NCBI GenBank assembly: GCA_963783385.1
Contig: CAWANJ010000007.1
Span: 96,001 to 160,000, forward strand
DNA length: 64,000 bases
Source: an uncultured Gemmatimonadales bacterium
Lineage (GTDB): Bacteria; Gemmatimonadota; Gemmatimonadetes; Palauibacterales; Palauibacteraceae
Reading direction: 5' to 3'
The notes under the pieces are model-generated. The model did not search any database and had not been told where the DNA came from. It worked only from the letters and a program-made list of their open reading frames with translations. The position numbers and the translations under genes were made by a program. This document shows positions 1-64,000 of the stretch, piece after piece. Positions within the stretch are counted from its first letter, which is position 1, and every line of letters begins with the position of its first letter.

Positions 1-167
1 CGTCCCTCAAGTTAGCGAAACCCGGGGGCGGGAACAGGGTCCGCCGGGCCCCGGCGGTTTTGCCCGCCTCCGCTTTGGCCGGTATATTCAAGCATGCGGG
101 ACCTCCCGCGCCCGGGGGGCGTAGGACGATCCGCGATCACACGAAACCAGTTGAATCGGAGGAGCGT

Positions 168-455
168 TTGGGTAAAGGCAAGTACGAACCGACGGACCTG
201 GAACGGGCACGCGACGAGCTGTTCAGCCACATCCGGCGGTGCGGCGTCCTCGAAGCCGAGGACGGCCAGCGGGAAGAGTGGATGCAGGATACGATCGAGT
301 TCCTGGCCGAGAGGTATCCGAACCTGTCACGTCAGGAGCTGGGCGAGCTGAAGAAGATCGGTGATCGGTATTGCCGTCCGGCGATCCCCCACGGGGATGC
401 CGATGCGCGCGCTGCTTGGGACGAAGTCGAGACCGACGAGGTCACCGCAGCCTGA
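168..455 (+). CDS. Small conserved hypothetical protein
   Basis: ORF 60..455. Likely TTG start at 168 after GGAGGAG. High GC3 codon bias and a charged helical sequence (DLERARDELFSHIRRCGVLEA). Confidence 0.7.
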   Translation: MGKGKYEPTDLERARDELFSHIRRCGVLEAEDGQREEWMQDTIEFLAERYPNLSRQELGELKKIGDRYCRPAIPHGDADARAAWDEVETDEVTAA

Positions 456-594
456 ACCGGCCTGACCGACGGTCGCATCGGCGGGATGCGTCGGCCCGGG
501 AGCCGCTGTACGGTTCCGGGCCTGACGCGCCGACTCGATCGGATTCGAGCCCGGCGGACTCCGCGTCCGCGGTCGGCGAATCCCACTTTCTCGG

Positions 595-1983
595 ATGGAT
601 CCGGCTCTAGCCTTCAAGCTGCTGGCCGTTCTGCTCCTCGTGGGGGCGAACGGCTTTTTCGTGGCGGCCGAGTTCGCCCTGGTCAAGGCGCGCCGCACGC
701 GCATTCAGGAGCTGGCCGAGGGGGGCGACCTCCTGGCTCGCGCCGTCCAGGCGGCACAGGCCGACCTGGACCGGTCCATCTCCGGCACGCAGCTCGGCAT
801 CACGATCGCCTCGATCGGGCTGGGCTGGATCGGCGAGCCGGCCATCGCCGACACCCTCTCCGGCCTGTTCGCCCGCCTGCCCGGCTTCTGGTCCGGGATC
901 GCGACCCACGGGGTCGCCGTGGCGATCGCCTTCGCGCTCATCACCTTCCTGCACATCGTGCTCGGGGAGCTGGCGCCCAAGACGGCCGCGCTGCTGCGCC
1001 CCGAGACCGTGAGCCGCTACGTGGCCGTGCCTCTGAACCTGTTCAACCGCTTGACCGCGCCCGCCGTGTGGCTCCTGAACAGCTCGGCGGGGCTCGTGGT
1101 GCGGGCGTTCGGGTGGGGCTCGGCCGGGGGCGGGGAGCACATCCACAGTCCGGAGGAGATCCAGATGCTCCTGCACCAGAGCCTCGAGGGCGGGGTGGTC
1201 GAGCAGGACGAGGAGGCGATGATCCACGGCGTGTTCGAGCTCACGCGCACGGTGGCGCGCGAGGTCATGACGCCGCGCACCGACATCGTCGCCGTCCGGC
1301 ACGACGCCAGCCTGGACGAGGTGCTGGCGGCGGCGGCCGATTCGGGCTTCTCGAGGCTCCCGGTGTACCGCGAGTCGATCGATGACGTCGTGGGCGTGGT
1401 GCTGGTCAAGGACCTGCTCCCGTGGCTGCGCCGGCAGGACCGGAGCGGCTTCCGGGCGGACCGCGCCGCTCGGGAGGCCTACTTCGTGCCCGACACGAAG
1501 CCGGTGGACGACCTGCTGGCCGAGCTGCGGCGCCACAAGGTCCACATGGCGGTGGTGGTGGACGAGTTCGGCGGCACGGACGGCATCGTGACCCTGGAGG
1601 ACCTCGTCGAGGAGATCGTCGGAGACATCTACGACGAGCACGACATTGCCCAGGCCGAGATCCGGGTGGAGCTGGACGGCCGCATCCTCGTGGACGGCGG
1701 GGCGGCCCTCTCGGACCTGGAGCAGGAGTTCGACCTCCCCGAGGTCGGAGAGGAGTACGACACGGTGGCCGGCTACGTGATCGGCGAGCTGGGGCACATT
1801 CCCGAGCCGGGGGAGCGCGTGCCCCTCGGCCCGGCCGTGCTCGAGGTGCTGGAGACGCGCGACCGTCGCGTGACCCGGCTCGAGCTCCACAGGCCGGGGC
1901 CCGGGTCGGCTCCCGGCGACGCGGCGTCGAGCGGAGCGCGGCCGGCCGGGGACGGGGGACGGGACGGCGCGATCGCGAAGTGA
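595..1983 (+). CDS. HlyC/CorC (CNNM) family Mg2+/Co2+ transporter, hemolysin-like
   Basis: N-terminal [15 protein letters not shown]21 motif, GELAPK, tandem CBS domains ([32 protein letters not shown]) and a CorC C-terminal domain. Confidence 0.95.
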
Positions 1984-2025
1984 TATCCTTAGGGGACTTC
2001 ATTTCGGACGGAGGTGGACCGGGCG

Positions 2026-3225
2026 ATGGGACGGGATCTGTGGGAGTGGGAGGAGTACGACGCCCGCGCGCAGGACGAGTACGACCGCGGCGCCTTCGAC
2101 GAGGCCCTCCAGACCCTGCACGAGGGGCTGGCGCTCCACCCCGGGTCGCCGGAGCTGTGGGTGTCGCTGGGCTACACCCAGCTGGCCCGCGAGGCGTACG
2201 CATGGGCGCGTGAGGCGTTCGTCCGGGCCCTGGGGCTCGAAGAGGACCACGAGGAGGCCCTCGTCGGCCTGGGCGACGTCCTGCTCAAGCTGGGCGAGCG
2301 TGCCCGCGCCTTTCGCTGCTTCGGCCGCGTGCTCGAGCTCGGCTTCGGCTCCGACCCCGACCTGCTCCTCGCCATGGCGCGGGCTCTCTACCGCGAGGAG
2401 TTGTACGAGCGCGCGGTGACCCTCTACCGGATGGCGCTCGGCGCGGCGGAGGCCGCCGCCGGCGCGTCCACCGACGACGTGTCCTCCGACGAGGGAGTCC
2501 GGGTCGGGGCGGACGGCGTCCCGACGGCCGGTGACGTGACCGTGGCGGAGGCCGCCGCCGAGCTGGCTTACGCGCTCTACCAGATGGGCGACGCCGAGGG
2601 AGCGCTTCCGCTCCTCGAGGGCGCCCTCGCCCGCCATCCGGAACACCACGAGGCCCGCGTGTTCTACGGAAACCTCCTGTACGACCGGGGCGACTACGAG
2701 CGGGCCCTCGAGGAGTTCGAGCGCGTGCCGCCCGACCGGATGTGGGATCCGCTGGCAGTGTGGCGCGCCGTGGAGCTCCTGAGAGGCTTCCGGGGCCTGC
2801 CGCCGGACGCCGACGCCATCGAGCCCCTCATGCGCCAGCTCGAGATCCTCACCGAGGAGCCGGCGCCGGAGGAGCGCCTGCTGGCGGAGGTCGAGGCGGC
2901 CGCCGATCCCGGGTCGGCGGGCCCTTCCGTGCCCGATCGGAACCAGCTCGACCTGTTCGTCCTGGAGCGGGGCAGGCCCGAAGCCCGAAACCCGGACGTT
3001 CACGTCGTAAGAGCCCGTGACGGCAAGCTTTACGCCGGTGACTGGGCGGCCATCGTTCAGGCCATGCGTGACGATTCCATCGATCCGAACGTCTCCATCT
3101 TCGACTACATGCGGGACGCCGCGCGCGTCGTCCGCAGCTTGACGGGGATGTCCGTCCCGGACGACGATCCGGAGCGGTTCCTCCGGGCCTCGGCCCGGGC
3201 GGGCATCCTGCGCATCGAGCGGTGA
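2026..3225 (+). CDS. Tetratricopeptide repeat protein
   Basis: Several TPR-like helical repeats (ALALHPGSPELWVSLG; ALGLEEDHEEALVGLG) and an unassigned C-terminal domain. ATG at 2026, alternative GTG at 2014. Confidence 0.8.
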   Translation: MGRDLWEWEEYDARAQDEYDRGAFDEALQTLHEGLALHPGSPELWVSLGYTQLAREAYAWAREAFVRALGLEEDHEEALVGLGDVLLKLGERARAFRCFGRVLELGFGSDPDLLLAMARALYREELYERAVTLYRMALGAAEAAAGASTDDVSSDEGVRVGADGVPTAGDVTVAEAAAELAYALYQMGDAEGALPLLEGALARHPEHHEARVFYGNLLYDRGDYERALEEFERVPPDRMWDPLAVWRAVELLRGFRGLPPDADAIEPLMRQLEILTEEPAPEERLLAEVEAAADPGSAGPSVPDRNQLDLFVLERGRPEARNPDVHVVRARDGKLYAGDWAAIVQAMRDDSIDPNVSIFDYMRDAARVVRSLTGMSVPDDDPERFLRASARAGILRIER

Positions 3226-3806
3226 GCGCGGTCGCGCTGGGGCGCTTCCTGGCTCGCCGGATGGCGGCCGCGGGCGTGGACCCGAACGGGACGCTCACGG
3301 TCGAGGACGTGCGCGCGCGCTTCGTCTCCTACCGGAGCTGCCGGGGGGAGCTCGACCTGGCCACCAAGGCCGAGTACGATCTCGCCCTGCTCGCGATGCT
3401 GAACGAGCCGGAGCTGGTCGAGGTGATGGACGAGGGGCTGCGGGAGGCGGTCGGGCGCGAGCTGACCTGCCCCGAGCCCGAGCTCGCCGTGCTGGATGGG
3501 TTCGCGGCCTCGATGGTGGGGCTGGGCCCGGCACTCGGCGGCCGGCGCCGCCAGGGGGCGGCCCGGGGGTCGAAGAGGACGAAGCGGCCGGCCGCGGAAG
3601 CGGGGGCGGAGGAGCCCGGGAGTGAGGGCGCGCCGGAGGCGGCCGCCTGCCGCGCGTGTGGCGCGGAGCTGCCCCGGAACCGGGAGGCCCGGTTCTGCCC
3701 TTACTGCGGTGCGGACCAGGAGATGCCTCGCTGCGCGGCGTGTGGCGAGGAGCTGGAAGCGGAATGGCGGTACTGCCCGGCGTGCGGCCGGGCGGCGGAC
3801 AGGTGA
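3222..3806 (+). CDS. Double zinc-ribbon domain protein
   Basis: C-terminal CRAC..FCPYCG..CAACG..YCPACG (four CxxC pairs). GTGA overlap with the TPR gene. Confidence 0.85.
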   Translation: MSAVALGRFLARRMAAAGVDPNGTLTVEDVRARFVSYRSCRGELDLATKAEYDLALLAMLNEPELVEVMDEGLREAVGRELTCPEPELAVLDGFAASMVGLGPALGGRRRQGAARGSKRTKRPAAEAGAEEPGSEGAPEAAACRACGAELPRNREARFCPYCGADQEMPRCAACGEELEAEWRYCPACGRAADR

Positions 3807-3860
3807 GCGAGCGGCCCCCTGAAGGGGCTTCCACGGACCGACGCAGCCCGGGAGGCGACG

Positions 3861-4280
3861 ATGCGGAGCCTCAGAGTCATGCTGGTGCCGGCACTGGTCA
3901 CGGGATGGATGTGGAGTGTCCCTGCGGAGACGACCGTTGCGCCTTCGGGCGTGGCGTCGCTCCAGGCCCTGCCGGCCGGCGTCACGCCCGACATGGTGCG
4001 CGAGGGCAAGCGCCTGTTCGGTGGGAACGGGCTGTGCTACACCTGCCACGGGCCCGACGGCAAGGGGCTCCCCAGGCTCGGCTCGAGCCTCACGGACGGG
4101 CAGTGGCAGCACTCGGACGGCTCGTACAAGGGCATCGCGGCGACGATCGACAAGGGCGTGTCCGCCGAGCGCTCCTCGACCGGCATCCCCATGCCGCCCA
4201 GGGCCGGGGCGGACCTCACCGACGACCAGGTCCGGGCCGTGGCCGGCTACACCTGGACGCTGAGCCACTCGAGCGGCTGA
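3861..4280 (+). CDS. Periplasmic monoheme c-type cytochrome
   Basis: Signal peptide, CYTCH heme-binding motif and distal Met in IPMPP. Confidence 0.9.
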   Translation: MRSLRVMLVPALVTGWMWSVPAETTVAPSGVASLQALPAGVTPDMVREGKRLFGGNGLCYTCHGPDGKGLPRLGSSLTDGQWQHSDGSYKGIAATIDKGVSAERSSTGIPMPPRAGADLTDDQVRAVAGYTWTLSHSSG

Positions 4281-4332
4281 GCGCGCGGGCGCCGAGGGTC
4301 GGCCCCGTCCGGACCGGAAGGGGGGCGCACCC

Positions 4333-5379
4333 GTGATCCGGGTGGCCCTCATCCCGGGCGACGGGATCGGCCCCGAGGTCCTGCGGGAGGCTCGGCGCGT
4401 GCTGGACGCCGTGCAGGAGGCCGGGCTAGCCGAGCTCGAGCTCGAGACCTTCCCGCACGGCGCCGACCACTACCTGTCCACGGGCGAGACCCTGGGCGAG
4501 GAGACCTTCGTCCGTCTCCGCGACGACTTCGATGCCATCCTCCTCGGCGCGGTGGGCGATCCGCGCGTCCCGGGCAACGAGCACGCCCGCGACATCCTGC
4601 TCGGGCTGCGCTTTCGCCTGGACCTGTTCATCAACCTCCGTCCCGTCCGCCTGAGGGCGCCGGACCTCTGCCCCCTGAAGGGGGAGGGGGAGATCGACTT
4701 CCTGATCTTCCGTGAGAACACGGAGGGCTTCTACACGGGCGCCGGGGGCCTGCTGCGCGAGGGGACGCCCGAGGAGGTGGCGGTCAGCGAGTGCTTCGCG
4801 ACCCGGCGCGGCGTGGAGCGCATCGTGCGCGCTGCTTTCGAGCGGGCGCGCGCCGAGGGCCGGAAGCGCGTGACGCTGGGCGACAAGGCCAACGCCGTGC
4901 CGCACGTGTACGGGCTGTGGCGGCGGGTGTTTCGCGAGGTGGCCTCCGAGTACCCGGACCTCGAGTCCGAGATGCGCTACGTGGACGCCCTGGCCATGGA
5001 GTTCGTGCGCGCCCCGGAGCGATTCGGCGTGGTGGTGGCCGAGAACCTGCTGGGCGACATTCTCTCCGACCTGGGCGCCGAGCTGGTGGGCGGCATGGGC
5101 GTGGCTCCCTCGGCCAACGTGAACCCGGGGTCGCACGGCCTGTACGAACCCGTCCACGGCAGCGCCCCGGACATCGCGGGCACGGGGCGTGCAAACCCGA
5201 TGGGCGCGGTGCTGAGCGCCGCCCTGCTGCTCGCCGACCACGGCGCCGACCGCGCCGCCGCGCGCCTGGAGGAGGCCGTGGACCGTGCCCTGGCCGAGGG
5301 CGTGCGCACCCCGGACCTGGGGGGCGATCGCACCACGGCCGCCGTGGGCGAGTGGCTGGCCCGCGCCGTCATCGATTGA
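4333..5379 (+). CDS. Isocitrate/isopropylmalate (LeuB-like) dehydrogenase family protein
   Basis: IPGDGIGPEV, RENTEG, NLLGDILSD and EPVHGSAPDIAG motifs. Exact substrate not determinable. Confidence 0.9.
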   Translation: MIRVALIPGDGIGPEVLREARRVLDAVQEAGLAELELETFPHGADHYLSTGETLGEETFVRLRDDFDAILLGAVGDPRVPGNEHARDILLGLRFRLDLFINLRPVRLRAPDLCPLKGEGEIDFLIFRENTEGFYTGAGGLLREGTPEEVAVSECFATRRGVERIVRAAFERARAEGRKRVTLGDKANAVPHVYGLWRRVFREVASEYPDLESEMRYVDALAMEFVRAPERFGVVVAENLLGDILSDLGAELVGGMGVAPSANVNPGSHGLYEPVHGSAPDIAGTGRANPMGAVLSAALLLADHGADRAAARLEEAVDRALAEGVRTPDLGGDRTTAAVGEWLARAVID

Positions 5380-5417
5380 GTCCGACACCGACAACGATAC
5401 CAGTGAGGAGATAGACG

Positions 5418-6620
5418 ATGGGCACGATGGGCTTCGACCGGGACGTGGTGTTCCTCTCCGCGGCGCGCACGCCGTTCGGGACGTTCGGCGGCTCGCTCAA
5501 GGACGAGACGGCCACGGACCTCTCCGTCCTCGCCTCGATGGCGGCGGTGGAGCGCTCGGGCGTCGACGCGTCCGAGTTCGGGCAGGTATACATCGGCAAC
5601 GTCATCCAGACGTCCCGGGACGCCATTTACATTGCCCGGCACGTGGGCCTCAAGTCGGGGCTCCCGATCGAGGTGCCGGCCTGCACCGTGAACCGCCTGT
5701 GCGGCTCCGGCTTCCAGGCCGTCATGGACGGGGCGCAGGCGATCCTCCTGAACCAGGGCCGCGTGTGCCTGACGGGCGGGACCGAGTCGATGAGCCAGGC
5801 GCCGCACACGGTGCGCGGGGCGCGCTGGGGCCTGCGGCTCGGGCCGTCCAAGCCGTTCGAGGACGTGCTGTGGGAGGCGCTCACCGACCCGTACTGCGGC
5901 TACTCCATGGCCGAGACGGCCGAGAACCTGGCCGAGGAGTACGGCGTCACGCGGGAGGAGGTCGACGAGTACGCGCTCCGCAGCCAGAAGGCGGCCAGAG
6001 CGGCCTGGGACGCCGGCAAGTTCGACGAGGAAGTGATCCCGGTCACGCTGTCCCGGCGCGGCAAGGAGCAGAAGTTCCACCTCGACGAGCACATGCGGCC
6101 CGACACCACGCTGGAGGGGCTGGCCAAGCTCAAGCCGTACTTCAAGGAGGACGGTCTGGTCACGGCGGGCAACGCCAGCGGGATCGGCGACGGTGCCGCC
6201 TCCCTGGTCATCGCCGACCGCGAGTTCGCCGACGCCCACGGCCTCGAGCCGATGGGGCGCCTGGTGGCGTGGGCGGTGGCGGGCGTTCCGCCGCGTATCA
6301 TGGGGCTCGGCCCGGCCCCGGCGTCGCGGGCGGCGCTCGAGCGCGCGGGCCTCGGCTGGGACGACATCGACCTGATCGAGATCAACGAGGCGTTCGGGCC
6401 CCAGTACGTGGCGGTGGAGAAGGAGCTCGACCTGGACCGTGACCGGGTGAACGTGAACGGCGGCGCCATCGCCATCACTCACCCGCTCGGCGCCACGGGC
6501 GCCCGCATCACGGGCCACCTCCTGTTCGAGCTCCGGCGCCGGGGCGGCGGGATCGGCCTCGGCTCGGCCTGCATCGGCGGCGGTCAGGGCGCCGCGGTCA
6601 TCGTCGAAGTGGAGGGCTGA
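5418..6620 (+). CDS. Thiolase (acetyl-CoA C-acyltransferase)
   Basis: NRLCGSG catalytic Cys, NEAF, GGAIAITHPLGATG and CIGGGQG. Confidence 0.95.
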   Translation: MGTMGFDRDVVFLSAARTPFGTFGGSLKDETATDLSVLASMAAVERSGVDASEFGQVYIGNVIQTSRDAIYIARHVGLKSGLPIEVPACTVNRLCGSGFQAVMDGAQAILLNQGRVCLTGGTESMSQAPHTVRGARWGLRLGPSKPFEDVLWEALTDPYCGYSMAETAENLAEEYGVTREEVDEYALRSQKAARAAWDAGKFDEEVIPVTLSRRGKEQKFHLDEHMRPDTTLEGLAKLKPYFKEDGLVTAGNASGIGDGAASLVIADREFADAHGLEPMGRLVAWAVAGVPPRIMGLGPAPASRAALERAGLGWDDIDLIEINEAFGPQYVAVEKELDLDRDRVNVNGGAIAITHPLGATGARITGHLLFELRRRGGGIGLGSACIGGGQGAAVIVEVEG

Positions 6621-6640
6621 GGCCCTCCGGCCTTCGCGGA

Positions 6641-6669
6641 CGGGCCGCGCCGGGCGCCGGCGCGGCCCG
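6641..6669. terminator. Perfect 13-bp GC hairpin after the thiolase gene (terminator or mRNA stabiliser)
   Basis: CGGGCCGCGCCGG-GCG-CCGGCGCGGCCCG. No U-tract follows. Confidence 0.4.
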
Positions 6670-6694
6670 CTCCCGCGACAAGGGGAGGTGCGGC

Positions 6695-8002
6695 ATGGTG
6701 CTCTCCAGGATCGGTCGCGGCCCGGCCCGTGTGGCGCTCGCCTCGTTGCTCGGCCTGCTCCCGGCGGCCTGCAGCAAGAGCGGCGGGACGCCGTCCGGCC
6801 CCGTGCTCGGCGACGTGGCCGTGTACACGCTGACCACCGGCGGCGCGGTCGACCCGGATGGCTACGCGGTGTCGCTGGACGGTGGGACCGGCCAGGCCAT
6901 AGGGATCTCCGGGACGGTCACCTTCAAGAACGTCGCGACCGGATCCCACCAGCTCCAGCTCTCCGGACTGGCCTCCAACTGCTTCGTGGCCGGCTCCAAT
7001 CCCCGCGCCGCGGACCTGGCCGGGTCCGGCACGGTCCAGGCCACCTTCCTGGTCCACTGTCCCCTCGGGTCCAGCATCGCCTTCGTGAGCCGGCGCTCCG
7101 GCGACGCCGAGGTGTGGAGCATGGCACCGGACGGCTCCGGGGCCATCGACCTGAGCCAGAGCGGCGGCAGCCTCGACATGGAGCCGGCCTGGTCGCCCTT
7201 CGGGAGCGCGATCGCGTTCGTGAGCGACCGCACGGGGAGCCAGCACATCTGGAGCGTGGGCCCGGACGGGTCGGGAGCCACCGACCTCACCTCCGGGTCG
7301 GCCGGGCCGGACTCGGATCCCCGCTGGTCGCCGGATGGCGGGCGGATCGCCTTCGTGAGTGCCCGGACCGGCGACCGCGAGATCTGGGTGATGGCCTCGG
7401 ACGGGTCGTCTCCCTTCGACGCCACGGCGAACTCCTCGTCGGTCGACGAGAGCCCGCGCTGGTCGCCTGACGGGACCCGCATCGCGTTCGTGAGCGACCG
7501 GACGGGGAGCCGGGAGATCTGGGTCATGAACGCGGACGGCTCGAACCCCGTCCAGCTCACCGACGGCGCCGGGGCGGACCGGGACCCGCGGTGGTCGCCC
7601 GACGGCAGCATGATCGCCTGGGTGAGCGCCCGCACGGGGAGCGACGAGATCTGGGTCATGAACGCGGACGGCTCCGGCGCCGCGCAGCTCACCAGCGCGG
7701 CCGGCGTAGACGAGAGCCCGCGGTGGTCGCCCGACGGGGGCGCGATCGCCTTCGTGAGCGCCCGCACGGGGGGCCAGGACGTGTGGATCATGGGCGCGGA
7801 TGGGTCCGGCCAGACCGACCTCACGAGCGACGGGGCGGGCCGGGACTACGATCCCGAGTGGTCGCCGGACGGGAGCATGATCGCCTTCGTCAGCGACCGT
7901 ACGGGTGACGCGGACGTGTGGGTCGTGGGCGCGGACGGGTCCGGGCCAACCGATCTGACCTTCGCGCCGGGCTCCGACGACGCGCAGGTGTGGCTGCCCT
8001 AG
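6695..8002 (+). CDS. TolB-like beta-propeller (PD40 repeat) lipoprotein
   Basis: Lipobox-like LPAAC followed by about 7 repeats of PxWSPDGxxIAFVSxRTGxxxIWVMxxDGS. Confidence 0.9.
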   Translation: MVLSRIGRGPARVALASLLGLLPAACSKSGGTPSGPVLGDVAVYTLTTGGAVDPDGYAVSLDGGTGQAIGISGTVTFKNVATGSHQLQLSGLASNCFVAGSNPRAADLAGSGTVQATFLVHCPLGSSIAFVSRRSGDAEVWSMAPDGSGAIDLSQSGGSLDMEPAWSPFGSAIAFVSDRTGSQHIWSVGPDGSGATDLTSGSAGPDSDPRWSPDGGRIAFVSARTGDREIWVMASDGSSPFDATANSSSVDESPRWSPDGTRIAFVSDRTGSREIWVMNADGSNPVQLTDGAGADRDPRWSPDGSMIAWVSARTGSDEIWVMNADGSGAAQLTSAAGVDESPRWSPDGGAIAFVSARTGGQDVWIMGADGSGQTDLTSDGAGRDYDPEWSPDGSMIAFVSDRTGDADVWVVGADGSGPTDLTFAPGSDDAQVWLP

Positions 8003-8004
8003 AG

Positions 8005-8892
8005 GTGTCCGGAGGGGACCGGCCCCGAGAGCCCGAGTCCTGGCCGCCCGCCGGGCCCGGGCCCGACGCGCCCGGGCCCGACGGGCCCTCCGGAGAGTCG
8101 ATCCCCTACGAGGCCCTCGAGCAGGTGATCCGCCGGGCCGCCGAGCTGCAGTCGGCGACCGGGGAAGGCCGCACCGAGGTCCTGGCCACGGGCGAGATCA
8201 TCCGCATCGGCCGGGAAGTGGGGCTCGACGAGCGGCACGTGCGCCAGGCGCTGGCGGAGGTTCGGGCCGACGCCCTCCTGCCGGAGGCGCCACGGGATGC
8301 GGCCTTCGCCCGGCGGCTGTGGGGGGAGGCGTTCGTCCGCGGCAGCCGGCCCGTGCCCGGCACCCCCTCGGCCGTCCAGTCACGGGTGGAGACGCACTTC
8401 CGGGAGCGCGAGAGCCTCGCCGAGGTCCGACGCCGTCCGGGCCGCTCGTTGTGGCGGCCGGCCACGGGGCTGGCGAGCAAGGTCCAGCGCACCTTCGACC
8501 TGACCGGGAGGAGCTACGAGCTGGCCGACGTGAAGCAGGTCGAGCTGGCCGTCTCCCCGCTCGAGTCGGACTGGTCGCTGGCCACGGTCACGGCCGACGT
8601 GTCCAACTTTCGGGGCCGCTACATCGGCGGGTGGCTGGGGGGCACCGTGTCCGGCTACGGGGTGGTGGCGGTCGCCGCCTTCCTGTCCTTCGCCCTGCCG
8701 CCCCTCCTCCCCATCGCCGGGGCGGGAGCCGCCGTGGTCGGCACCACGGCGTGGGGTGTGGGCTTCAGCATGAGGCGCCGGAAGTCCCGCATCGCGCTCG
8801 CCATCGAGGGGCTCCTGGACCGGCTCGAGCAGGGCGGGCCGCTCGAGCCCTCGCGTCCCAGCCTGCGCGACAAGATCCTGGGAAAGCTCTGA
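8005..8892 (+). CDS. Hypothetical membrane protein
   Basis: GTG at 8005 just after the upstream stop. N-terminal VIRRAAELQ..IGREVGL helical motif and two C-terminal hydrophobic helices. Confidence 0.7.
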   Translation: MSGGDRPREPESWPPAGPGPDAPGPDGPSGESIPYEALEQVIRRAAELQSATGEGRTEVLATGEIIRIGREVGLDERHVRQALAEVRADALLPEAPRDAAFARRLWGEAFVRGSRPVPGTPSAVQSRVETHFRERESLAEVRRRPGRSLWRPATGLASKVQRTFDLTGRSYELADVKQVELAVSPLESDWSLATVTADVSNFRGRYIGGWLGGTVSGYGVVAVAAFLSFALPPLLPIAGAGAAVVGTTAWGVGFSMRRRKSRIALAIEGLLDRLEQGGPLEPSRPSLRDKILGKL

Positions 8893-8947
8893 GCGCGCCG
8901 CGCGGGGGACACCCGCGGGCGTCCCCCGGCTGGCGCGCGCCCCCGAC

Positions 8948-8964
8948 CGGCACGTAGCCTGCAT
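8948..8964 (+). promoter_or_regulatory. Candidate sigma-54 (-24/-12) promoter upstream of hbd
   Basis: CGGCACG-TAGC-CTGCAT has GG-N10-GC spacing and is close to the TGGCACG-N4-TTGCW consensus. Confidence 0.35.
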
Positions 8965-9053
8965 CCCCTCGGACCCGGTCCTGTCGGGCCCAATCTCCGC
9001 GCCGGGGCGCCGCCCGGGCCGGATCCTCGCAGACCTGCGAAAGGAGCGATCAC

Positions 9054-9944
9054 GTGGCGTCGATACAGAAGGTCGGTGTGCTCGGCTGCGGTCTCATGGG
9101 CAGCGGCATCGCCCAGGTGAGCGCCCAGGCGGGCTTCGACACCGTGGTGAGGGAGGTCGACCAGGACGCCCTCGACCGGGGCCTGGCCGCCATCCGGAAG
9201 AACCTGGACCGAGCCGTCAAGAAGGAGAGGATGACCGGTGACCAGCGCGACGAGGTGCTGGGCCGCATCCACGGCACCGTGGACTTCGGCCCCCTGGGCG
9301 ACCGGGACATCGTCGTCGAGGCGGTGGTCGAGGACCTGTCGGTGAAGGAGCAGGTGTTCGGCAAGCTGGACGAGCTGTGCGGCGCCGACACGATCTTCGC
9401 CTCGAACACTTCGAGCCTCACGATCACCGAGATGGCCTCGGTGACCGAGCGCCCCGACCGCTTCGTCGGGCTCCACTTCTTCAACCCCGTCCCGGTGATG
9501 GCGCTGGTCGAGGTCGTGCGGACCGGCTTCACCTCGGACGAGACGTTCGATTCGGCCTGGGCGTTCGCGAAGTCGGTCGGGAAGCAGCCGATCGCCTGCC
9601 GCGACAATTCGGGCTTCATCGTGAACCGGCTCCTGGTGCCCTACATGCTCGACGCCATCAGGGCGTACGAGGAGGGGATCGGGTCCATCGAGGACATCGA
9701 CCAGGGCATGCGGCTCGGCTGCGGCTACCCAATGGGTCCCTTCGTCCTGGGCGACTTCGTCGGGCTCGACACGCTCTACAAGATCACCGAGATCATGTTC
9801 GACGAGTATCGCGAGACGCGCTTCGCGCCGCCGCCGCTTCTCAAGCGCATGGTCCTGGCGGGACACCACGGCCGGAAGACCGGCATCGGCTTCTACGACT
9901 ACAGCGGCGACGAGCCCGTGGTGAGCGACTTCGTGAAGCGCTGA
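9054..9944 (+). CDS. hbd: 3-hydroxybutyryl-CoA dehydrogenase
   Basis: GCGLMGSGIA Rossmann motif, ASNTSS, GLHFFNP, GFIVNR and GYPMGP. RBS AAGGAG. Confidence 0.93.
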   Translation: MASIQKVGVLGCGLMGSGIAQVSAQAGFDTVVREVDQDALDRGLAAIRKNLDRAVKKERMTGDQRDEVLGRIHGTVDFGPLGDRDIVVEAVVEDLSVKEQVFGKLDELCGADTIFASNTSSLTITEMASVTERPDRFVGLHFFNPVPVMALVEVVRTGFTSDETFDSAWAFAKSVGKQPIACRDNSGFIVNRLLVPYMLDAIRAYEEGIGSIEDIDQGMRLGCGYPMGPFVLGDFVGLDTLYKITEIMFDEYRETRFAPPPLLKRMVLAGHHGRKTGIGFYDYSGDEPVVSDFVKR

Positions 9945-9956
9945 GCGCGGACTCGC

Positions 9957-10862
9957 CTAGAAGGTGAGCCCCACCCCCAGGAAGCCGGGGGCGGCAATGA
10001 GGTGCGCCCGGAGACCGATCGGGTCTCCGGGCGCGCGTGCATCCCGGCGGTCGGGACCGGACCCGACGGAGCTCCCGGCGCCGCCGGCCGCGCCACGCGC
10101 CCCGTCGGCGGCCGCACCCGCGCCGTCGGTCCCTCCCGGCCCGCGAAGGAGCCGCAGCACCCGGCGGGTCGTGATGCGCGAGACGACGGTCCCAATGGCC
10201 GCGCCGACCACGATGTCCGACAGCCAGTGCTTGTCGTCGTACACGCGCGACAGGGCCGTGGCGCTCGCGATCGTGTAGCCGAGGGCGGCCGGCAGCCAGC
10301 CGTCGGTGGCCTCATCGATGGCTCCCGCCATGGCGAAGGTGTAGGCCGCGTGTCCGGAAGGGAACGAGGCGTGCCCGGACAGCGGCCGGAAGGAGAATTC
10401 GCCGCGCCCCCACAGGGGCCGCGCCCTCCCGACCAGCTCGTTCACGACCTCGTTGGCCGCAGAGCCGGCCGCGGCGCCCGCCAGCACCGCCGCGGCCGTC
10501 TCCAGCCCGCGGCCTCCACCCGTCACCCCGCCGACGGCCAGCGTGCCGCCCACGAACCACGGCAGGCTCTGGTGCCAGTTCCCGAACCACCGCGCCCGCC
10601 GGGCGAGCGCGTCGCCGGTCCTCCCCTGCACGTCCCGCGACAGGTCCCGGACCGGCTCGTCGAGGGCCACCAGGGCGCCGAGGGCGGCCGCGCCGCCGCC
10701 GATCCACACGAGGGTGGAGGGGCCGCCGTGCGAGGTAGCGACCCGCGAAGTGTCCGCCGCGACGGGACGCCGTATCGAGGTCGCCGAGGCCGGCGCGAGG
10801 CCGGCGGACAACAGCAACAGCGCGGCCGCGAGGCCGCCCGACGTACCCGTTCGGCGGATCAT
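9957..10862 (-). CDS. PAP2 family phosphatase (exported or membrane)
   Basis: GRARP, SFPSGH and SRVYDDKHWLSD PAP2 motifs. Likely ATG at 10862 followed by a signal peptide. Confidence 0.88.
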   Translation of the reverse strand: MIRRTGTSGGLAAALLLLSAGLAPASATSIRRPVAADTSRVATSHGGPSTLVWIGGGAAALGALVALDEPVRDLSRDVQGRTGDALARRARWFGNWHQSLPWFVGGTLAVGGVTGGGRGLETAAAVLAGAAAGSAANEVVNELVGRARPLWGRGEFSFRPLSGHASFPSGHAAYTFAMAGAIDEATDGWLPAALGYTIASATALSRVYDDKHWLSDIVVGAAIGTVVSRITTRRVLRLLRGPGGTDGAGAAADGARGAAGGAGSSVGSGPDRRDARAPGDPIGLRAHLIAAPGFLGVGLTF

Positions 10863-11035
10863 GGGCGCCGAATGTGGGATGGTGGGCGAGGGAGGATCAG
10901 AATGCAGCGGAGCACGAGGGTGGGTCCGGGCCCTCCGGCTCCCGCCCGCTCGCGCCTCCCGAGCGGCCCGGCCCGCCCGGCTACGGCCCCGGCGACCGGG
11001 TGCCCGTGCGCGTCCGCGCCGATCCGACTTTTTCG

Positions 11036-11065
11036 TTGCAACCGCGCGGGTTTCCGGGTTATGTT
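11036..11065 (+). promoter_or_regulatory. Candidate sigma-70 promoter for recF-dciA-gyrB
   Basis: TTGCAA-N18-TATGTT in an AT-richer patch about 40 nt upstream of the recF start. Confidence 0.4.
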
Positions 11066-11107
11066 GGTGGGATTCGACGGGAGGCGTACACAGGCCGCCG
11101 AGGAGCA

Positions 11108-12298
11108 ATGCCACACAGCGCATCCGCGCACCCTCTGCCGAAGGCGAGCGGTCCGGAGCTGGCGACCGGAGCGGTCCGGCTCGGACGGGTCCGTCTGCGG
11201 GACTTCCGGAACTTCGAGCGGCTGGAGTGCGAGCTCCCCGCCGAGGGGGTGATGATCCTCGGGCCCAACGGCGCCGGGAAGACCAACCTGCTCGAAGCGG
11301 TGTATTATCTGGAGGTGTTTCGCTCCTTCCGCGGTGCTTCGGACCGGGAGCTGGTGCGCTTCGGCCAGGAGGTGTTCCGGGTCGAGGCGACGGTGGAGGG
11401 ACCGCGGGGCGAGCGCACGATCGCGGCGGCCTACAGCGCGGCCGAGCGGCGCAAGCAAGTCGAGGTGGACCGCCGGGAGGTCTCGCGTCTGTCGGACGCT
11501 ATCGGGGGGCTGGGGGCGGTGGTGTTCAGCCTCGACGACGTGGAGATCGTGCGGGGCTCGCCGTCGGGGCGGCGGCGCTTCCTGGATATCCTCCTGTCGC
11601 TGGTGGAGCCCGGGTACGTGGACGCCCTGGGCAAGTACAGGTCGGTGCTGTCGCAGCGCAACGAGGCGCTCAAGGGAGGCGCCGACCGGGCGGAGCTCGA
11701 GGCGTGGTCGGCCGGCCTGGTCGAGGTCGGGGCCCGGGTGATGGAAGCCCGGGCGCGCTGGGTGGCCGGCCGGGCGGCGGCGTTCGATCGCTACCACGCG
11801 CGCATCGCGGGCGGATCGCGCGGCGTGCTCGGGTACCGGCCGTCGGTGGGGATGCCGGAGGGCGCGAGCCCGCCCTCCGGCGCCGCCTGGGCGGAGGCGT
11901 TTCGGGAGGCGCTGGAGCGTGCGCGCGGGCGGGAGCGCCGCCGCGGCGTGACCGTCGTCGGACCGCACCGCGACGAGCTCGCGTTCACGGCGCAGGTGGG
12001 CGGAGAGGAGGAGCGCGACCTGAGGACGTACGGATCGGGCGGACAGCAGCGCACGGCGGCGCTGGCCCTGCGGCTGGCCGAGGCGGACACGCTTCGCGAG
12101 CGGCTCGGGCGCGAGCCGGTCTACCTGCTCGACGACGTGTTCGCCGAGCTCGACCGCGAGCGCTCCGGCCGGCTGCTCCAGCTGCTGGAGGAGGGACGCT
12201 CGGGCCAGGTGGTGCTCACGGCTCCCAAGCCGGCGGAGGTCGAGCTCCGCGGCGGGCTCCAGGTGTGGCGGCTCCGGGACGGGAAGCTGGAGTGTTGA
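11108..12298 (+). CDS. recF: DNA replication/repair protein RecF
   Basis: LRDFRNF, GPNGAGKTNLLEA Walker A, GPHRDEL, SGGQQR and LLDDVFAELD. ATG at 11108 after AGGAG. Confidence 0.96.
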   Translation: MPHSASAHPLPKASGPELATGAVRLGRVRLRDFRNFERLECELPAEGVMILGPNGAGKTNLLEAVYYLEVFRSFRGASDRELVRFGQEVFRVEATVEGPRGERTIAAAYSAAERRKQVEVDRREVSRLSDAIGGLGAVVFSLDDVEIVRGSPSGRRRFLDILLSLVEPGYVDALGKYRSVLSQRNEALKGGADRAELEAWSAGLVEVGARVMEARARWVAGRAAAFDRYHARIAGGSRGVLGYRPSVGMPEGASPPSGAAWAEAFREALERARGRERRRGVTVVGPHRDELAFTAQVGGEEERDLRTYGSGGQQRTAALALRLAEADTLRERLGREPVYLLDDVFAELDRERSGRLLQLLEEGRSGQVVLTAPKPAEVELRGGLQVWRLRDGKLEC

Positions 12299-12756
12299 CG
12301 GGCGACCCGGCACCGGGGCCGGCCGAGGCGCGTGACCGGCCGGGCTCCTACGACGACCGGTCGGGTCCGCGGCGCCCCCGGCGGCACCGCCGCCGGAAGA
12401 CCGACGCCGCACGACGGCAGGCGCCCGAGCCGATCGGCGGGGTGGTGGGCTCCGTGCTGGAGCGCTGCGGCGTGCGCGACGAGGTCGAACGGGCCACGAC
12501 GGCCTCGCGCTGGGACGAGATCGTCGGGCCGCACATCGCGCGGGTCACGCATCGGCCGCGCGTGTCGGGGACCACGCTGTTCGTGGAGGTGGATGGCGCC
12601 GCCTGGATGACGGAGCTGGCCATGATGCGCCGTGACCTCATGCGGCGCCTGAACGCGGGACGGGAATCGGGTCGGATCGAGAAGATCGTCTTCCTCCAGG
12701 CCGAGGGCCGGGAGGGAAGCGGCGGGGACAACGCGAGCACACGGGGACCAAGCTAA
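12292..12756 (+). CDS. dciA: DciA / DUF721 helicase loader-like protein
   Basis: WDEIVGPHIA..TLFVEV..AAWMTEL motif in the canonical position between recF and gyrB. Confidence 0.85.
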   Translation: MLTGDPAPGPAEARDRPGSYDDRSGPRRPRRHRRRKTDAARRQAPEPIGGVVGSVLERCGVRDEVERATTASRWDEIVGPHIARVTHRPRVSGTTLFVEVDGAAWMTELAMMRRDLMRRLNAGRESGRIEKIVFLQAEGREGSGGDNASTRGPS

Positions 12757-14733
12757 ATGGCGAAGACGAAGACGACGAAGACGGAAGAAGAGCTCCGGAA
12801 GAAGGTCCGCAAGAAGGTCGAGGCGGGCGACTACACGTCGCGCCAGATCCAGGTGCTCAAGGGGCTCGAGGCCGTCCGGAAGCGGCCGGGCATGTACATC
12901 GGCTCCACGGCGGCCCGGGGTCTCCACCACCTGGTCTACGAGGTGGTGGACAACTCCGTGGACGAGGCCATGGCCGGGTACTGCACGCACATCGCGGTGG
13001 CGCTGCTCCCGGATGGATCCGTCACCGTCTCGGACGACGGCCGCGGCATCCCCGTCGACCTCCACCCGACCGAGAAGGTGCCGGGCGTCGAGCTGGCGCT
13101 CACCACCCTGCACGCCGGCGGCAAGTTCGACAAGCAGAGCTACAAGGTCTCGGGCGGGCTCCACGGGGTGGGCGTCTCGGTGGTCAACGCCCTGTCGGAG
13201 TGGCTGGAGGCGGAGGTGTGCCGCGACGGGTACATGTGGCGCCAGCACTTCCAGCGCGGCCTCAAGACCGACGACCTGGCCAGGGGCGAGAAGACGGACG
13301 AGACGGGGACGACGATCCGCTTCCGCCCCGATCCCGAGATCTTCACCGAGCTCCGCTTCAACTTCGACACCCTCGTCGGTCGGTTGCGCGAGCTCGCCTA
13401 TCTCAACAGGGGCACCCGCATCCTCATCACCGACGAGCGCGAGGAGGAGCCTCGCGTCGAGGACTTCCAATTCGACGGCGGCATCGTGCAGTTCGTCGAG
13501 TACCTGCGAGGCAAGAAGACGCCGCTCCACCCCGACGTGATCTACGTGGAGGGGACGCAGGAGGACGTGGAGGTGCAGCTGGGCATGCAGTACACGGACA
13601 GCTACAACGAGGACACCTTCACCTTCGTCAACAACATCAACACCCACGAGGGCGGCACCCACCTCACGGGCTTCAAGGCGGCGCTCACGCGCACGATCAA
13701 CAGCTACGCCGAGAAGAACAACCTACTCAAGAAGGGCGATCCGGGCCTGTCGGGCGACGACGTGCGTGAGGGGCTCACCGCCGTTCTCTCGGTCAAGGTC
13801 CTCGAGCCCCAGTTCGAGGGGCAGACCAAGACCAAGCTCGGCAACAGCGAGGTGCGCGGCATCGTGGAGAGCCTGGTGAACGACAAGCTCTCGACGTGGC
13901 TGGAGGAGACCCCGTCGGCCGGCCGCTCGATCATCGAGAAGGCGGTGCAGTCGGCGCGGGCGCGCGAGGCGGCCCGCAAGGCGCGCGATCTCACCCGCAA
14001 GCGCTCGGCCCTCGAGACCGGGATCCTTCCCGGCAAGCTGGCCGACTGTTCGATCACCGACGCCGAGCTCTCCGAGATCTTCATCGTGGAGGGCGACTCG
14101 GCGGGAGGGAGCGCCAAGCAGGGCCGGAACAGGAACTTCCAGGCCATCCTGCCCCTGCGCGGGAAGATCCTGAACGTCGAGAAGGCACGGATCGACAAGA
14201 TCCTCTCCAACGAGGAGATCCGGGCCATGATCACCGCCATAGGGGCCGGGATCGGCGAGGAGTTCGATCTCGGGGAGACCCGGTACCACAAGATCATCCT
14301 CATGACCGACGCCGACGTGGACGGCGCCCACATCCGCACGCTTCTCCTCACCTTCTTCTTCCGGCAGATGAAGGAGTTGATCGAGGCGGGCTACATCTAC
14401 ATCGCCCAGCCGCCCCTGTACCGGGTGCACAAGGGGAAGCAGGAATTCTACTGCTATACGGAGGAGGAGCGGGAGGCGATCGTCGAGCGGTTCTCGGACG
14501 GGAAGGGCCGTGGAGGGATCGGCGTGCAGCGCTACAAGGGCCTCGGCGAGATGAACCCGGAGCAGCTCTGGGAGACGACCATGAACCCGGAGAAGCGCAC
14601 CCTCCTCCAGGTCACGATCGACGAGGCCACGGCGGCCTCGCGGCTGTTCGAGGACCTCATGGGCGAGGACGTGGACCCGCGACGGGAGTTCATCGAGAAG
14701 AACGCCCGTTACGTGAAGAACCTGGACGTGTGA
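12757..14733 (+). CDS. gyrB: DNA gyrase subunit B
   Basis: EAVRKRPGMYIG, LHAGGKF, EGDSAGG, PLRGK, MTDADVDGAHI and YKGLGEMN. Confidence 0.98.
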   Translation: MAKTKTTKTEEELRKKVRKKVEAGDYTSRQIQVLKGLEAVRKRPGMYIGSTAARGLHHLVYEVVDNSVDEAMAGYCTHIAVALLPDGSVTVSDDGRGIPVDLHPTEKVPGVELALTTLHAGGKFDKQSYKVSGGLHGVGVSVVNALSEWLEAEVCRDGYMWRQHFQRGLKTDDLARGEKTDETGTTIRFRPDPEIFTELRFNFDTLVGRLRELAYLNRGTRILITDEREEEPRVEDFQFDGGIVQFVEYLRGKKTPLHPDVIYVEGTQEDVEVQLGMQYTDSYNEDTFTFVNNINTHEGGTHLTGFKAALTRTINSYAEKNNLLKKGDPGLSGDDVREGLTAVLSVKVLEPQFEGQTKTKLGNSEVRGIVESLVNDKLSTWLEETPSAGRSIIEKAVQSARAREAARKARDLTRKRSALETGILPGKLADCSITDAELSEIFIVEGDSAGGSAKQGRNRNFQAILPLRGKILNVEKARIDKILSNEEIRAMITAIGAGIGEEFDLGETRYHKIILMTDADVDGAHIRTLLLTFFFRQMKELIEAGYIYIAQPPLYRVHKGKQEFYCYTEEEREAIVERFSDGKGRGGIGVQRYKGLGEMNPEQLWETTMNPEKRTLLQVTIDEATAASRLFEDLMGEDVDPRREFIEKNARYVKNLDV

Positions 14734-14754
14734 GGCGGACCGGGGCGCTCCGGC

Positions 14755-15990
14755 TCAGCCGCCGTCGCGCTCCCGGATCACCACCGTCCCGGCGATGCGG
14801 TCCTGGATTCCCTGCCGGTTGGCGTCCCACAGGATCTGCAGAAAGCCCAGCAGCCCGGTGGCGAGCCCGGCGGCGTAGCCACCGAAGCGGCTGAAGGCGT
14901 TCCACCAGCCGATCTTCTCGCCCGACAGCCGGACCGTGCGGATGCCCATCAGCCGCTTGCCCGGGGTTCGGCCCCGCCAGTACACGGGGATGGCCGTGAA
15001 GTAGAGTCCCAGCCACCCGAAGCCGAAGCCGAGGTCGTTGGCTATCCCCTTGAGGAAGCCGATGATGCTCGGCTGCTTCCTGGCCTGCGCCAGCTGCTTC
15101 TGCAGGTCCTCGTTGGTGCTCCGGAGCTTCCGGATCCGCTCGCCCGCCACCGCGTCGGCCACCTGCTCCCGGCGGGCGGCGGCGGCAGCCGTGTCGCCGC
15201 CGCGGACCGCGTCGGCCCACGCCAGGAGAATGGAGTCCGCCGAGGCGAGCCGCAGGTTGGCCGCGGAGTCGAAGTGCGCCATCGCGTCGCCGATGATGGA
15301 GGCCCGGGTGGCGGAGTCCGCCTGGTCCTGGAGCACGCTCCGCAGGGCGTCGCGGATCTCGGCGCGAGAGGCTCCCCCCTGGGCGAGCCGGCCCGTGAAC
15401 CGGCGGGCCGCGTCCCGGGCCTGGTCGGGGGAGCTCGAGGCGGAGCGCAGGGCGAGCACGTCCCCCACGCCGCCCGCGATGTCGCCCAGTCCCAGGGAGC
15501 GGAGCGTGGTGACCGCCGCGGTGTCGCGGCCCGCCGTGACCACCCGCGGCCCACCGCGGCTCCCCCGGCTCGATCCCGTCCCGCCGCTGATCGCTTCCCA
15601 GCCCTGGGCCAGGGCCAGGAACAGGGCGAGGGCCGCCAGGCCCTTGAACGCCCGGCGCGAGAAGGCGCTCCTTCCATCCACCTCCCGGCTCTTCGCCATA
15701 CGCCAGAAGATCCACGCGAACATGAGGGAAAACAGGACGACGCTCAGGCTCCGGAGCACCGCCGTCAGGGTCCCCGCGGCGATCAGGTCCAGGAGCATGG
15801 CGAAGCCGCGCCGGGAGGGCGCGGCCAGGGGCGTCCCCAGGAGCTCCGGGGCGATCCTGAACGCGTGGGGCGTGACGATGTCGCGCGGATCGCGATGGGG
15901 CCGCGACTCTCCCGGGGCGCCGACGTGAGCGCGCGCGTGCCCTTCGCGCTCCCGGGCGTATCGGTCGTGGGGCGGCGGCTTCGGGGTCAG
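14755..15990 (-). CDS. RDD family membrane protein
   Basis: C-terminal GRTPGKRLMGIR..RQGIQDRIAGTVV RDD motif. The frame stays open upstream of ATG 15798 through a protein-like DPRDIVTPHAFRIAPELLG. The start is uncertain (possible CTG at 15990). Confidence 0.8.
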   Translation of the reverse strand: MTPKPPPHDRYAREREGHARAHVGAPGESRPHRDPRDIVTPHAFRIAPELLGTPLAAPSRRGFAMLLDLIAAGTLTAVLRSLSVVLFSLMFAWIFWRMAKSREVDGRSAFSRRAFKGLAALALFLALAQGWEAISGGTGSSRGSRGGPRVVTAGRDTAAVTTLRSLGLGDIAGGVGDVLALRSASSSPDQARDAARRFTGRLAQGGASRAEIRDALRSVLQDQADSATRASIIGDAMAHFDSAANLRLASADSILLAWADAVRGGDTAAAAARREQVADAVAGERIRKLRSTNEDLQKQLAQARKQPSIIGFLKGIANDLGFGFGWLGLYFTAIPVYWRGRTPGKRLMGIRTVRLSGEKIGWWNAFSRFGGYAAGLATGLLGFLQILWDANRQGIQDRIAGTVVIRERDGG

Positions 15991-16150
15991 CTCTGCCTCG
16001 CGGCTGTGGGTCCCGGCGAAACGGGTGAGGGCACCGCTGGCGGCGCCCGCTTTCGCCTCCTATTCTCTCGCCTCGGGAGGCCGCGGTAAAGGCCATCCCG
16101 GCCGCTCGCCAGCGCAGCCGCAGCCCCAGGGACGTAGCCCGAAGGAGCCG

Positions 16151-17182
16151 ATGGAGACACGCCGCCCGACCAGCCCCGCCGCCGAGGAGATCCTGGGCGG
16201 CTACTTCCCCGTCCTCGACCACGGGTTCGTCGCCCTCGTCGACTACATGGGCGGCGACGAGGACGTGGAGCGCGCCGCCCGGGTGAGCTACGGCTACGGG
16301 ACGCGGAAGCGGAGCGCCACGCGCGGCCTCATCCGCTACCTGCGCCGCCACCGCCACACCACGCCGAGCGAGATGGTGGAGCTCAAGTTCCACTGCTGCA
16401 TGCCCATCTTCGTGGCCCGCCAGTGGGTGCGGCACAGGACGGCCAACATCAACGAGTACAGTGGCCGCTACAGCCTCATCCCGCTCCTGTTCTACACGCC
16501 CGAGCACGGGGACTTCGCCCTGCAGAGCCACTCCAACCGCCAGGGACGCCGCTCCGAGAGCGCGGGCGAGGCATTCCACCGGGAGGCCGTCCGCCGCTGG
16601 GAGCGGGGCAGGGAGGAGGCGGCGGGGCTGTACGAGTGGCTGGTGGGCGAGGACGTCGCCCGCGAGCTGGCCCGCATCGACCTGCCGCTGTCGACCTACA
16701 CGCAGTGGTACTGGAAGATCGATCTGCACAACCTCCTGCACTTCCTCTCCCTGCGGGTGGACCCCCACGCGCAGAAGGAGATTCGGGCGTACGGCGAGGT
16801 CATGGCCGGGATGCTGAAGCGGGTGGCGCCCCTCTCCTACGAGGCCTGGATCGACTACCAGGTGGCCGGCACGGTCCTGTCGCGCGGGGAGCTCGAGGCC
16901 CTGCGCCGCCTGCTCGAGCCCGTCGGCGAGGAGGAGGGCATCCGGGTGCGGGCGGACGGGGATGGAGCGGGCGGGACCGATGGGGCTGCGGGCCGATCGG
17001 GACTCACGGGCGACCAGCTCCGGGAGCTGGGCCTGTCGGGCCGCGAGGTCCGGGAGCTGCTCGAGAAGCTCCGCCCCGCCGAGCGTCCCGACTTCGAGCT
17101 CGACCTGTCGGAGATGAAGTCGGCAGAGCACTTCGCCGCGATCATGGAGCGCGCGGTGCCGGGCGCGGACGTGGAGGGGTAG
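16151..17182 (+). CDS. thyX: FAD-dependent thymidylate synthase
   Basis: AARVSY, HTTPSE, RQWVRHR..NEYSGRY ThyX signature and HAQKEIR. ATG at 16151 after AAGGAG. Confidence 0.96.
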   Translation: METRRPTSPAAEEILGGYFPVLDHGFVALVDYMGGDEDVERAARVSYGYGTRKRSATRGLIRYLRRHRHTTPSEMVELKFHCCMPIFVARQWVRHRTANINEYSGRYSLIPLLFYTPEHGDFALQSHSNRQGRRSESAGEAFHREAVRRWERGREEAAGLYEWLVGEDVARELARIDLPLSTYTQWYWKIDLHNLLHFLSLRVDPHAQKEIRAYGEVMAGMLKRVAPLSYEAWIDYQVAGTVLSRGELEALRRLLEPVGEEEGIRVRADGDGAGGTDGAAGRSGLTGDQLRELGLSGREVRELLEKLRPAERPDFELDLSEMKSAEHFAAIMERAVPGADVEG

Positions 17183-17377
17183 GGGGGCGCCGTACCCGTC
17201 CGAGCCTCCCCCCCGGCGAGGAGGGTGAGACCGCCCCGTGACGGCCTTCGCCCCAGGATCTCGCTATACGGGGTGAGCAACGGTCGTCCGCCGGTCCTCG
17301 ATCACCCGGTCTAGCCCCCGGGCTCTCACTCGGCGGGCCTCCGTCCCAGGGTCCATTCTCCAAGAGGAGCGCTTCCC

Positions 17378-17842
17378 ATGACCGAGTTCAGCCCGAACCG
17401 GCGCCGATTCGTGGAACGGTCGGCTTCGATCGTCGGTGGCCTGTCGATTGTCGGGCCCGCCGCTCTGGCTCGACCGGAGTCGCCTGGCGGCGCCGAGGCC
17501 GCCCACCCCCGGCGAGCCGATCTCGAGGCGCGCGTGATCGCCCGCGCCTGGAGGGACGAAAGGTATCGCTCGGCCCTCCTGCGGGACCCGCGGGGGGTCT
17601 TGAGTCAGGCGCTGCGGACGCAGATCCCATCCCGCCTCAAGATCCAGGTCCTTCAGGAGACCCCCGACCACGTCTATTTCGTGCTCCCGGCCGATCCCAC
17701 CGCCACGACGGACAAGGAGATCTCGTCCGGGGACATTGGCATCCTGGCCATGGGTGAGACGGTCAAGACGGCGTGCAAGATTCCATCCACCGTCATGGTG
17801 CCGACGTGGTTCCAGTCGATCGGCATGTATGGAGGTCGCTAG
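17378..17842 (+). CDS. NHLP (nitrile-hydratase-like leader) RiPP precursor with N-terminal Tat-like signal
   Basis: RADLEARVIARAWRDERYRSALLRDPRGVL..KIQVLQETPDHVYFVLP is a typical NHLP leader. N-terminus is NRRRFV + hydrophobic stretch + ALA. Ser/Thr/Cys tail. RBS GAGGAG. Confidence 0.85.
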   Translation: MTEFSPNRRRFVERSASIVGGLSIVGPAALARPESPGGAEAAHPRRADLEARVIARAWRDERYRSALLRDPRGVLSQALRTQIPSRLKIQVLQETPDHVYFVLPADPTATTDKEISSGDIGILAMGETVKTACKIPSTVMVPTWFQSIGMYGGR

Positions 17843-19745
17843 CGTGTGTCGCGGGGAGCCGGGGCTGGAGTCGGGCCCCGGCTCCGTCGAAGCCCTGGCG
17901 CGGATCGCCCTCCGGGGCGCATGGCCCGGTGAGTCGGAGTTCCCGATGGGCGCCGGCGGCGGCGAGCGCTCCGGCCCGCCCGGAGCGGGGCCGCTCCCGT
18001 CCTGGGTCGGGGGCTTGGCGGCCTGGGCGGAGCGAGGGAGGGGCCGGGCCGGGGTGGACTCCGCGCCGTGCGCGCGGACGGAGGAGCCGCTCCCGTTCCA
18101 GGACATCCTCCTTCCCCTGGTCGAGATCGCCGGTGAGCGCCTGGCGTCGCGCCCCGAGCTTCCGTCGGGCGCCTTCGCACCGAGCGCCCACGCCGACCTG
18201 GAGCGCGGCCTGCTGCTGTGGCTGTGCCAGCTGTGTGGTCCCGCGCTGCTGCATGAGTTCTCGCTGTATCGGCTGACACGCCAGTCGGCGCTCGACAGGA
18301 TCGGGAGCCGTGCGGGGGGGCGAGCCCTGTACGAGTCCTTCGCGCGCGATGTCCTGTGTGGCGACTTGCTCCTCTTGCTGGGCGAGTACGGGGCCCTTGC
18401 GCGACTGGCCACCGTGGTCGTCGACCGCTGGACCGACATGGCCGCCGAGCTGGGCCGCCGCGCGGCCGCGGACCGCGAGCTCCTCGGGCGAGCCTTCACG
18501 CGGGGACGCGATCCGGGGCGGGTCAGCGCCGTACGCTGGCTCTCCATGGACCGCCACGAGGGTGGGCGGGTGATCCTGGCCGTGCGCTTCGAGTCCGGGC
18601 TCCACCTGGTCTACAAGCCGCGGCCGGTGGCGCTGGAACAGCGGTTCTCCGAGCTGGTCGGGTGGCTCGATCGCCGGGGGCGGCTCCGGCCGCGTCTGCG
18701 CGTCGCCCGGGTCGTGCCCCGCGGAGGCTACGGCTGGATGGAGGTGATCCGTCACGCCCCCTGTCGGGACATCGCCGCGGCCGAACGTTTCTACCGGAGG
18801 GCGGGGAGCCTGCTCGCCCTCGTGCACGCCCTGGGCGGCGTCGACTTCCACATGGAGAACCTCATCGCCCACGGGGAGCACCCCGTGCTGGTGGACATGG
18901 AGTCGATCATGTATCCCCGGGCGCTCCCCGCAGCGGTCTCGAGCCCCGAGCCGTCGGACGGGAATCCTCCGGTTGGGCTCACGGACTCGGTCCTGGCCAC
19001 CGACCTCCTGCCGCGCGAGCACGACGCTCGTCCCTTCGCCTGCAGCGGGCTGGCCGGCGGCACGGAATTCGGCTCGGGATCTGTCGAGAGACGGAAATGG
19101 GATGCCGTGAACACCGACGACATGGCCTTGCGCCTGGGGCCGGCGACCGTTCGCCGCCCCGAGAACCTCCCGAGCCTCGGTGGCGAGAGACTCGACCCTT
19201 CGCAGTTCCGGGAAGAGATCGTCGAGGGGTTCTCGTCGACGTACGGAATGCTCGTGGAGACGCGCGAGTCCCTCCTGGCGCCGGACGGCGCGTGGCTCCG
19301 GTTCGCGGGTCTACCCGTACGCTTCGTACCCCGTCCGACGCACGTCTACGGCTGGATCGAGCGCCGGGCCGGGCGTCCCGAATGCCTGTTGAGCGGCGCC
19401 GACCGGGACGCCGAGCTTGACGTCCTGGAGCGTTCCTCCGCGAGTTGGGATCCCCGCCGCCGATCACACTTCGAGCGCCTGGTCGCCTCCGAGCGCAGAG
19501 CGCTCCGGGAGTGGGACATCCCGTGCTTCCGAACGCTCACCGACAGCCGCGACCTGCCGCTGCCGGGTGACGGCCTCCTGAAGGACTTCTTCGAGCAGTC
19601 GGGCTACGAGCGAGCCACCCGACGGCTCCAGCGGATGGACGAGGCGGACCTCGAGGTCCAGGTCGGCCACATCGTCCGCGCCCTCCAGGGTCGGACGCCC
19701 ATCGGTCGACCGTCCGCGCATCAGTCCATCTCGGCGTCGCCGTGA
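17829..19745 (+). CDS. LanM-type dehydratase domain only (DUF4135), no LanC cyclase
   Basis: DRHEGG, YKPR, YGWME, FYRRAGSLL, DFHMEN, VDMES, RPTHVY and DIPCF motifs. Ends right after DLEVQVGHIVRAL. The start overlaps the 3' end of the precursor. Confidence 0.9.
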   Translation: MEVASVCRGEPGLESGPGSVEALARIALRGAWPGESEFPMGAGGGERSGPPGAGPLPSWVGGLAAWAERGRGRAGVDSAPCARTEEPLPFQDILLPLVEIAGERLASRPELPSGAFAPSAHADLERGLLLWLCQLCGPALLHEFSLYRLTRQSALDRIGSRAGGRALYESFARDVLCGDLLLLLGEYGALARLATVVVDRWTDMAAELGRRAAADRELLGRAFTRGRDPGRVSAVRWLSMDRHEGGRVILAVRFESGLHLVYKPRPVALEQRFSELVGWLDRRGRLRPRLRVARVVPRGGYGWMEVIRHAPCRDIAAAERFYRRAGSLLALVHALGGVDFHMENLIAHGEHPVLVDMESIMYPRALPAAVSSPEPSDGNPPVGLTDSVLATDLLPREHDARPFACSGLAGGTEFGSGSVERRKWDAVNTDDMALRLGPATVRRPENLPSLGGERLDPSQFREEIVEGFSSTYGMLVETRESLLAPDGAWLRFAGLPVRFVPRPTHVYGWIERRAGRPECLLSGADRDAELDVLERSSASWDPRRRSHFERLVASERRALREWDIPCFRTLTDSRDLPLPGDGLLKDFFEQSGYERATRRLQRMDEADLEVQVGHIVRALQGRTPIGRPSAHQSISASP

Positions 19746-19746
19746 A

Positions 19747-20304
19747 TCAGGCGCTTCCCATGGCGCCGCCTCCCGCGCCGGAAGCGCCCCCGGACTCACC
19801 GGCCGTCCCGCGCGAGACCGCGATCGCCGGCGCGCTGCACAGCGTCTGGTAGACCACGCAATAGCGTTCGGTGAGGCGCTGGAGGGTGTCGAGCTCCTCC
19901 CCGGAGGCGTCGGTGTCGAGGTCGAAGCGGAGGCGGATGGCCTGGAAGCCCACCGGCGCCTCCCGGTCCACGCCCAGGGTGCCCCGGAAGTCCAGGTCGC
20001 CGTCGGCGTGGACGGTGCCCTCCCGGATCTCGATCCCCAGCGCCGTGGCGACGGCGTTCAGCGTCACGCCGGCGCACGCGGCCAGCGCCTCCAGGAGCAT
20101 GTTGCCGGAGCAGGCGTGCAGGCCGCTGCCTCCGGTGGCCGGGTGGAGTCCTGCCTCCACGAGCGCCCTGCCGGTCTCTACCCGGCAGGTGACGTCCTCG
20201 CCCAGGCGGCCCTCCGCCTCGAGCGTGATGAGCGCGGCCTCCGGCTGGTCGCGGTAGCGCTCCTTGAGGGGCGCCTGCAGGGATCGGAGCTCGTCGGATC
20301 TCAT
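19747..20304 (-). CDS. OsmC family protein
   Basis: LEALAACAGVTL, DLDFRGTLGV and TERYCVVYQTL. Confidence 0.9.
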   Translation of the reverse strand: MRSDELRSLQAPLKERYRDQPEAALITLEAEGRLGEDVTCRVETGRALVEAGLHPATGGSGLHACSGNMLLEALAACAGVTLNAVATALGIEIREGTVHADGDLDFRGTLGVDREAPVGFQAIRLRFDLDTDASGEELDTLQRLTERYCVVYQTLCSAPAIAVSRGTAGESGGASGAGGGAMGSA

Positions 20305-20363
20305 GGCATCAGGTCCGGTCGGGGTTCGAGTGGTTCGGAAGGCGCGCGGTCACGGCGCGTGGC

Positions 20364-20795
20364 TCACCGCGGGCGCCAGTCCTCGGCCTCGCGCGCCGCG
20401 CCCGCCGCCGCCAGCGCCCGCTCGATGCGGCGATCCGGCACCAGCCACATCAGCGCCACGAAGACGTACACCGCATCGGCGATCCAGGGTCGAAGGAACG
20501 CGGCCGGGATCGCGGCGGCGTACAGCACCGGCGACAGCTTCCCCTTGAGGTCCCGGCCCACGGCCGCGGCCAGCACGGAGTCCCGGCCCTGCCCGGCGAG
20601 GATGGCCCCCTGCAGGATCCAGTAGGCGATTGCCGCCATCAGGAGGACGATGCCGTACAGCGCGGTCGGGACGGCCGCGAAGCTGTTCTCGCCCATCCAC
20701 CCGGTGACGAACGGGACGAGGGACAGCCAGAACAGGAGGTGCAGGTTGGCCCACAGCACGCCGCCGCTGAACGCCTGCAACCGGTCAGTGCCCAC
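20364..20795 (-). pseudogene. TMEM175/DUF1211 channel with an in-frame internal deletion
   Basis: RLQAFS (family RLEAFSD motif) joins directly to GGVLWANLHLLFWLSLVPF. The intervening TM1/TM2 region (about 55 aa including YWxNHH) is missing. Confidence 0.75.
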
Positions 20796-20823
20796 GAGCC
20801 GGGCTCCGGTTCGTCGGGTTGGC

Positions 20824-21318
20824 TCAAGCGTCCGCGGGGGGCACGGGGATGACGAGCCGCGGGAGGAGGCGAGCCGTGCCGGCCACGGGCGCGGGCACCC
20901 AGCCCATGCGAACGGCTCCCATGCGGACGTAGAAGGACTCGGCGTGAGGATCCGCGTCCACCTGCAGGGTCGGGTATCCCCTCAGCGCCGTCCGCGCCAC
21001 GGCGTGCTCGAGCAGCCTGCGTCCCAGGCCGCGGCCCATGAACCGTGGATCCATCCACAGGTGCTCCAGCGCGGCCCGGTCCCCGAACGCCAGGCAGTAG
21101 AACCCGACGGGCTGGTCGGAGCCGCGCGCCACGAACACCTCGCGGTTCTCGAGGTCGATCCTGGAGAGGGTGAGCTGTGGCCCCCACTCCTGGAGCCAGT
21201 CGGCCGGATAGCCCCAGTGCGCCTTGGAGCGGAGGGCCAGCGCGCTCAGCGCCTGGACCTCGCTCACGCGGGCCGGTCCGATCGTGAACTCCTCGGGTGA
21301 TGGGGTTGAATCGGCCAC
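20824..21318 (-). CDS. GNAT family N-acetyltransferase
   Basis: RSKAHWGY, LEHLWMDP..GRGLGRRL and ADPHAESFY. GTG at 21318 with GGAGG upstream. Confidence 0.9.
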   Translation of the reverse strand: MADSTPSPEEFTIGPARVSEVQALSALALRSKAHWGYPADWLQEWGPQLTLSRIDLENREVFVARGSDQPVGFYCLAFGDRAALEHLWMDPRFMGRGLGRRLLEHAVARTALRGYPTLQVDADPHAESFYVRMGAVRMGWVPAPVAGTARLLPRLVIPVPPADA

Positions 21319-21410
21319 CGGGCTTGTTTTCCTCCGGTATCTGGTATACGGTTCTCGTTCGGCGCTTCGCACCTCACACTGCACCTTGTGCCATGGTGGC
21401 CCGGATCTCA

Positions 21411-22040
21411 ATGCCTCGACCTTCCCGTCCACCCGTCGCAGCCATTCCGACGCTGGTCCTCGTGGTCGCTTGCGCGGTGGGACTGACGCTCGCCGACACC
21501 ACGCCTCTGCACGCGCAGCAGCCCTCGGGCAACCCGGCGGATGTGCAGTTCATGTCCGGGATGATCATCCACCACGAGCAGGCCGTTCTCATGGCCGGAT
21601 GGGCGCCGACCCACGGCGCGGGGCCGGCGGTGGCCAGGCTGTGCCGAAAGATCTCCGTCTCCCAGCGCGACGACATCGATCTCATGAAGCGCTGGCTCCA
21701 GGAGCACGGCCATTCGATTCCGGACACGAGCTGGGTGTTCGACTACGAGGGGTCCGGCATGCGGACTCACAAGCTCATGGCCGGGATGCTGACCGCCGAC
21801 CGGCTGGCCGCGCTGGACGCGGCTCGTGGTGAGGAGTTCGACCGCCTGTTCCTCGAGGGCATGATCGGTCATCATGCGGGCGCGGTCACGATGGTCAAGA
21901 ACCTCCTGGCCTCGCCCGGCGGAGCCCAGGACAACTTCGTGTTCGAGTTCGCGACGGACATCAACTCGAGTCAGACGGTCGAGATCCACCTCATGCAGCG
22001 CATGCTGGTGGCGCTGCCGGCCGACGCGACGAAGCCGTAG
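21411..22040 (+). CDS. DUF305 (ferritin-like, CopM-like) exported protein
   Basis: DVQFMSGMIIHHEQA and FLEGMIGHHAGAVTM double-HH motifs plus a signal peptide. Confidence 0.9.
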   Translation: MPRPSRPPVAAIPTLVLVVACAVGLTLADTTPLHAQQPSGNPADVQFMSGMIIHHEQAVLMAGWAPTHGAGPAVARLCRKISVSQRDDIDLMKRWLQEHGHSIPDTSWVFDYEGSGMRTHKLMAGMLTADRLAALDAARGEEFDRLFLEGMIGHHAGAVTMVKNLLASPGGAQDNFVFEFATDINSSQTVEIHLMQRMLVALPADATKP

Positions 22041-22081
22041 TCGTCCCCGTCGCCACACACCCTTCACGCGGAGAGTTTCCC

Positions 22082-24193
22082 GTGGCTCCTGTCCCAGCCG
22101 TCCCACGCCTTCATGCACGTTGGAGCGTCGCCGCCCGCCGCCTGTGGGCTGTGCCGGCGGCGTTCGCGCTCGCATCTTTCATGGCCTGTGCCTCGTCCGG
22201 GACACAGTCCGACATGAGCGCGTCGCCAGCCGCGAGCGCGGCGCCGGCCGCCGACATGTCCACGTCCCCGCCGAGCCCCGATCCGCGGGTCGGACTGCGC
22301 GCGGGCTGGATGGATGCGGGTCAGGCCATCTGGAACATGCGGCTGGTGTCGGCCACCGAGCCGCCCGACGGGTTCATCGACCGCGACAAGCCCGGCGACT
22401 TCGCCTACATCAACTCCGACCTCGCGTTCACGGGCCACTACGTGGTGCAGGGGAACTTCTGGGGCATCCAGATCTGGGATGTGGCCGACCCCGCGCACCC
22501 GCACGCCGTCACCGCGCTGGTGTGCCCCGGCTCCCAGAACGACGTGTCGGTCTACCGTAACCTCCTGTTCGTGTCGGTCGAGTCACCCGCCGGGCGCGTC
22601 GACTGCGGCACGCAGGGCGTGCAGGACTCGGTGAGCCCGGACCGCATGCGCGGCATCCGGATCTTCGACATCAGCGACGTCGCGCACCCGAAGCAGATCG
22701 CCGACGTGCAGACCTGCCGCGGCTCGCACACCCACACGGTGGTCACCTCCCCGAACGATCCCGACGACGTGTTCATCTACGTCTCGGGCCAGGCTCCCGT
22801 ACGGTCCCCGAGCGAGCTCGATGGCTGCTCGGCGCTGACGCCCGACCAGGATCCGAACAGCGAGCTGTTCCGGATCGAGGTGATCCAGGTGCCGTTGGCG
22901 CACCCCGAGCAGGCGAAGGTGGTGAGCAAGCCGGCCATCCTGGCCGGTCTCACGCACGCCGGGGAGCACGGTCCGGCCGAGGTGGACATCGAGGCCGCCA
23001 GGAAGGCGGCGGCCGACGCACGGGCGCAGGGGAAGTTCACCGTGGAGATCCAGGGGATCGAGCGCGTGCTGCCCGATCGCTACGCCGACCACATGCTGGA
23101 CAGCCTGGTGACCGCTCGCGGCGGCAGTGGCGCGCCCACGACCGCGGACAGCGCCACCCTGCGCGAGCAGGTGCAGGGGATCGTCGACAAGATGATGAAC
23201 CCGCCGGCCGGCCCCGGGGGAGCGCGTCCGGGCCCGGTGCAGTGCCACGACATCACCGTCTACCCGGAGATCGGGTTGGCCGGCGGCGCCTGCGCCGGCT
23301 ACGGCCTGCTGCTCGACATCCGCGACCCGGTGCATCCGCGGCGCCTGGCCGCGGTGGCGGACTCGAACTTCGCGTACTGGCACTCGGCCACCTTCAGCAA
23401 CGATGGCAGCAAGCTCCTGTTCACCGACGAGTGGGGCGGGGGGCTGCAGCCGCGCTGCCGCTCGACGGACAATCCGCACTGGGGCGCGGACGCCATGTTC
23501 CGGCGCGCGGGCGGCTCGCTGGAGTTCGAGGGGTACTACAAGCTGCCCGCCCCGCAGACCTCGCAGGAGAACTGCGTGGCCCACAACGGGTCGCTGGTGC
23601 CGGTGCCGGGCCGCGACATCTTCGTGCAGGCGTGGTACCAGGGCGGCATTTCCGTGGTCGACTGGACCGACCCGGCGCACCCGAAGGAGATCGCCTTCTT
23701 CGACCGGGGACCCATGGACGCGACCAAGCTCGTGGGCGCCGGCTCCTGGTCCGCCTACTGGTACAACGGGCACATCTACAGCTCGGAGATCGCGCGCGGA
23801 CTGGACGTGCTGGACCTCGTGCCGAGCGGGCTCCTGTCGAAGAACGAGATCGAGGCGGCCAGGCAGGTCCGCTTCGACCACCAGAACGTGCAGGACCAGC
23901 AGCGCTTCGTGTGGCCCCGGAGCGTCGCCGTGGCGCGTGCCTACCTGGACCAGCTCGAGCGCTCCCACGGGCTCTCGCCCGACCGTCTCGCGGCGGCGAG
24001 GACGGCCCTGGACCGGGCCGAGGCGCTCACGGGCGCCGAGCGCACCCGGGTGCTGGAGGAACTCTCGCGGCGGATCGACGGGTACGTGGCGAGCGCGCCT
24101 GATGCCGCCAAGGTGAGGCTCCTGGCCGCGGAGGTGCGGCGGGAGGCGGGCGCCGCGGACCGGACCACCGCGGCCAGGAGGGCCGCGAACTAG
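22082..24193 (+). CDS. LVIVD-repeat beta-propeller lipoprotein
   Basis: Lipobox FMAC, NSDLAF, CRGSHTHT, CHDITV, TDEWGGG and CVAHNG. Follows the DUF305 gene. Confidence 0.85.
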   Translation: MAPVPAVPRLHARWSVAARRLWAVPAAFALASFMACASSGTQSDMSASPAASAAPAADMSTSPPSPDPRVGLRAGWMDAGQAIWNMRLVSATEPPDGFIDRDKPGDFAYINSDLAFTGHYVVQGNFWGIQIWDVADPAHPHAVTALVCPGSQNDVSVYRNLLFVSVESPAGRVDCGTQGVQDSVSPDRMRGIRIFDISDVAHPKQIADVQTCRGSHTHTVVTSPNDPDDVFIYVSGQAPVRSPSELDGCSALTPDQDPNSELFRIEVIQVPLAHPEQAKVVSKPAILAGLTHAGEHGPAEVDIEAARKAAADARAQGKFTVEIQGIERVLPDRYADHMLDSLVTARGGSGAPTTADSATLREQVQGIVDKMMNPPAGPGGARPGPVQCHDITVYPEIGLAGGACAGYGLLLDIRDPVHPRRLAAVADSNFAYWHSATFSNDGSKLLFTDEWGGGLQPRCRSTDNPHWGADAMFRRAGGSLEFEGYYKLPAPQTSQENCVAHNGSLVPVPGRDIFVQAWYQGGISVVDWTDPAHPKEIAFFDRGPMDATKLVGAGSWSAYWYNGHIYSSEIARGLDVLDLVPSGLLSKNEIEAARQVRFDHQNVQDQQRFVWPRSVAVARAYLDQLERSHGLSPDRLAAARTALDRAEALTGAERTRVLEELSRRIDGYVASAPDAAKVRLLAAEVRREAGAADRTTAARRAAN

Positions 24194-24331
24194 GCTCCCG
24201 AGGGACCTCGTGGGGACGGGATCCGGCTCAGGCCGGGTCCCGCGAACGGGCGGGCGTGGCGCGGGCCGGCTTCGGCGGGTCCGCGCCACGCCCGTTCGGC
24301 TCTCGGGGAAGAGCCGGAGGCCCCCTCCCGT

Positions 24332-25814
24332 TCAGTCCGTCTTGCCCGTCATCGTGCAGGGCTTGTCGTGCAGGTACTTGGTCGCCTTCTTCTTCCAGAT
24401 CTCCTTCTGTCCCTGGTCGATGGTCAGGCCGAAGAACCCGAGCTTGTAGCCCACCACGGACATGAGCTGCGTCTCGCCCATCTGACACGGGGGGATGTCG
24501 CCCGTCAGTACGGTGCCCGGCTGGAACATGCTCGAGCTGTAGGCCTTGACGGTCACGAACGCCGTCGCCGTGCCGAGGACGGAGAGCTCGATCCTCGGGA
24601 ACTCGATTCCGACCGCGAAGCCGACCGGGTAGTGGCCGGCCGACACCGTCTCCCCGTTCACCCCGATGTTGCTGTCGTGCAGCCCTCCCCACGGCGTCGG
24701 GAGCGTGTTGTTCGTCTCGAAGCCCTGGTCGCTCCTGTAGGTCACCTTCCAGCTGCCGCTGCTGCTCGCGTCGGGCGGGACGAGCTGCGGCACGACCTGC
24801 AGGACGGCCTTCAGGTGGAGAACGGCCACGATGGGTCCGACGTCGAAGGGGATCGGCAGGTCCACCGGGACCTTGAACGCCGTGACCTCCGTCACCCCCT
24901 TCTCGCCCATCGTGAAGGCCGACCACTTGATCTCCATCTGGCCCTGGAGGCCGGTCGTCTTCACGACGATGTGGTCGGGGGTCATTCTGGTCGTAGCTCA
25001 GCAGCGTCTCCTGCGTGAAGTTGCTGATCCATCCGCTGGCGTGGATGGCCATGAACTTCTTGCCGCCGGCCGACCTGGAGGCGACGAGGTCCATGTTCAC
25101 TCGCTTCCCCGTGGGCTGGAGCTTGTACTCCAGGTCCCAGCCCCTGTACTTCTCCTTGAGGGAGAGGCTCGGAGCGCCGCCGGCCGCCAGCGGACGATCC
25201 GGGGCGACGACCAGGGACGCGAAGCGGACGGGTGTGACCGGCGGGACGGCGACCGGCCCCGGTCGCCGCGGATCTCCGACGGGCCCTGGCCGCGGACCGT
25301 CGGCCGGGGCGTGCCACATGGCCTGCTGCATGGCCTCGTAGCTTCCAGGCGGCAGGTGGCCCCAATCGATGGCGTAGTTCCAGGAGATCGTGCCGTTGCG
25401 AATCGCCTCGGCGAGCGTGGCGGGCGCGGTCTGAACGTCGATCTCGCCGCCCTCCGTGCTCACCGCGGAGACCTTCCGGAGCGTCAAGCCGGACAGGAGG
25501 AGCACCTGGCCCGGCTTGAGCCGTTCGACGGCGCCCGTCCCGGCCTTGAACCGGTACACCGTGCTGTCCGAGCCCGGGCCCAGGTAGCTGGACTGCACGG
25601 TCCGACGATCCAGCACGACGGTGTTGTCCGTGTAGGTCACGTCGTAGTGCGTCTCGAGGCCCGGCACGGTCCCCGCCGCCTGATCTCCCGAGCCCTCCCC
25701 GGCAGCTGCCTGCCCGGCGGGTCCGGACTTCCTCTGACGTCCGCACCCGGCGGCAGCGAGCGCGAACAGCAGGACGACGAGCGAGCCGCGCCGCGGCGTG
25801 GCGAGCGGGCGCAT
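24332..25814 (-). CDS. Hypothetical beta-rich lipoprotein, frameshifted at about 24985
   Basis: ATG 25814 and lipobox AAAGC. Codon-biased coding switches frame from ..ETLLSYDQN to TPDHIVVKTTG.. and ends at 24332. Confidence 0.7.
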
Positions 25815-25861
25815 GGCAGGCCTCCTTTCGGCGACGTGTGGAAGCGGCACCGTGGGGTCGT

Positions 25862-26443
25862 TCACAGCCGCGACAGCGCGAGGCGCGCGAGGGGCCGGAA
25901 GTTCTTGGCGGCGTGGGGGAGCTCCGCGGTATTGAAGTCGAGCAGCGTGTCGCCCACCAGCACGTACGAGTCCATGATGTCGCTGAACACGGCCAGGTCC
26001 CCGAGCCCCGGGACCGGCCCGGGCACCACGATGCTGTCCGAGTTGACGTCCGGAGACTCCATCATCCGGGCGGCCATCCGGGTGGCGGTCTGGTCGATCT
26101 TCCACTCCTCCCGGCCGCCCTGCCAGTAGACGGTCAGTCCGAAGTAGATTCGGTCGCTCGTCGGGCTCTCGTACCAGCACTCCGACTTCGTCGCCGTGCC
26201 GGGCCTCGGCGTGGCGACGACCGGCTTTCCCACTGCCGCCTGGAGGTCCTTGGCCGTGAGGACGTCACAGGCGCTGCGGAGGGCGCTCGAGGCCGGCGCT
26301 GCGGATGCCGAGGCGTCGGCGGAGGATGCCGAGTCGGAGGAGGCTCGCTCGCTGCCGGAGGAGCCGCACGCGAGGAGGATGGCGCACAGGAGGACGACGG
26401 GGGACTGCCGGAGCACGGCGGGGCACGGCCGGAGCACGGACAT
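25862..26443 (-). CDS. Hypothetical lipoprotein
   Basis: ATG 26443 after GGAGGG, lipobox LLAC, Ser/Ala linker and ACDVLT..SECWY Cys pair. Confidence 0.75.
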   Translation of the reverse strand: MSVLRPCPAVLRQSPVVLLCAILLACGSSGSERASSDSASSADASASAAPASSALRSACDVLTAKDLQAAVGKPVVATPRPGTATKSECWYESPTSDRIYFGLTVYWQGGREEWKIDQTATRMAARMMESPDVNSDSIVVPGPVPGLGDLAVFSDIMDSYVLVGDTLLDFNTAELPHAAKNFRPLARLALSRL

Positions 26444-26604
26444 GGCTCCCTCCAGATCGAGGCGAACGGCGAGCGCCGGATGCCGGCTATGGCCGCCGAC
26501 GGGGGCCCGGCCTACCATGAACTGAAATAACTCGTGCCTCCTGGCGGCACCACGGTCGGCTCGCCCGGCCGCGTCCGCCCCCCCGGACCACACGGGAGGA
26601 GCCC

Positions 26605-27913
26605 ATGCGTCATGTCGTGATCGTGATGGTGGCCGCCCTGGCGCTCGGTGCCGGCGTCGCAGCCTGCGGAGGAAGCTCGGAGCCGGCGTCCGGCAGCTCC
26701 TCGCATTCCGGCTGCCGCCTCGTCCGACACGAGCCGGGTGGCCGGGGAGAGTCCGGCGCCCGCTGGGAGCGGCGCGAGCGCGGAGCTGCAGGAGATGCTG
26801 GGCTCGATGGGCTCGGCCATCGACGAGGCGGACGAGTGCGGACTGTGGACCGCGCGGGCACGCCGCCGGGGGACCTTCGCGGACACGGCGTCGAGCCCCA
26901 ACGGACTCCGGATCGAGAAGGGACTCGAGTTCGTGGAGGCCGAGCACATCCACGGTCGCGACTACGAGGCGATCGTGGACGTCGTCGAGGCCGATTCGGA
27001 GGCCGTCACCTTCCGTGCGGTGATCACGCTCCCCGTCTTCGTGGACACCACGGGCCCCCGGGCGTACGAGATCCGGCGCGTGAGGACGGACACGCTGCGG
27101 CGTCACGTGTTTCGCCAGGACCTGGCCACCGCCCGCTGCCTGGGCGCGAACTACGTCACCTTCGCCGGCGAGCTGAACACGATGCCGGGAGCGACGTGGG
27201 AGATCCTGTCCCGGGCACTGTTCTCCGAGCTCGGTGGTCCCCGAGCCGCGGCGTTCGGTCTCGCGAACGAACCCGAGACCGGTCCCAACCCCACCCGGGG
27301 GGTCACCTACGTGGGCACCATGGCGCGCGTCGACAGCGGGCCGCACTCGTACTCCCTCATCCTCGACGATTCGCTCGTCGAGCTGCCCACGGTCGTGGTC
27401 CGGACGGACCTGCAGTACCACGGGGCCCGCCTCGGGCAGCGAGTCGAGATCCTCGACGATCCGCGAATGCCGATCGTCCTTCGTTCGTGCTGCCTGCGGG
27501 GCGGGATGCAGGTCGTGCGCATCTCGCGACCCATGGACCCCGCGCGCATGGAGCGCACGCTGGAGAAGAAGCGCAAGCTGGTGCTGTACAGGGTCCACTT
27601 CCCGTTCGCGAGCGACTCGATTCTGCCCGGGTCCGGACCCGTTCTCGAGGCGATCGCGGGCATCATGCGGAAACACCCCGACTGGCGCATGACCGTCACG
27701 GGACACACGGACTCCATAGGGACCGAAGAGGCCAACCTGGATCTGTCCCGGCGGCGGGCGAGGGCCGTAAAGGCCGCCATGGTGCGCCTCCTCGGGCCGG
27801 CGGCGGCGGCGCGGCTCACGACATCCGGGTCCGGGGAATCGAGACCCCTCGCCGATAACGGCACGCTGGAGGGCCGGGCCGCCAACCGGCGGGTGGAAGT
27901 CCGCCGGGAGTGA
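26605..27913 (+). CDS. OmpA-family lipoprotein, frameshifted at about 26710
   Basis: The lipoprotein signal (VAAC, RBS GGAGGAG) is in the frame of 26605 and the body is in the frame of 26648. C-terminal GHTDSIG..NLDLSRRRA..GRAANRRVE peptidoglycan-binding domain. Confidence 0.82.
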
Positions 27914-27980
27914 GCCGGGCGGATCCGGCCCGGGCCCCGGCGTCCTGTCGCCGGCCCGGGCCGCGGCGCATTTTGGTCGC

Positions 27981-29204
27981 ATGAGCGATTCCGGCCAAGT
28001 ATCGGCTCTCGGCCCTCCCGTCCCCATCCGCTTCAGCGAGGACGGCCGAGGTCTCGTCATCCTGGACCAGACCGAGCTCCCCGGGAGGGAAGTGGAGCGG
28101 GAGCTCCGCGACCTGGCATCCATGTCCGAGGCGATCCGGAGCCTCCGGGTGCGGGGCGCGCCCCTCATCGGGATCACCGCCGCCATGGGCGTGGCGGCCC
28201 TGGCCCGGGACGTGGCCGACCGGACAGACTGTGGGCCCGGCTCCGGCGAGGGGGAGTCGTCGGCCGCAGACCTCCGCTTCGCCGTCGCCGAATGGTGCGC
28301 CGCGCTCGAAGCGACCCGGCCGACCGCCGTGAACCTGGCCTGGGCGCTGGACAGAATGCGCCGGGTGGCCGGCCCGGAAGTCGAGCGCGGCCGGGACGTG
28401 GAGCCTCCATCGACGGGTGACGACGCGCGGATGGTGGACGCCCTGTCGGATCGCCTCCGCCGTGAGGCCGAGGCGATCCTGGCGGAGGATCGCGACATGT
28501 GCCGCCGGATCGGGGAGCACGCCCTCGCGCTGCTCGACGAGAGTGGCGGCGGGGACGAGGCGGAGCGCGCGGGCGGCACCGTGCTCACGCACTGCAACGC
28601 CGGGGCGCTGGCCACGGGCGGGATCGGGACGGCGCTCGCCCCCATCTATCTGGCCGCCGAGCGCGGCCGGCCGCTGCGCGTCGTGGCGGACGAGACCCGG
28701 CCCCTCCTCCAGGGGAGCCGGCTCACCGCCTGGGAGCTCCGCCGCGCCGGCGTGGACGTCACGGTGATCGCCGACGGGGCGGCCGGGGCGCGACTGGCCT
28801 CGGGGGGCGTGGACGCGGTGCTCGTGGGCGCCGACCGGATCGCGGCCAACGGGGACGTGGCCAACAAGGTGGGCACCTACTCGCTGGCGGTCCTGGCCCG
28901 GCACCACGGCGTACCCGTCTACGTGCTCGCGCCCACCTCCACTGTCGACCTCTCCACCCCGACGGGGGCCGACATCCCGATCGAGATCCGCGACCCCGAC
29001 GAAGTCCGCCACGCCGGGGGCCGTCTCACGGCGCCCGAGGAGGTGGACGTGTGGAGTCCGGCGTTCGACGTGACGCCCGCCGACCTGGTGACGGCGATCG
29101 TGACCGAGCAGGGGGTGTGCCGGCCCCCGTACGGACCCTGCCTGTCCGTCGCGGTGCGAAGAACCGACGAGGCTCGGGCCGCCGCTGCCGGGGCGGCCGG
29201 ATGA
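27981..29204 (+). CDS. mtnA: S-methyl-5-thioribose-1-phosphate isomerase
   Basis: LDQT, VRGAPLIG, RPTAVNL, THCNAGALAT, ETRP..QGSRLT, NKVGTY and PAFDVTP. Confidence 0.96.
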   Translation: MSDSGQVSALGPPVPIRFSEDGRGLVILDQTELPGREVERELRDLASMSEAIRSLRVRGAPLIGITAAMGVAALARDVADRTDCGPGSGEGESSAADLRFAVAEWCAALEATRPTAVNLAWALDRMRRVAGPEVERGRDVEPPSTGDDARMVDALSDRLRREAEAILAEDRDMCRRIGEHALALLDESGGGDEAERAGGTVLTHCNAGALATGGIGTALAPIYLAAERGRPLRVVADETRPLLQGSRLTAWELRRAGVDVTVIADGAAGARLASGGVDAVLVGADRIAANGDVANKVGTYSLAVLARHHGVPVYVLAPTSTVDLSTPTGADIPIEIRDPDEVRHAGGRLTAPEEVDVWSPAFDVTPADLVTAIVTEQGVCRPPYGPCLSVAVRRTDEARAAAAGAAG

Positions 29205-29881
29205 CGCGGATCGGCGGGGCGTCGAGGCACGAGCGCGCCGGTCCCGATCCGGACCTCGAGCGGAAGCTCAGGGCCCGCCTGTGCCGCGTGGGGCGCCAGC
29301 TCCACGAAGCCGGCCTCATCGCCGGGAGGTGCGGCAACCTGTCCGTGCGGCTCGGAGAGGGTCGACTGCTGGTGACTCCGAGGGGCGTGCCCAAGGGGCG
29401 CATGGAGCTCCACGATCCGGTCCTGGTCTCGCTACCCGAGCCGACGGAGGAGGAGCGCGCCGCGGCGAGCACCGAGCTCCCCTGCCACCTGGCGTGCTAC
29501 CGGGCCGGGGTCGACGTGGGCGCGGTGGTCCACGCCCACGCTCCCGCCCTCACGGCGGCGGGGCTGCGCGGGCTCGACATCGGGAGCCTGCTCCCGGAAG
29601 TGCAGGAGGCCACCGGGAAGATCGCGACGGCTCCCTTCGCCCCGAGCGGGAGCGAGGCGCTCGCGGAGGAGGTGGGCGAGGCGGTGGCCGGCGGCGGGAG
29701 GGTCGTCCTCCTGTCCCGCCACGGCGTCCTGGTCACGGGCCTCGACCCCGAGTCCGCGCGCGACCGGCTGGAGCTGGCCGAGCTCTCGGCCGCGGCGTGC
29801 CTCCTGGCCCGGGAGCCCGGCATGGAGATGGACCTGGGGCCCGTCGTCGAGCGCTACCGGAGGCTGTCGGGGGGCTCCTGA
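29201..29881 (+). CDS. Class II aldolase/adducin family protein
   Basis: GNLSVR, TPRG, STELPCH, VVHAH and RHG metal-binding motifs. ATGA overlap with mtnA. Confidence 0.88.
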   Translation: MTRIGGASRHERAGPDPDLERKLRARLCRVGRQLHEAGLIAGRCGNLSVRLGEGRLLVTPRGVPKGRMELHDPVLVSLPEPTEEERAAASTELPCHLACYRAGVDVGAVVHAHAPALTAAGLRGLDIGSLLPEVQEATGKIATAPFAPSGSEALAEEVGEAVAGGGRVVLLSRHGVLVTGLDPESARDRLELAELSAAACLLAREPGMEMDLGPVVERYRRLSGGS

Positions 29882-29941
29882 CCCGCCCCGGCGCGCCCCG
29901 GCGTCGCCAGCAGGGAGCGTCCGGGCCGCGGGCTCACCGGC

Positions 29942-31441
29942 TCACGGCTGCGTGCCGGGCGGCTTCTCGCCCACCACCCACTTGATCGTGCGTCCGGCCG
30001 GGATCGTCTCGCCCGGCGCGACCTGGTTCATGATGGCGAGCGTCTGCGCGTCCACCGGCGACGCCTTGCTACCGGCCAGCTCGGCGATCGTGGTGGCGCG
30101 CGACGGCGTGTACAGCTGGACGTGCATCGGCTTCACGTCCAGGGCCTTCGAGTCCGTGAGACGGTCGAAGCTCCGGATCGTCGCCTCGAACGTGCTCCCG
30201 AAGGAGGACAGTTTTCCTGCCTGCGTGTAGCCCAGGATCCGGTACACGTGCCCGCCGTACCCGATGAAGCTGGCCACCCCGTCCAGCTGGCCCTGCTGCG
30301 TGCTGGCGCTGAACTGGCCGATGATGGCCGGGAAGCCGTGGATCGTGGTGCGCGAGACGCCGCTGGCCTGCATGCCCTGCTGCGAGAAGAAGGCGCTCGC
30401 CGCCGCGTCCTCGGAGCCCGCCGAGTCGGCCAGCGTGAGCTCGAGGATCGCGTCCTGGCCCGGGCTCTGGGCGGCCACCGCCTGCGGCATGTTCTGGGTC
30501 TGCCAGCCGTCGGGGAACTCGATCCGGAACTTCAGGTCGGGGTGCAGGAAGAGGGCGCCCTGGAAGTAGCCCTGGCGCGGGTCCGGTCCGAACACGATGC
30601 CGTCGATGTGCTTCAGGTAGGCGTCGCGATCCACCTTCCCCGAGCGCTCCGAGGCGGGCAGGGTGTCGATCTGCTGGCGGATGTCCTGGATCCGGTTCTG
30701 GGGCGCCGGGTGCGTGGCCAGCCACGACGGGACCCCGCTCCCGCCGGCCGCCTGCTCCTGGCGATCCAGCATCTCGAACACCCCGATCGCCTGGTTCGGG
30801 TCGTAGCCGTCCTTGACCGCGTAACGGATGCCGAGCGCGTCGGCCTGCTGCTCGTCATCCCGGCTGTACTTGAGGAACAGCACCTGGAGCCCGCCCGACA
30901 GGAGGCCGCCGAACTGGCGGATGGGCTTCACGAAAATGGCGCCGAGCCCGAGGCCGAGCTGGGCCAGCTCCTGCCGGCTGATCTGCTGCACCGAGTGGCG
31001 CGCGGTCACGTGGCCGGTCTCGTGCCCCATGATGATGGCCAGCTGGGCTTCATTGTCCAGGTAGGGCAGGATTCCGCGCGTCACGAAGATGAAGCCGCCC
31101 GGGAGCGCGAAGGCGTTCACGACCGGCTCGTCGGCGACCTGGTAGCTCCACGGGAGGTCGGGCCGCTCGGACACCCGGGCCAGGCTGAGGCCGACCTGCT
31201 GCACGTACGCCTCGAGCCCGGGATCCTGGTAGACGCCGATGGTCTGGCGCACCTGCGCGGCGCCCTGCTGCCCCATCTGGATTTCCTGGCCCTGGCCGAT
31301 CAGGGAGAGCTGGGACTCTCCCGTGGCCGGGTTGGTGGCACAGCTGCCCAGGGGCAGGGCGGCGAGGCACACGGCGGCGGCCAGACCCGGGAGGCGCGGC
31401 GTACGGTGGGTCCGGCGGCGAGGTGTTCGGTGTCGGGTCAT
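29942..31441 (-). CDS. M48 family metalloprotease lipoprotein (BepA/YfgC-like)
   Basis: CATNPATG, NAFALPGG, GHETGH, YSRDDE..AD and LATHP. Confidence 0.92.
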   Translation of the reverse strand: MTRHRTPRRRTHRTPRLPGLAAAVCLAALPLGSCATNPATGESQLSLIGQGQEIQMGQQGAAQVRQTIGVYQDPGLEAYVQQVGLSLARVSERPDLPWSYQVADEPVVNAFALPGGFIFVTRGILPYLDNEAQLAIIMGHETGHVTARHSVQQISRQELAQLGLGLGAIFVKPIRQFGGLLSGGLQVLFLKYSRDDEQQADALGIRYAVKDGYDPNQAIGVFEMLDRQEQAAGGSGVPSWLATHPAPQNRIQDIRQQIDTLPASERSGKVDRDAYLKHIDGIVFGPDPRQGYFQGALFLHPDLKFRIEFPDGWQTQNMPQAVAAQSPGQDAILELTLADSAGSEDAAASAFFSQQGMQASGVSRTTIHGFPAIIGQFSASTQQGQLDGVASFIGYGGHVYRILGYTQAGKLSSFGSTFEATIRSFDRLTDSKALDVKPMHVQLYTPSRATTIAELAGSKASPVDAQTLAIMNQVAPGETIPAGRTIKWVVGEKPPGTQP

Positions 31442-31591
31442 TGGAGCGTGGCCTCCGGCTGGAGGGGCGGTTCGGTGCGGGGGCGTACCGAATCCTACAG
31501 CCACAGAGAGGGAAGGATCGTGCCAGGTGCGCGAAGGACGGGCGCGGGTTCGCCGCACCCGCGCCCGTGCGTGGCGTCCGGGGCTCCGGCC

Positions 31592-32281
31592 TCACGCGTT
31601 GTGGCCGTCCCAGGTCAGGCTCGAGTGGATCGTGTGGTCGCACACGGTGCCGTCGACGGTGCGGGTGTGGGCCGCCGGATCCAGCTGACCCTGGATGTCG
31701 ATGTCGCAGGTGCCGCTGGTCCCGTCGGGTTTCACCCAGCCCACCGAACCCTTGAGCGACCAGGTTTGGAGGCCGCTCGGCAGCCCGCTCACCCTCTGGC
31801 GGTGCGCGGCCAGCTGCAGGTTCGGGTTGCCGGTGAGGGTGATGTGCGTGCCCCGGATGTTCCGCACGCAGCCGTCGTGGGTCACGGTGGCCTGGAAGTC
31901 GGCGGTGAGCGTGTGCGTGTCGGTGTCGAAGGTGTGGGAGATGTCGCCGTCGACCGTCAGGCTCCCGCCCAGGCGACAGTCCCGCTGGGTGTGGAAGGTG
32001 GTCTCGGAAGAGAGGACCGTAGCGCGCAGCCCCGGCGTTCCCCCGGTCTGATCCGCGAGGGGGGCGAGGCCCGGCGAAGTGTCGAGCCGGCCGGTCTGGT
32101 CCCCCACCACGGTGTTGTTCTCGCTGTCCATGGTCGTGGCCAGCGCCCCCGACTCGTCGGCCGAGAGGCTACCGCGGGCCGGGCCCGTGCCGCTTCCGCT
32201 GCACGCCCCGGCCACGAGGGCCATGCCCAGGACTGCGACGCCCAGGAGGTCCGCGCGTCGGGTCGACGACAGTGCACTCAT
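31592..32281 (-). CDS. Hypothetical lipoprotein
   Basis: Lipobox AGAC, Thr-rich beta sequence with four further Cys. RBS AAGGAGG. Confidence 0.75.
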   Translation of the reverse strand: MSALSSTRRADLLGVAVLGMALVAGACSGSGTGPARGSLSADESGALATTMDSENNTVVGDQTGRLDTSPGLAPLADQTGGTPGLRATVLSSETTFHTQRDCRLGGSLTVDGDISHTFDTDTHTLTADFQATVTHDGCVRNIRGTHITLTGNPNLQLAAHRQRVSGLPSGLQTWSLKGSVGWVKPDGTSGTCDIDIQGQLDPAAHTRTVDGTVCDHTIHSSLTWDGHNA

Positions 32282-32528
32282 GGCTCTTCCTCCTTGTCCT
32301 CGTGATCAGGATGGCGAAACGTGGGGGCCGGCTGAACGCACACTTCGGGCGCCCCGGCTGGCCCCGCTCCGGGAGTGGGTACCGCCGACGGGCGCCGGGC
32401 GTTGGTATGGCCCGGGCATTCCGTGTGTAGGGAGACGGGCGAGGGGGACGGCCGGTCACGCCGCGAGGCGGAGCGCGCGGCGCCCGGGAGCGCGGGCACG
32501 GCAGGATCGGACGAGGAACGGAGACGCG

Positions 32529-33992
32529 GTGGGAGAAGGCGAGGAGAGGAGCCGGGGTCCGCTGGAGATGGACCCCGAGACCATGCGGCGCCTGGGTCAC
32601 GCGGTCGTCGACCGGGTGGTGGACCGCTGGGCCGGCCTGGCCGGGAGCCGGGCGGGTCGGACGGCGACGCGCCGGGAGATGGAGGAGCGCCTCCGGGAGC
32701 CGCTCCCGAAGTCGGGCGAGCCGATCGAGCCCCTGCTCGAGCGGTTCTGGTCGGACATCGAGCCCTATTCGATGCGGGCCGATCACCCCGGCTTCTTCGC
32801 CTTCATCCCGAGCTCGCCGACCTTCGCCAGCCTGCTGGGGGACTGGCTGGCCTCGGGGTGCAACCTCTTCCAGGGCACGTGGCTGGAGTCGGCCGGGCCG
32901 AGCGAGGTGGAGCTCGTCGTGCTCGACTGGCTGAAGGAGTGCGTCGGTCTGCCGGCCGAGGCCGAGGGGCTCCTGACCAGCGGCGGGTCGGCCGCCAACC
33001 TCGTGGGCCTCGCGGCCGCCCGTCAGGCGCTGCTGGGCGGAAGGCCGGAGGGGATCGCCTACCTGTCCGATCAGGCGCATACCGCCGTCGACCGCGCCCT
33101 CCGCATCCTGGGCTTCCCGGAGGAGTGCATCCGCCGGCTGCCGGTCGGCGAAGACTTCCGGCTGCGGCCCGACGCCGTGCACGCCGCGATGCGCGAGGAC
33201 CGCGGGCGGGGCCGGCGCCCGTTCTGCGTGGTGGCCACGGCGGGGACGACCAACACCGGGGCGGTGGACCCCCTTCCCGAGCTGGCCGACCTGTGCGCCC
33301 GGGAAGACCTGTGGCTGCACGTGGACGGGGCGTACGGGGCGTTCGCGCGCGTGACGGTGCGGGGGCGCCGCAGCCTGGAGGGGCTGGAACGGGCGGACTC
33401 GCTCGTCCTCGACCCCCACAAGTGGATGTACGTCGGCTTCGAGGCGGGCTGCCTGCTGGTGCGGAGGCCGGGGGTCCTGCTGGAGACCTTCCGGGTCCTG
33501 CCCGACTACCTGCAGGACGCCGCCGTGCGGCGGGGCGAGGTCAACTTCGCCGACCTCGGGCTGCAGCTCACCCGCAGCGCCCGCGCGATCAAGCTGTGGC
33601 TGCACATGAAGCACCACGGGCTCGCCGGCCTCATCGCGGCCGTGGACCGCACCCAGCACCTGGCCGAGCTGGCCGGGCGCCGGGTGGCGTCCGAGCCCGC
33701 CCTCGAGCTGACCTCCGCCCCGTCGCTCGGCATCCTCACCTTTCGCTGGGTGGGCGAGCCCGGGCTGAAAGGAAGACCGGCGCCGGATGGGGCCGAAGCG
33801 GACGCCAGGAACCGGGCCATCGTCGAGCGCCTGATGGAGGAAGGGCGCTTCATGGTCTCCTCCACCCGGCTGCGGGGCCGCTACGTCCTCCGCCTGTGCC
33901 CGCTGGGCTACCGTACGACCGCGTCCGACATCGACGCGCTCCTCGACGACGTCCTCCGCCTTGGCGCGGAGGAGGGCGGCGATGAGACCTGA
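32529..33992 (+). CDS. PLP-dependent group II decarboxylase (aromatic-L-amino-acid decarboxylase-like)
   Basis: HPGFFAFIP, TSGGS, TAGTTNTGAVD, HVDGAYG and DPHKW (PLP lysine). Start at 32529 (GTG) or 32568 (ATG). Confidence 0.92.
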   Translation: MGEGEERSRGPLEMDPETMRRLGHAVVDRVVDRWAGLAGSRAGRTATRREMEERLREPLPKSGEPIEPLLERFWSDIEPYSMRADHPGFFAFIPSSPTFASLLGDWLASGCNLFQGTWLESAGPSEVELVVLDWLKECVGLPAEAEGLLTSGGSAANLVGLAAARQALLGGRPEGIAYLSDQAHTAVDRALRILGFPEECIRRLPVGEDFRLRPDAVHAAMREDRGRGRRPFCVVATAGTTNTGAVDPLPELADLCAREDLWLHVDGAYGAFARVTVRGRRSLEGLERADSLVLDPHKWMYVGFEAGCLLVRRPGVLLETFRVLPDYLQDAAVRRGEVNFADLGLQLTRSARAIKLWLHMKHHGLAGLIAAVDRTQHLAELAGRRVASEPALELTSAPSLGILTFRWVGEPGLKGRPAPDGAEADARNRAIVERLMEEGRFMVSSTRLRGRYVLRLCPLGYRTTASDIDALLDDVLRLGAEEGGDET

Positions 33993-36519
33993 CTCGACCC
34001 CAACCGAGACCGCCATGGACCGACGCGCCGCACGCCGAGCCCTCCGTCCCTCGCGCACCGTCTCCACGGTGTGGTGGCGGGCGGCCTTCGCGGGTCTCCT
34101 CGCGGCGGCCGCGGGCATCCCCGCGGCGGCGACCGCCCAGCAGAAGGAGCCCGCCGCGAAGGCGGCCGCCGACACGGCCCGGGCCGACACCACGCCCGGG
34201 AAGAAGAAGGGAGAGCCGAAGATCCGGCCCTACCGGGAGGTGGTGCCGGCCAGCGCGATCCACCGCCGGGGCGTGTTCGCCACCGACCGGGTCGGTGACA
34301 CGCTCTACTACGAGATCCCCAGGGACCAGCTCGGCGAGCCGTTCCTGCTCGTATCGCGGATCGCGAAGGCGCAGACGGGGACCGGCTACGGCGGCCAGAA
34401 GCTCGGGACCCGGGTGATCCGCTGGACGCGGCAGGGAGACCGGATCCTCCTGCGCGGCGTCTCCTACGAGGTGGTGGCGGACAGCACGCAGCCCATCTAC
34501 CGGGCCGTGCGGGACGCCACCCTGCAGCCGGTGATCAAGGCGTTCGACATCGAGGCGTTCGCGCCGGACAGCGCGCCCGTCATCGACGTCACCAGCCTGT
34601 TCACGACGGACGTGCCCGAGCTCTCTCCCCGGCGCATCCTGGGGGCCAGCTCCCTGGACGGGAGCCGCAGCTTCCTGGAGAAGGTCCTCACCTTCCCGAA
34701 GAACATCGAGGTCGAGGCCCTCCTGACCTACAGCGCCGACTCGGTGCGCACCTTCGCCCTCCCCGAGGGCTTCGGAGGGGGCGGGCGCATGAGCACCGTC
34801 TCGGTCGTCGTGCACCACAGTATGATCCGCCTTCCCGACCGGCCCATGCGGCCGCGCCTCGCGGACGACCGCGTGGGCTACTTCGAGGTGCGCCAGTACG
34901 ACTACGGCCTCCACGAGGACAGGGCGCCCGTGCGGCGCATGATCACCCGCTGGGACCTCCGCAAGAAGGACCCGAGCGCGGCGCTCAGCGAGCCCGTGCA
35001 CCCGATCGTGTATTACGTGGACCGCGCCACGCCCGTGAAGTGGCGGCCGTGGATCATGAAGGCGGTCGACGCCTGGCGGGTGGCGTTCCGGGCCGCCGGC
35101 TTCGAGCACGCGATCACGGCGAAGATGGAGCCGACCGAGAAGGAGGATCCCGATTTCAGCCCCGAGGACGCGCGCTACTCGGTGATCCGGTGGCTACCCT
35201 CGCCGATCGAGAACGCCATGGGCCCCAACGTCCACGACCCGCGCTCGGGCCAGATCCTGGAGAGCGACATCCAGGTGTACCACAACGTCCTCAAGCTCGC
35301 GCGGGACTGGTACTTCGTGCAGGCATCACCGAACGATCCCGGGGCGCGTCACCTGCCCCTGCCGGACTCGCTCATGGGACGGCTGATCGAGTACGTGGTG
35401 ACCCACGAGGTGGGTCATACCCTGGGGCTCGCCCACAACATGGTGGCGAGCTCCTCCTACCCGGTGGACTCGCTCCGCAGCCCGACCTTCACGGCGAAGT
35501 ACGGGGACGAGGCCTCCATCATGGATTATGGGCGCTTCAACTACGTGGCCCAGCCGGGCGACGGCGCCCACCTGATCCCCATCATCGGGCCGTACGACAG
35601 GTTCGCCATCATGTGGGGGTACCGGCCGATCCCGAGAGCGGCGACGCCCGAGGCCGAGAAGGACACCCTGGACGCGTGGGCGCGGCGCCAGGACGGAGAT
35701 CCCATGCTGCGCTTCGGGGCCCGGGACGGGGCCGACCCTCGCGCGCAGACCGAGGACCTGGGCGACGATCCCGTGGCGGCCACGCGCCTGGGCCTGGCCA
35801 ACCTGCAGCGCGTGGCGAGGATCCTCCTCACGGGCACCGAGAACCCGGGCGAGAGCTACGACGACCTGAAGGACATGTACGGCCAGCTCGTGCGCCAGTG
35901 GGAGACGGAGCTGCAGCACGTGGTGGCGGTCGTCGGAGGCGTGTACGGGCAGCGCAAGCACTACGGCCAGGAGGGAGTCCTGCACACGCCCGTCCCCGCC
36001 TCCCGCCAGGAGGCGGCGGTCGCCTTCCTGCTCGGCCGCGCCTTCCAGCGTCCCGATTTCCTCCTCGATCCCGACGTGCTGCGCCGCTTCGAGGCCTCGG
36101 GCTCGGTGGACCGGATCGAGGAGGTGCAGTCGGAGCTCCTGGACGACCTTCTCGAGGACGATCGCATCGGCCGGCTGGCCGAGGCCGCCGCCCTGTCCGG
36201 GGAAGGCGGGGCCGCCTTCGCGCCGGGCGATTACCTGGACCAGCTCCGGGCCGGTCTGTTCTCGGAGCTGGGGGAGGGCGACGTGCGGATCGGGCCCTTC
36301 CGGCGCGGCCTTCAGCGCCGCTGGGTGGAGGGCCTGGCCCGGAAGCTGAAGGCGGACAGCGACCTTGCCGCGCTGGCGCGGGGCGAGCTCGAGGCCACGG
36401 CGGATCGGATCGACGCGCGGATCGACCGGGCCGCCGACCGGATCACGCGGCTCCACCTGGAGGACCTGCGGGAGCGGATCCGCCGCGCCCTCCACCCCGC
36501 GAGCGGCGAGGGCGGCTGA
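33982..36519 (+). CDS. Secreted zinc-dependent metalloprotease (DUF5117/DUF4953, EcxA-like)
   Basis: Signal peptide, DDRVGYF, DPRSGQILE, HEVGHTLGLAH metzincin motif and SIMDY Met-turn. Confidence 0.92.
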   Translation: MRPDSTPTETAMDRRAARRALRPSRTVSTVWWRAAFAGLLAAAAGIPAAATAQQKEPAAKAAADTARADTTPGKKKGEPKIRPYREVVPASAIHRRGVFATDRVGDTLYYEIPRDQLGEPFLLVSRIAKAQTGTGYGGQKLGTRVIRWTRQGDRILLRGVSYEVVADSTQPIYRAVRDATLQPVIKAFDIEAFAPDSAPVIDVTSLFTTDVPELSPRRILGASSLDGSRSFLEKVLTFPKNIEVEALLTYSADSVRTFALPEGFGGGGRMSTVSVVVHHSMIRLPDRPMRPRLADDRVGYFEVRQYDYGLHEDRAPVRRMITRWDLRKKDPSAALSEPVHPIVYYVDRATPVKWRPWIMKAVDAWRVAFRAAGFEHAITAKMEPTEKEDPDFSPEDARYSVIRWLPSPIENAMGPNVHDPRSGQILESDIQVYHNVLKLARDWYFVQASPNDPGARHLPLPDSLMGRLIEYVVTHEVGHTLGLAHNMVASSSYPVDSLRSPTFTAKYGDEASIMDYGRFNYVAQPGDGAHLIPIIGPYDRFAIMWGYRPIPRAATPEAEKDTLDAWARRQDGDPMLRFGARDGADPRAQTEDLGDDPVAATRLGLANLQRVARILLTGTENPGESYDDLKDMYGQLVRQWETELQHVVAVVGGVYGQRKHYGQEGVLHTPVPASRQEAAVAFLLGRAFQRPDFLLDPDVLRRFEASGSVDRIEEVQSELLDDLLEDDRIGRLAEAAALSGEGGAAFAPGDYLDQLRAGLFSELGEGDVRIGPFRRGLQRRWVEGLARKLKADSDLAALARGELEATADRIDARIDRAADRITRLHLEDLRERIRRALHPASGEGG

Positions 36520-36555
36520 GCGGCGGGACGGGCCCGATGGCCGAGCGGCCGGATC

Positions 36556-39180
36556 TCAGAGCTCGAGCTCGGCCTGCTCCTCACCGGAGGTGGCGTCCCC
36601 GGCCGCTTCCCCGGAGGCCCCGGAGTCGCCATCCGCGTTCTCCGGAGCGACTTCGGCTGCCGGCCGCGGGGCGCCGTCCCCGGCTTCCGGGGCGGCCTCT
36701 TCGCCTCCGGGTCCTGCGGAGCCCCTCGGATCCGACCGCAGCGGGTGCACGTGCGCGACGTCGTCCCCCTCGAGCCTCCCGAGCACCCGCAGACAGGCGT
36801 CGCCCCGGGCGCGCACCCGGAGCTCGGAGGCATCGGTGGTGACCAGGTCGCCGGAGCGGAGCTCCCACACGACCCGGTCACCGGGCTGGATCTCGAGCAG
36901 GCCCACCAGGTCACCGGCGCTGTCCCGGTCGGGGAGGATGGTGGCGCCCTTCCCGGCGCGGCCCTGAAGCCGGAGTTCGGTGAACGGGACTCGCTTGCCG
37001 AAGCCCCGCGAGCCCGCCACGAACAGCTCGGAGTCCCGCCGCGGCGCCATGGCGGCCACCACCCTGTCCTCCGCCTCGAGGTCGATGCCCTTCACCCCCT
37101 GGGCGGTGCGGCCCATGGGACGGACCTCGCCCTCCTCGAACCGGATCGCCATGCCGGCCCGGGTGCCGAGGACGAGCTCTCCCCCGCCTTCCGTGACCAG
37201 GGCGGTCAGGACGCGGTCGCCGTCGCCGAGGCCCGCGGCGATGATGCCGCCCGTGCGCACGTTGGAGTACTCGTCCAGCGACGTGCGCTTGACCTGCCCG
37301 CCCTCGGTGACCGTGACCAGGAAGTGGTCGGCGTCGAAGGCGGTCACCGGGAGGAGCGCCACCACCTCGTCTCCCTCCTCCAGGGCCAGGTAGCTCGCCA
37401 GGGGCTTGCCGCGCGAGCTGCGCGTGCCGCGCGGCAAGTCGCCGAGGGGCAGGGCGTGGGCGCTCCCCCGTCGAGTCACGGCCAGAAGGGAGTCGCTGCC
37501 CTGGCACAGCACGGCCTGGCTCACGAAGTCGGCCTCGCGCTCGGCGAGGGCTTCCGCCCCGGCCAGTCCCGCGCCGCCCCGCACCGGCTGGGCCTTCAGG
37601 TAGCCGCGCCGGCTGAGGAGGACGAGCGTGGCTCCCCCCGCGTTCCCCGAGGGCAGGGGGAAGGCATCGTGCCCGTCCAGGATCTCCGTGCGCCGCGCGT
37701 CCCCGTAGCGCTCCGACAGCTCCTCCAGCTCCAGGCACAGCGCGTCGCGTCGAGCCGCCTCGTCCTCGACCAGGAGCTCGAGCTCCTCGATCGAGGCCCG
37801 CAGGGAGGCGAGCTCCTCGGACAGCTTGCGGCGCTCCAGGCCCGTGAGGCTGGCCAGGCGCATGGCCAGGATGGCCCCGGCCTGCCGCTCGGAGAGCCCC
37901 ATCTCGCGCTGCAGCGCCTCCGAGGCCGCGGGGGGATCGGCCGCGGCGCGGATGATCTCCAGCACGCGGTCGATGTCGTCGAGGGCGATGAGCAGTCCCT
38001 CGACGACGTGGGCGCGGTCCCGGGCTTCCCGCAGGTCGTGGGCGGCGCGGCGGGCGATGACCTCGAGGCGGTGGTCGACGAAGCAGCGCAGCGCCTCCAC
38101 GAGGTCCAGCTCCTCGGGCCGCCCATCGACCAGGGCCAGGTTGATGATGCCGAAGGTGTATCGGAGCTGGGTCTTCTTGAACAGGACCGGCAGGAGCTTT
38201 CGCGGCTCGGAGTCGCGCTTGAGCTCGATCACCAGCCGGATGCCGTCCCGGTCGGACTCGTCGCGCAGGTCGGTGATCGCGTCCATGCGTCCGCGGCGGA
38301 CCTGGCGGGTGATCTGCTCGATGACCCGCGACTTGTTGACCTGGTACGGGAGCTCGGTCACCACGATGGCGCTCTTCCCGTAGCCCAGCTCTTCCACGTG
38401 CATGCGGGCGCGCATCTCGACCAGGCCGCGGCCCGTCCGGTAGGCCTCCTCGATGCCGTCCCGACCCCAGATGTAGCCCCCCGTCGGGAAGTCCGGGCCC
38501 GGGATGTACGCCACCAGGTCGTCGACCGTGCACTCCGGGTCGCGGACCAGGTGCACGGTGGCCGCCAGGAGCTCGGTCAGGTTGTGGGGCGGGATCTTGG
38601 TGGCCATGCCGACCGCGATCCCGTCCGTGCCGTTCAGGAGGAGCTGCGGGAGCCGGGTGGGAAGGACGGTCGGCTCCTCGAGCCGGTTGTCGAAGTTGCC
38701 CGTGAAGTCGACCGTGTCCTGGCCCAGGTCCTGGAGCATCTCCGTGGAGATCGAGGCCAGCCGGGCCTCCGTGTACCGGTAGGCGGCCGCGCTGTCGCCA
38801 TCGATGGATCCGAAGTTGCCCTGACCATCCACGAGCGGATAGCGCATGGAGAAGTCCTGCGCCATGCGCACCAGCGTGTCGTAGACGGCGCTGTCCCCGT
38901 GCGGGTGGTACTTGCCGAGCACGTCGCCCACGACGGTCGCGCTCTTCTTGTAGGGACGTCCCGGGAGGAGGCCCTGTTCCCACATGGCGTAGAGGATCCG
39001 GCGGTGCACGGGCTTGAGTCCGTCCCGGGCGTCGGGCAGGGCGCGCTGGACGATCACGCTCATCGAGTAGTCGATGAACGAGTCCCGCATCTCCTGCTCG
39101 AGGAAGCGGGGTATGATCCTCTCGTGCCGGGTCGATGCTCCTACCACGTGTCGTCCCTCGGGCTGGGGGCTTCGGTTCAT
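36556..39180 (-). CDS. Type IIA topoisomerase A subunit (GyrA-like, lacking the GyrA-box; probable ParC-type function)
   Basis: [24 protein letters not shown] and AAYRYTE catalytic Tyr. Six-blade C-terminal domain with no QxRGGxG in blade 1. Confidence 0.9.
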
Positions 39181-39446
39181 GTTCGGTCAACGTGTGGCGC
39201 GAGCCGCCGCGGGACAAGGGAGACGTCCTCCCCCCCGCGTTCGCCGGGCTGTTCGTGGCCCACGGGGCCGCCACGCTCGTCGGCGCGGAGGAGCAACGGT
39301 TCTGTTCATCCGCGGCGACATAGACTATATTAGTGGGCTGAAAGAAATATCGTCCTTCGTTTCCCGCGTGCCGATCCCGGCCGCTCCGAGGGGTGACGTG
39401 GGCTCCCGCGGAGCCGAGTCAGAAGTGCATTCTGGGAGTATCTTTC

Positions 39447-40373
39447 GTGAGGAACGGTTTCTCTTCCGAACAGAAGCGGCTGGCGGTGCTTGGCGTCAAG
39501 CCCGGTCGTAGGTCCAATCTCGGATTCGCTATCGCGTGCTTCCTGGTTCCGACCCTCGTGCTGGTCGCCGCCCTGGGCTTGAGGGCCCGGTATGGCCTGG
39601 CGCTGCCCGCCACCTCGACGCCGCTGGTGGTCATTCACGCCCGCGACTTCACGTTCGATCTCCCGGACACCCTCCCCGCGGGCTCCGTTCGCCTCCGCCT
39701 GGTGAACGAGGGGGCGACGCCCCACCACGCGGTCCTCACGCGACTCGAGGAGGGCCGGGCAGCCGGAGACTACCTGTCCGGGGTCGCCGCCTTCCTGCGG
39801 GGCGGCGAATTCCCGGGCTGGGCCGATGACCCGGGCGGACCAGGGCTGGTCATGCCGGGAGACAGCGCGGAGGTGACCGTGACACTCGCACCCGGCCACT
39901 ACCTGCTGGCGTGTTACGTGACGACGCCCACGGGGGCCACGCATCTCCAGAAGGGCATGGTGCGTGAGTTCGAGGTGGCGGCGATACCCGGTGCGCTCTC
40001 CGTCGCTCCGCCGACGGCCGATGTCACCATCGAACTCATGGACTACACCTTCCGGCTCTCGTCCCCGATCATGGCCGGAAATCACTGGATTCACGTCGTG
40101 AATCAGGGTCCCCAGGAGCACGAGGTCCAGTTCGTCCGGATCGAGCCCGGTCACACGCCCGAGGAAGCCACGGCGTGGATCGAGGGGGGGATGCAGGGAC
40201 CGGCGCCGTTCAGGCTCGAGGGCGGTCTCGCGGGGATCTCGCCGGGACGCGACGGCTACCTGCGCCAGGTCTTCGTGCCGGGCGACTACTTGCTGCTGTG
40301 CTTCGTCCCGGACCAGACCGATCGGAGGCCTCACGCGCTGCACGGTATGCTGTACGCCATCCACGTGACCTGA
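39447..40373 (+). CDS. Two-domain cupredoxin-like exported protein
   Basis: N-terminal TM/signal and two repeats, each with His..C-x9/10-H-x4-M (CYVTTPTGATHLQKGM; CFVPDQTDRRPHALHGM). Start uncertain. Confidence 0.7.
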   Translation: MRNGFSSEQKRLAVLGVKPGRRSNLGFAIACFLVPTLVLVAALGLRARYGLALPATSTPLVVIHARDFTFDLPDTLPAGSVRLRLVNEGATPHHAVLTRLEEGRAAGDYLSGVAAFLRGGEFPGWADDPGGPGLVMPGDSAEVTVTLAPGHYLLACYVTTPTGATHLQKGMVREFEVAAIPGALSVAPPTADVTIELMDYTFRLSSPIMAGNHWIHVVNQGPQEHEVQFVRIEPGHTPEEATAWIEGGMQGPAPFRLEGGLAGISPGRDGYLRQVFVPGDYLLLCFVPDQTDRRPHALHGMLYAIHVT

Positions 40374-40463
40374 GCGGCGGTCGGATGCAGGGCCGCTGCG
40401 GATCACCCGGACGCACGCGGCCGGTTGGCCCGATGGTGCCGACGCCCTAGGTTGGCGCCCCGC

Positions 40464-41399
40464 ATGCACGCTCTCCGCCGCCCGTTCGCCCGGCGCACGT
40501 GGCCGATGCCGGCCCCCGCCTGGAGCCTCGCTTTCGTGTGGGGCCTGGTGTGGGCGCCTTCGCGGCCGAGCCTGGCCCCAACGCCGGTCGGCGATCCAGG
40601 TCGGCCCGCGCCGGTCGTCCGGATCGAGGTGGCCGACTCGTCCATCTCCATCCCGGACATCCTCCCGTCGGGGCTCGTCCGTCTACGGCTCGTCGACCAC
40701 GGCAGCCGGGCCCAGCGGATCGTCCTCACGCGGCTTCGGCCGCGTCAGTCGGCGGCGGCCTACCTGCGGGGCGCCCAGCGCTGGCTCGCGGGAGGCGACT
40801 TCGGCCTGTGGGGCGTCGACCCGGGGAGCCCGGGCATGGTCGCTCCCGGAGACAGCACGGAGGTGGTCGTCCAGCTCCATCCCGGCCACTACGTGATCGC
40901 CCACTGGTCCAGCCGCACGGACGGGTCCGTACGGATCCGGATGGCGACGAAGGCGACCTTCGAGGTCCTGGCGCCGCCGATCGGGGTCCCCCCGGCCGCC
41001 GCTCCCGAACCGGACCTCTCGGTCCGCATGACGGACGATGCCTACCGGGTCTCGGGCCCGATCACGCCCGGTCACCACGTTCTGAGGATCGCGAACTACG
41101 GCTTCCACGAGCACGACTTCGAGCTCGTCCGGCTCCTCGACGGGCACACGCCCGCCGAGGCGCGCAGCTGGCTCGGGGGAGGCATGCAGGGCCCGGCCCC
41201 GGTGGAGTTCGTGGGCGGCCTGGTGGCCGTGTCGCCCGGCCTCGCCGGCTACCTGGACGTGGCGCTGGAGCCCGGGCACTACCTGGCGGTGTGCCTGGTG
41301 CCGACCGGAGCGGACCGCAGGCCGCGCGTCGACCAGGGCATGCTCGCGTCCATCCGCGTGCCGCCCGCCGGGGACGCATCGGCCAACGAGCCTCGTTGA
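40464..41399 (+). CDS. Paralogous two-domain cupredoxin-like protein with degenerate metal ligands
   Basis: Collinear with the upstream gene (DPGSPGMVAPGDSTEV; GGMQGPAP). Start uncertain. Confidence 0.65.
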   Translation: MHALRRPFARRTWPMPAPAWSLAFVWGLVWAPSRPSLAPTPVGDPGRPAPVVRIEVADSSISIPDILPSGLVRLRLVDHGSRAQRIVLTRLRPRQSAAAYLRGAQRWLAGGDFGLWGVDPGSPGMVAPGDSTEVVVQLHPGHYVIAHWSSRTDGSVRIRMATKATFEVLAPPIGVPPAAAPEPDLSVRMTDDAYRVSGPITPGHHVLRIANYGFHEHDFELVRLLDGHTPAEARSWLGGGMQGPAPVEFVGGLVAVSPGLAGYLDVALEPGHYLAVCLVPTGADRRPRVDQGMLASIRVPPAGDASANEPR

Positions 41400-41451
41400 G
41401 CGAGCTCGCCAGCGGGCGTAGCTTCGGGACGGCCCGTTCCCGTACCGCGAG

Positions 41452-43356
41452 GTGTCGATGCTGACCGGCTTCACGACCCACCTTCTCCAGGCGGCCCTCC
41501 TCCTGGCCCCCCAGGCCGCGGCGGCGGGATCGTCGACCCCGCCGATGGCGCCCCCGGGAGTCCCCCCGGACACGCTGTGGCAGCAGCGAGTGGCATACAG
41601 CACCGAGGCGCAGCTCGACGAGGATGCCCAGGTCCTCCACGCCGCCGAGGTCGTGCGCTACCAGAACGCCTCCCCGGACACGCTGAGGGCCCTGTTCTTC
41701 CACCTGTACCTGAACGCCTTCCGGCCCCACAGCATCTGGGCGCGCACCGAGCAGAGGAAGCCGTACGACTTCGGCGCGCTCCGGGACCCCGACTACGGGT
41801 ACGAGCGCGTCCGCTCGGCCGAGCTGGTCCCGTGGGGAAGGGGGAGCGGCCGGGGCAGCGGCGCGAGGGAGGGGCGCGGCGCCGGGGGCCGGGACCTGTC
41901 GGCTGCCTACCCGTTCGCCCCGGACTCCACCGTCGTGCGCTTCGACCTGCCGCGGCCGCTGGCGCCGGGCGATTCGCTGCGGGTCCGGATCGAGTGGGAC
42001 GCGCGACCCGCGACCCTGTGCCGGCGACAGTGCCGCGAGGGGCGTCACTGGGATTTCGCGCAGTGGTATCCCCGCGTGGCCGTGTACGACACGGCCGGCT
42101 GGGAGGACCACCCGCTGCATCCGCAGGGGGAGTTCTACGGCGAGTTCGGGAGCTACGACGTGACGCTCGACCTGGCCTCCGACCAGGTGGTGGGGGCCAC
42201 GGGCGTGCCGGTCGACGGGGACCCGGGCTGGAAGCCGGACTCCTCGAGCCCCGACCGGACGGTCGACTACCAGCGCGACTGGTACGGCACTCCAGTGCGG
42301 CTCGATGACCCGGGGATGCTGGACGGTCCGGCGACGGGAGGCCGCAAGCGGGTGCGCTTCCGGGCGGAGCGCGTGCACCACTTCGCGTGGAGCGTCGATC
42401 CCGCCTACCGCTACGAGCAGGGGCACCTGGGCAGGGTCGCGGTCCGCGTGCTGTACCGCCCCGGCGACCTGGACTGGGACCTCGGGGCCGCGGTGCGGCG
42501 CACGATCCGGGCGCTCCGCTGGCTGGGAGGCATCTACGGCCCGTACCCGTGGCCGCAGCTCACCAACCTCCATCGTCTGGAGGGGGGCGGCACCGAGTTC
42601 CCCATGGTGATCATGAACGGCGGGCCGGGGCAGGGGCTCATCACGCACGAGTCCAGCCACCAGTACAACATGGGCATCCTGGCCAACAACGAGTGGAAGG
42701 AGGGCTGGCTCGACGAGGGCATGGCCAGCTTCCTGACCAACTGGTTCGAGCGGGAGCACGGGGTGGCCGACCCCTGGGCTCGCAGCATGCGGTCCGCCCG
42801 GGCGCGGGAGGCGGCGGGCGCCACGCAGGTGGTGTCCGAGGCGTCCGAGAACTTCGCGGACTACGGCACCTACGGCGCCATGATCTACACCAAGGGTTCG
42901 GTCGTCCTGCGCATGCTCCGGTGGCTGGTGGGCGAGCAGCACTTCCGGAAGGGCATGCACCTCTACTACCGTGGCTACCGTTTCCACCACGTGGACGGGG
43001 CCGACCTCGAGGCCGCCATGGAGCGATCCGGCGGGCAGGATCTGGCATGGTTCTTCCACCAATGGCTGCAAACTACGTGGACCCTCGACTACGCGGTGGG
43101 CAAAGTCCGCACCGAGCCCGTTGGCGATGGACGGTGGAGGACGAGCGTCGAGGTGACGCGCCAGGGCAGGGCGTGGATGCCCGTCGACCTGGCCGTCGGG
43201 GACGCGACGGTTCGCCTGGACTCGCGTGACGCGAGCCAGACGGTGACTGTCGTAACGACCGGGAGGCCCGAATCGGTGGTCCTGGATCCCGAGGACGTGC
43301 TCCTGGAGACGGATCGCGAGAACAATCGGAAGGAGCTGGGCGCACAGGACCTCTAG
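41452..43356 (+). CDS. M1 family aminopeptidase (secreted)
   Basis: AQWYPR, GEFYGEFG, GGTEFP, HESSHQY..WLDEG and YTKGS. Confidence 0.9.
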   Translation: MSMLTGFTTHLLQAALLLAPQAAAAGSSTPPMAPPGVPPDTLWQQRVAYSTEAQLDEDAQVLHAAEVVRYQNASPDTLRALFFHLYLNAFRPHSIWARTEQRKPYDFGALRDPDYGYERVRSAELVPWGRGSGRGSGAREGRGAGGRDLSAAYPFAPDSTVVRFDLPRPLAPGDSLRVRIEWDARPATLCRRQCREGRHWDFAQWYPRVAVYDTAGWEDHPLHPQGEFYGEFGSYDVTLDLASDQVVGATGVPVDGDPGWKPDSSSPDRTVDYQRDWYGTPVRLDDPGMLDGPATGGRKRVRFRAERVHHFAWSVDPAYRYEQGHLGRVAVRVLYRPGDLDWDLGAAVRRTIRALRWLGGIYGPYPWPQLTNLHRLEGGGTEFPMVIMNGGPGQGLITHESSHQYNMGILANNEWKEGWLDEGMASFLTNWFEREHGVADPWARSMRSARAREAAGATQVVSEASENFADYGTYGAMIYTKGSVVLRMLRWLVGEQHFRKGMHLYYRGYRFHHVDGADLEAAMERSGGQDLAWFFHQWLQTTWTLDYAVGKVRTEPVGDGRWRTSVEVTRQGRAWMPVDLAVGDATVRLDSRDASQTVTVVTTGRPESVVLDPEDVLLETDRENNRKELGAQDL

Positions 43357-43373
43357 CCAACAGGAGTAAACGC

Positions 43374-43763
43374 ATGCGTAAATGGAGCGGAGCTATCGTC
43401 GTGGGGCTCGGCGCCCTGCTGGCCGTCAGCGGGCCCGCGGCGGCCCAACAGGCGCACGTCGTTTCATCCTCGGAGGTCGATCAGGCAGTCCGCACGGCGA
43501 GTACGCCCGCGGCCGCCGAGCGCGCGGCCCTGCGCAGGCTGCTGGCCCGGCCGCAGACCCAGGCCGTGGCCGACCGCTACGGCCTGGACCTCGAGCGGGC
43601 GCGCGACGCGGTGGCCACGCTGGACGGCCCCGAGCTGGCGCAGCTCGGCGCCCGTGCCCAGCGGCTCGATGCCGCGCTGGCCGGCGGAGCCGACACCGTC
43701 ATCATCCCGGTTACCACGATCATCATCGCGCTTCTCGTTCTCGTCATCATCCTCGTGTCATGA
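43374..43763 (+). CDS. Secreted double-glycine precursor-like protein (PA2779-like)
   Basis: Sec signal (AAA|QQ), helical region ending LDGPELAQL..LAGG, then a 24-aa hydrophobic tail. RBS AGGAG. Confidence 0.75.
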   Translation: MRKWSGAIVVGLGALLAVSGPAAAQQAHVVSSSEVDQAVRTASTPAAAERAALRRLLARPQTQAVADRYGLDLERARDAVATLDGPELAQLGARAQRLDAALAGGADTVIIPVTTIIIALLVLVIILVS

Positions 43764-45901
43764 GGCCACGCGGCCGGGCGGCTGCTGCCGCCCTGGCCGC
43801 GCTCCTCGAGCTGGGCGCCCCCTGGCGTCCGGTGGCCGCTCTCCAGACGCCCGGCGTCGCCTCCGATACGACGCCGGGCGTTTCCGTCCTGGACGTGCCC
43901 TACGTGCCCCAGTCGGAGGAGCTGTGCGGCGGGGCGGCGGCGGTCATGGTGTTTCGCTACTGGGGCGTGGATTCGGTGGCTGTCCGCGAGTTCGCGCCGC
44001 TGGTGGACGATTCCGCCCGCGGGATCCGCACCGGGACGCTCACCGACGAGATCCGCTCCCTGGGCTGGAGGGCGGTGGCCTTCCGGGGCAGCCTGCCCGA
44101 GCTCCGCCGGCAGCTGGCGCGGGGACGGCCGGTCATCGTGCTGCTCCGAATGGGGCCCGACCGGTACCACTACGTGGTCGTGGTGGCGGCCGACGACGGG
44201 ACGGTCCTCGTGCACGACCCCGCCCGCGCCCCGTTCCGGAAGCTGTCGGTGGCGGAATTCCGGAGCATGTGGGCGCCGACCGGGGCGTGGTCGCTGCTCG
44301 TGGTTCCCGCCCGCCACCGGGTCGATTCCCTGCGTGCGGCCCCCGCGGATTCCACGTCGGCGGCCCCCGCTCCGCGAGCCGCCGACTCGGCGGCGGAGCG
44401 CACCGCCGTCCCTCCTCCCGCGGGACCCTCGGCCTGCCACGAGCGGGTCGGGGACGCCGTCCGCATGGCCAGGGATGGCGACATGGCCGGGGCCGCTCGG
44501 GTGCTGGAGGCGACCGCGGCCGCCTGTCCGGATTCCGCGTCTCCCCTCCGCGAGCTGTCCGGCGTCCGCTTCCAGCAGCGGCGGTGGATGGAGGCTGCCG
44601 CCGCGGCTCGCCGGGCCCTCGCGCTCGAGCCCGGCGACCCGTACACGACGCGGCTCCTCGCCGGAGATCTGTACATGGCGGGCCGCCGCGAGGAGGCGCT
44701 CCGAACCTGGAACGAGGTCGGCGAGCCCCGCGTCTCGTCCCTGCGTGTGTACGGGCTCGAGCGGGTGCGCTACCGGGTCGTGGCCCGCCGCGTGGACCTG
44801 CCCCGCGACAGCCTCCTGACCCGGCGCCGGCTGGCCCTGGTGCGCCGCCGCCTGGACGCGGTGCCGGGGTTCGCGGCGACGCGGGTGGACTGGGGCTACC
44901 AGGGCGCGGGCCGGGCCGAACTGCGCGTGGCCGTGCTGGAGCGGCGACCGCTGCCGGGGGGAGTGCCGGGCCTGGTGCTCTCCCTGGCCGCCGGTCTCCC
45001 CCAGCGGGTGGTGCGCGTTCGGACCGGCAGCCTGTTCGGGGACGGGGAGCGCATGAGCGCCGCCTGGCGCTGGTGGAGCGAGAGGCCGCGCGTGTCGCTG
45101 GACGTCCAGGGGCCCGATGCATTCGGCCTGACCGGGATCTGGGACGCGGGGGGGTCGTGGGAGCGGGAGGCGTTTCGCGTGCCGGCGGCTTCCGGGCCCG
45201 CCGACACCCTGCGCGAGGAGCGCTGGAGCGCCGGCCTGGCGCTGGACGCGTGGGGGACCCCCTTCCTGCGGTGGCGGGTCGGCGTGTCCCTGGATCGGTG
45301 GGCCGGACGCGGGACGGCGCCCGGCGTGGCCGCGGGCGTTGAGCTCCTGGGCGCCGGGGACCGCGTGAGGCTGGTAGCCGGGGGGCGGGCGTGGCCCGGA
45401 CCCGACGGCGCCTTCGGTGCGGGGCGGGCGGAGCTCGGCTGGCGATCCGCGGAGCGCCCGCGGGGTGTGGTTCTCTCCTCGAGGGTCGGGTACGCGGCCG
45501 CCTCCGCCCGGGCTCCCTTGCAGCTATGGCCGGGGGCCGGCACGGGCCACGCCCGGCCGACCCTGCTGCGGGCCCACCCGCTGCTGGAGGGCGGCGTGGT
45601 CTCGGGTCCCGCGTTCGGACGGAGGGTGGCATACGCCGGGGCGGAGATGACCGCCTGGTATGCCGGGCTCGCGCCCCTGGCGGTCGGGCCCGCGCTGTTC
45701 GTGGACTTCGCCCGGGCCTGGAGCCGCCCGGGCGGGGGGGCGAGCCCGGCCGAGGTGGACGTGGGGGCCGGGCTTCGCCTGGCCGTTCCGGGGACGCCGT
45801 CCCGTCTCCGCCTCGACGTGGCGCACGGGCTGCGGGACGGGGAGAACGCCGTGTCGATCGGATGGGAGGGAGTCTGGCCCGGGGACGGCAGCCAGCGCTG
45901 A
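43760..45901 (+). CDS. C39-like cysteine peptidase-TPR-POTRA-Omp85-like beta-barrel fusion
   Basis: VPYVPQSEELCGGAA..YHYVVV..VHDP (C39), TPRs, a POTRA-like segment (VSSLRVYGLER..LRVAVLER) and a Trp/Gly-rich barrel ending RLDVAHG..SIGW. ATGA overlap with the upstream gene. Confidence 0.78.
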   Translation: MRPRGRAAAAALAALLELGAPWRPVAALQTPGVASDTTPGVSVLDVPYVPQSEELCGGAAAVMVFRYWGVDSVAVREFAPLVDDSARGIRTGTLTDEIRSLGWRAVAFRGSLPELRRQLARGRPVIVLLRMGPDRYHYVVVVAADDGTVLVHDPARAPFRKLSVAEFRSMWAPTGAWSLLVVPARHRVDSLRAAPADSTSAAPAPRAADSAAERTAVPPPAGPSACHERVGDAVRMARDGDMAGAARVLEATAAACPDSASPLRELSGVRFQQRRWMEAAAAARRALALEPGDPYTTRLLAGDLYMAGRREEALRTWNEVGEPRVSSLRVYGLERVRYRVVARRVDLPRDSLLTRRRLALVRRRLDAVPGFAATRVDWGYQGAGRAELRVAVLERRPLPGGVPGLVLSLAAGLPQRVVRVRTGSLFGDGERMSAAWRWWSERPRVSLDVQGPDAFGLTGIWDAGGSWEREAFRVPAASGPADTLREERWSAGLALDAWGTPFLRWRVGVSLDRWAGRGTAPGVAAGVELLGAGDRVRLVAGGRAWPGPDGAFGAGRAELGWRSAERPRGVVLSSRVGYAAASARAPLQLWPGAGTGHARPTLLRAHPLLEGGVVSGPAFGRRVAYAGAEMTAWYAGLAPLAVGPALFVDFARAWSRPGGGASPAEVDVGAGLRLAVPGTPSRLRLDVAHGLRDGENAVSIGWEGVWPGDGSQR

Positions 45902-45927
45902 GAGGCTCCCGGCGGCCGACGCGCGGC

Positions 45928-46323
45928 TCAGCCGGCCAGCAGCTCCCGGGTGGCCTCCTGGGCCGGCGATGGGTCGAGGGGCACCGCGATGACCAGGGCC
46001 CTCCGGTTACGCTGCTGGGGCAGGTGGAGCAGGAGCGGTCCGTCCGGGGGGACCCCGTTCGCATCCTCGGCGCGCCCGTCGGGGCCCACGGCCACGGCCC
46101 GGCCCGGATCGAGCCGGGCCGCCAACCACAGGCCGTAGTCCAGCCACGCGGCGACGCCGGCCTCCCCCTGCGCCTCTCCATCGGGGGAGAGCTCGTTCTC
46201 GTAGCGCTGGACGGCCTCGCGGTAGGCGTCGGGATCCCGGTCGCGGAGCTGCTTGAGGATCTCCCGGCACGGCGGACGTGGGTCCGAGAGCCCGCGGGCC
46301 TCCAGGGCCTCCTCGAGCGTCAC
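45928..46323 (-). CDS. Hypothetical protein
   Basis: Codon-biased ORF starting 8 nt downstream of rho. Confidence 0.65.
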   Translation of the reverse strand: MTLEEALEARGLSDPRPPCREILKQLRDRDPDAYREAVQRYENELSPDGEAQGEAGVAAWLDYGLWLAARLDPGRAVAVGPDGRAEDANGVPPDGPLLLHLPQQRNRRALVIAVPLDPSPAQEATRELLAG

Positions 46324-46330
46324 GGCCCGG

Positions 46331-47584
46331 TCACTCTCCCGCCGTCATCGAGTCCAGGAACTCCTGGTTGGTCCTGGTGCGATTGAGACGCTCGATGAGG
46401 AACTGCACCGCCTCGGCCGGCGGCATGTCGGAGAGGAAGTTCCGCAGGAGGTACATGCGGTTGAGCTCCGTGTCGGTGAGCAGGAGCTCCTCCTTACGGG
46501 TGCTGGAACGATTGAGGTCGATGGCCGGATAGATGCGCTTGTCGGCGATCTGGCGGTCGAGGATGACCTCGCTGTTCCCCGTCCCCTTGAACTCCTCGAA
46601 GATCACCTCGTCCATGCGGCTCCCGGTCTCAACCAGGGCGGTGGCGCAGATCGTGAGGCTGCCTCCCTCCTCGATGTTGCGCGCCGCGCCGAAGAAGCGC
46701 TTGGGCTTGTGGAGCGCGTTGGCGTCCACGCCGCCCGAAAGGATCTTGCCGCTGTGCGGGACCGTGGTGTTGTAGGCGCGCGCCAGGCGCGTGATCGAGT
46801 CGAGCAGGATCACGACATCCTGGCGGTACTCCACCAGCCGCTTGGCCTTCTCCAGCACCATCTCCGCCACCTGGGTGTGGCGGTCGGCGGGCTCGTCGAA
46901 CGTGGACGAGATGATCTCCGCGTCCACGTGCTCCTCCATGTCCGTCACCTCCTCCGGCCGCTCATCGATGAGGAGCACGATGAGCTTGCACTCGGGGTGG
47001 TTTTCTAGTACCGAATTTGCGATCTTTTGGAGGAGCATCGTCTTCCCGGCCTTGGGCGGGGAGACGATGAGCGAGCGCTGTCCCTTACCGATCGGGGCGA
47101 CCAGGTCCAGGATCCGCATCGAGACGTCGCCGTCCAGGCGTTCTAGCTGCAGCCGCTCCTCGGGATAGCGCGGCCTGAGGTTGTCGAACCCGATGCGGTG
47201 CTTGGCCTTCTCCGGGTCGTCCCCGTTGACGGTCTCGACCTTGAGCAGCGCCAGGTACCGCTCGCCCTCCTTGGGTGGACGCACCTGGCCCAGGACCGTG
47301 TCCCCGGTGCGGAGATCGAAGCGCTTGATCTGGGACGGAGACACGTAGATGTCGTCCGGGCCGTACAGGTAGTTCCAGTCCTGGCTGCGCAGGAAGCCGT
47401 ATCCCTCGGGCAGGATCTCGAGCACCCCCTCGCCGCGGAGCACGGTGTCCGTGTCCAGGAGGCTCTGCTCGATGCGGAAGATGAGGTCCTGCTTCCGCAG
47501 CCCCGAGTAGTTGTGAATGCTGAGATCGTCGGCCAGCTCGTGCAGCTCGCCGATCGACTTGGATTTCAACTCTGCGATGTCCAC
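46331..47584 (-). CDS. rho: Transcription termination factor Rho
   Basis: [33 protein letters not shown] and FEEFKGTGN. Confidence 0.98.
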
Positions 47585-47758
47585 CAGGTGTGCTCCGATG
47601 ATGTGTGCGGTGGGATCGGGCCCGGCCTCGATGACGAGGGGGCGTCGTTCGCCCGAGCGTGGCGGCCGTCTCTCCGTGCCGCTGTAGTGGGAAGTCGCTG
47701 AGCCGTCGGAAGAGAGGGACCGAACCGTCGGGCGAAGTCACGGCCCGGTTGGTATTGG

Positions 47759-47788
47759 CACCTTAATCCGACGTAGCACCTCCGGTCA
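47759..47788 (-). promoter_or_regulatory. Candidate rho promoter
   Basis: TTGACC-N18-TAAGGT on the minus strand, implying a leader of about 170 nt. Confidence 0.35.
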
Positions 47789-47879
47789 AGAGAGGCCGCG
47801 GGAAGCTCGGAATTCCCGCCTCTCCGGGCAGGATCGCCCCGGCGGCCCCTGCCGGACCGGTCGGGGTAGTTAGAACGAC

Positions 47880-47910
47880 TTGACCGAACACATGGTCGTG
47901 TGTGTATTTT
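47880..47910 (+). promoter_or_regulatory. Candidate sigma-70 / extended -10 promoter
   Basis: TTGACC ... TGTG-TATTTT in an AT-rich patch upstream of the 48037 gene. Confidence 0.35.
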
Positions 47911-48036
47911 GTATACGAGCCGTCGGGATCGCAAGTTCCTGTCGGTTGACGGGACCCCGGGAGTGGGGCTCCCGCTGCGGCAGGCGCGTGAGGCGCCCGG
48001 CCCACCCGGACCTTGAAAGCCAGGCAGGAGGCATGG

Positions 48037-48402
48037 ATGGCCCGCCACAACCGTCAAGCCAAGGGCGTCGACCAGCACGGTGACCTCTGGCACATCAGCT
48101 ACCAGCCCGACTGGATCGACCGTGTCAAGATCTCGCGCGAACTGCCCGACGGACGGCGACGCTCGACGGTGACGCTGTTCAAGAACGAAGCGGACCGGGC
48201 CGAGGCCGAGCCGGGCAAGGTCGTCCGAACGCGAATCAGCGCGGCGGACGGGTCGGCGGGCTTCGAGGTCTCGCTCGAGGACGACGACTCCATCGTCGAG
48301 CGCATCGTGGTCGTCACGAGGCGCAAGCGGGGCCGGAAGGAGGAGGAGGTCCACTTCGTCCTGCACGGGGACCTGGATCCGCCTTCCGGGGACGGCATCT
48401 AG
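48037..48402 (+). CDS. Small hypothetical protein
   Basis: RBS AGGAGG and strong codon bias. Charged, beta-strand-like sequence. Confidence 0.7.
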   Translation: MARHNRQAKGVDQHGDLWHISYQPDWIDRVKISRELPDGRRRSTVTLFKNEADRAEAEPGKVVRTRISAADGSAGFEVSLEDDDSIVERIVVVTRRKRGRKEEEVHFVLHGDLDPPSGDGI

Positions 48403-48435
48403 CCCGACGGGCCGGCGCCCCGCCGGGGGCGCGGC

Positions 48436-49404
48436 TCAGAAGAGCGCGAAGCGGAGCCAGCGCAGGGGGTCGGCGATCAACTCCGCTTTGACGCTGTCCA
48501 AGCGTGCCCGGAACAGCGCCCTCTCCCGCTGGATGGCCCGGTCGTGGAGGATGCGTCCGGCCGTGCCGCGCCCTTCGGCCAGGCGGGTCTCCACGACGCG
48601 GACCCGCTGCCGGAGGCTGTCGAGCGTGGCCGACAGGACCGCGCGCTCCCGTCCGGAGCGCGCCAGCACGCCGTCCGGGGCGGTCATGGAGTCCAGCCGA
48701 GCCCGCAGGCGGTGGGCCTCCTGCCGGAGGGCGGTGTCCCGGAGGATCCTGGCTGCCGTGCCTCCCGGCGCGGCCAGGGCCAGTTCCCGGCTGCGATCGA
48801 GGTCCGCCGCGAGGCGCCTCAGCCGCTCGGGGTGACGCCGGAGGGAAGCCAGGGTGCCCGGCCCCTCCTCCAGCCTGCGGACGAGGGCGCGGCCCTCCGG
48901 GGCCAGGCGATGGAGGCGGGCGCGGAGGGTGTCGGCCCGGGCCATGATCTCCTCGACGCTGAGCTCCGGTTGCGCCTGCAGCGTGTCGCCGTACCGGAAG
49001 GGCCGGTCCACGTCGCGGCCCGGATCCAGGCTGAGGACCGTGGGAGCCATGAGGGACGAGGCCTTCAGCGAAGCCGTGGCGTCGGCGCGCAGGATCCACT
49101 CCGCTCCGGGCTCCAGCACGGCCCCGATCATCACGGGACCCCGCCCAGCGTGCGGGCGCACGAGGCGGATCGACTCTACCCGGCCGGCCACCACGCCGGC
49201 GATCCACACGTCGGCGCCCACCTCGAGCCCCTGCGCCGCGGAGGCCTCGACCACCAGGTGGGGGCCTTCCGACAGCTCGCGCTGCAGCTCGTCCAGGAAG
49301 AACACCATGCCCGAGGCGAGGACGAGCACGGCGAGCAGGATCGCTCCGAGGCGCAGCTGCGGCCACGTGACCGCCTGCTCCCGGACGGGGCCTCCCGGAC
49401 TCAC
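48436..49404 (-). CDS. MlaD/MCE family protein
   Basis: N-terminal TM, AQGLEVGADVWIAGVVAGRV MCE motif and a helical tail ending DPLRWLRFALF. Confidence 0.85.
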   Translation of the reverse strand: MSPGGPVREQAVTWPQLRLGAILLAVLVLASGMVFFLDELQRELSEGPHLVVEASAAQGLEVGADVWIAGVVAGRVESIRLVRPHAGRGPVMIGAVLEPGAEWILRADATASLKASSLMAPTVLSLDPGRDVDRPFRYGDTLQAQPELSVEEIMARADTLRARLHRLAPEGRALVRRLEEGPGTLASLRRHPERLRRLAADLDRSRELALAAPGGTAARILRDTALRQEAHRLRARLDSMTAPDGVLARSGRERAVLSATLDSLRQRVRVVETRLAEGRGTAGRILHDRAIQRERALFRARLDSVKAELIADPLRWLRFALF

Positions 49405-49444
49405 GCCGCGGCCCCGTTCCGCCCGGACCGCCGCCGGATCGCGG

Positions 49445-50107
49445 TCAGAAGGTCCAGAACAGGCTCGCCATGATCCGGTCGGCGCCGCGGTTCACCGATC
49501 CGAGCTCGGCGACGTCGAAGAGGCTCTGGAGCTGCATCGTGTAGTGTCGCCATTCCAGGCGTCCTCCCCAGCGGGACGAGAGGCGGGCTTCCACGCCGCC
49601 CCCCAGCACGAACGCGTTCTGAGACCGCGTCGGAAGCCCGGACCGGGCGGGATCGAACACCAGGGTCCCCAGCCCGAACTCCGCGAAGGGTACCACACCC
49701 GCCGAGACCAGGGGATCCAGGGCCAGGCGTGGCTCGGCCACCACCTCCACCAGGTAGCCGTGCACGTCGGTGGAGTCCGCGCCATCCACGACACGCTCGG
49801 GCGTGTAGGCCACGCCGAGGCGGACGGACAGGTAGCGAAGCAGTCGCCGTCCCACGTCCAGTCCCCAGGCGGACGCGTTCCGGGGTGTGCGGGAGGCCGA
49901 GCCGCTCCACAGCAGCGCGCTCCCGGTCATCCCGATGCGGAACTGGCGCGGCGCCGGCGGATTCTCGGGGCCGTAGGCGGCGGCCGAGTCGGCCGCCGCG
50001 GCGGAATCGGCCGCCGCGCCCGCGGCCTGGGCGCGGAGGGGTCCGCCGGACAGGAGGAAGGTCAGCGCCACGGCCGCGAGGATCGAGGCTGCACGTCGGA
50101 TCTTCAT
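49445..50107 (-). CDS. Small outer-membrane beta-barrel protein
   Basis: Signal peptide MKIRRAAS..LRA, alternating beta strands and a C-terminal aromatic (LFWTF). ATGA overlap with tolC. Confidence 0.75.
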   Translation of the reverse strand: MKIRRAASILAAVALTFLLSGGPLRAQAAGAAADSAAAADSAAAYGPENPPAPRQFRIGMTGSALLWSGSASRTPRNASAWGLDVGRRLLRYLSVRLGVAYTPERVVDGADSTDVHGYLVEVVAEPRLALDPLVSAGVVPFAEFGLGTLVFDPARSGLPTRSQNAFVLGGGVEARLSSRWGGRLEWRHYTMQLQSLFDVAELGSVNRGADRIMASLFWTF

Positions 50108-51515
50108 CGCTCCCCCACGGCCGCCAGCAGGTTGGCTCGCGCGACCCCGTAATCGTGCAGGGCTTGCGCCCGGTTGGTTCGCGCCTGGGTCACGGCGAGC
50201 TCGGCGTTGTTCAGCTCCACCTGCGTAGACAGCCCGTTCTTGAAGCGGGTCTCTGCGATCTGCAGCGCCTTTTCCGCGCGCTGGACGTTGGCCTGGGACG
50301 CCTGGATGCGCTGCCGCGCCGCGTCCAGGTCCTGGTAGGCCTGCTGCACCTGGAGCCGCACGTTCTCCTCGAGCTGGCGCAGGTGGAACTGTTCCCGCTC
50401 CTTCTGGGCCGCCGCCTGCTGCACCTCGCCGGAGCGCTTGCGCCCGTCGAACAGCGGGACGCTGAAGTCCAGGCCCGCCGTGGCGCTCTGGGCGAAGTCC
50501 TGCCCGGGCGGCAGCAGCTCGCTGGACGACGCCTGGCGCGTGAGTCCCGCGATCAGCTTGAGGACGGGCAGGGAGGAACGCTTCTGCGCCGTCAGGTTCT
50601 CCTCCTGGAGCTGCACGCGCACGCGCTGCGCCTTGAGGTCGGGACGCGCCCGCTCGGCCAGCTCCATGTAGCGCTGGAGGCTGGCCGAGTCCGAGGGGGT
50701 GGGGAAGCTGTCGGTGAGCACGAGCGTCCTGTCGAGCGGCAGGCCGAGCGTCCGCTTGAGCTGGTTGCGGCTCAGCGCGTACCGGTTCCGGGCCTCGATG
50801 AGGGGGGACGCAGGTTGTCGACCTCCACCTGGGCCGTGAGCAGATCGAACTCCGACCCCGTGCCCGCCTTGTAGAAGTCCTGCACCTGGTCGAGCCGCCG
50901 CTGAGCCTGCTCGAGCGCCTTCTCCTGCACGTCGACCAGCGCTCGGCCGAGCAGGACGTCGTAGTACGCCGTCCGGGCCGCCAGGGCCACGCTCGTGCGC
51001 GCCGCCTGCACCTGGTCGGCGCTGGCGTCCCTGCTGAGCCGGGCCGCGGTCCGCGCCGGGCCGAGCGAGAAATCGAGCAGCGTCTGGGAGAGGGTGAGCC
51101 CGAAGCTGTACTGGTTGTCGTTGCCGATCGTGATCTGCTGCACCCCGTTGGCACCGTTGAAGAAGATCACCGGCTTCTGGATGTTGCGCGTATAGCTGAA
51201 GTCGGCGGAGATCTGCGGATAGGCGTCCGCTCCGACCTGCTTGACGATGCCGGCCGCTTCGGCTGCGGTCGCGCGCGCCATGAGCACCTGCTCGTTGCGG
51301 CTCATGGCCATGTCGACCGCCTCCTGGACCCCGAGCGTGATCGTGTCGCCCCGGGGCGCCGCGGGCGCGGTCGTGTCGGGCAGGGCCTGCTGCGCCCGGA
51401 GGCCGCCGGCCGCCGGAGCCAGCGTCAGGGCCGCCGCCAGGAGAGCCGCGGCGGGCCGGCTCGCGGGGCGGGGTCGGTGGAGCCGATCCACCGCGCCGTA
51501 CCATCTCCCAGACAT
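50104..51515 (-). CDS. TolC family outer-membrane efflux protein, frameshifted at a G6 run (50802-50807)
   Basis: Signal peptide, AYYDVLL, GTGSEFDLL, VPLFDG and RFKNGLSTQVEL. Adding one base to the homopolymer restores NLRPPLIEAR. Confidence 0.88.
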
Positions 51516-51529
51516 CTCGTCTCCTCTCG

Positions 51530-53122
51530 TCATTCCATCATCACGTCGGGGCCGTCTCGCGGCCCGGAGTGCAGGAAGAATATCAGCGGAATGGCCACCG
51601 CGAACACGACGGCCATCAGAAAGAACACGTGGTTGAAGGAAAGCATCGACGCCTGCCGCGTCATGATCCCGTCCAGCATCCGGTAGGACTTCCGGTAGGC
51701 CAGCTGCGTGCCACCACCCAGCTGCTGAAAGGCGTGCTCCGCGTTCTGGATGAACGAGGACACGGGCCCGCGCGCGCTCGAGAGGTGGCGGGCCATGATC
51801 GCGCGATAGCGGATGCCTCCGTTGTCCAGCTCGGTGGCGGCGAGCGCCACGCCGGCGCTCCCGAACACCCGTCGCACCACGTTGTACAGCCCGGTGGCGT
51901 CGCTCATCTGGTCCTTGCGGAGCTCCGCCACGGCGGCGGTGCTCAGGGCCACGAAGATGAGCGCGAAGCCCACGCCCTGGAGGACCTGCGGCCAGCACAG
52001 GTCCCAGAATCCCACGTTCAGGTTGAGCTGCCCCAGCTCCCAGAACGCGTACGTGCTGATCGCCAGGCCGCTCCCGATGTACACGCGTGGCCCGAATCGG
52101 TTGTAGAACCGCCCGGCGATCGGGAACACGACCCCCATCGCCAGGCTGCGGGGCATGAGGGTGAGTCCGGAGTTGAACGCCGGGTAGCCCAGGAGCTCCT
52201 GGAGGAACAGGGGCAGGATGAAGATGCTGGCGTATAGCCCCACGCCCAGGATCCCCCCGATGATGGTCGCCGAGGCGAAGGGGACGTTCTTGAACAGACG
52301 CAGGTTCACGGCGGGCTCGTCCGAATGGAGCTCCCACCAGATGAAGGCCGCCAGTCCCGCGAAGGCCAGGAGCGCCAGCCACCGGATGAGGTCGGACTGG
52401 AACCACTGCTTGTTGCGCCCCTCCTCGAGCATGATCTGCAGGCAGCTCAGGCCCACCGCCAGGAAGCCCATGCCCGTCCAGTCGATCGACACCTCCCGCC
52501 GTCGCGCGTAGGGCGGGTCCTCGACGAAGCGGTCGACCAGGAAGAGGTTGAGGAGCCCGATGGGGACGTTGATGAAGAAGATCCAGGGCCACGAGTAGTG
52601 GTCGGTGATCCAGCCCCCCACCGTGGGGCCGAGCGCCGGCGCGAGGACGACGCCAATGCCGAAGATGCCCATGGCGGTCCCGCGCTCCTGGGGCGGGAAG
52701 TTCTCCAGGAGGATCGCCTGCGAGAGGGGGATGAGCGCCCCACCGCCCACGCCCTGCAGGATCCGGAAGGCGACCAGCTCGGTCAGGGAGCTGGAGGTGC
52801 CGCACAGGGCCGAGGCCAGCGCGAACAGCATCACGCTCAGCATGTAGTAGCGCTTGCGGCCGATCTTGGCGCTGAGCAGCGACACGAGGGGCATCATGAA
52901 CCCCTCGGTGAGGATGTAGCCGGTCGCCACCCAGGTGATCTGCTCGATGGACGCGCCCAGGTTCCCCTGCATGTGGGGCAGGGCGACGTTCACGATCGAG
53001 ATGTCCAGGACGCTCATGATCGTCCCGGTCATCACCGACAGCGTGACGATCCACTTGCCGTGGGTGGGCGTCCATTCCTCGAGGGCGGGGGAGCCGGCTC
53101 CCCCGGCGGAAGGTCCCGCCAC
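51530..53122 (-). CDS. DHA2 (EmrB/QacA) MFS efflux permease
   Basis: LDISIVNVALP, RILQGVGGG and WPWIFFINVPIG motifs with a 14-TM pattern. Confidence 0.95.
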   Translation of the reverse strand: MAGPSAGGAGSPALEEWTPTHGKWIVTLSVMTGTIMSVLDISIVNVALPHMQGNLGASIEQITWVATGYILTEGFMMPLVSLLSAKIGRKRYYMLSVMLFALASALCGTSSSLTELVAFRILQGVGGGALIPLSQAILLENFPPQERGTAMGIFGIGVVLAPALGPTVGGWITDHYSWPWIFFINVPIGLLNLFLVDRFVEDPPYARRREVSIDWTGMGFLAVGLSCLQIMLEEGRNKQWFQSDLIRWLALLAFAGLAAFIWWELHSDEPAVNLRLFKNVPFASATIIGGILGVGLYASIFILPLFLQELLGYPAFNSGLTLMPRSLAMGVVFPIAGRFYNRFGPRVYIGSGLAISTYAFWELGQLNLNVGFWDLCWPQVLQGVGFALIFVALSTAAVAELRKDQMSDATGLYNVVRRVFGSAGVALAATELDNGGIRYRAIMARHLSSARGPVSSFIQNAEHAFQQLGGGTQLAYRKSYRMLDGIMTRQASMLSFNHVFFLMAVVFAVAIPLIFFLHSGPRDGPDVMME

Positions 53123-53124
53123 GC

Positions 53125-54294
53125 TCAGCCGCCTCGCCGCTCACGGAGCGCGGCCGCGGCCGTCTTCGATCCGGCGGGCGCGCTGCCGGTCTCCACGTGC
53201 GGCTCGGCCGACAGGCCGGGCCACAGCGGATGGAGCGAGTCGGGGGGCGAGTCGATCCAGATCTTGACCGGCACCCGCCGCACCACCTTCACGAAGTTGC
53301 CGGTGGCGTTCTCGGGCGGCAGCAGGCTGAACACGGCGCCGGCGCCCGGCTGGAAGCTCCCGACGTGCCCCCGGAAGGTGACCCCCGGATAGGCGTCCAC
53401 GTCCACCTCGGCCTCGTCGCCGATCCGGATGTCGTGGAGCTGGGTCTCCTTGAAGTTCGCGTCCACGTAGACGCTGTCCTGACGCACGAGCTGCATGAGG
53501 GGCTGTCCCGGCTGGATCACCTGGCCCGGGTCCACGTCCTTCTGGGCCAGGACGCCATCGGCCGGCGCCACGACCGTGGTCCGGCCCAGCTGCGTTCGGG
53601 CCTGGTCCCGGCCGCTGCGAGCCTGGTCGATGCGGTCCTCCTGCAGCTTGAGCTCGGCCCGCAAGCGGGTCAGGGTGGCCCGGGCCTGCTGGACCGCGGC
53701 CTCGGCCGCCTGCGCCTTCGCGCCGGCCACCTGCGCCGCCGACTGCTTGTGGTCGAACTCGCTCGGCGAGATCGACCCCGCCTTCAGGAGCCCGGCGTAC
53801 CGGCGCCGGTCCGAGTCGGCCAGGGCCGCCTCGGAGCGGGCGGCCTCCAGGTTGGCGCGGGCACTGGCCAGGGCCTTCTGCTGCTCCTCGATCGAGGCCC
53901 TCGTGGCGTCGAGCTGGGCTCGTGCGCTGGACAGCGCCGCCGTCTGCCCGTCCAGCGCGTTCCGATAGTCGGTCGCGTCGATCTCGACGAGGGGCTGCCC
54001 CCGGCGCACGTGCTCGTGGTCTCTCACCCACACGTGGGTCACCCGTCCGGGCACCTCGGCGCTGATCGGGACGATCGTACCTCCCACGTAGGCGTCGTCC
54101 GTGCTCTCGTGGGAGAAGGAATAGACGAACTTCGGCCCCAGGTAGGCCGCCGCGAGGAGGACCAGCGTCAGCGGGACGATGCGGATCGCCCACTTCTTGA
54201 TGGCCGGCCACGGGCCGGGATCCGATGCGCCGGCCTGCCGCGGCGCCTCCCCCTCGTCGCGCTGTGGTTGGCTCACGCTGTCATCCTCGCTCAC
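53125..54294 (-). CDS. EmrA/HlyD family periplasmic adaptor
   Basis: ESTDDAYV, ANFKETQL and LPPENATGNFVKVV. Confidence 0.95.
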   Translation of the reverse strand: MSEDDSVSQPQRDEGEAPRQAGASDPGPWPAIKKWAIRIVPLTLVLLAAAYLGPKFVYSFSHESTDDAYVGGTIVPISAEVPGRVTHVWVRDHEHVRRGQPLVEIDATDYRNALDGQTAALSSARAQLDATRASIEEQQKALASARANLEAARSEAALADSDRRRYAGLLKAGSISPSEFDHKQSAAQVAGAKAQAAEAAVQQARATLTRLRAELKLQEDRIDQARSGRDQARTQLGRTTVVAPADGVLAQKDVDPGQVIQPGQPLMQLVRQDSVYVDANFKETQLHDIRIGDEAEVDVDAYPGVTFRGHVGSFQPGAGAVFSLLPPENATGNFVKVVRRVPVKIWIDSPPDSLHPLWPGLSAEPHVETGSAPAGSKTAAAALRERRGG

Positions 54295-54794
54295 GATGCC
54301 GTCCCGTTCCCTGCCCGGGTCACGCCCGCGCCGGCGGAGGATCGCCAGGTCTTGAGGCCGGTCTCCATCCGGCTGACGACCAGGTCGTAGAACGCCTCCA
54401 TGCGCTCGAGCCGCTCCACGCCGCCCTCGAACTCCGGTCCGAGCTCGGCGTCCTGCAGGGCGACCCGAGCCTCGCGGGTCACGTCCCGGATCCTGCGGCG
54501 GTGCTCCAGCGACTGCTCGATCAGGTTCCCGAACGGGTCCTCGGGGATCTGGTAGTAGACCCGCTGGTCCCCCGGTCTACCGGTGCGCTCGAGTAGACCT
54601 CGCGACTCCAGGTAGCGGGTACTCATGCTGACGCCTCCGCGGCTGATCTGGAGCGTGCTCGCCAGCTCGTCGCCCGAGCTCGGGCCGCCGCGCAGGACCA
54701 TGTAGGCGAACACCCGAGCCGCCGTCCTGGCCAGATCCTCGCACTGCGTCTCCATGCCGAACCGCTCGACGAACTCCTGGACTGCCGGGTCCAC
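54291..54794 (-). CDS. GbsR/MarR family transcriptional regulator
   Basis: FVERFG..RTAARV..ELASTLQISRGGVSMSTRYL..RPGDQRVYY winged HTH. Confidence 0.9.
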   Translation of the reverse strand: MDPAVQEFVERFGMETQCEDLARTAARVFAYMVLRGGPSSGDELASTLQISRGGVSMSTRYLESRGLLERTGRPGDQRVYYQIPEDPFGNLIEQSLEHRRRIRDVTREARVALQDAELGPEFEGGVERLERMEAFYDLVVSRMETGLKTWRSSAGAGVTRAGNGTAS

Positions 54795-54871
54795 CGGCCA
54801 CCTCCTGCCAGGGGTACGGGTCGTGCATCGCAGGGCGCGTCCCGCCCCCGTGTCGGGGGCTCGCGTCCTAT

Positions 54872-54908
54872 TCTCAGGGCGTTCAATACTATTTGAACAC
54901 GTTGAATA
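54872..54908. promoter_or_regulatory. Palindromic operator, probably for the GbsR-family regulator
   Basis: GTTCAA-TACTAT-TTGAAC inverted repeat (54881-54898) flanked by extra half-sites CTCAG and TTGAA at 9-nt period. Confidence 0.6.
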
Positions 54909-54992
54909 CGCAAGGGGTGGGCCATGAACTCCGGCCGGCTCCGGTGGGAACGTCTGCTTTCGTCCCCTGCGGGCCGGACGTAACGTGTCGCG

Positions 54993-55769
54993 ATGCGACT
55001 TCTCGAGCCCGTCCGCTGGATCGGTCGTGGAGCCGCAGCCGTGGCCGCGGTGGCTGGACGTACGGCCGCCTTCGCGGTCGACGTGCTGCGCGCGACGTCG
55101 GAGTTCCGGACCTGGTGGCCCCAGCTCGCCACCCAGACCCGGCGGATCGGCGTCGACTCCGTGCCGATCGCCATGTTCATCGCCCTGTTCACGGGCGTCG
55201 TCCTGGCCCTTCAGAGCTCGTATGCGTTCACCGGGGCCGTGCCACTCTCCTTCGTCGGGACGCTCGTCGGCAAGACGATCATCCTGGAGCTGGGGCCCGT
55301 GCTCACGGGCCTCGTGCTCGCCGGGCGCGTGGGAGCCAACATCGCGGCCGAGATCGGGACGATGCGGGTCACCGAGCAGGTGGATGCGCTCGAGATGCTG
55401 GCCTACGATCCGCTCGCCTACCTGGCCGTGCCGCGGGTCACGGCCGGGCTGATCACCTTCCCGATCGTGGTCGCGTTCGCGGTGGGCATGGGCATCGTGG
55501 CCGGCTGGATCACCTCGACCAGCCTCCTGGATCTCTCCAGCCAGGAGTTCGTGCGCGGCCTCCGCATGTTCTACCGGCCCTTCGACCTGCGTTACGCCCT
55601 CATCAAGTCCGCCAGCTTCGGGGTGGTCGTCACCAGCGTGGGATGCCTGTTCGGCTACACGACGAGCGGCGGGGCGGAGGGCGTGGGACGGGCCACGACT
55701 CGGGCGGTGGTGGTGGCCTGCATGGTGATCCTCGTCCTGGACGCCTTCTGGGCCGTGGTGCTCCTGTGA
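54993..55769 (+). CDS. mlaE: MlaE family ABC permease
   Basis: ELGPVLTGLVLAGRVGA, EIGTMRVTEQVDALE and GGAEGVGRATT. Confidence 0.95.
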   Translation: MRLLEPVRWIGRGAAAVAAVAGRTAAFAVDVLRATSEFRTWWPQLATQTRRIGVDSVPIAMFIALFTGVVLALQSSYAFTGAVPLSFVGTLVGKTIILELGPVLTGLVLAGRVGANIAAEIGTMRVTEQVDALEMLAYDPLAYLAVPRVTAGLITFPIVVAFAVGMGIVAGWITSTSLLDLSSQEFVRGLRMFYRPFDLRYALIKSASFGVVVTSVGCLFGYTTSGGAEGVGRATTRAVVVACMVILVLDAFWAVVLL

Positions 55770-56506
55770 TCCGGCTGGAAGGTCTCACCCGCTCGTTTGG
55801 AGACCTCCACGTCCTGCGCGGCTTCGACCTCGAGGTGAGCACCGGTGAGACGGTGGCCGTGATCGGCCGCTCGGGCGAGGGGAAGTCCGTTCTCCTCAAG
55901 CACGTGGCCGGCCTCATGCAGCCGGACAGCGGTGAGGTGTGGATCGGGGACGAGCAGGTGACGGGGGCCGACCGGGAGAGGATTCGCCGGCTGCGGCTCA
56001 GCATGGGCTACGTGTTCCAGTCGTCGGCCCTGTTCGACTCGATGACCGTGGCGGAGAACGTGCGCCTCGCCCTGCGGCGCCACGGCACGCCGGCGGCGGA
56101 GATCGAGGGGCGCGCGCGAGACAGCCTGGAGATCGTGGGGCTCGGCGGCTGGGAGGACCGCTACCCGGCGGAGCTCTCGGGGGGCATGCGCAAGCGCGCG
56201 GGCGTCGCCCGGGCCGTGGCGCCGCGCCCGACCTATCTTCTGTACGATGAGCCGACGAGCGGTCTCGACCCGGTCACCACCTCGGTGATCGACGAGCTCG
56301 TGCTGCAGCTCAAGGAGGACCTGCGGGCCACGAGCATCGTGGTGACGCACGACATGCGGAGCGCGTGCCGCGTCGCGGACCGCATCGCGCTCCTCCGGGA
56401 GGGACGCGTGTCCTGGCTCGGGACGCCCGAGGAGATCGAGCGTACGGATGATGCGGCCGTGAAGGCGTTCGTGGAGGGAAGGCGGGACCTGTGGCCGGGC
56501 GAGTGA
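55766..56506 (+). CDS. mlaF: MlaF family ABC ATPase
   Basis: GRSGEGKS, VFQSSALFDSM, LSGGMRKR and YDEPTSGLDP. Confidence 0.95.
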   Translation: MIRLEGLTRSFGDLHVLRGFDLEVSTGETVAVIGRSGEGKSVLLKHVAGLMQPDSGEVWIGDEQVTGADRERIRRLRLSMGYVFQSSALFDSMTVAENVRLALRRHGTPAAEIEGRARDSLEIVGLGGWEDRYPAELSGGMRKRAGVARAVAPRPTYLLYDEPTSGLDPVTTSVIDELVLQLKEDLRATSIVVTHDMRSACRVADRIALLREGRVSWLGTPEEIERTDDAAVKAFVEGRRDLWPGE

Positions 56507-56558
56507 GGGGCTCGGCGAGGCCCGGCCCGGAGAGGTCCGGCGGGGAGGGCTCAGAACG

Positions 56559-57545
56559 ATGAAGCGACGCGACGAGATCATCACGGGCGCCTTCGTGCTC
56601 CTCGGCCTGGCCGTCATCGTGGTGGGAGGGCTGTGGCTGTCGCGCTCGCGGCTGAGCGGCGACTTCCGCACCCTCACGGCGCGGGTGCGGACGGTCGGCC
56701 AGCTCCGACCGGGCAACGTGGTCACGCTGCGCGGCGTCGAGATCGGCCGCGTGCAGACCGTCCAGTTCGCCCGCTCGGGCGTGGACGTCGTCCTCCGCGT
56801 TCAGACCGACGCGCCCCTGCCGAGCCACCCCGCCGTCCTCCTGCGGCCGCGCTCGCTGTTCGGCGAGTGGGGCGCCGCGATCGTTCCGGCCGGGAGCCGC
56901 GCCGGCATGGGCCAGGACTCCATCCCGCGTCCCGACAGCGTCCTGCCCGGGCAGACGGCGACCGACTTCGCCCAGCTCAGCGACTACACGGCCGAGATCG
57001 CCTCGAACCTCCAGACCATCACCCAGCGCGTCGAGGTGGCGTTCAACAAGCAGACGGCCGCGAATCTGGCGCGATCGATCGACAACTTCGAGAAGGCGAG
57101 CGCCGACCTGGTCGACCTGCTCGGACGGCAGCGCCAGAGCTTCGGGGGCTTCGCGGAAGACATGGCGGCGGCCGGCCGCACCGTGCGCCAGGCGAGCGCC
57201 GATCTGGATTCGACCCTGGCGCGGCTGGAGGAGGCGACGCAGGGCGGACAGCTCCAGGACATCTTCGCGAACGTCCGGAAGGCGTCCGGGTCCATGACGG
57301 ACGTGGCGTCGCAGATGCAGACGACCATGGGCCACGTGAACCACGTCGCTACCCGGGCCGACAGCGTGCTGGGCCAGTTCAACTCCCTCGTGGCCGGCGT
57401 CAACGCGGGCCGCGGCTCCCTGGGGCAGCTCGCCAACGACCCGGATCTCTACGAGAATCTGGCCTCCACCCTGGTCGAGCTCCGGTCGCTCCTGGACGAG
57501 CTCAAGCGCAACCCGGGCAAGTACTTCAAGTTCTCCATCTTCTAG
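56559..57545 (+). CDS. mlaD: MlaD/MCE family protein
   Basis: N-terminal TM, GQLRPGNVVTLRGVEIGRV and a helical tail (GSLGQLAND..NPGKYFKFSIF). Confidence 0.92.
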   Translation: MKRRDEIITGAFVLLGLAVIVVGGLWLSRSRLSGDFRTLTARVRTVGQLRPGNVVTLRGVEIGRVQTVQFARSGVDVVLRVQTDAPLPSHPAVLLRPRSLFGEWGAAIVPAGSRAGMGQDSIPRPDSVLPGQTATDFAQLSDYTAEIASNLQTITQRVEVAFNKQTAANLARSIDNFEKASADLVDLLGRQRQSFGGFAEDMAAAGRTVRQASADLDSTLARLEEATQGGQLQDIFANVRKASGSMTDVASQMQTTMGHVNHVATRADSVLGQFNSLVAGVNAGRGSLGQLANDPDLYENLASTLVELRSLLDELKRNPGKYFKFSIF

Positions 57546-57728
57546 CGACGAGACGGCCTCCCCCGCCCTCCCGTACGCCGTCAACCCCGGACCGGCCGGT
57601 CGCCCGACCGGCCGGAATCCCCTCCCGGGCTCCGCGACCCTCCGGCATCGTAGCCGCCGAGTCCGTCCGCCGATCCCCACCCGGGCCGGCGGGCGTCAGG
57701 CAGGGACGCCACTCGCAGGAGGCAGCCG

Positions 57729-58130
57729 ATGAGCCGCTCGGTCAATCGCGTGACGCTGGTGGGGAACGCCGGATCCGATCCGGACGTTCGGGAAACGGGC
57801 AAGGGGACCAGGGTCGCGCACGTGTCGCTGGCCACGAACCGACGCTACGAGGTGGACGGCCAGGAGCAGCGCCGGACGGACTGGCACCGCCTGACGTTCT
57901 GGGGCCGCGCGGCCGAGGCCGCCGAGCTCTACCTGCGTAAGGGGAACCGACTGTACGTGGAGGGACGCATCGAATACGGGTCCTACGAGCGCGACGGCGT
58001 GAGCATCCCGACCGTGGACGTCATCGTCCAGGACTTCGTGTTCCTCGACGCCCGCGTGCCCGAACCGGGCGCGGAAGGGGCCGGCGATCCGGTGGGCGAG
58101 GAGAGCGAGGCGGCGGCGCTGGTCGACTGA
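57729..58130 (+). CDS. ssb: Single-stranded DNA-binding protein
   Basis: VNRVTLVGNAGSDP, SLATN, TDWHR and YLRKG..YVEGRI. Confidence 0.95.
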   Translation: MSRSVNRVTLVGNAGSDPDVRETGKGTRVAHVSLATNRRYEVDGQEQRRTDWHRLTFWGRAAEAAELYLRKGNRLYVEGRIEYGSYERDGVSIPTVDVIVQDFVFLDARVPEPGAEGAGDPVGEESEAAALVD

Positions 58131-58237
58131 GCTCGCCGGGCGGGCGCCGCCCGGCGCCCGCCCGCTCCCCCGCTCGTTGCATAGCTCCGCCGGCGGCAGC
58201 ACATTGAGGCTTCTCGTCCCGCCAGCCAGGAGAGGTC

Positions 58238-59237
58238 ATGTCGGGGGGCCCTTCGTCGCCTCGTCCCAGCCCGTCGTTCGACGTATCGCAGGCCGGCGAG
58301 ACCGCGACGGAGACGGCGGAGGAGCCTCTCCTCGCCGCACCGGAGCGGAGCACGAGCGTCCTCATCGTGGGCGGAAGCGGGTTCCTGGGACGCCATCTCC
58401 TTCCGCGCCTCCTCGGACGAGGGCACCGCGTGCGGGCCGTGTGCCGCCGGGGGGCTCCGCGCGGCGGCCACGTGGCGCCGGGCCTCGAATGGATCCCGGT
58501 CGACATCACGTCGGGCTCGGGAGTTGGATGCGGCCGTGCGCGCGTGCGAGGTGGTCGTGCACCTGGCCGGCGCGCTCGCGGCGGGCGGGGACGAGGCGCG
58601 GCGCCTGGACGTGGACGGCACCCGCAACCTGGTGGAGGCGGCGCAGCGAGCCGGAGTCCGGCGGATCGTCTACGTCAGCGCCCTCGGGGCCCGGGACGCG
58701 AACGGGCCCTTCGCGGCTCGCAAGCGCGAGGCCGAGCGTTGGGTGCGCGCGGGCCGGGCGGAGCACGTGATCCTGCGCCCCTCGCTGGTCGTGGGACCCG
58801 ACGACCACGTGGTCTCGGTGCTGGCCCGCGCCCTGCGGAGAGGGCCGCTTTTCGTGGCGGCCGGCCGGCCGGACGAGGGGGTGGTCCAGCCGGCCGCGGT
58901 CGAGGACGTGGCCGAGGCGCTGTGCCAGGCCGTGGAGAGGGCGGACATCGCGGACGCGACCCACGAGCTGGCCGGCCCCGACGTCCTGTCCCCGACCGAG
59001 GTCATCGGGGCCGTCGCCCGGCGCCTGTCGCTGGCCCGGCGGGTGGTGAGGTTGCCCCGGTGGAGCGGTCGGAGGCTGGCCGCGCTGGCCGACAGGACGG
59101 GGTTGTCCGCCCCCTCGGCCCTGTCGGCGCTCCGTGTCCTGGCGCTGCCGGGGGCCGTGGACGGGGCGGCGGCCCTGAGGCGGGTGTTCGGGCTCGAGCC
59201 GCTCCCGTTCGCGGTCGCCCTGGACGACTACCTGTGA
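58238..59237 (+). CDS. NAD-dependent epimerase / NDUFA9-like SDR, frameshifted at about 58520
   Basis: GGSGFLG is in frame 58238. LDAAVRACEVVVHLAG..YVSALGA..LRPS continues in frame 58524. Confidence 0.82.
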
Positions 59238-59249
59238 CGAGGTGAGGCT

Positions 59250-60527
59250 GTGAGCGGCGAACAGCGGGGAGGGGCGAGCCGGACGTGGCCGTCGTGGCCG
59301 CAGGCGGCGATCATCCTGATCGCGTTCGTCGTCCTGGCGGTGAGCGTCCGCAGCGTGCTGTCGCCCTTCGTGCTCTTCCTCCTCTACCTGTACCTGGCGT
59401 GGCCGCACCAGGCCTCGCCGTTCGTGGCGCGCCTCACCGTGGTGGCGGTGGTCCTCACCCTCCTGTGGGTCGCCGAGCGGGCGGGGCTCCTGCTGGCGCC
59501 CTTCGTCCTGGCCTTCCTCCTGGCATACGTGCTGGACCCGGTGGTCGACCGGCTGCAGCGCCTCGGCCTCCCCCGCTCTGCGGCCGTGGCCCTCCTGGCG
59601 CTCCCGCTGGCCGGCGTCCTGGCGCTGATCATCTTCGTCCTCGTTCCCGCGGTGGCCAACCAGCTGTCGCAGCTCATCGCCAACGTCCCCATCTACCTGC
59701 GGACGCTGAACCAGTGGCTGGAGAACGTGCGGGCCTGGATCATCCGGCTGGGGATCAAGGGGATCGACGAGCGCACCCTGCCCACCCTGAGGGACATCGA
59801 CGCCCAGTCGCTCGTGCAATACCTGCAGCGACGGCAGGCGGAGGTCGCCTCGGGGGGGCTGCAGGCGATGCTCGGCATCGGCCGGGGCATCGGGGCGGTG
59901 CTCACCGTGGTCGGGTACTTCGTGCTCCTCCCGATCCTCACCTACTACCTCCTGCGCGACTGGGGCGCCCTCCGCGGGCGGATCGAGGAGCTCCTTCCGC
60001 GGGACGACCGGGACCGTGTGGTCGCCATGGTCGGCGAGTACGATCGGCTCCTGGGCCGCTACCTGCGGGGCCAGGTGCTGCTGGCCTCCTGCGTGGGCGT
60101 GATCATCGGCGTCGGCTTCTGGATCCTGGGCTTCCCGTACGCGCTCCTGCTGGGCCTGCTGGCCGGCGTCCTGAACTTCGTGCCCTATCTGGGGCTGATC
60201 GCCAGCCTGCTGACCGCGGTGCTCATCGCGCTGTTCAGCGGGCACTTCCTGGGCGGGCTGCTCAAGATCGCGATCGTGTTCGGGGTGGAGCAGGTGCTGG
60301 AGAGCATCCTGGGTCCCCGGATCGTGGGGCAGTCCGTCGGTCTGCACCCCGTGTGGGTCATCCTGTCGCTCGCCCTGTTCAGCTTCTTCTTCGGCTTCGT
60401 CGGTCTGCTCCTTGCAGTCCCGGCCGCCGTATTCCTGAAGCTGGTGCTGGCGGCGGCGCTCCGGCGGTACCAGGTCTCGCGGTGGTTCCGCGGCGGGCCC
60501 GCGGGCGAAGCGGTCGAACGAGACTGA
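59250..60527 (+). CDS. AI-2E family transporter
   Basis: PFVLAFLLAYVLDP, YLRGQ, NFVPYLG and VGLHPVW. Confidence 0.93.
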   Translation: MSGEQRGGASRTWPSWPQAAIILIAFVVLAVSVRSVLSPFVLFLLYLYLAWPHQASPFVARLTVVAVVLTLLWVAERAGLLLAPFVLAFLLAYVLDPVVDRLQRLGLPRSAAVALLALPLAGVLALIIFVLVPAVANQLSQLIANVPIYLRTLNQWLENVRAWIIRLGIKGIDERTLPTLRDIDAQSLVQYLQRRQAEVASGGLQAMLGIGRGIGAVLTVVGYFVLLPILTYYLLRDWGALRGRIEELLPRDDRDRVVAMVGEYDRLLGRYLRGQVLLASCVGVIIGVGFWILGFPYALLLGLLAGVLNFVPYLGLIASLLTAVLIALFSGHFLGGLLKIAIVFGVEQVLESILGPRIVGQSVGLHPVWVILSLALFSFFFGFVGLLLAVPAAVFLKLVLAAALRRYQVSRWFRGGPAGEAVERD

Positions 60528-60534
60528 GGGGCGG

Positions 60535-61167
60535 ATGGTAGCCGAGTCGGAGGGTCAGGTCGGTCCCGCCGGGGACCCGGGGGAGAGCGACCCGGGCTTC
60601 CTGACGGTCTCCAACCTCCTGTCCCTGAGCCGCGTTCCCCTCGCCCTCCTGTTCCTGGTCGTGAGCGACCGCGGATGGCTCGCCGTCGTGGTGGCCACCG
60701 GCGCCCTCACCGACCTCCTGGACGGCCTCATCGCCCGGCTCAGCGGGACGTCCTCGGAGCTGGGGTCCCTGCTGGACCCCTTCTGTGACAAGGTGTTCGT
60801 CCTCATCGGACTCATCTCCTTCCTGCCCGGGGGGCACCTGGACTGGGCGGGCTTCTTGATCCTCGTGCTGCGGGACATCCTCACCGCCGGGTCCTACCTG
60901 GTGGGCCGATTGGCCGGGCGGAGCTTGCCCTTCCGCTCCAGGCTGGGGGGCAAGTTGACCACCGGCCTGCAGGTCGCCACCTTCTTCGCCCTCCTGTTCT
61001 GGCCGAGGTACGTGCCGGTCCTGATCGTCCTCGTGGGGGTGACTTCGGTGTACGCCATAATCGACTACGGGATGTACAGCACGCGCATCAGTCAGGAGCG
61101 TGCGGCGGCCCGTCGCGCGGCGTCGCGCGGGAGCGGCGACGCCGTGGCGGAGCCCTCGACTCCATGA
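60535..61167 (+). CDS. CDP-alcohol phosphatidyltransferase (PgsA-like)
   Basis: NLLSLSR and TDLLDGLIAR..GSLLDPFCDK signature. Confidence 0.92.
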   Translation: MVAESEGQVGPAGDPGESDPGFLTVSNLLSLSRVPLALLFLVVSDRGWLAVVVATGALTDLLDGLIARLSGTSSELGSLLDPFCDKVFVLIGLISFLPGGHLDWAGFLILVLRDILTAGSYLVGRLAGRSLPFRSRLGGKLTTGLQVATFFALLFWPRYVPVLIVLVGVTSVYAIIDYGMYSTRISQERAAARRAASRGSGDAVAEPSTP

Positions 61168-62171
61168 GCTCCGAGCTGGTCGACGTCACGATCATCGGCG
61201 GGGGCCCGACGGGGCTCTACGGCCTGTTCTACGCCGGCATGCGGGGGGTGAGCGCCCGGCTCATCGACGTCCTCCCGGAACTCGGGGGACAGCTCACGGC
61301 GCTGTATCCGGAGAAGGACGTGTTCGACGTGGGCGGCTTCCCCAAGATCCTGGCCAAGGACCTGGCCAAGGCGCTGGTGCAGCAGGCCACGCAGTTCGAC
61401 GCGGACATCTGCCTGGACGAGCGGGTCGACGGGCTGCGGCGAGAGGACGACCACCTGGTGCTGGAGACCGACCGCGGCGAGCGACCCACGCGCACCCTGG
61501 TGATCGCGGCGGGGAAGGGGGCGTTCAAGCCGCGCAGGCTCAAGTGCCCCGGCTTCGACGAGTTCTGGAAGCGCGGGGTGTGGCCGCACGTGCACGACCC
61601 GGAGGCGTTCCGGGGTCGTCGCGTCCTGCTCGTCGGCGGAGGGGACTCCGCGTTCGACTGGAGCTGGGCGCTGCGGGACGTGGCCGGGTCGATCGTGCAC
61701 ATTCACCGCTCCGACCGTTACCGGGCCCACGACCACACGGTCAGCCTGGTCGAAGGGGCCGCCGCCAAGGGCGAGATCGAGCTCCTCGACCACCACGAGG
61801 TGGAGACGATCCACGGCGAGGAGCACATCACCGGGGCCACGATCTTCGACAACCGGTCCGAGGAGCGCCGGGAGCTCGAGATCGACGACGTGGTGGCGCT
61901 CATCGGCTTCGTGCCCAACATCGGGCCGATCGCCGACTGGGGGCTGGAGCTGGAGAAAAACACGATCCGGGTGGACACCCGTATGATGACCAACCTGCCC
62001 GGCGTGTTCGCCGCGGGCGACATCGTCACGTACGAGGGCAAGCTGGAGCTGATCTCCACGGGCTTCGGGGAGGCCGCGATCGCGGTGAACAACGCCGTGC
62101 ACTTCGCCAACCCCGACGCCCGGGTCGATCCGGGGCACTCGACGAGCTCGGCGGCCTTCCGGGACAAGTAG
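61164..62171 (+). CDS. Ferredoxin-NADP+ reductase (TrxB-like, YumC type)
   Basis: GGGPTGL, LGGQLTALYPEK, GGGDSA and GVFAAGD..GKLELI. No redox CxxC. Confidence 0.9.
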   Translation: MSSELVDVTIIGGGPTGLYGLFYAGMRGVSARLIDVLPELGGQLTALYPEKDVFDVGGFPKILAKDLAKALVQQATQFDADICLDERVDGLRREDDHLVLETDRGERPTRTLVIAAGKGAFKPRRLKCPGFDEFWKRGVWPHVHDPEAFRGRRVLLVGGGDSAFDWSWALRDVAGSIVHIHRSDRYRAHDHTVSLVEGAAAKGEIELLDHHEVETIHGEEHITGATIFDNRSEERRELEIDDVVALIGFVPNIGPIADWGLELEKNTIRVDTRMMTNLPGVFAAGDIVTYEGKLELISTGFGEAAIAVNNAVHFANPDARVDPGHSTSSAAFRDK

Positions 62172-62284
62172 GCTGGCAGGGAGTATGCAGATGGGGCCTC
62201 GAGGTCTATCCACGGGCCTCCACGCACTCACGCTGGACTCACGGGAGACCCTTGGTGGTGCATAGAAGGCGAAAGCGGACAGGA

Positions 62285-63481
62285 GTGCCCGGGCGGCGCG
62301 GCCCCGGCGCGCGCCGCCCCGACGGGGTTCGACCACGGGGCCGGCGCGGACGCGTCGGCCTTTCGCGTTTCGAGGCCGTGGTGGTGGCGGTCGCTGCGGC
62401 GCTGCTGGCCACCGCGTGCGGCGGCGGAGGTGGAGGGGCCGCGGGCCCGCGGGTACTGCCCGTCGAGATCGACGTCGCCAGGCGCGACACGCTGTCCATC
62501 GAGCTCAGCGCCGTGGGGACGCTGCAGGCACAGTCCTCCGCGCAGGTCGCCTCCGAGGTCGACGGCACGGTCTTCCGGATCGACTTCGAGGAGGGATCCC
62601 GGGTGCCGACCGGCAAGGTGCTGGTCCAGCTGGATGCCTCGAAGCTGCGGGCGTCGCTCCACGCGGCCGAGGCGACGGCCCAGCAGGCGCGGACGCAGGC
62701 CGCGAACCTCGAGCGGCAGGTCCAGCGCAACCGGGGCCTGCTGGCCCAGGGCGCCATCTCCAGGCAGGCGTTCGACGACCTGCAGTCCGGCTACCAGTCG
62801 GCCCGGGCGCAGGTGGACCAGGCGGAGGCGAGCGCGGCGCTGGCGCGCCAGCAGCTCTCCGACGCCACCATCCGCGCTCCCTTCCCCGGCAGGGTGGGGG
62901 AGCGGACCTTCGACGTGGGCGATTACGTTCGCAAGGGCGACCCGATGTTCTCGGTGACGGACGACGATACGCTGCAGGTCCGCTTCACGGTCCCCGAAGG
63001 GTACTCGGACCGGCTCCAGCCGGGCAGTTCCATGCAGGTCCAGTCGCCGAACGTCCCCGGCCGGTGGTTCGACGGCCAGGTCTACTTCGTGAGCCCGACC
63101 GTGGACCCGGTGAACCGCACGGTGACCCTGAAGGCGGAAGTGCCCAATCTCGACGGGAAGCTGCGATCGGGCTCCTCGGCCGACGTCCGCCTCGTGCTGG
63201 AGAAGCGCTCGGGCGCGATCGTGATTCCGGAAGCCGCCATCGTGCCCAGCGACCAGCAGATGCTCGTCTACCTGGTTCGGGACGGACAGGCGCATCGCAC
63301 CCCCGTCCAGGTGGGGGCGCGGACCGAGGGGCGCGTGGAGATCCTGTCCGGCGTCTCGGCCGGCGACACGGTGGTGACCGCGGGCCAGCAGAGGCTCGAG
63401 GACGGTACGCCTGTGAAGATCGAGGGGCAGGGGGTGGGCCTGCTTTCGGGGAGTCCCCCCGACTCCACCGCCGGGGGCTGA
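62285..63481 (+). CDS. RND efflux periplasmic adaptor (lipoprotein)
   Basis: Lipobox ATAC, IRAPFPG, VDPVNRT and IPEAAI. Start uncertain. Confidence 0.9.
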   Translation: MPGRRGPGARRPDGVRPRGRRGRVGLSRFEAVVVAVAAALLATACGGGGGGAAGPRVLPVEIDVARRDTLSIELSAVGTLQAQSSAQVASEVDGTVFRIDFEEGSRVPTGKVLVQLDASKLRASLHAAEATAQQARTQAANLERQVQRNRGLLAQGAISRQAFDDLQSGYQSARAQVDQAEASAALARQQLSDATIRAPFPGRVGERTFDVGDYVRKGDPMFSVTDDDTLQVRFTVPEGYSDRLQPGSSMQVQSPNVPGRWFDGQVYFVSPTVDPVNRTVTLKAEVPNLDGKLRSGSSADVRLVLEKRSGAIVIPEAAIVPSDQQMLVYLVRDGQAHRTPVQVGARTEGRVEILSGVSAGDTVVTAGQQRLEDGTPVKIEGQGVGLLSGSPPDSTAGG

Positions 63482-63484
63482 GCC

Positions 63485-64000
63485 GTGTTCCTTCCGGACA
63501 CCTCCATCAAGCGACCGGTCCTCACGCTGGTCGTCTCCATGACGATCCTGCTGGCGGGCTGGCTGGGGTACCGGAACCTGGCCGTCCGGGAGCTCCCCAA
63601 CGTCGAGTATCCGATCGTCAGCGTGTCGACGGCCCTTCCGGGCGCCAGCCCGACGGTCGTCGAGACCAACGTGACCAAGCCGCTCGAGGAGCAGATCAAC
63701 ACGATCGAGGGGCTCAAGACGCTCACCTCGATCAGCGGCGAGGGCGCCAGCCAGATCACCGCGGAGTTCGACCTGTCCCGCGACGTCGACCTGGCCCTGC
63801 AGGACGTGCGGGCCAAGGTCAGCCTGGCGCGCGGGCGGCTCCCGCAGGACGCCGAGGATCCGGTCATCCAGAAGGTGGACCCGAACGCCCAGCCGATCAT
63901 CTGGCTCAGCGTCCAGAACGCGTCCCTGGGGATCACGCAGGTCAACGACTTCGCCAACGACGTGATCAAGGAGCGCCTGCAGAGGATCCCCGGGGTGGGC
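63485..64000 (+). CDS. RND efflux permease (AcrB family), N-terminal part, runs off the window
   Basis: GTG 63485: MFLPDTSIKRPV..LAVRELPNVEYP..PGASP..VTKPLEEQIN. Confidence 0.92.
   Translation, partial: MFLPDTSIKRPVLTLVVSMTILLAGWLGYRNLAVRELPNVEYPIVSVSTALPGASPTVVETNVTKPLEEQINTIEGLKTLTSISGEGASQITAEFDLSRDVDLALQDVRAKVSLARGRLPQDAEDPVIQKVDPNAQPIIWLSVQNASLGITQVNDFANDVIKERLQRIPGVG

Follow-up and report, generated by a model that had tools for sequence, protein, structure and literature searches.

We describe a fixed two-gene module, found in a stretch of 64,000 nucleotides from an uncultured Gemmatimonadales bacterium (the window, whose positions are used throughout), in which a small double-glycine protein with a hydrophobic end (gene 1) is encoded beside a single polypeptide that joins a C39 cysteine peptidase to an Omp85-type barrel (gene 2). 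The domain make-up, the predicted fold, the intact catalytic residues, the invariant GG and the strict pairing of the two genes are established. From these we infer the locations of the proteins, their docking, the cleavage and the fate of the fragments, and our favored reading, held with moderate confidence, is that gene 2 encodes a periplasmic protease anchored by its outer-membrane barrel, which would cut the gene 1 partner after GG into a helical domain of ~80 residues and a hydrophobic tail. The known kinds that lie behind the system are the PA2778/PA2779 pair and enzyme-Omp85 fusions such as PlpD; the pairing itself is widespread and apparently undescribed. A preliminary description of this DNA had supposed the fusion to be new, and our literature searches agree: neither they nor a keyword search of the 2014 survey of Omp85 proteins turned up a description of a C39-Omp85 fusion.

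Gene 1 and its pairing with gene 2

Gene 1 and its parts are as follows.

43362..43366, plus strand: AGGAG, a ribosome-binding-like site 8 nt 5' of the gene 1 ATG, read from the sequence
43374..43763, plus strand: gene 1, a 129-aa PA2779-family protein with signal peptide, helical domain, GG and hydrophobic tail, from the translation
43374..43445, plus strand: signal peptide, residues 1-24, with a putative cut after AAA
43446..43682, plus strand: predicted periplasmic helical domain, residues 25-103, from AF2 helices and conserved residues
43683..43688, plus strand: codons of G104 and G105 (GGC GGA), the double glycine and proposed cleavage site, from the sequence
43689..43760, plus strand: C-terminal 24 residues, a short spacer and hydrophobic segment, from the translation

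The N-terminus of the protein has a basic start, a hydrophobic run and an A-x-A, as do those of its homologues when inspected by eye, and AF2 models residues 3-18 as a helix. The domain that follows is modeled as helices 32-42, 45-57, 60-69, 73-82 and 86-103 (mean pLDDT 68), and R50, L57 and A66 are invariant within it. The last of these helices, 86-103, is amphipathic and runs up to the GG; among the 55 homologues, the hydrophobic pattern N-terminal to the GG has helical periodicity (P4 is L in 48, P11 is A in 49 and P18 is L in 48). The translation then reads ..LAGG followed by ADTVIIPVTTIIIALLVLVIILVS. The Sec-type precursor with ..LAGG and a hydrophobic 24-mer that the preliminary description had recognized is thereby confirmed, and both glycines, G104 and G105, are invariant in 55/55 sequences. 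In the AF2 model the GG is located in coil between helix 86-103 and a tail helix, 113-128. Every one of the 55 homologues has 22-26 residues C-terminal of the GG, and the tail is better conserved than the helical part (mean top-residue frequency 0.68 vs 0.55); the residue after the hydrophobic run is D in 18 sequences, K in 10, N in 8 and R in 3, with nothing following in 16 (n=55).

By family, gene 1 passes the NCBIfam subfamily model PA2779_fam (NF033919) narrowly, with 42.2 bits against a cut-off of 40 (E 8e-11). All 55 homologues match this model at E 0.01 or better, and one relative carries the NCBI name 'PA2779 family protein'. The Nif11 leader family is matched weakly by 1/55 homologues, and gene 1 and its 55 homologues gave no match to an NCBIfam sorting signal. 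The genomic context known for the PA2779 family is a neighboring PA2778-like C39 peptidase gene. That context recurs here, with a C39 peptidase gene adjacent in 79/80 genome loci and 73/74 metagenome loci.

The co-occurrence of the two genes in other genomes, which the preliminary description had predicted, is correspondingly strict: gene 1 adjoins gene 2 in 79 of the 80 genome loci (upstream in 77, downstream in 2, the remaining locus being cut) and is directly upstream in 73 of the 74 fused-type metagenome loci. In the window, the gene 2 ATG (43760-43762) overlaps the gene 1 TGA (43761-43763) in the ATGA noted at the outset; in the 75 loci with both genes scored, the stop-to-start distance is mostly -14 to +42 nt, and 12 of these loci have the 4-nt overlap. 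Because the pair is conserved across hundreds of loci, chance is excluded as the source of the pairing. No further neighbor is conserved, none being common to more than 16 of the 80 loci; across these loci an ATPase, a carrier or any further conserved partner is absent from the module, and no TamB-like partner is conserved near gene 2. Members of the fused subfamily are frequent among the Acidobacteriota, Gemmatimonadota and relatives of soils and sediments.

Architecture of the gene 2 protein

Gene 2 is divided as follows.

43760..45901, plus strand: gene 2, 713 aa, with signal peptide, C39, linker, TPR, POTRA and Omp85 barrel, from translation, Pfam, NCBIfam and fold
43760..43843, plus strand: signal peptide, about residues 1-28, end approximate, from MRPRGR and an Ala/Leu run
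43889..44305, plus strand: C39 cysteine peptidase domain, residues 44-182, from Pfam, invariant residues and a PDB profile match
43910-43912, 43925-43927, 44168-44170 and 44216-44218, plus strand: codons of the catalytic-type residues Q51, C56, H137 and D153
44306..44425, plus strand: disordered Ala/Pro-rich linker, residues 183-222, from low pLDDT
44426..44713, plus strand: TPR region, residues 223-318, from AF2, Pfam in homologues and PDB profile matches
44729..44941, plus strand: single POTRA domain, residues 324-394, from the AF2 fold, the TamA alignment and a PDB profile
44951..45877, plus strand: Omp85-type beta-barrel, residues about 398-706, from fold matches
45503..45622, plus strand: long conserved loop, residues 582-621, L6-like by position, from conservation and strand placement
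45566-45580, plus strand: LRAHP motif, with R604, A605, H606 and P607 invariant in 66 sequences

The AF2 model of gene 2 has a pLDDT of 87 and a pTM of 0.71, with low pLDDT at residues 17-39. Most of the 66 homologues share the basic start and hydrophobic run at the N-terminus, a few being truncated. Residues 44-172 score above the Pfam cut-offs both for Peptidase_C39_2 (40.6 bits, cut-off 24) and for Peptidase_C39 (39.7 bits, cut-off 22), and both families (PF03412 / PF13529) are matched by 66/66 homologues. Q51, C56, H137 and D153 are invariant across the 66 sequences; we take the Cys and His, with the Asp, to be catalytic and the Gln to be the oxyanion residue. The family profile matches the ComA peptidase domain in the PDB (E 4e-6), with ComA-like residue spacing. 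Between the peptidase and the TPR region, the linker is poorly conserved (0.17) and varies from 20 to 63 residues among the 66 homologues (median 25), with pLDDT below 50 at residues 194-221. The TPR region is modeled as six helices spanning residues 223-318. Its own Pfam TPR matches are weak (E 0.02, below cut-offs), TPR families being matched by 27-42 of the 66 homologues; the family profile also matches consensus TPR proteins in the PDB, single stretches reaching an E of about 2e-5. Within this region, C226 is invariant and C256 near-invariant (66 sequences).

Thirteen residues separate the TPR region from the POTRA domain in 66/66 homologues. The POTRA domain, residues 324-394, is a beta-alpha-alpha-beta-beta unit in the AF2 model, and the gene 2 profile matches the POTRA region of F. 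nucleatum BamA in the PDB (E 3e-4); a Pfam POTRA family is matched by none of the 66 homologues. For the barrel, the best fold match is TamA: structure 8us3 aligns with a Z of 26.2 (rmsd 4.9 over 349 residues, model 312-706 vs chain 153-579), an alignment that covers the last TamA POTRA and the whole barrel, and the barrel-only structure 8us4 gives a Z of 22.8 (rmsd 3.9 over 271 residues, model 398-704). FhaC and CdiB match with Z 22-23, and Foldseek returns TamA, BamA and FhaC at E about 2e-12. Omp85 proteins end in a barrel of 16 strands; DSSP on the gene 2 model counts 15 strands and a helix, 402-415, and the whole TamA barrel aligns with it. The window's own protein has no match to Pfam Omp85 (PF01103); 21/66 homologues match that family at E 0.01 or better (best 1e-6), and 15/66 match the NCBIfam Omp85_fam. 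Weak profile matches likewise point to TamA and BamA, from which gene 2 differs in having one POTRA domain rather than three or five, at an identity of about 18%.

The most conserved segment of gene 2 is the loop 582-621 (0.76, with 20/40 positions at 90% or more), and five strands lie C-terminal of it in the model. Omp85 loop L6 carries the motif (V/I)RG(F/Y), with a partner motif on a late strand. Gene 2 lacks a literal (V/I)RG(F/Y) and has instead the invariant L-R-A-H-P in the equivalent place; the next-but-one strand after it bears an invariant F647 and D649. By position alone, the LRAHP loop would be the equivalent of L6. A TpsB (two-partner secretion) identity was also considered and rejected: gene 2 has one POTRA domain, not two, its partner is a 129-aa helical protein rather than a TPS-domain protein, and neither ShlB nor POTRA_2 is among the 17 Pfam families that its 66 homologues match.

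Most of this architecture had been read in the preliminary description from the letters alone. Its C39 domain with Q/C/H/D residues (Cys codon 43925, His 44168) and its TPRs are upheld, its POTRA-like segment at about 44732-44944 nearly coincides with the AF2 unit at 44729-44941, and the C-terminus models as a barrel; 16 strands had been expected, DSSP assigns 15 and a helix, and the whole TamA barrel aligns. The RLDVAHG..SIGW end is seen in the translation. The LRAH loop is likewise present, long and with an invariant RAHP, whereas its equation with the Omp85 motif loop is positional. The analogy to PlpD, which likewise unites enzyme, single POTRA and Omp85 barrel, is sound, and so is the link to the PA2778/PA2779 pair.

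How does gene 2 relate to systems already known? The PA2778/PA2779 pair (NF033920, NF033919) has the same order, C39 then TPR, beside a protein of ~125-130 aa with signal peptide, GG and hydrophobic end. Gene 2 is tied to the PA2778 family by similarity alone because it scores 61.2 bits against the equivalog cut-off of 150 (NF033920; E 1e-16, model positions 3-255 of 255); C39_PA2778_fam is matched by 66/66 homologues at E 0.01 or better (best E 2.6e-23). Compared with PA2778 proteins, gene 2 has ~390 extra residues, the POTRA domain and Omp85 barrel. Where the two Pseudomonas proteins are mentioned in the literature, PA2779 is termed a 'hypothetic protein' (PMC3985676) and PA2778 a 'putative C39 peptidase' and candidate toxin (10.1101/733030). 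PlpD, the named prototype of type Vd with the order passenger-POTRA-barrel (PMC4104836), and the patatin-like Omp85 proteins resemble gene 2 in that one chain carries the enzyme at its N-terminus, then a single POTRA, then an Omp85 barrel; the gene 2 enzyme, however, is a C39 cysteine peptidase with TPR in place of a patatin lipase, and it has a dedicated substrate-like neighbor gene. Transfer of the PlpD passenger to the surface is now disputed, the enzyme being reported as periplasmic and not secreted (PMC11116518).

The PCAT exporters (ComA, NHLP/Nif11-type) share the peptidase family and a GG substrate behind an amphipathic helix, and the NHLP-type exporter family NHLM_micro_ABC1 is the peptidase's second-best NCBIfam match (60/66 homologues). 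Gene 2, in contrast, has no membrane or ATPase domain: its matches to ABC exporter families are confined to the peptidase part (e.g. model positions 3-119 of 710), and the Pfam results for gene 2 and its 66 homologues contain no ABC family. Since both enzyme and substrate carry Sec signals, the reaction would be periplasmic rather than cytoplasmic as in PCATs. In the Fap system, as in gene 2 as predicted, an active periplasmic C39 peptidase (FapD) works with an outer-membrane barrel; FapD and FapF, however, are separate proteins, and the FapF channel is a 12-stranded trimeric barrel rather than an Omp85 protein (PMC5557850). The two-gene module also differs in having no amyloid subunit genes, and C39_FapD is matched weakly by 7/66 gene 2 homologues. 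The FapD study describes periplasmic C39 peptidases as uncharacterised and the target of FapD as still unclear (PMC5557850).

A proposed processing mechanism and its alternatives

In the mechanism that we propose, the gene 2 product would be exported by Sec and built into the outer membrane through its C-terminal Omp85 barrel, with POTRA and TPR hanging rigidly beneath the barrel in the periplasm and the active C39 peptidase riding on a flexible tether of 20-63 residues. The gene 1 product would also be exported by Sec and lose its signal peptide, its C-terminal hydrophobic segment holding it to the periplasmic face of the inner membrane. Its amphipathic last helix, hydrophobic at P4, P8, P11, P15 and P18, would dock on the peptidase, with the TPR probably helping, and a cut after G105 would yield a soluble five-helix domain of ~80 residues and a hydrophobic peptide of 24 residues. 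In keeping with what has now been reported for PlpD, the barrel would tether the enzyme to the outer membrane. The strong conservation of its inner loop suggests that the barrel may also act on one of the cleavage products.

Several observations speak for processing: the Sec-type N-termini of both proteins, the C39 domain above its cut-offs, the invariant GG, the pairing and the TamA fold, as well as the contrast between a linker of variable length (20-63 residues) and a TPR-POTRA spacing that never changes (66/66). By analogy, the periplasmic enzyme of PlpD (PMC11116518) and FapD, a periplasmic C39 peptidase at an outer-membrane channel (PMC5557850), offer precedents. Other observations speak against it. 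The GG would lie a few residues from the inner membrane, and a median linker of 25 residues may leave an outer-membrane-anchored enzyme short of reach. After its hydrophobic run the tail mostly has D or no further residue, with K/R in 13/55, which is unusual for a stable stop-transfer anchor; its conservation (0.68, vs 0.55 for the helical domain) exceeds what a mere anchor would need; and conservation within gene 2 peaks in the inner loop of the barrel, which fits active transport better than passive anchoring. It is conceivable, if rather unlikely, that one polypeptide couples the two activities, such that the strongly conserved, beta-branched 24-residue peptide or the helical domain is passed after double-glycine cleavage from the TPR/POTRA arm to the seam or lumen of the Omp85 barrel and on into or across the outer membrane.

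What would be exported, if anything were? The preliminary description had proposed that the hydrophobic 24-residue peptide is the product, and that the protein which cleaves it also inserts or exports it at the outer membrane to serve as a toxin, coat or filament unit. The helical part could then be a long leader of the Nif11/NHLP type, and the peptide would pass through or beside the Omp85 barrel; such export is possible, and we rate it as distinctly doubtful and less likely than our favored reading. In classical C39 systems, the product is the part after the GG. The second-best NCBIfam match is an NHLP-type exporter (60/66), the Nif11 leader family appears, weakly, in 1/55, the tail is held to 22-26 residues and lacks a basic end, and the idea remains a minority reading because the tail (after the GG itself) and the inner loop of the barrel are the most conserved parts of their proteins. 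Yet a stretch of such hydrophobicity should halt in the inner membrane when it follows a Sec signal, as the 19-21-residue Ile/Leu/Val segment of gene 1 would be expected to do, and the module offers no ATPase, carrier or energy source for its extraction. Nor is the helical part a throw-away leader, because it is a conserved, folded domain of ~80 residues with invariant R50, L57 and A66; the cores of leader-type precursors are usually variable, and the gene 1 tail is not. The known clients of Omp85 proteins, moreover, are beta-strand proteins rather than single hydrophobic helices. PlpD, as portrayed in PMC11116518, shows in addition that an enzyme-Omp85 fusion need not export.

To a similarly low degree we credit a reading in which the tail is a temporary inner-membrane anchor or sorting signal in the manner of GlyGly-CTERM, and the freed domain of ~80 residues travels via POTRA and barrel to the surface, as in two-partner secretion. 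Conservation of the helical domain and of the barrel loop would suit this, as would the good fold matches to FhaC and CdiB (Z 22-23); the best fold and sequence matches, though, are of the TamA/BamA type, gene 2 has one POTRA rather than two, and no ShlB/TPS family is among the 17 Pfam families of the 66 homologues. The energy that a beta-helix gains by folding outside the cell, furthermore, has no comparable counterpart in a small helical bundle such as the gene 1 domain. The order of domain, Gly motif and hydrophobic end does resemble that of C-terminal sorting signals on exported proteins, as described for GlyGly-CTERM and rhombosortase (PMC6219818). Gene 1 nonetheless lacks the basic cluster that follows the Gly/Ser-rich motif and hydrophobic run in true sorting signals (a single K/R in 13/55), and here there is one substrate per enzyme, the enzyme being a soluble-type C39 and not an intramembrane rhomboid. 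Metagenome locus L082 has a periplasmic C39 that stands alone, two genes upstream of a different protein, a beta-sandwich with a GG and hydrophobic tail at its own end; this lead amounts to one complete and one cut locus.

Would gene 1 be cut at all? TPR domains serve for binding, conservation extends to the helical domain, and each membrane has one predicted partner; gene 1 might be a stable bridge between inner and outer membranes through TPR/C39 binding, or a regulator or inhibitor of the enzyme, the true substrates being other periplasmic proteins. For FapD, too, a periplasmic C39, the target is described as still unclear (PMC5557850). We think this improbable: C39 substrates are marked by a GG that follows an amphipathic helix with L at P4, and in gene 1 this GG is kept in 55/55 sequences; the catalytic residues are invariant, and a one-to-one, often translationally coupled pairing is typical of an enzyme and its dedicated substrate. 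Highly improbable is a type Vd-like autotransporter, in which the C39, alone or with the TPR, passes through its own barrel to cut targets outside the cell, as the passenger-POTRA-barrel order of the type Vd prototype PlpD (PMC4104836) and a linker of 20-63 residues that could span a barrel might suggest, given that the PlpD enzyme is now reported as periplasmic (PMC11116518), the TPR is tied to the POTRA at a fixed spacing of 13 residues, the predicted place of the dedicated partner is the periplasm or inner membrane, and barrel-less relatives exist (PA2778 type, model length 255).

Implications for Omp85 proteins and periplasmic C39 peptidases

Omp85 proteins are the core machines for building and crossing outer membranes, and few have been found with other jobs. 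Here is a whole Omp85 subfamily with a protease and its own one-to-one, substrate-like partner. Following the revision of the PlpD model, it provides a simple two-gene system for asking what enzyme-Omp85 fusions do, and the same gene pair is a route to what periplasmic C39 peptidases cut; an answer would give a function to the PA2778 and PA2779 families, which so far are names alone. If cleavage and Omp85 handover do turn out to be coupled, gene 1 would represent a kind of Omp85 client and of maturation route for which no parallel has been described, and gene 2 a one-protein secretion system with its protease built in.

Two coupled genes and their predicted folds

The preliminary description had read a secreted double-glycine protein and, coupled to it, a C39 peptidase fused to an outer-membrane barrel in this DNA, and translation agrees with it on the coordinates of both genes, the ..LAGG motif and the ATGA overlap.

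Features of the gene pair (genes by translation, in window coordinates; gene 2 segments by residue, from its AlphaFold2 model)
43374-43763, + strand: gene 1, 129 residues
43760-45901, + strand: gene 2, 713 residues
gene 2 residues 194-221: disordered stretch
gene 2 residues 223-318: six helices (TPR region)
gene 2 residues 324-394: beta-alpha-alpha-beta-beta unit (POTRA)
gene 2 residues 402-415: helix
gene 2 up to residue 703: fifteen strands, broken by a long loop, 582-621

Gene 1, with AGGAG 8 nt ahead of its ATG, encodes in order a basic and hydrophobic N-terminus up to AAA, a polar middle, ..LAGG and then ADTVIIPVTTIIIALLVLVIILVS (translation), and its stop codon TGA shares bases with the start codon ATG of gene 2 (ATGA, 43760-43763). 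The protein exceeds the NCBIfam PA2779_fam threshold by a narrow margin (42.2 bits, cut-off 40), and all 55 aligned homologues match the same family; in the ESM Atlas it meets 'hypothetical protein' clusters only, with DUF6627 on 10-15% of members. In the AlphaFold2 prediction (pLDDT 68), a signal helix is followed by five helices in 32-103, a coil at 104-112 that holds the GG, and a last helix at 113-128. A fold search of this model against 48,161 chains gave nothing informative, and since the best matches (Z 6.5) are generic helical bundles, we assign no fold.

What is conserved in gene 1? Counting backward from the proposed cut after G105, the glycines at P1 and P2 are invariant in the 55 sequences, L occupies P4 in 48, A occupies P11 in 49 and L occupies P18 in 48, and P8 and P15 are hydrophobic; judged from sequence, P4, P8, P11, P15 and P18 would lie on one helix face running into the GG, as in known C39 substrates. 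R50, L57 and A66 are invariant within the helical part, which is less conserved overall than the tail behind the GG (0.55 against 0.68). This tail is 22-26 residues long in every sequence, and its hydrophobic run is followed by a single D (18 sequences), nothing (16), K (10), N (8) or R (3).

In gene 2, residues 44-172 form a C39 domain that scores over the curated Pfam cut-offs, and Q51, C56, H137 and D153 never vary across the 66 aligned full-length homologues; C56 and H137 correspond to the Cys and His codons located in the preliminary description. The family profile matches the ComA peptidase domain in the PDB (E 4e-6) as well as consensus TPR proteins. By mean top-residue frequency, the C39 domain stands at 0.66 and the linker to the TPR region at 0.17; this linker is not conserved and runs from 20 to 63 residues (median 25), and the spacing from TPR to POTRA is identical in 66 of 66 sequences. 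C226 is invariant and C256 nearly so, both at the same end of the first TPR helix pair, and a disulfide between them could fit an oxidising compartment.

The gene 2 model, built from the 66-row alignment, has a mean pLDDT of 87 and a pTM of 0.71, and it contains the TPR helices, the POTRA unit and a barrel, as had been anticipated, the barrel being TamA-like; DSSP lists 15 strands, a provisional count where 16 had been expected, and helix 402-415 sits at the start of the TamA alignment. Foldseek against the PDB places TamA, BamA and FhaC on top (E about 2e-12). For example, Pseudomonas aeruginosa TamA (8us3) aligns with Z 26.2 and rmsd 4.9 over 349 residues (model 312-706, chain 153-579), barrel-only TamA (8us4) with Z 22.8 (model 398-704), FhaC with Z 23 and BamA with about Z 22. 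At the level of sequence, the family profile finds the POTRA region of Fusobacterium nucleatum BamA (E 3e-4) and the TamA barrel (E 0.0027) in the PDB, and Pfam Omp85 is matched by 21 of the 66 homologues and NCBIfam Omp85_fam by 15. A Pfam search with the window's own gene 2 protein did not match Omp85, so the barrel call for that sequence rests on its homologues and the predicted fold.

Loop 582-621 is the most conserved segment of gene 2 (0.76; 20 of its 40 positions reach at least 90%), and it is followed by five strands, the second of which carries the invariant F647 and D649. The preliminary description had matched an LRAH stretch in this loop to the position of the Omp85 (V/L)RG(Y/F) motif. 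The position fits, being what we take to be the place of loop L6 of Omp85 proteins and its partner strand, and R604-A605-H606-P607 is invariant within it; the literal (V/I)RG(F/Y) motif is absent from the loop, so that the equivalence to L6 is one of position only.

Pairing, distribution and relatives

Does the pair travel together? In a survey with one genome per species, 446 stretches fit a pattern and 419 of them encode a relative, the best 80 of which were used. These loci come from Gemmatimonadota, Vicinamibacteria and other Acidobacteriota, Eisenbacteria and Krumholzibacteriota, and one record each bears the label Fibrobacteraceae, Rhodothermales or Longimicrobiales. Gene 2 is a full-length open frame in 69, frame-split in six, cut by a contig end in four and truncated after the POTRA in one (L038). 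As proposed, the genes co-occur: gene 1 adjoins gene 2 in 79 of the 80 loci, immediately ahead of it in the same orientation in 77 and downstream in two (L064, L076); the upstream DNA of the one locus that could not be assessed, L048, is 18 nt long. In the 75 loci scored for both genes, the distance from the gene 1 stop to a gene 2 start is mostly -14 to +42 nt, with a 4-nt overlap in 12. A further 80 metagenome loci, found independently with a short C39 protein as query, include 74 of the fused type, and gene 1 lies upstream in 73 of these, the remaining locus being cut.

Among 8000 candidates scored, 969 clusters belong to the gene 1 family at E 0.001 or better, almost all with 128-131 residues, and the barrel part comprises 373 clusters at the same threshold, with 109 of the 120 listed having at least 633 residues. 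Within the window's phylum the module is patchy: 12 of 201 sampled genomes have it, the window's own among them, and none of the 11 others sampled from its family does. The window's genome holds a single copy; L002 and L005, two loci on different contigs of the same Gemmatimonadota assembly, each have a full pair, and one genome may thus carry two copies. A tblastn search of a plasmid collection with the C39-TPR part gave no match.

Several departures from this architecture were considered. The gene at L038:3875-5185 (Marinacidobacterales, on a 2.5-Mb contig) stops soon after the POTRA, at profile position 410, and is followed by unrelated genes; either the copy is truncated or the region has been rearranged. 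Candidate split systems are read as artefacts of gene calling or assembly: 'barrel-only' proteins of 400-485 aa begin in or after the TPR and lack a signal peptide, and most 'short' proteins of 250-390 aa run into frame-shifted text. Two apparent natural fusions of gene 1 to gene 2 in one open frame (L013:3428-5980 and L053:3512-5950) were likewise set aside; both change frame near the GG, with the hydrophobic tail in the next frame, which is probably an assembly error.

No other gene cluster is common to more than 16 of the 80 genome loci. In the window, the gene just ahead of gene 1 (41452-43356, +, ending 17 nt before it) encodes 634 aa with a hydrophobic N-terminus and a Peptidase_M1 domain (75 bits), and such a neighbour is not conserved in other loci. 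Upstream of it lie tandem genes of about 325 aa (39393-40373, +, and 40425-41399, +) that look like paralogues by translation; each product is internally duplicated, with similar motifs in its two halves. By eye from translation, we also see a GyrA-like protein (36556-39180, -), a Rho-like protein (46331-47584, -) and an outer-membrane-factor-like gene with an MFS-type pump gene after it (50104-53122, -), none of which recurs beside the module in other loci. A promoter and terminator scan of 43000-46400 found none and is uninformative for this organism. DNA near-identical to 43300-45950 is present in metagenome runs from sediment and salt marsh; the 20 runs listed are all of DNA, none of RNA, and ten of them contain at least half of the sampled words.

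PA2778 and PA2779 are the nearest curated families. The 255-position PA2778 model is covered in full by gene 2, but the score is 61 bits against a cut-off of 150; gene 2 is a relative to which a POTRA and barrel have been added, not a member. In the papers found, the Pseudomonas genes receive passing mentions, PA2779 as a 'hypothetic protein' (PMC3985676) and PA2778 as a 'putative C39 peptidase' whose gene precedes a candidate immunity gene (bioRxiv 10.1101/733030). According to PMC5557850, FapD is an active periplasmic C39 peptidase needed for secretion through a separate barrel, FapF; its target is described as still unclear and its class of C39 peptidases as uncharacterised. NCBI names gene 2 relatives simply 'C39 family peptidase', the main text of an Omp85-architecture survey (PMC4104836) nowhere contains 'peptidase', 'C39' or 'TPR', and no mention of DUF6627, PF20332, NF033919 or NF033920 was found in the papers searched. 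The preliminary description knew of no account of a C39-POTRA-Omp85 fusion, and none was found here; the fusion is unreported within the literature searched, which is not to claim that it is unknown to everyone.

Predicted location, proposed cleavage and the possible fate of two fragments

Both products carry Sec-type N-termini, in the window and in most homologues. Omp85 barrels reside in the outer membrane, with the POTRA in the periplasm, and a segment as hydrophobic as the gene 1 tail, behind a Sec signal, should stop in the inner membrane. PlpD, the prototype enzyme-POTRA-Omp85 protein, was long thought to secrete its enzyme and is now reported (PMC11116518) to retain it in the periplasm, and for this reason we would place the C39 and TPR domains of gene 2 there by analogy. 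The simplest reading, which we favour by a little, is a dedicated periplasmic double-glycine protease with its substrate, gene 1 being cut after G105 into two fragments. The last helix of gene 1 would dock on the C39 domain, with the rest of the helical domain perhaps on the TPR region; the C39 domain would then cut the chain after G105, yielding a soluble domain of about 80 residues and a hydrophobic peptide of 24. Complex predictions of gene 2 40-322 with gene 1 28-116, both as alignments, gave 0.29 and 0.24 (mark, 0.32), values that speak neither for nor against such docking.

Which fragment matters? One reading, which we rate as low as the next one, is that it is the helical domain, freed from a temporary anchor and perhaps exported. 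A lead in this direction comes from the metagenome locus L082 (300-2238), where the gene two places downstream of that for a stand-alone Sec-type C39 peptidase encodes a beta-sandwich protein ending in GG and a hydrophobic tail. In L082 and a second locus, L086 (1354-4265), the C39 protein has 167-180 aa, a PA2779-like gene is absent, and the gene after the peptidase is EF-hand-like and of lipoprotein type, with the beta-sandwich gene next; the latter is CarboxypepD_reg-like at 29.2 bits, under the cut-off of 32.3. The L086 copy belongs to the same gene family and is cut by the contig end, so L082, as one complete case, is only a lead. These loci may represent a second kind of periplasmic C39 peptidase paired with a 'domain-GG-tail' protein.

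The preliminary description had instead chosen the greasy peptide behind the GG as cargo, to be inserted into or exported across the outer membrane. In classical C39 systems the product is indeed the part after the GG, the gene 1 tail is fixed in length, highly conserved and without a basic end, and the barrel loop is strongly conserved. However, there is no visible means of extracting the peptide from the inner membrane, the supposed leader is a conserved domain, and PlpD, on the account in PMC11116518, offers a precedent for a fusion without export; we consider export of the peptide improbable. The module of gene 1 and gene 2 is itself real, conserved and widespread, and it is built from known kinds of component.
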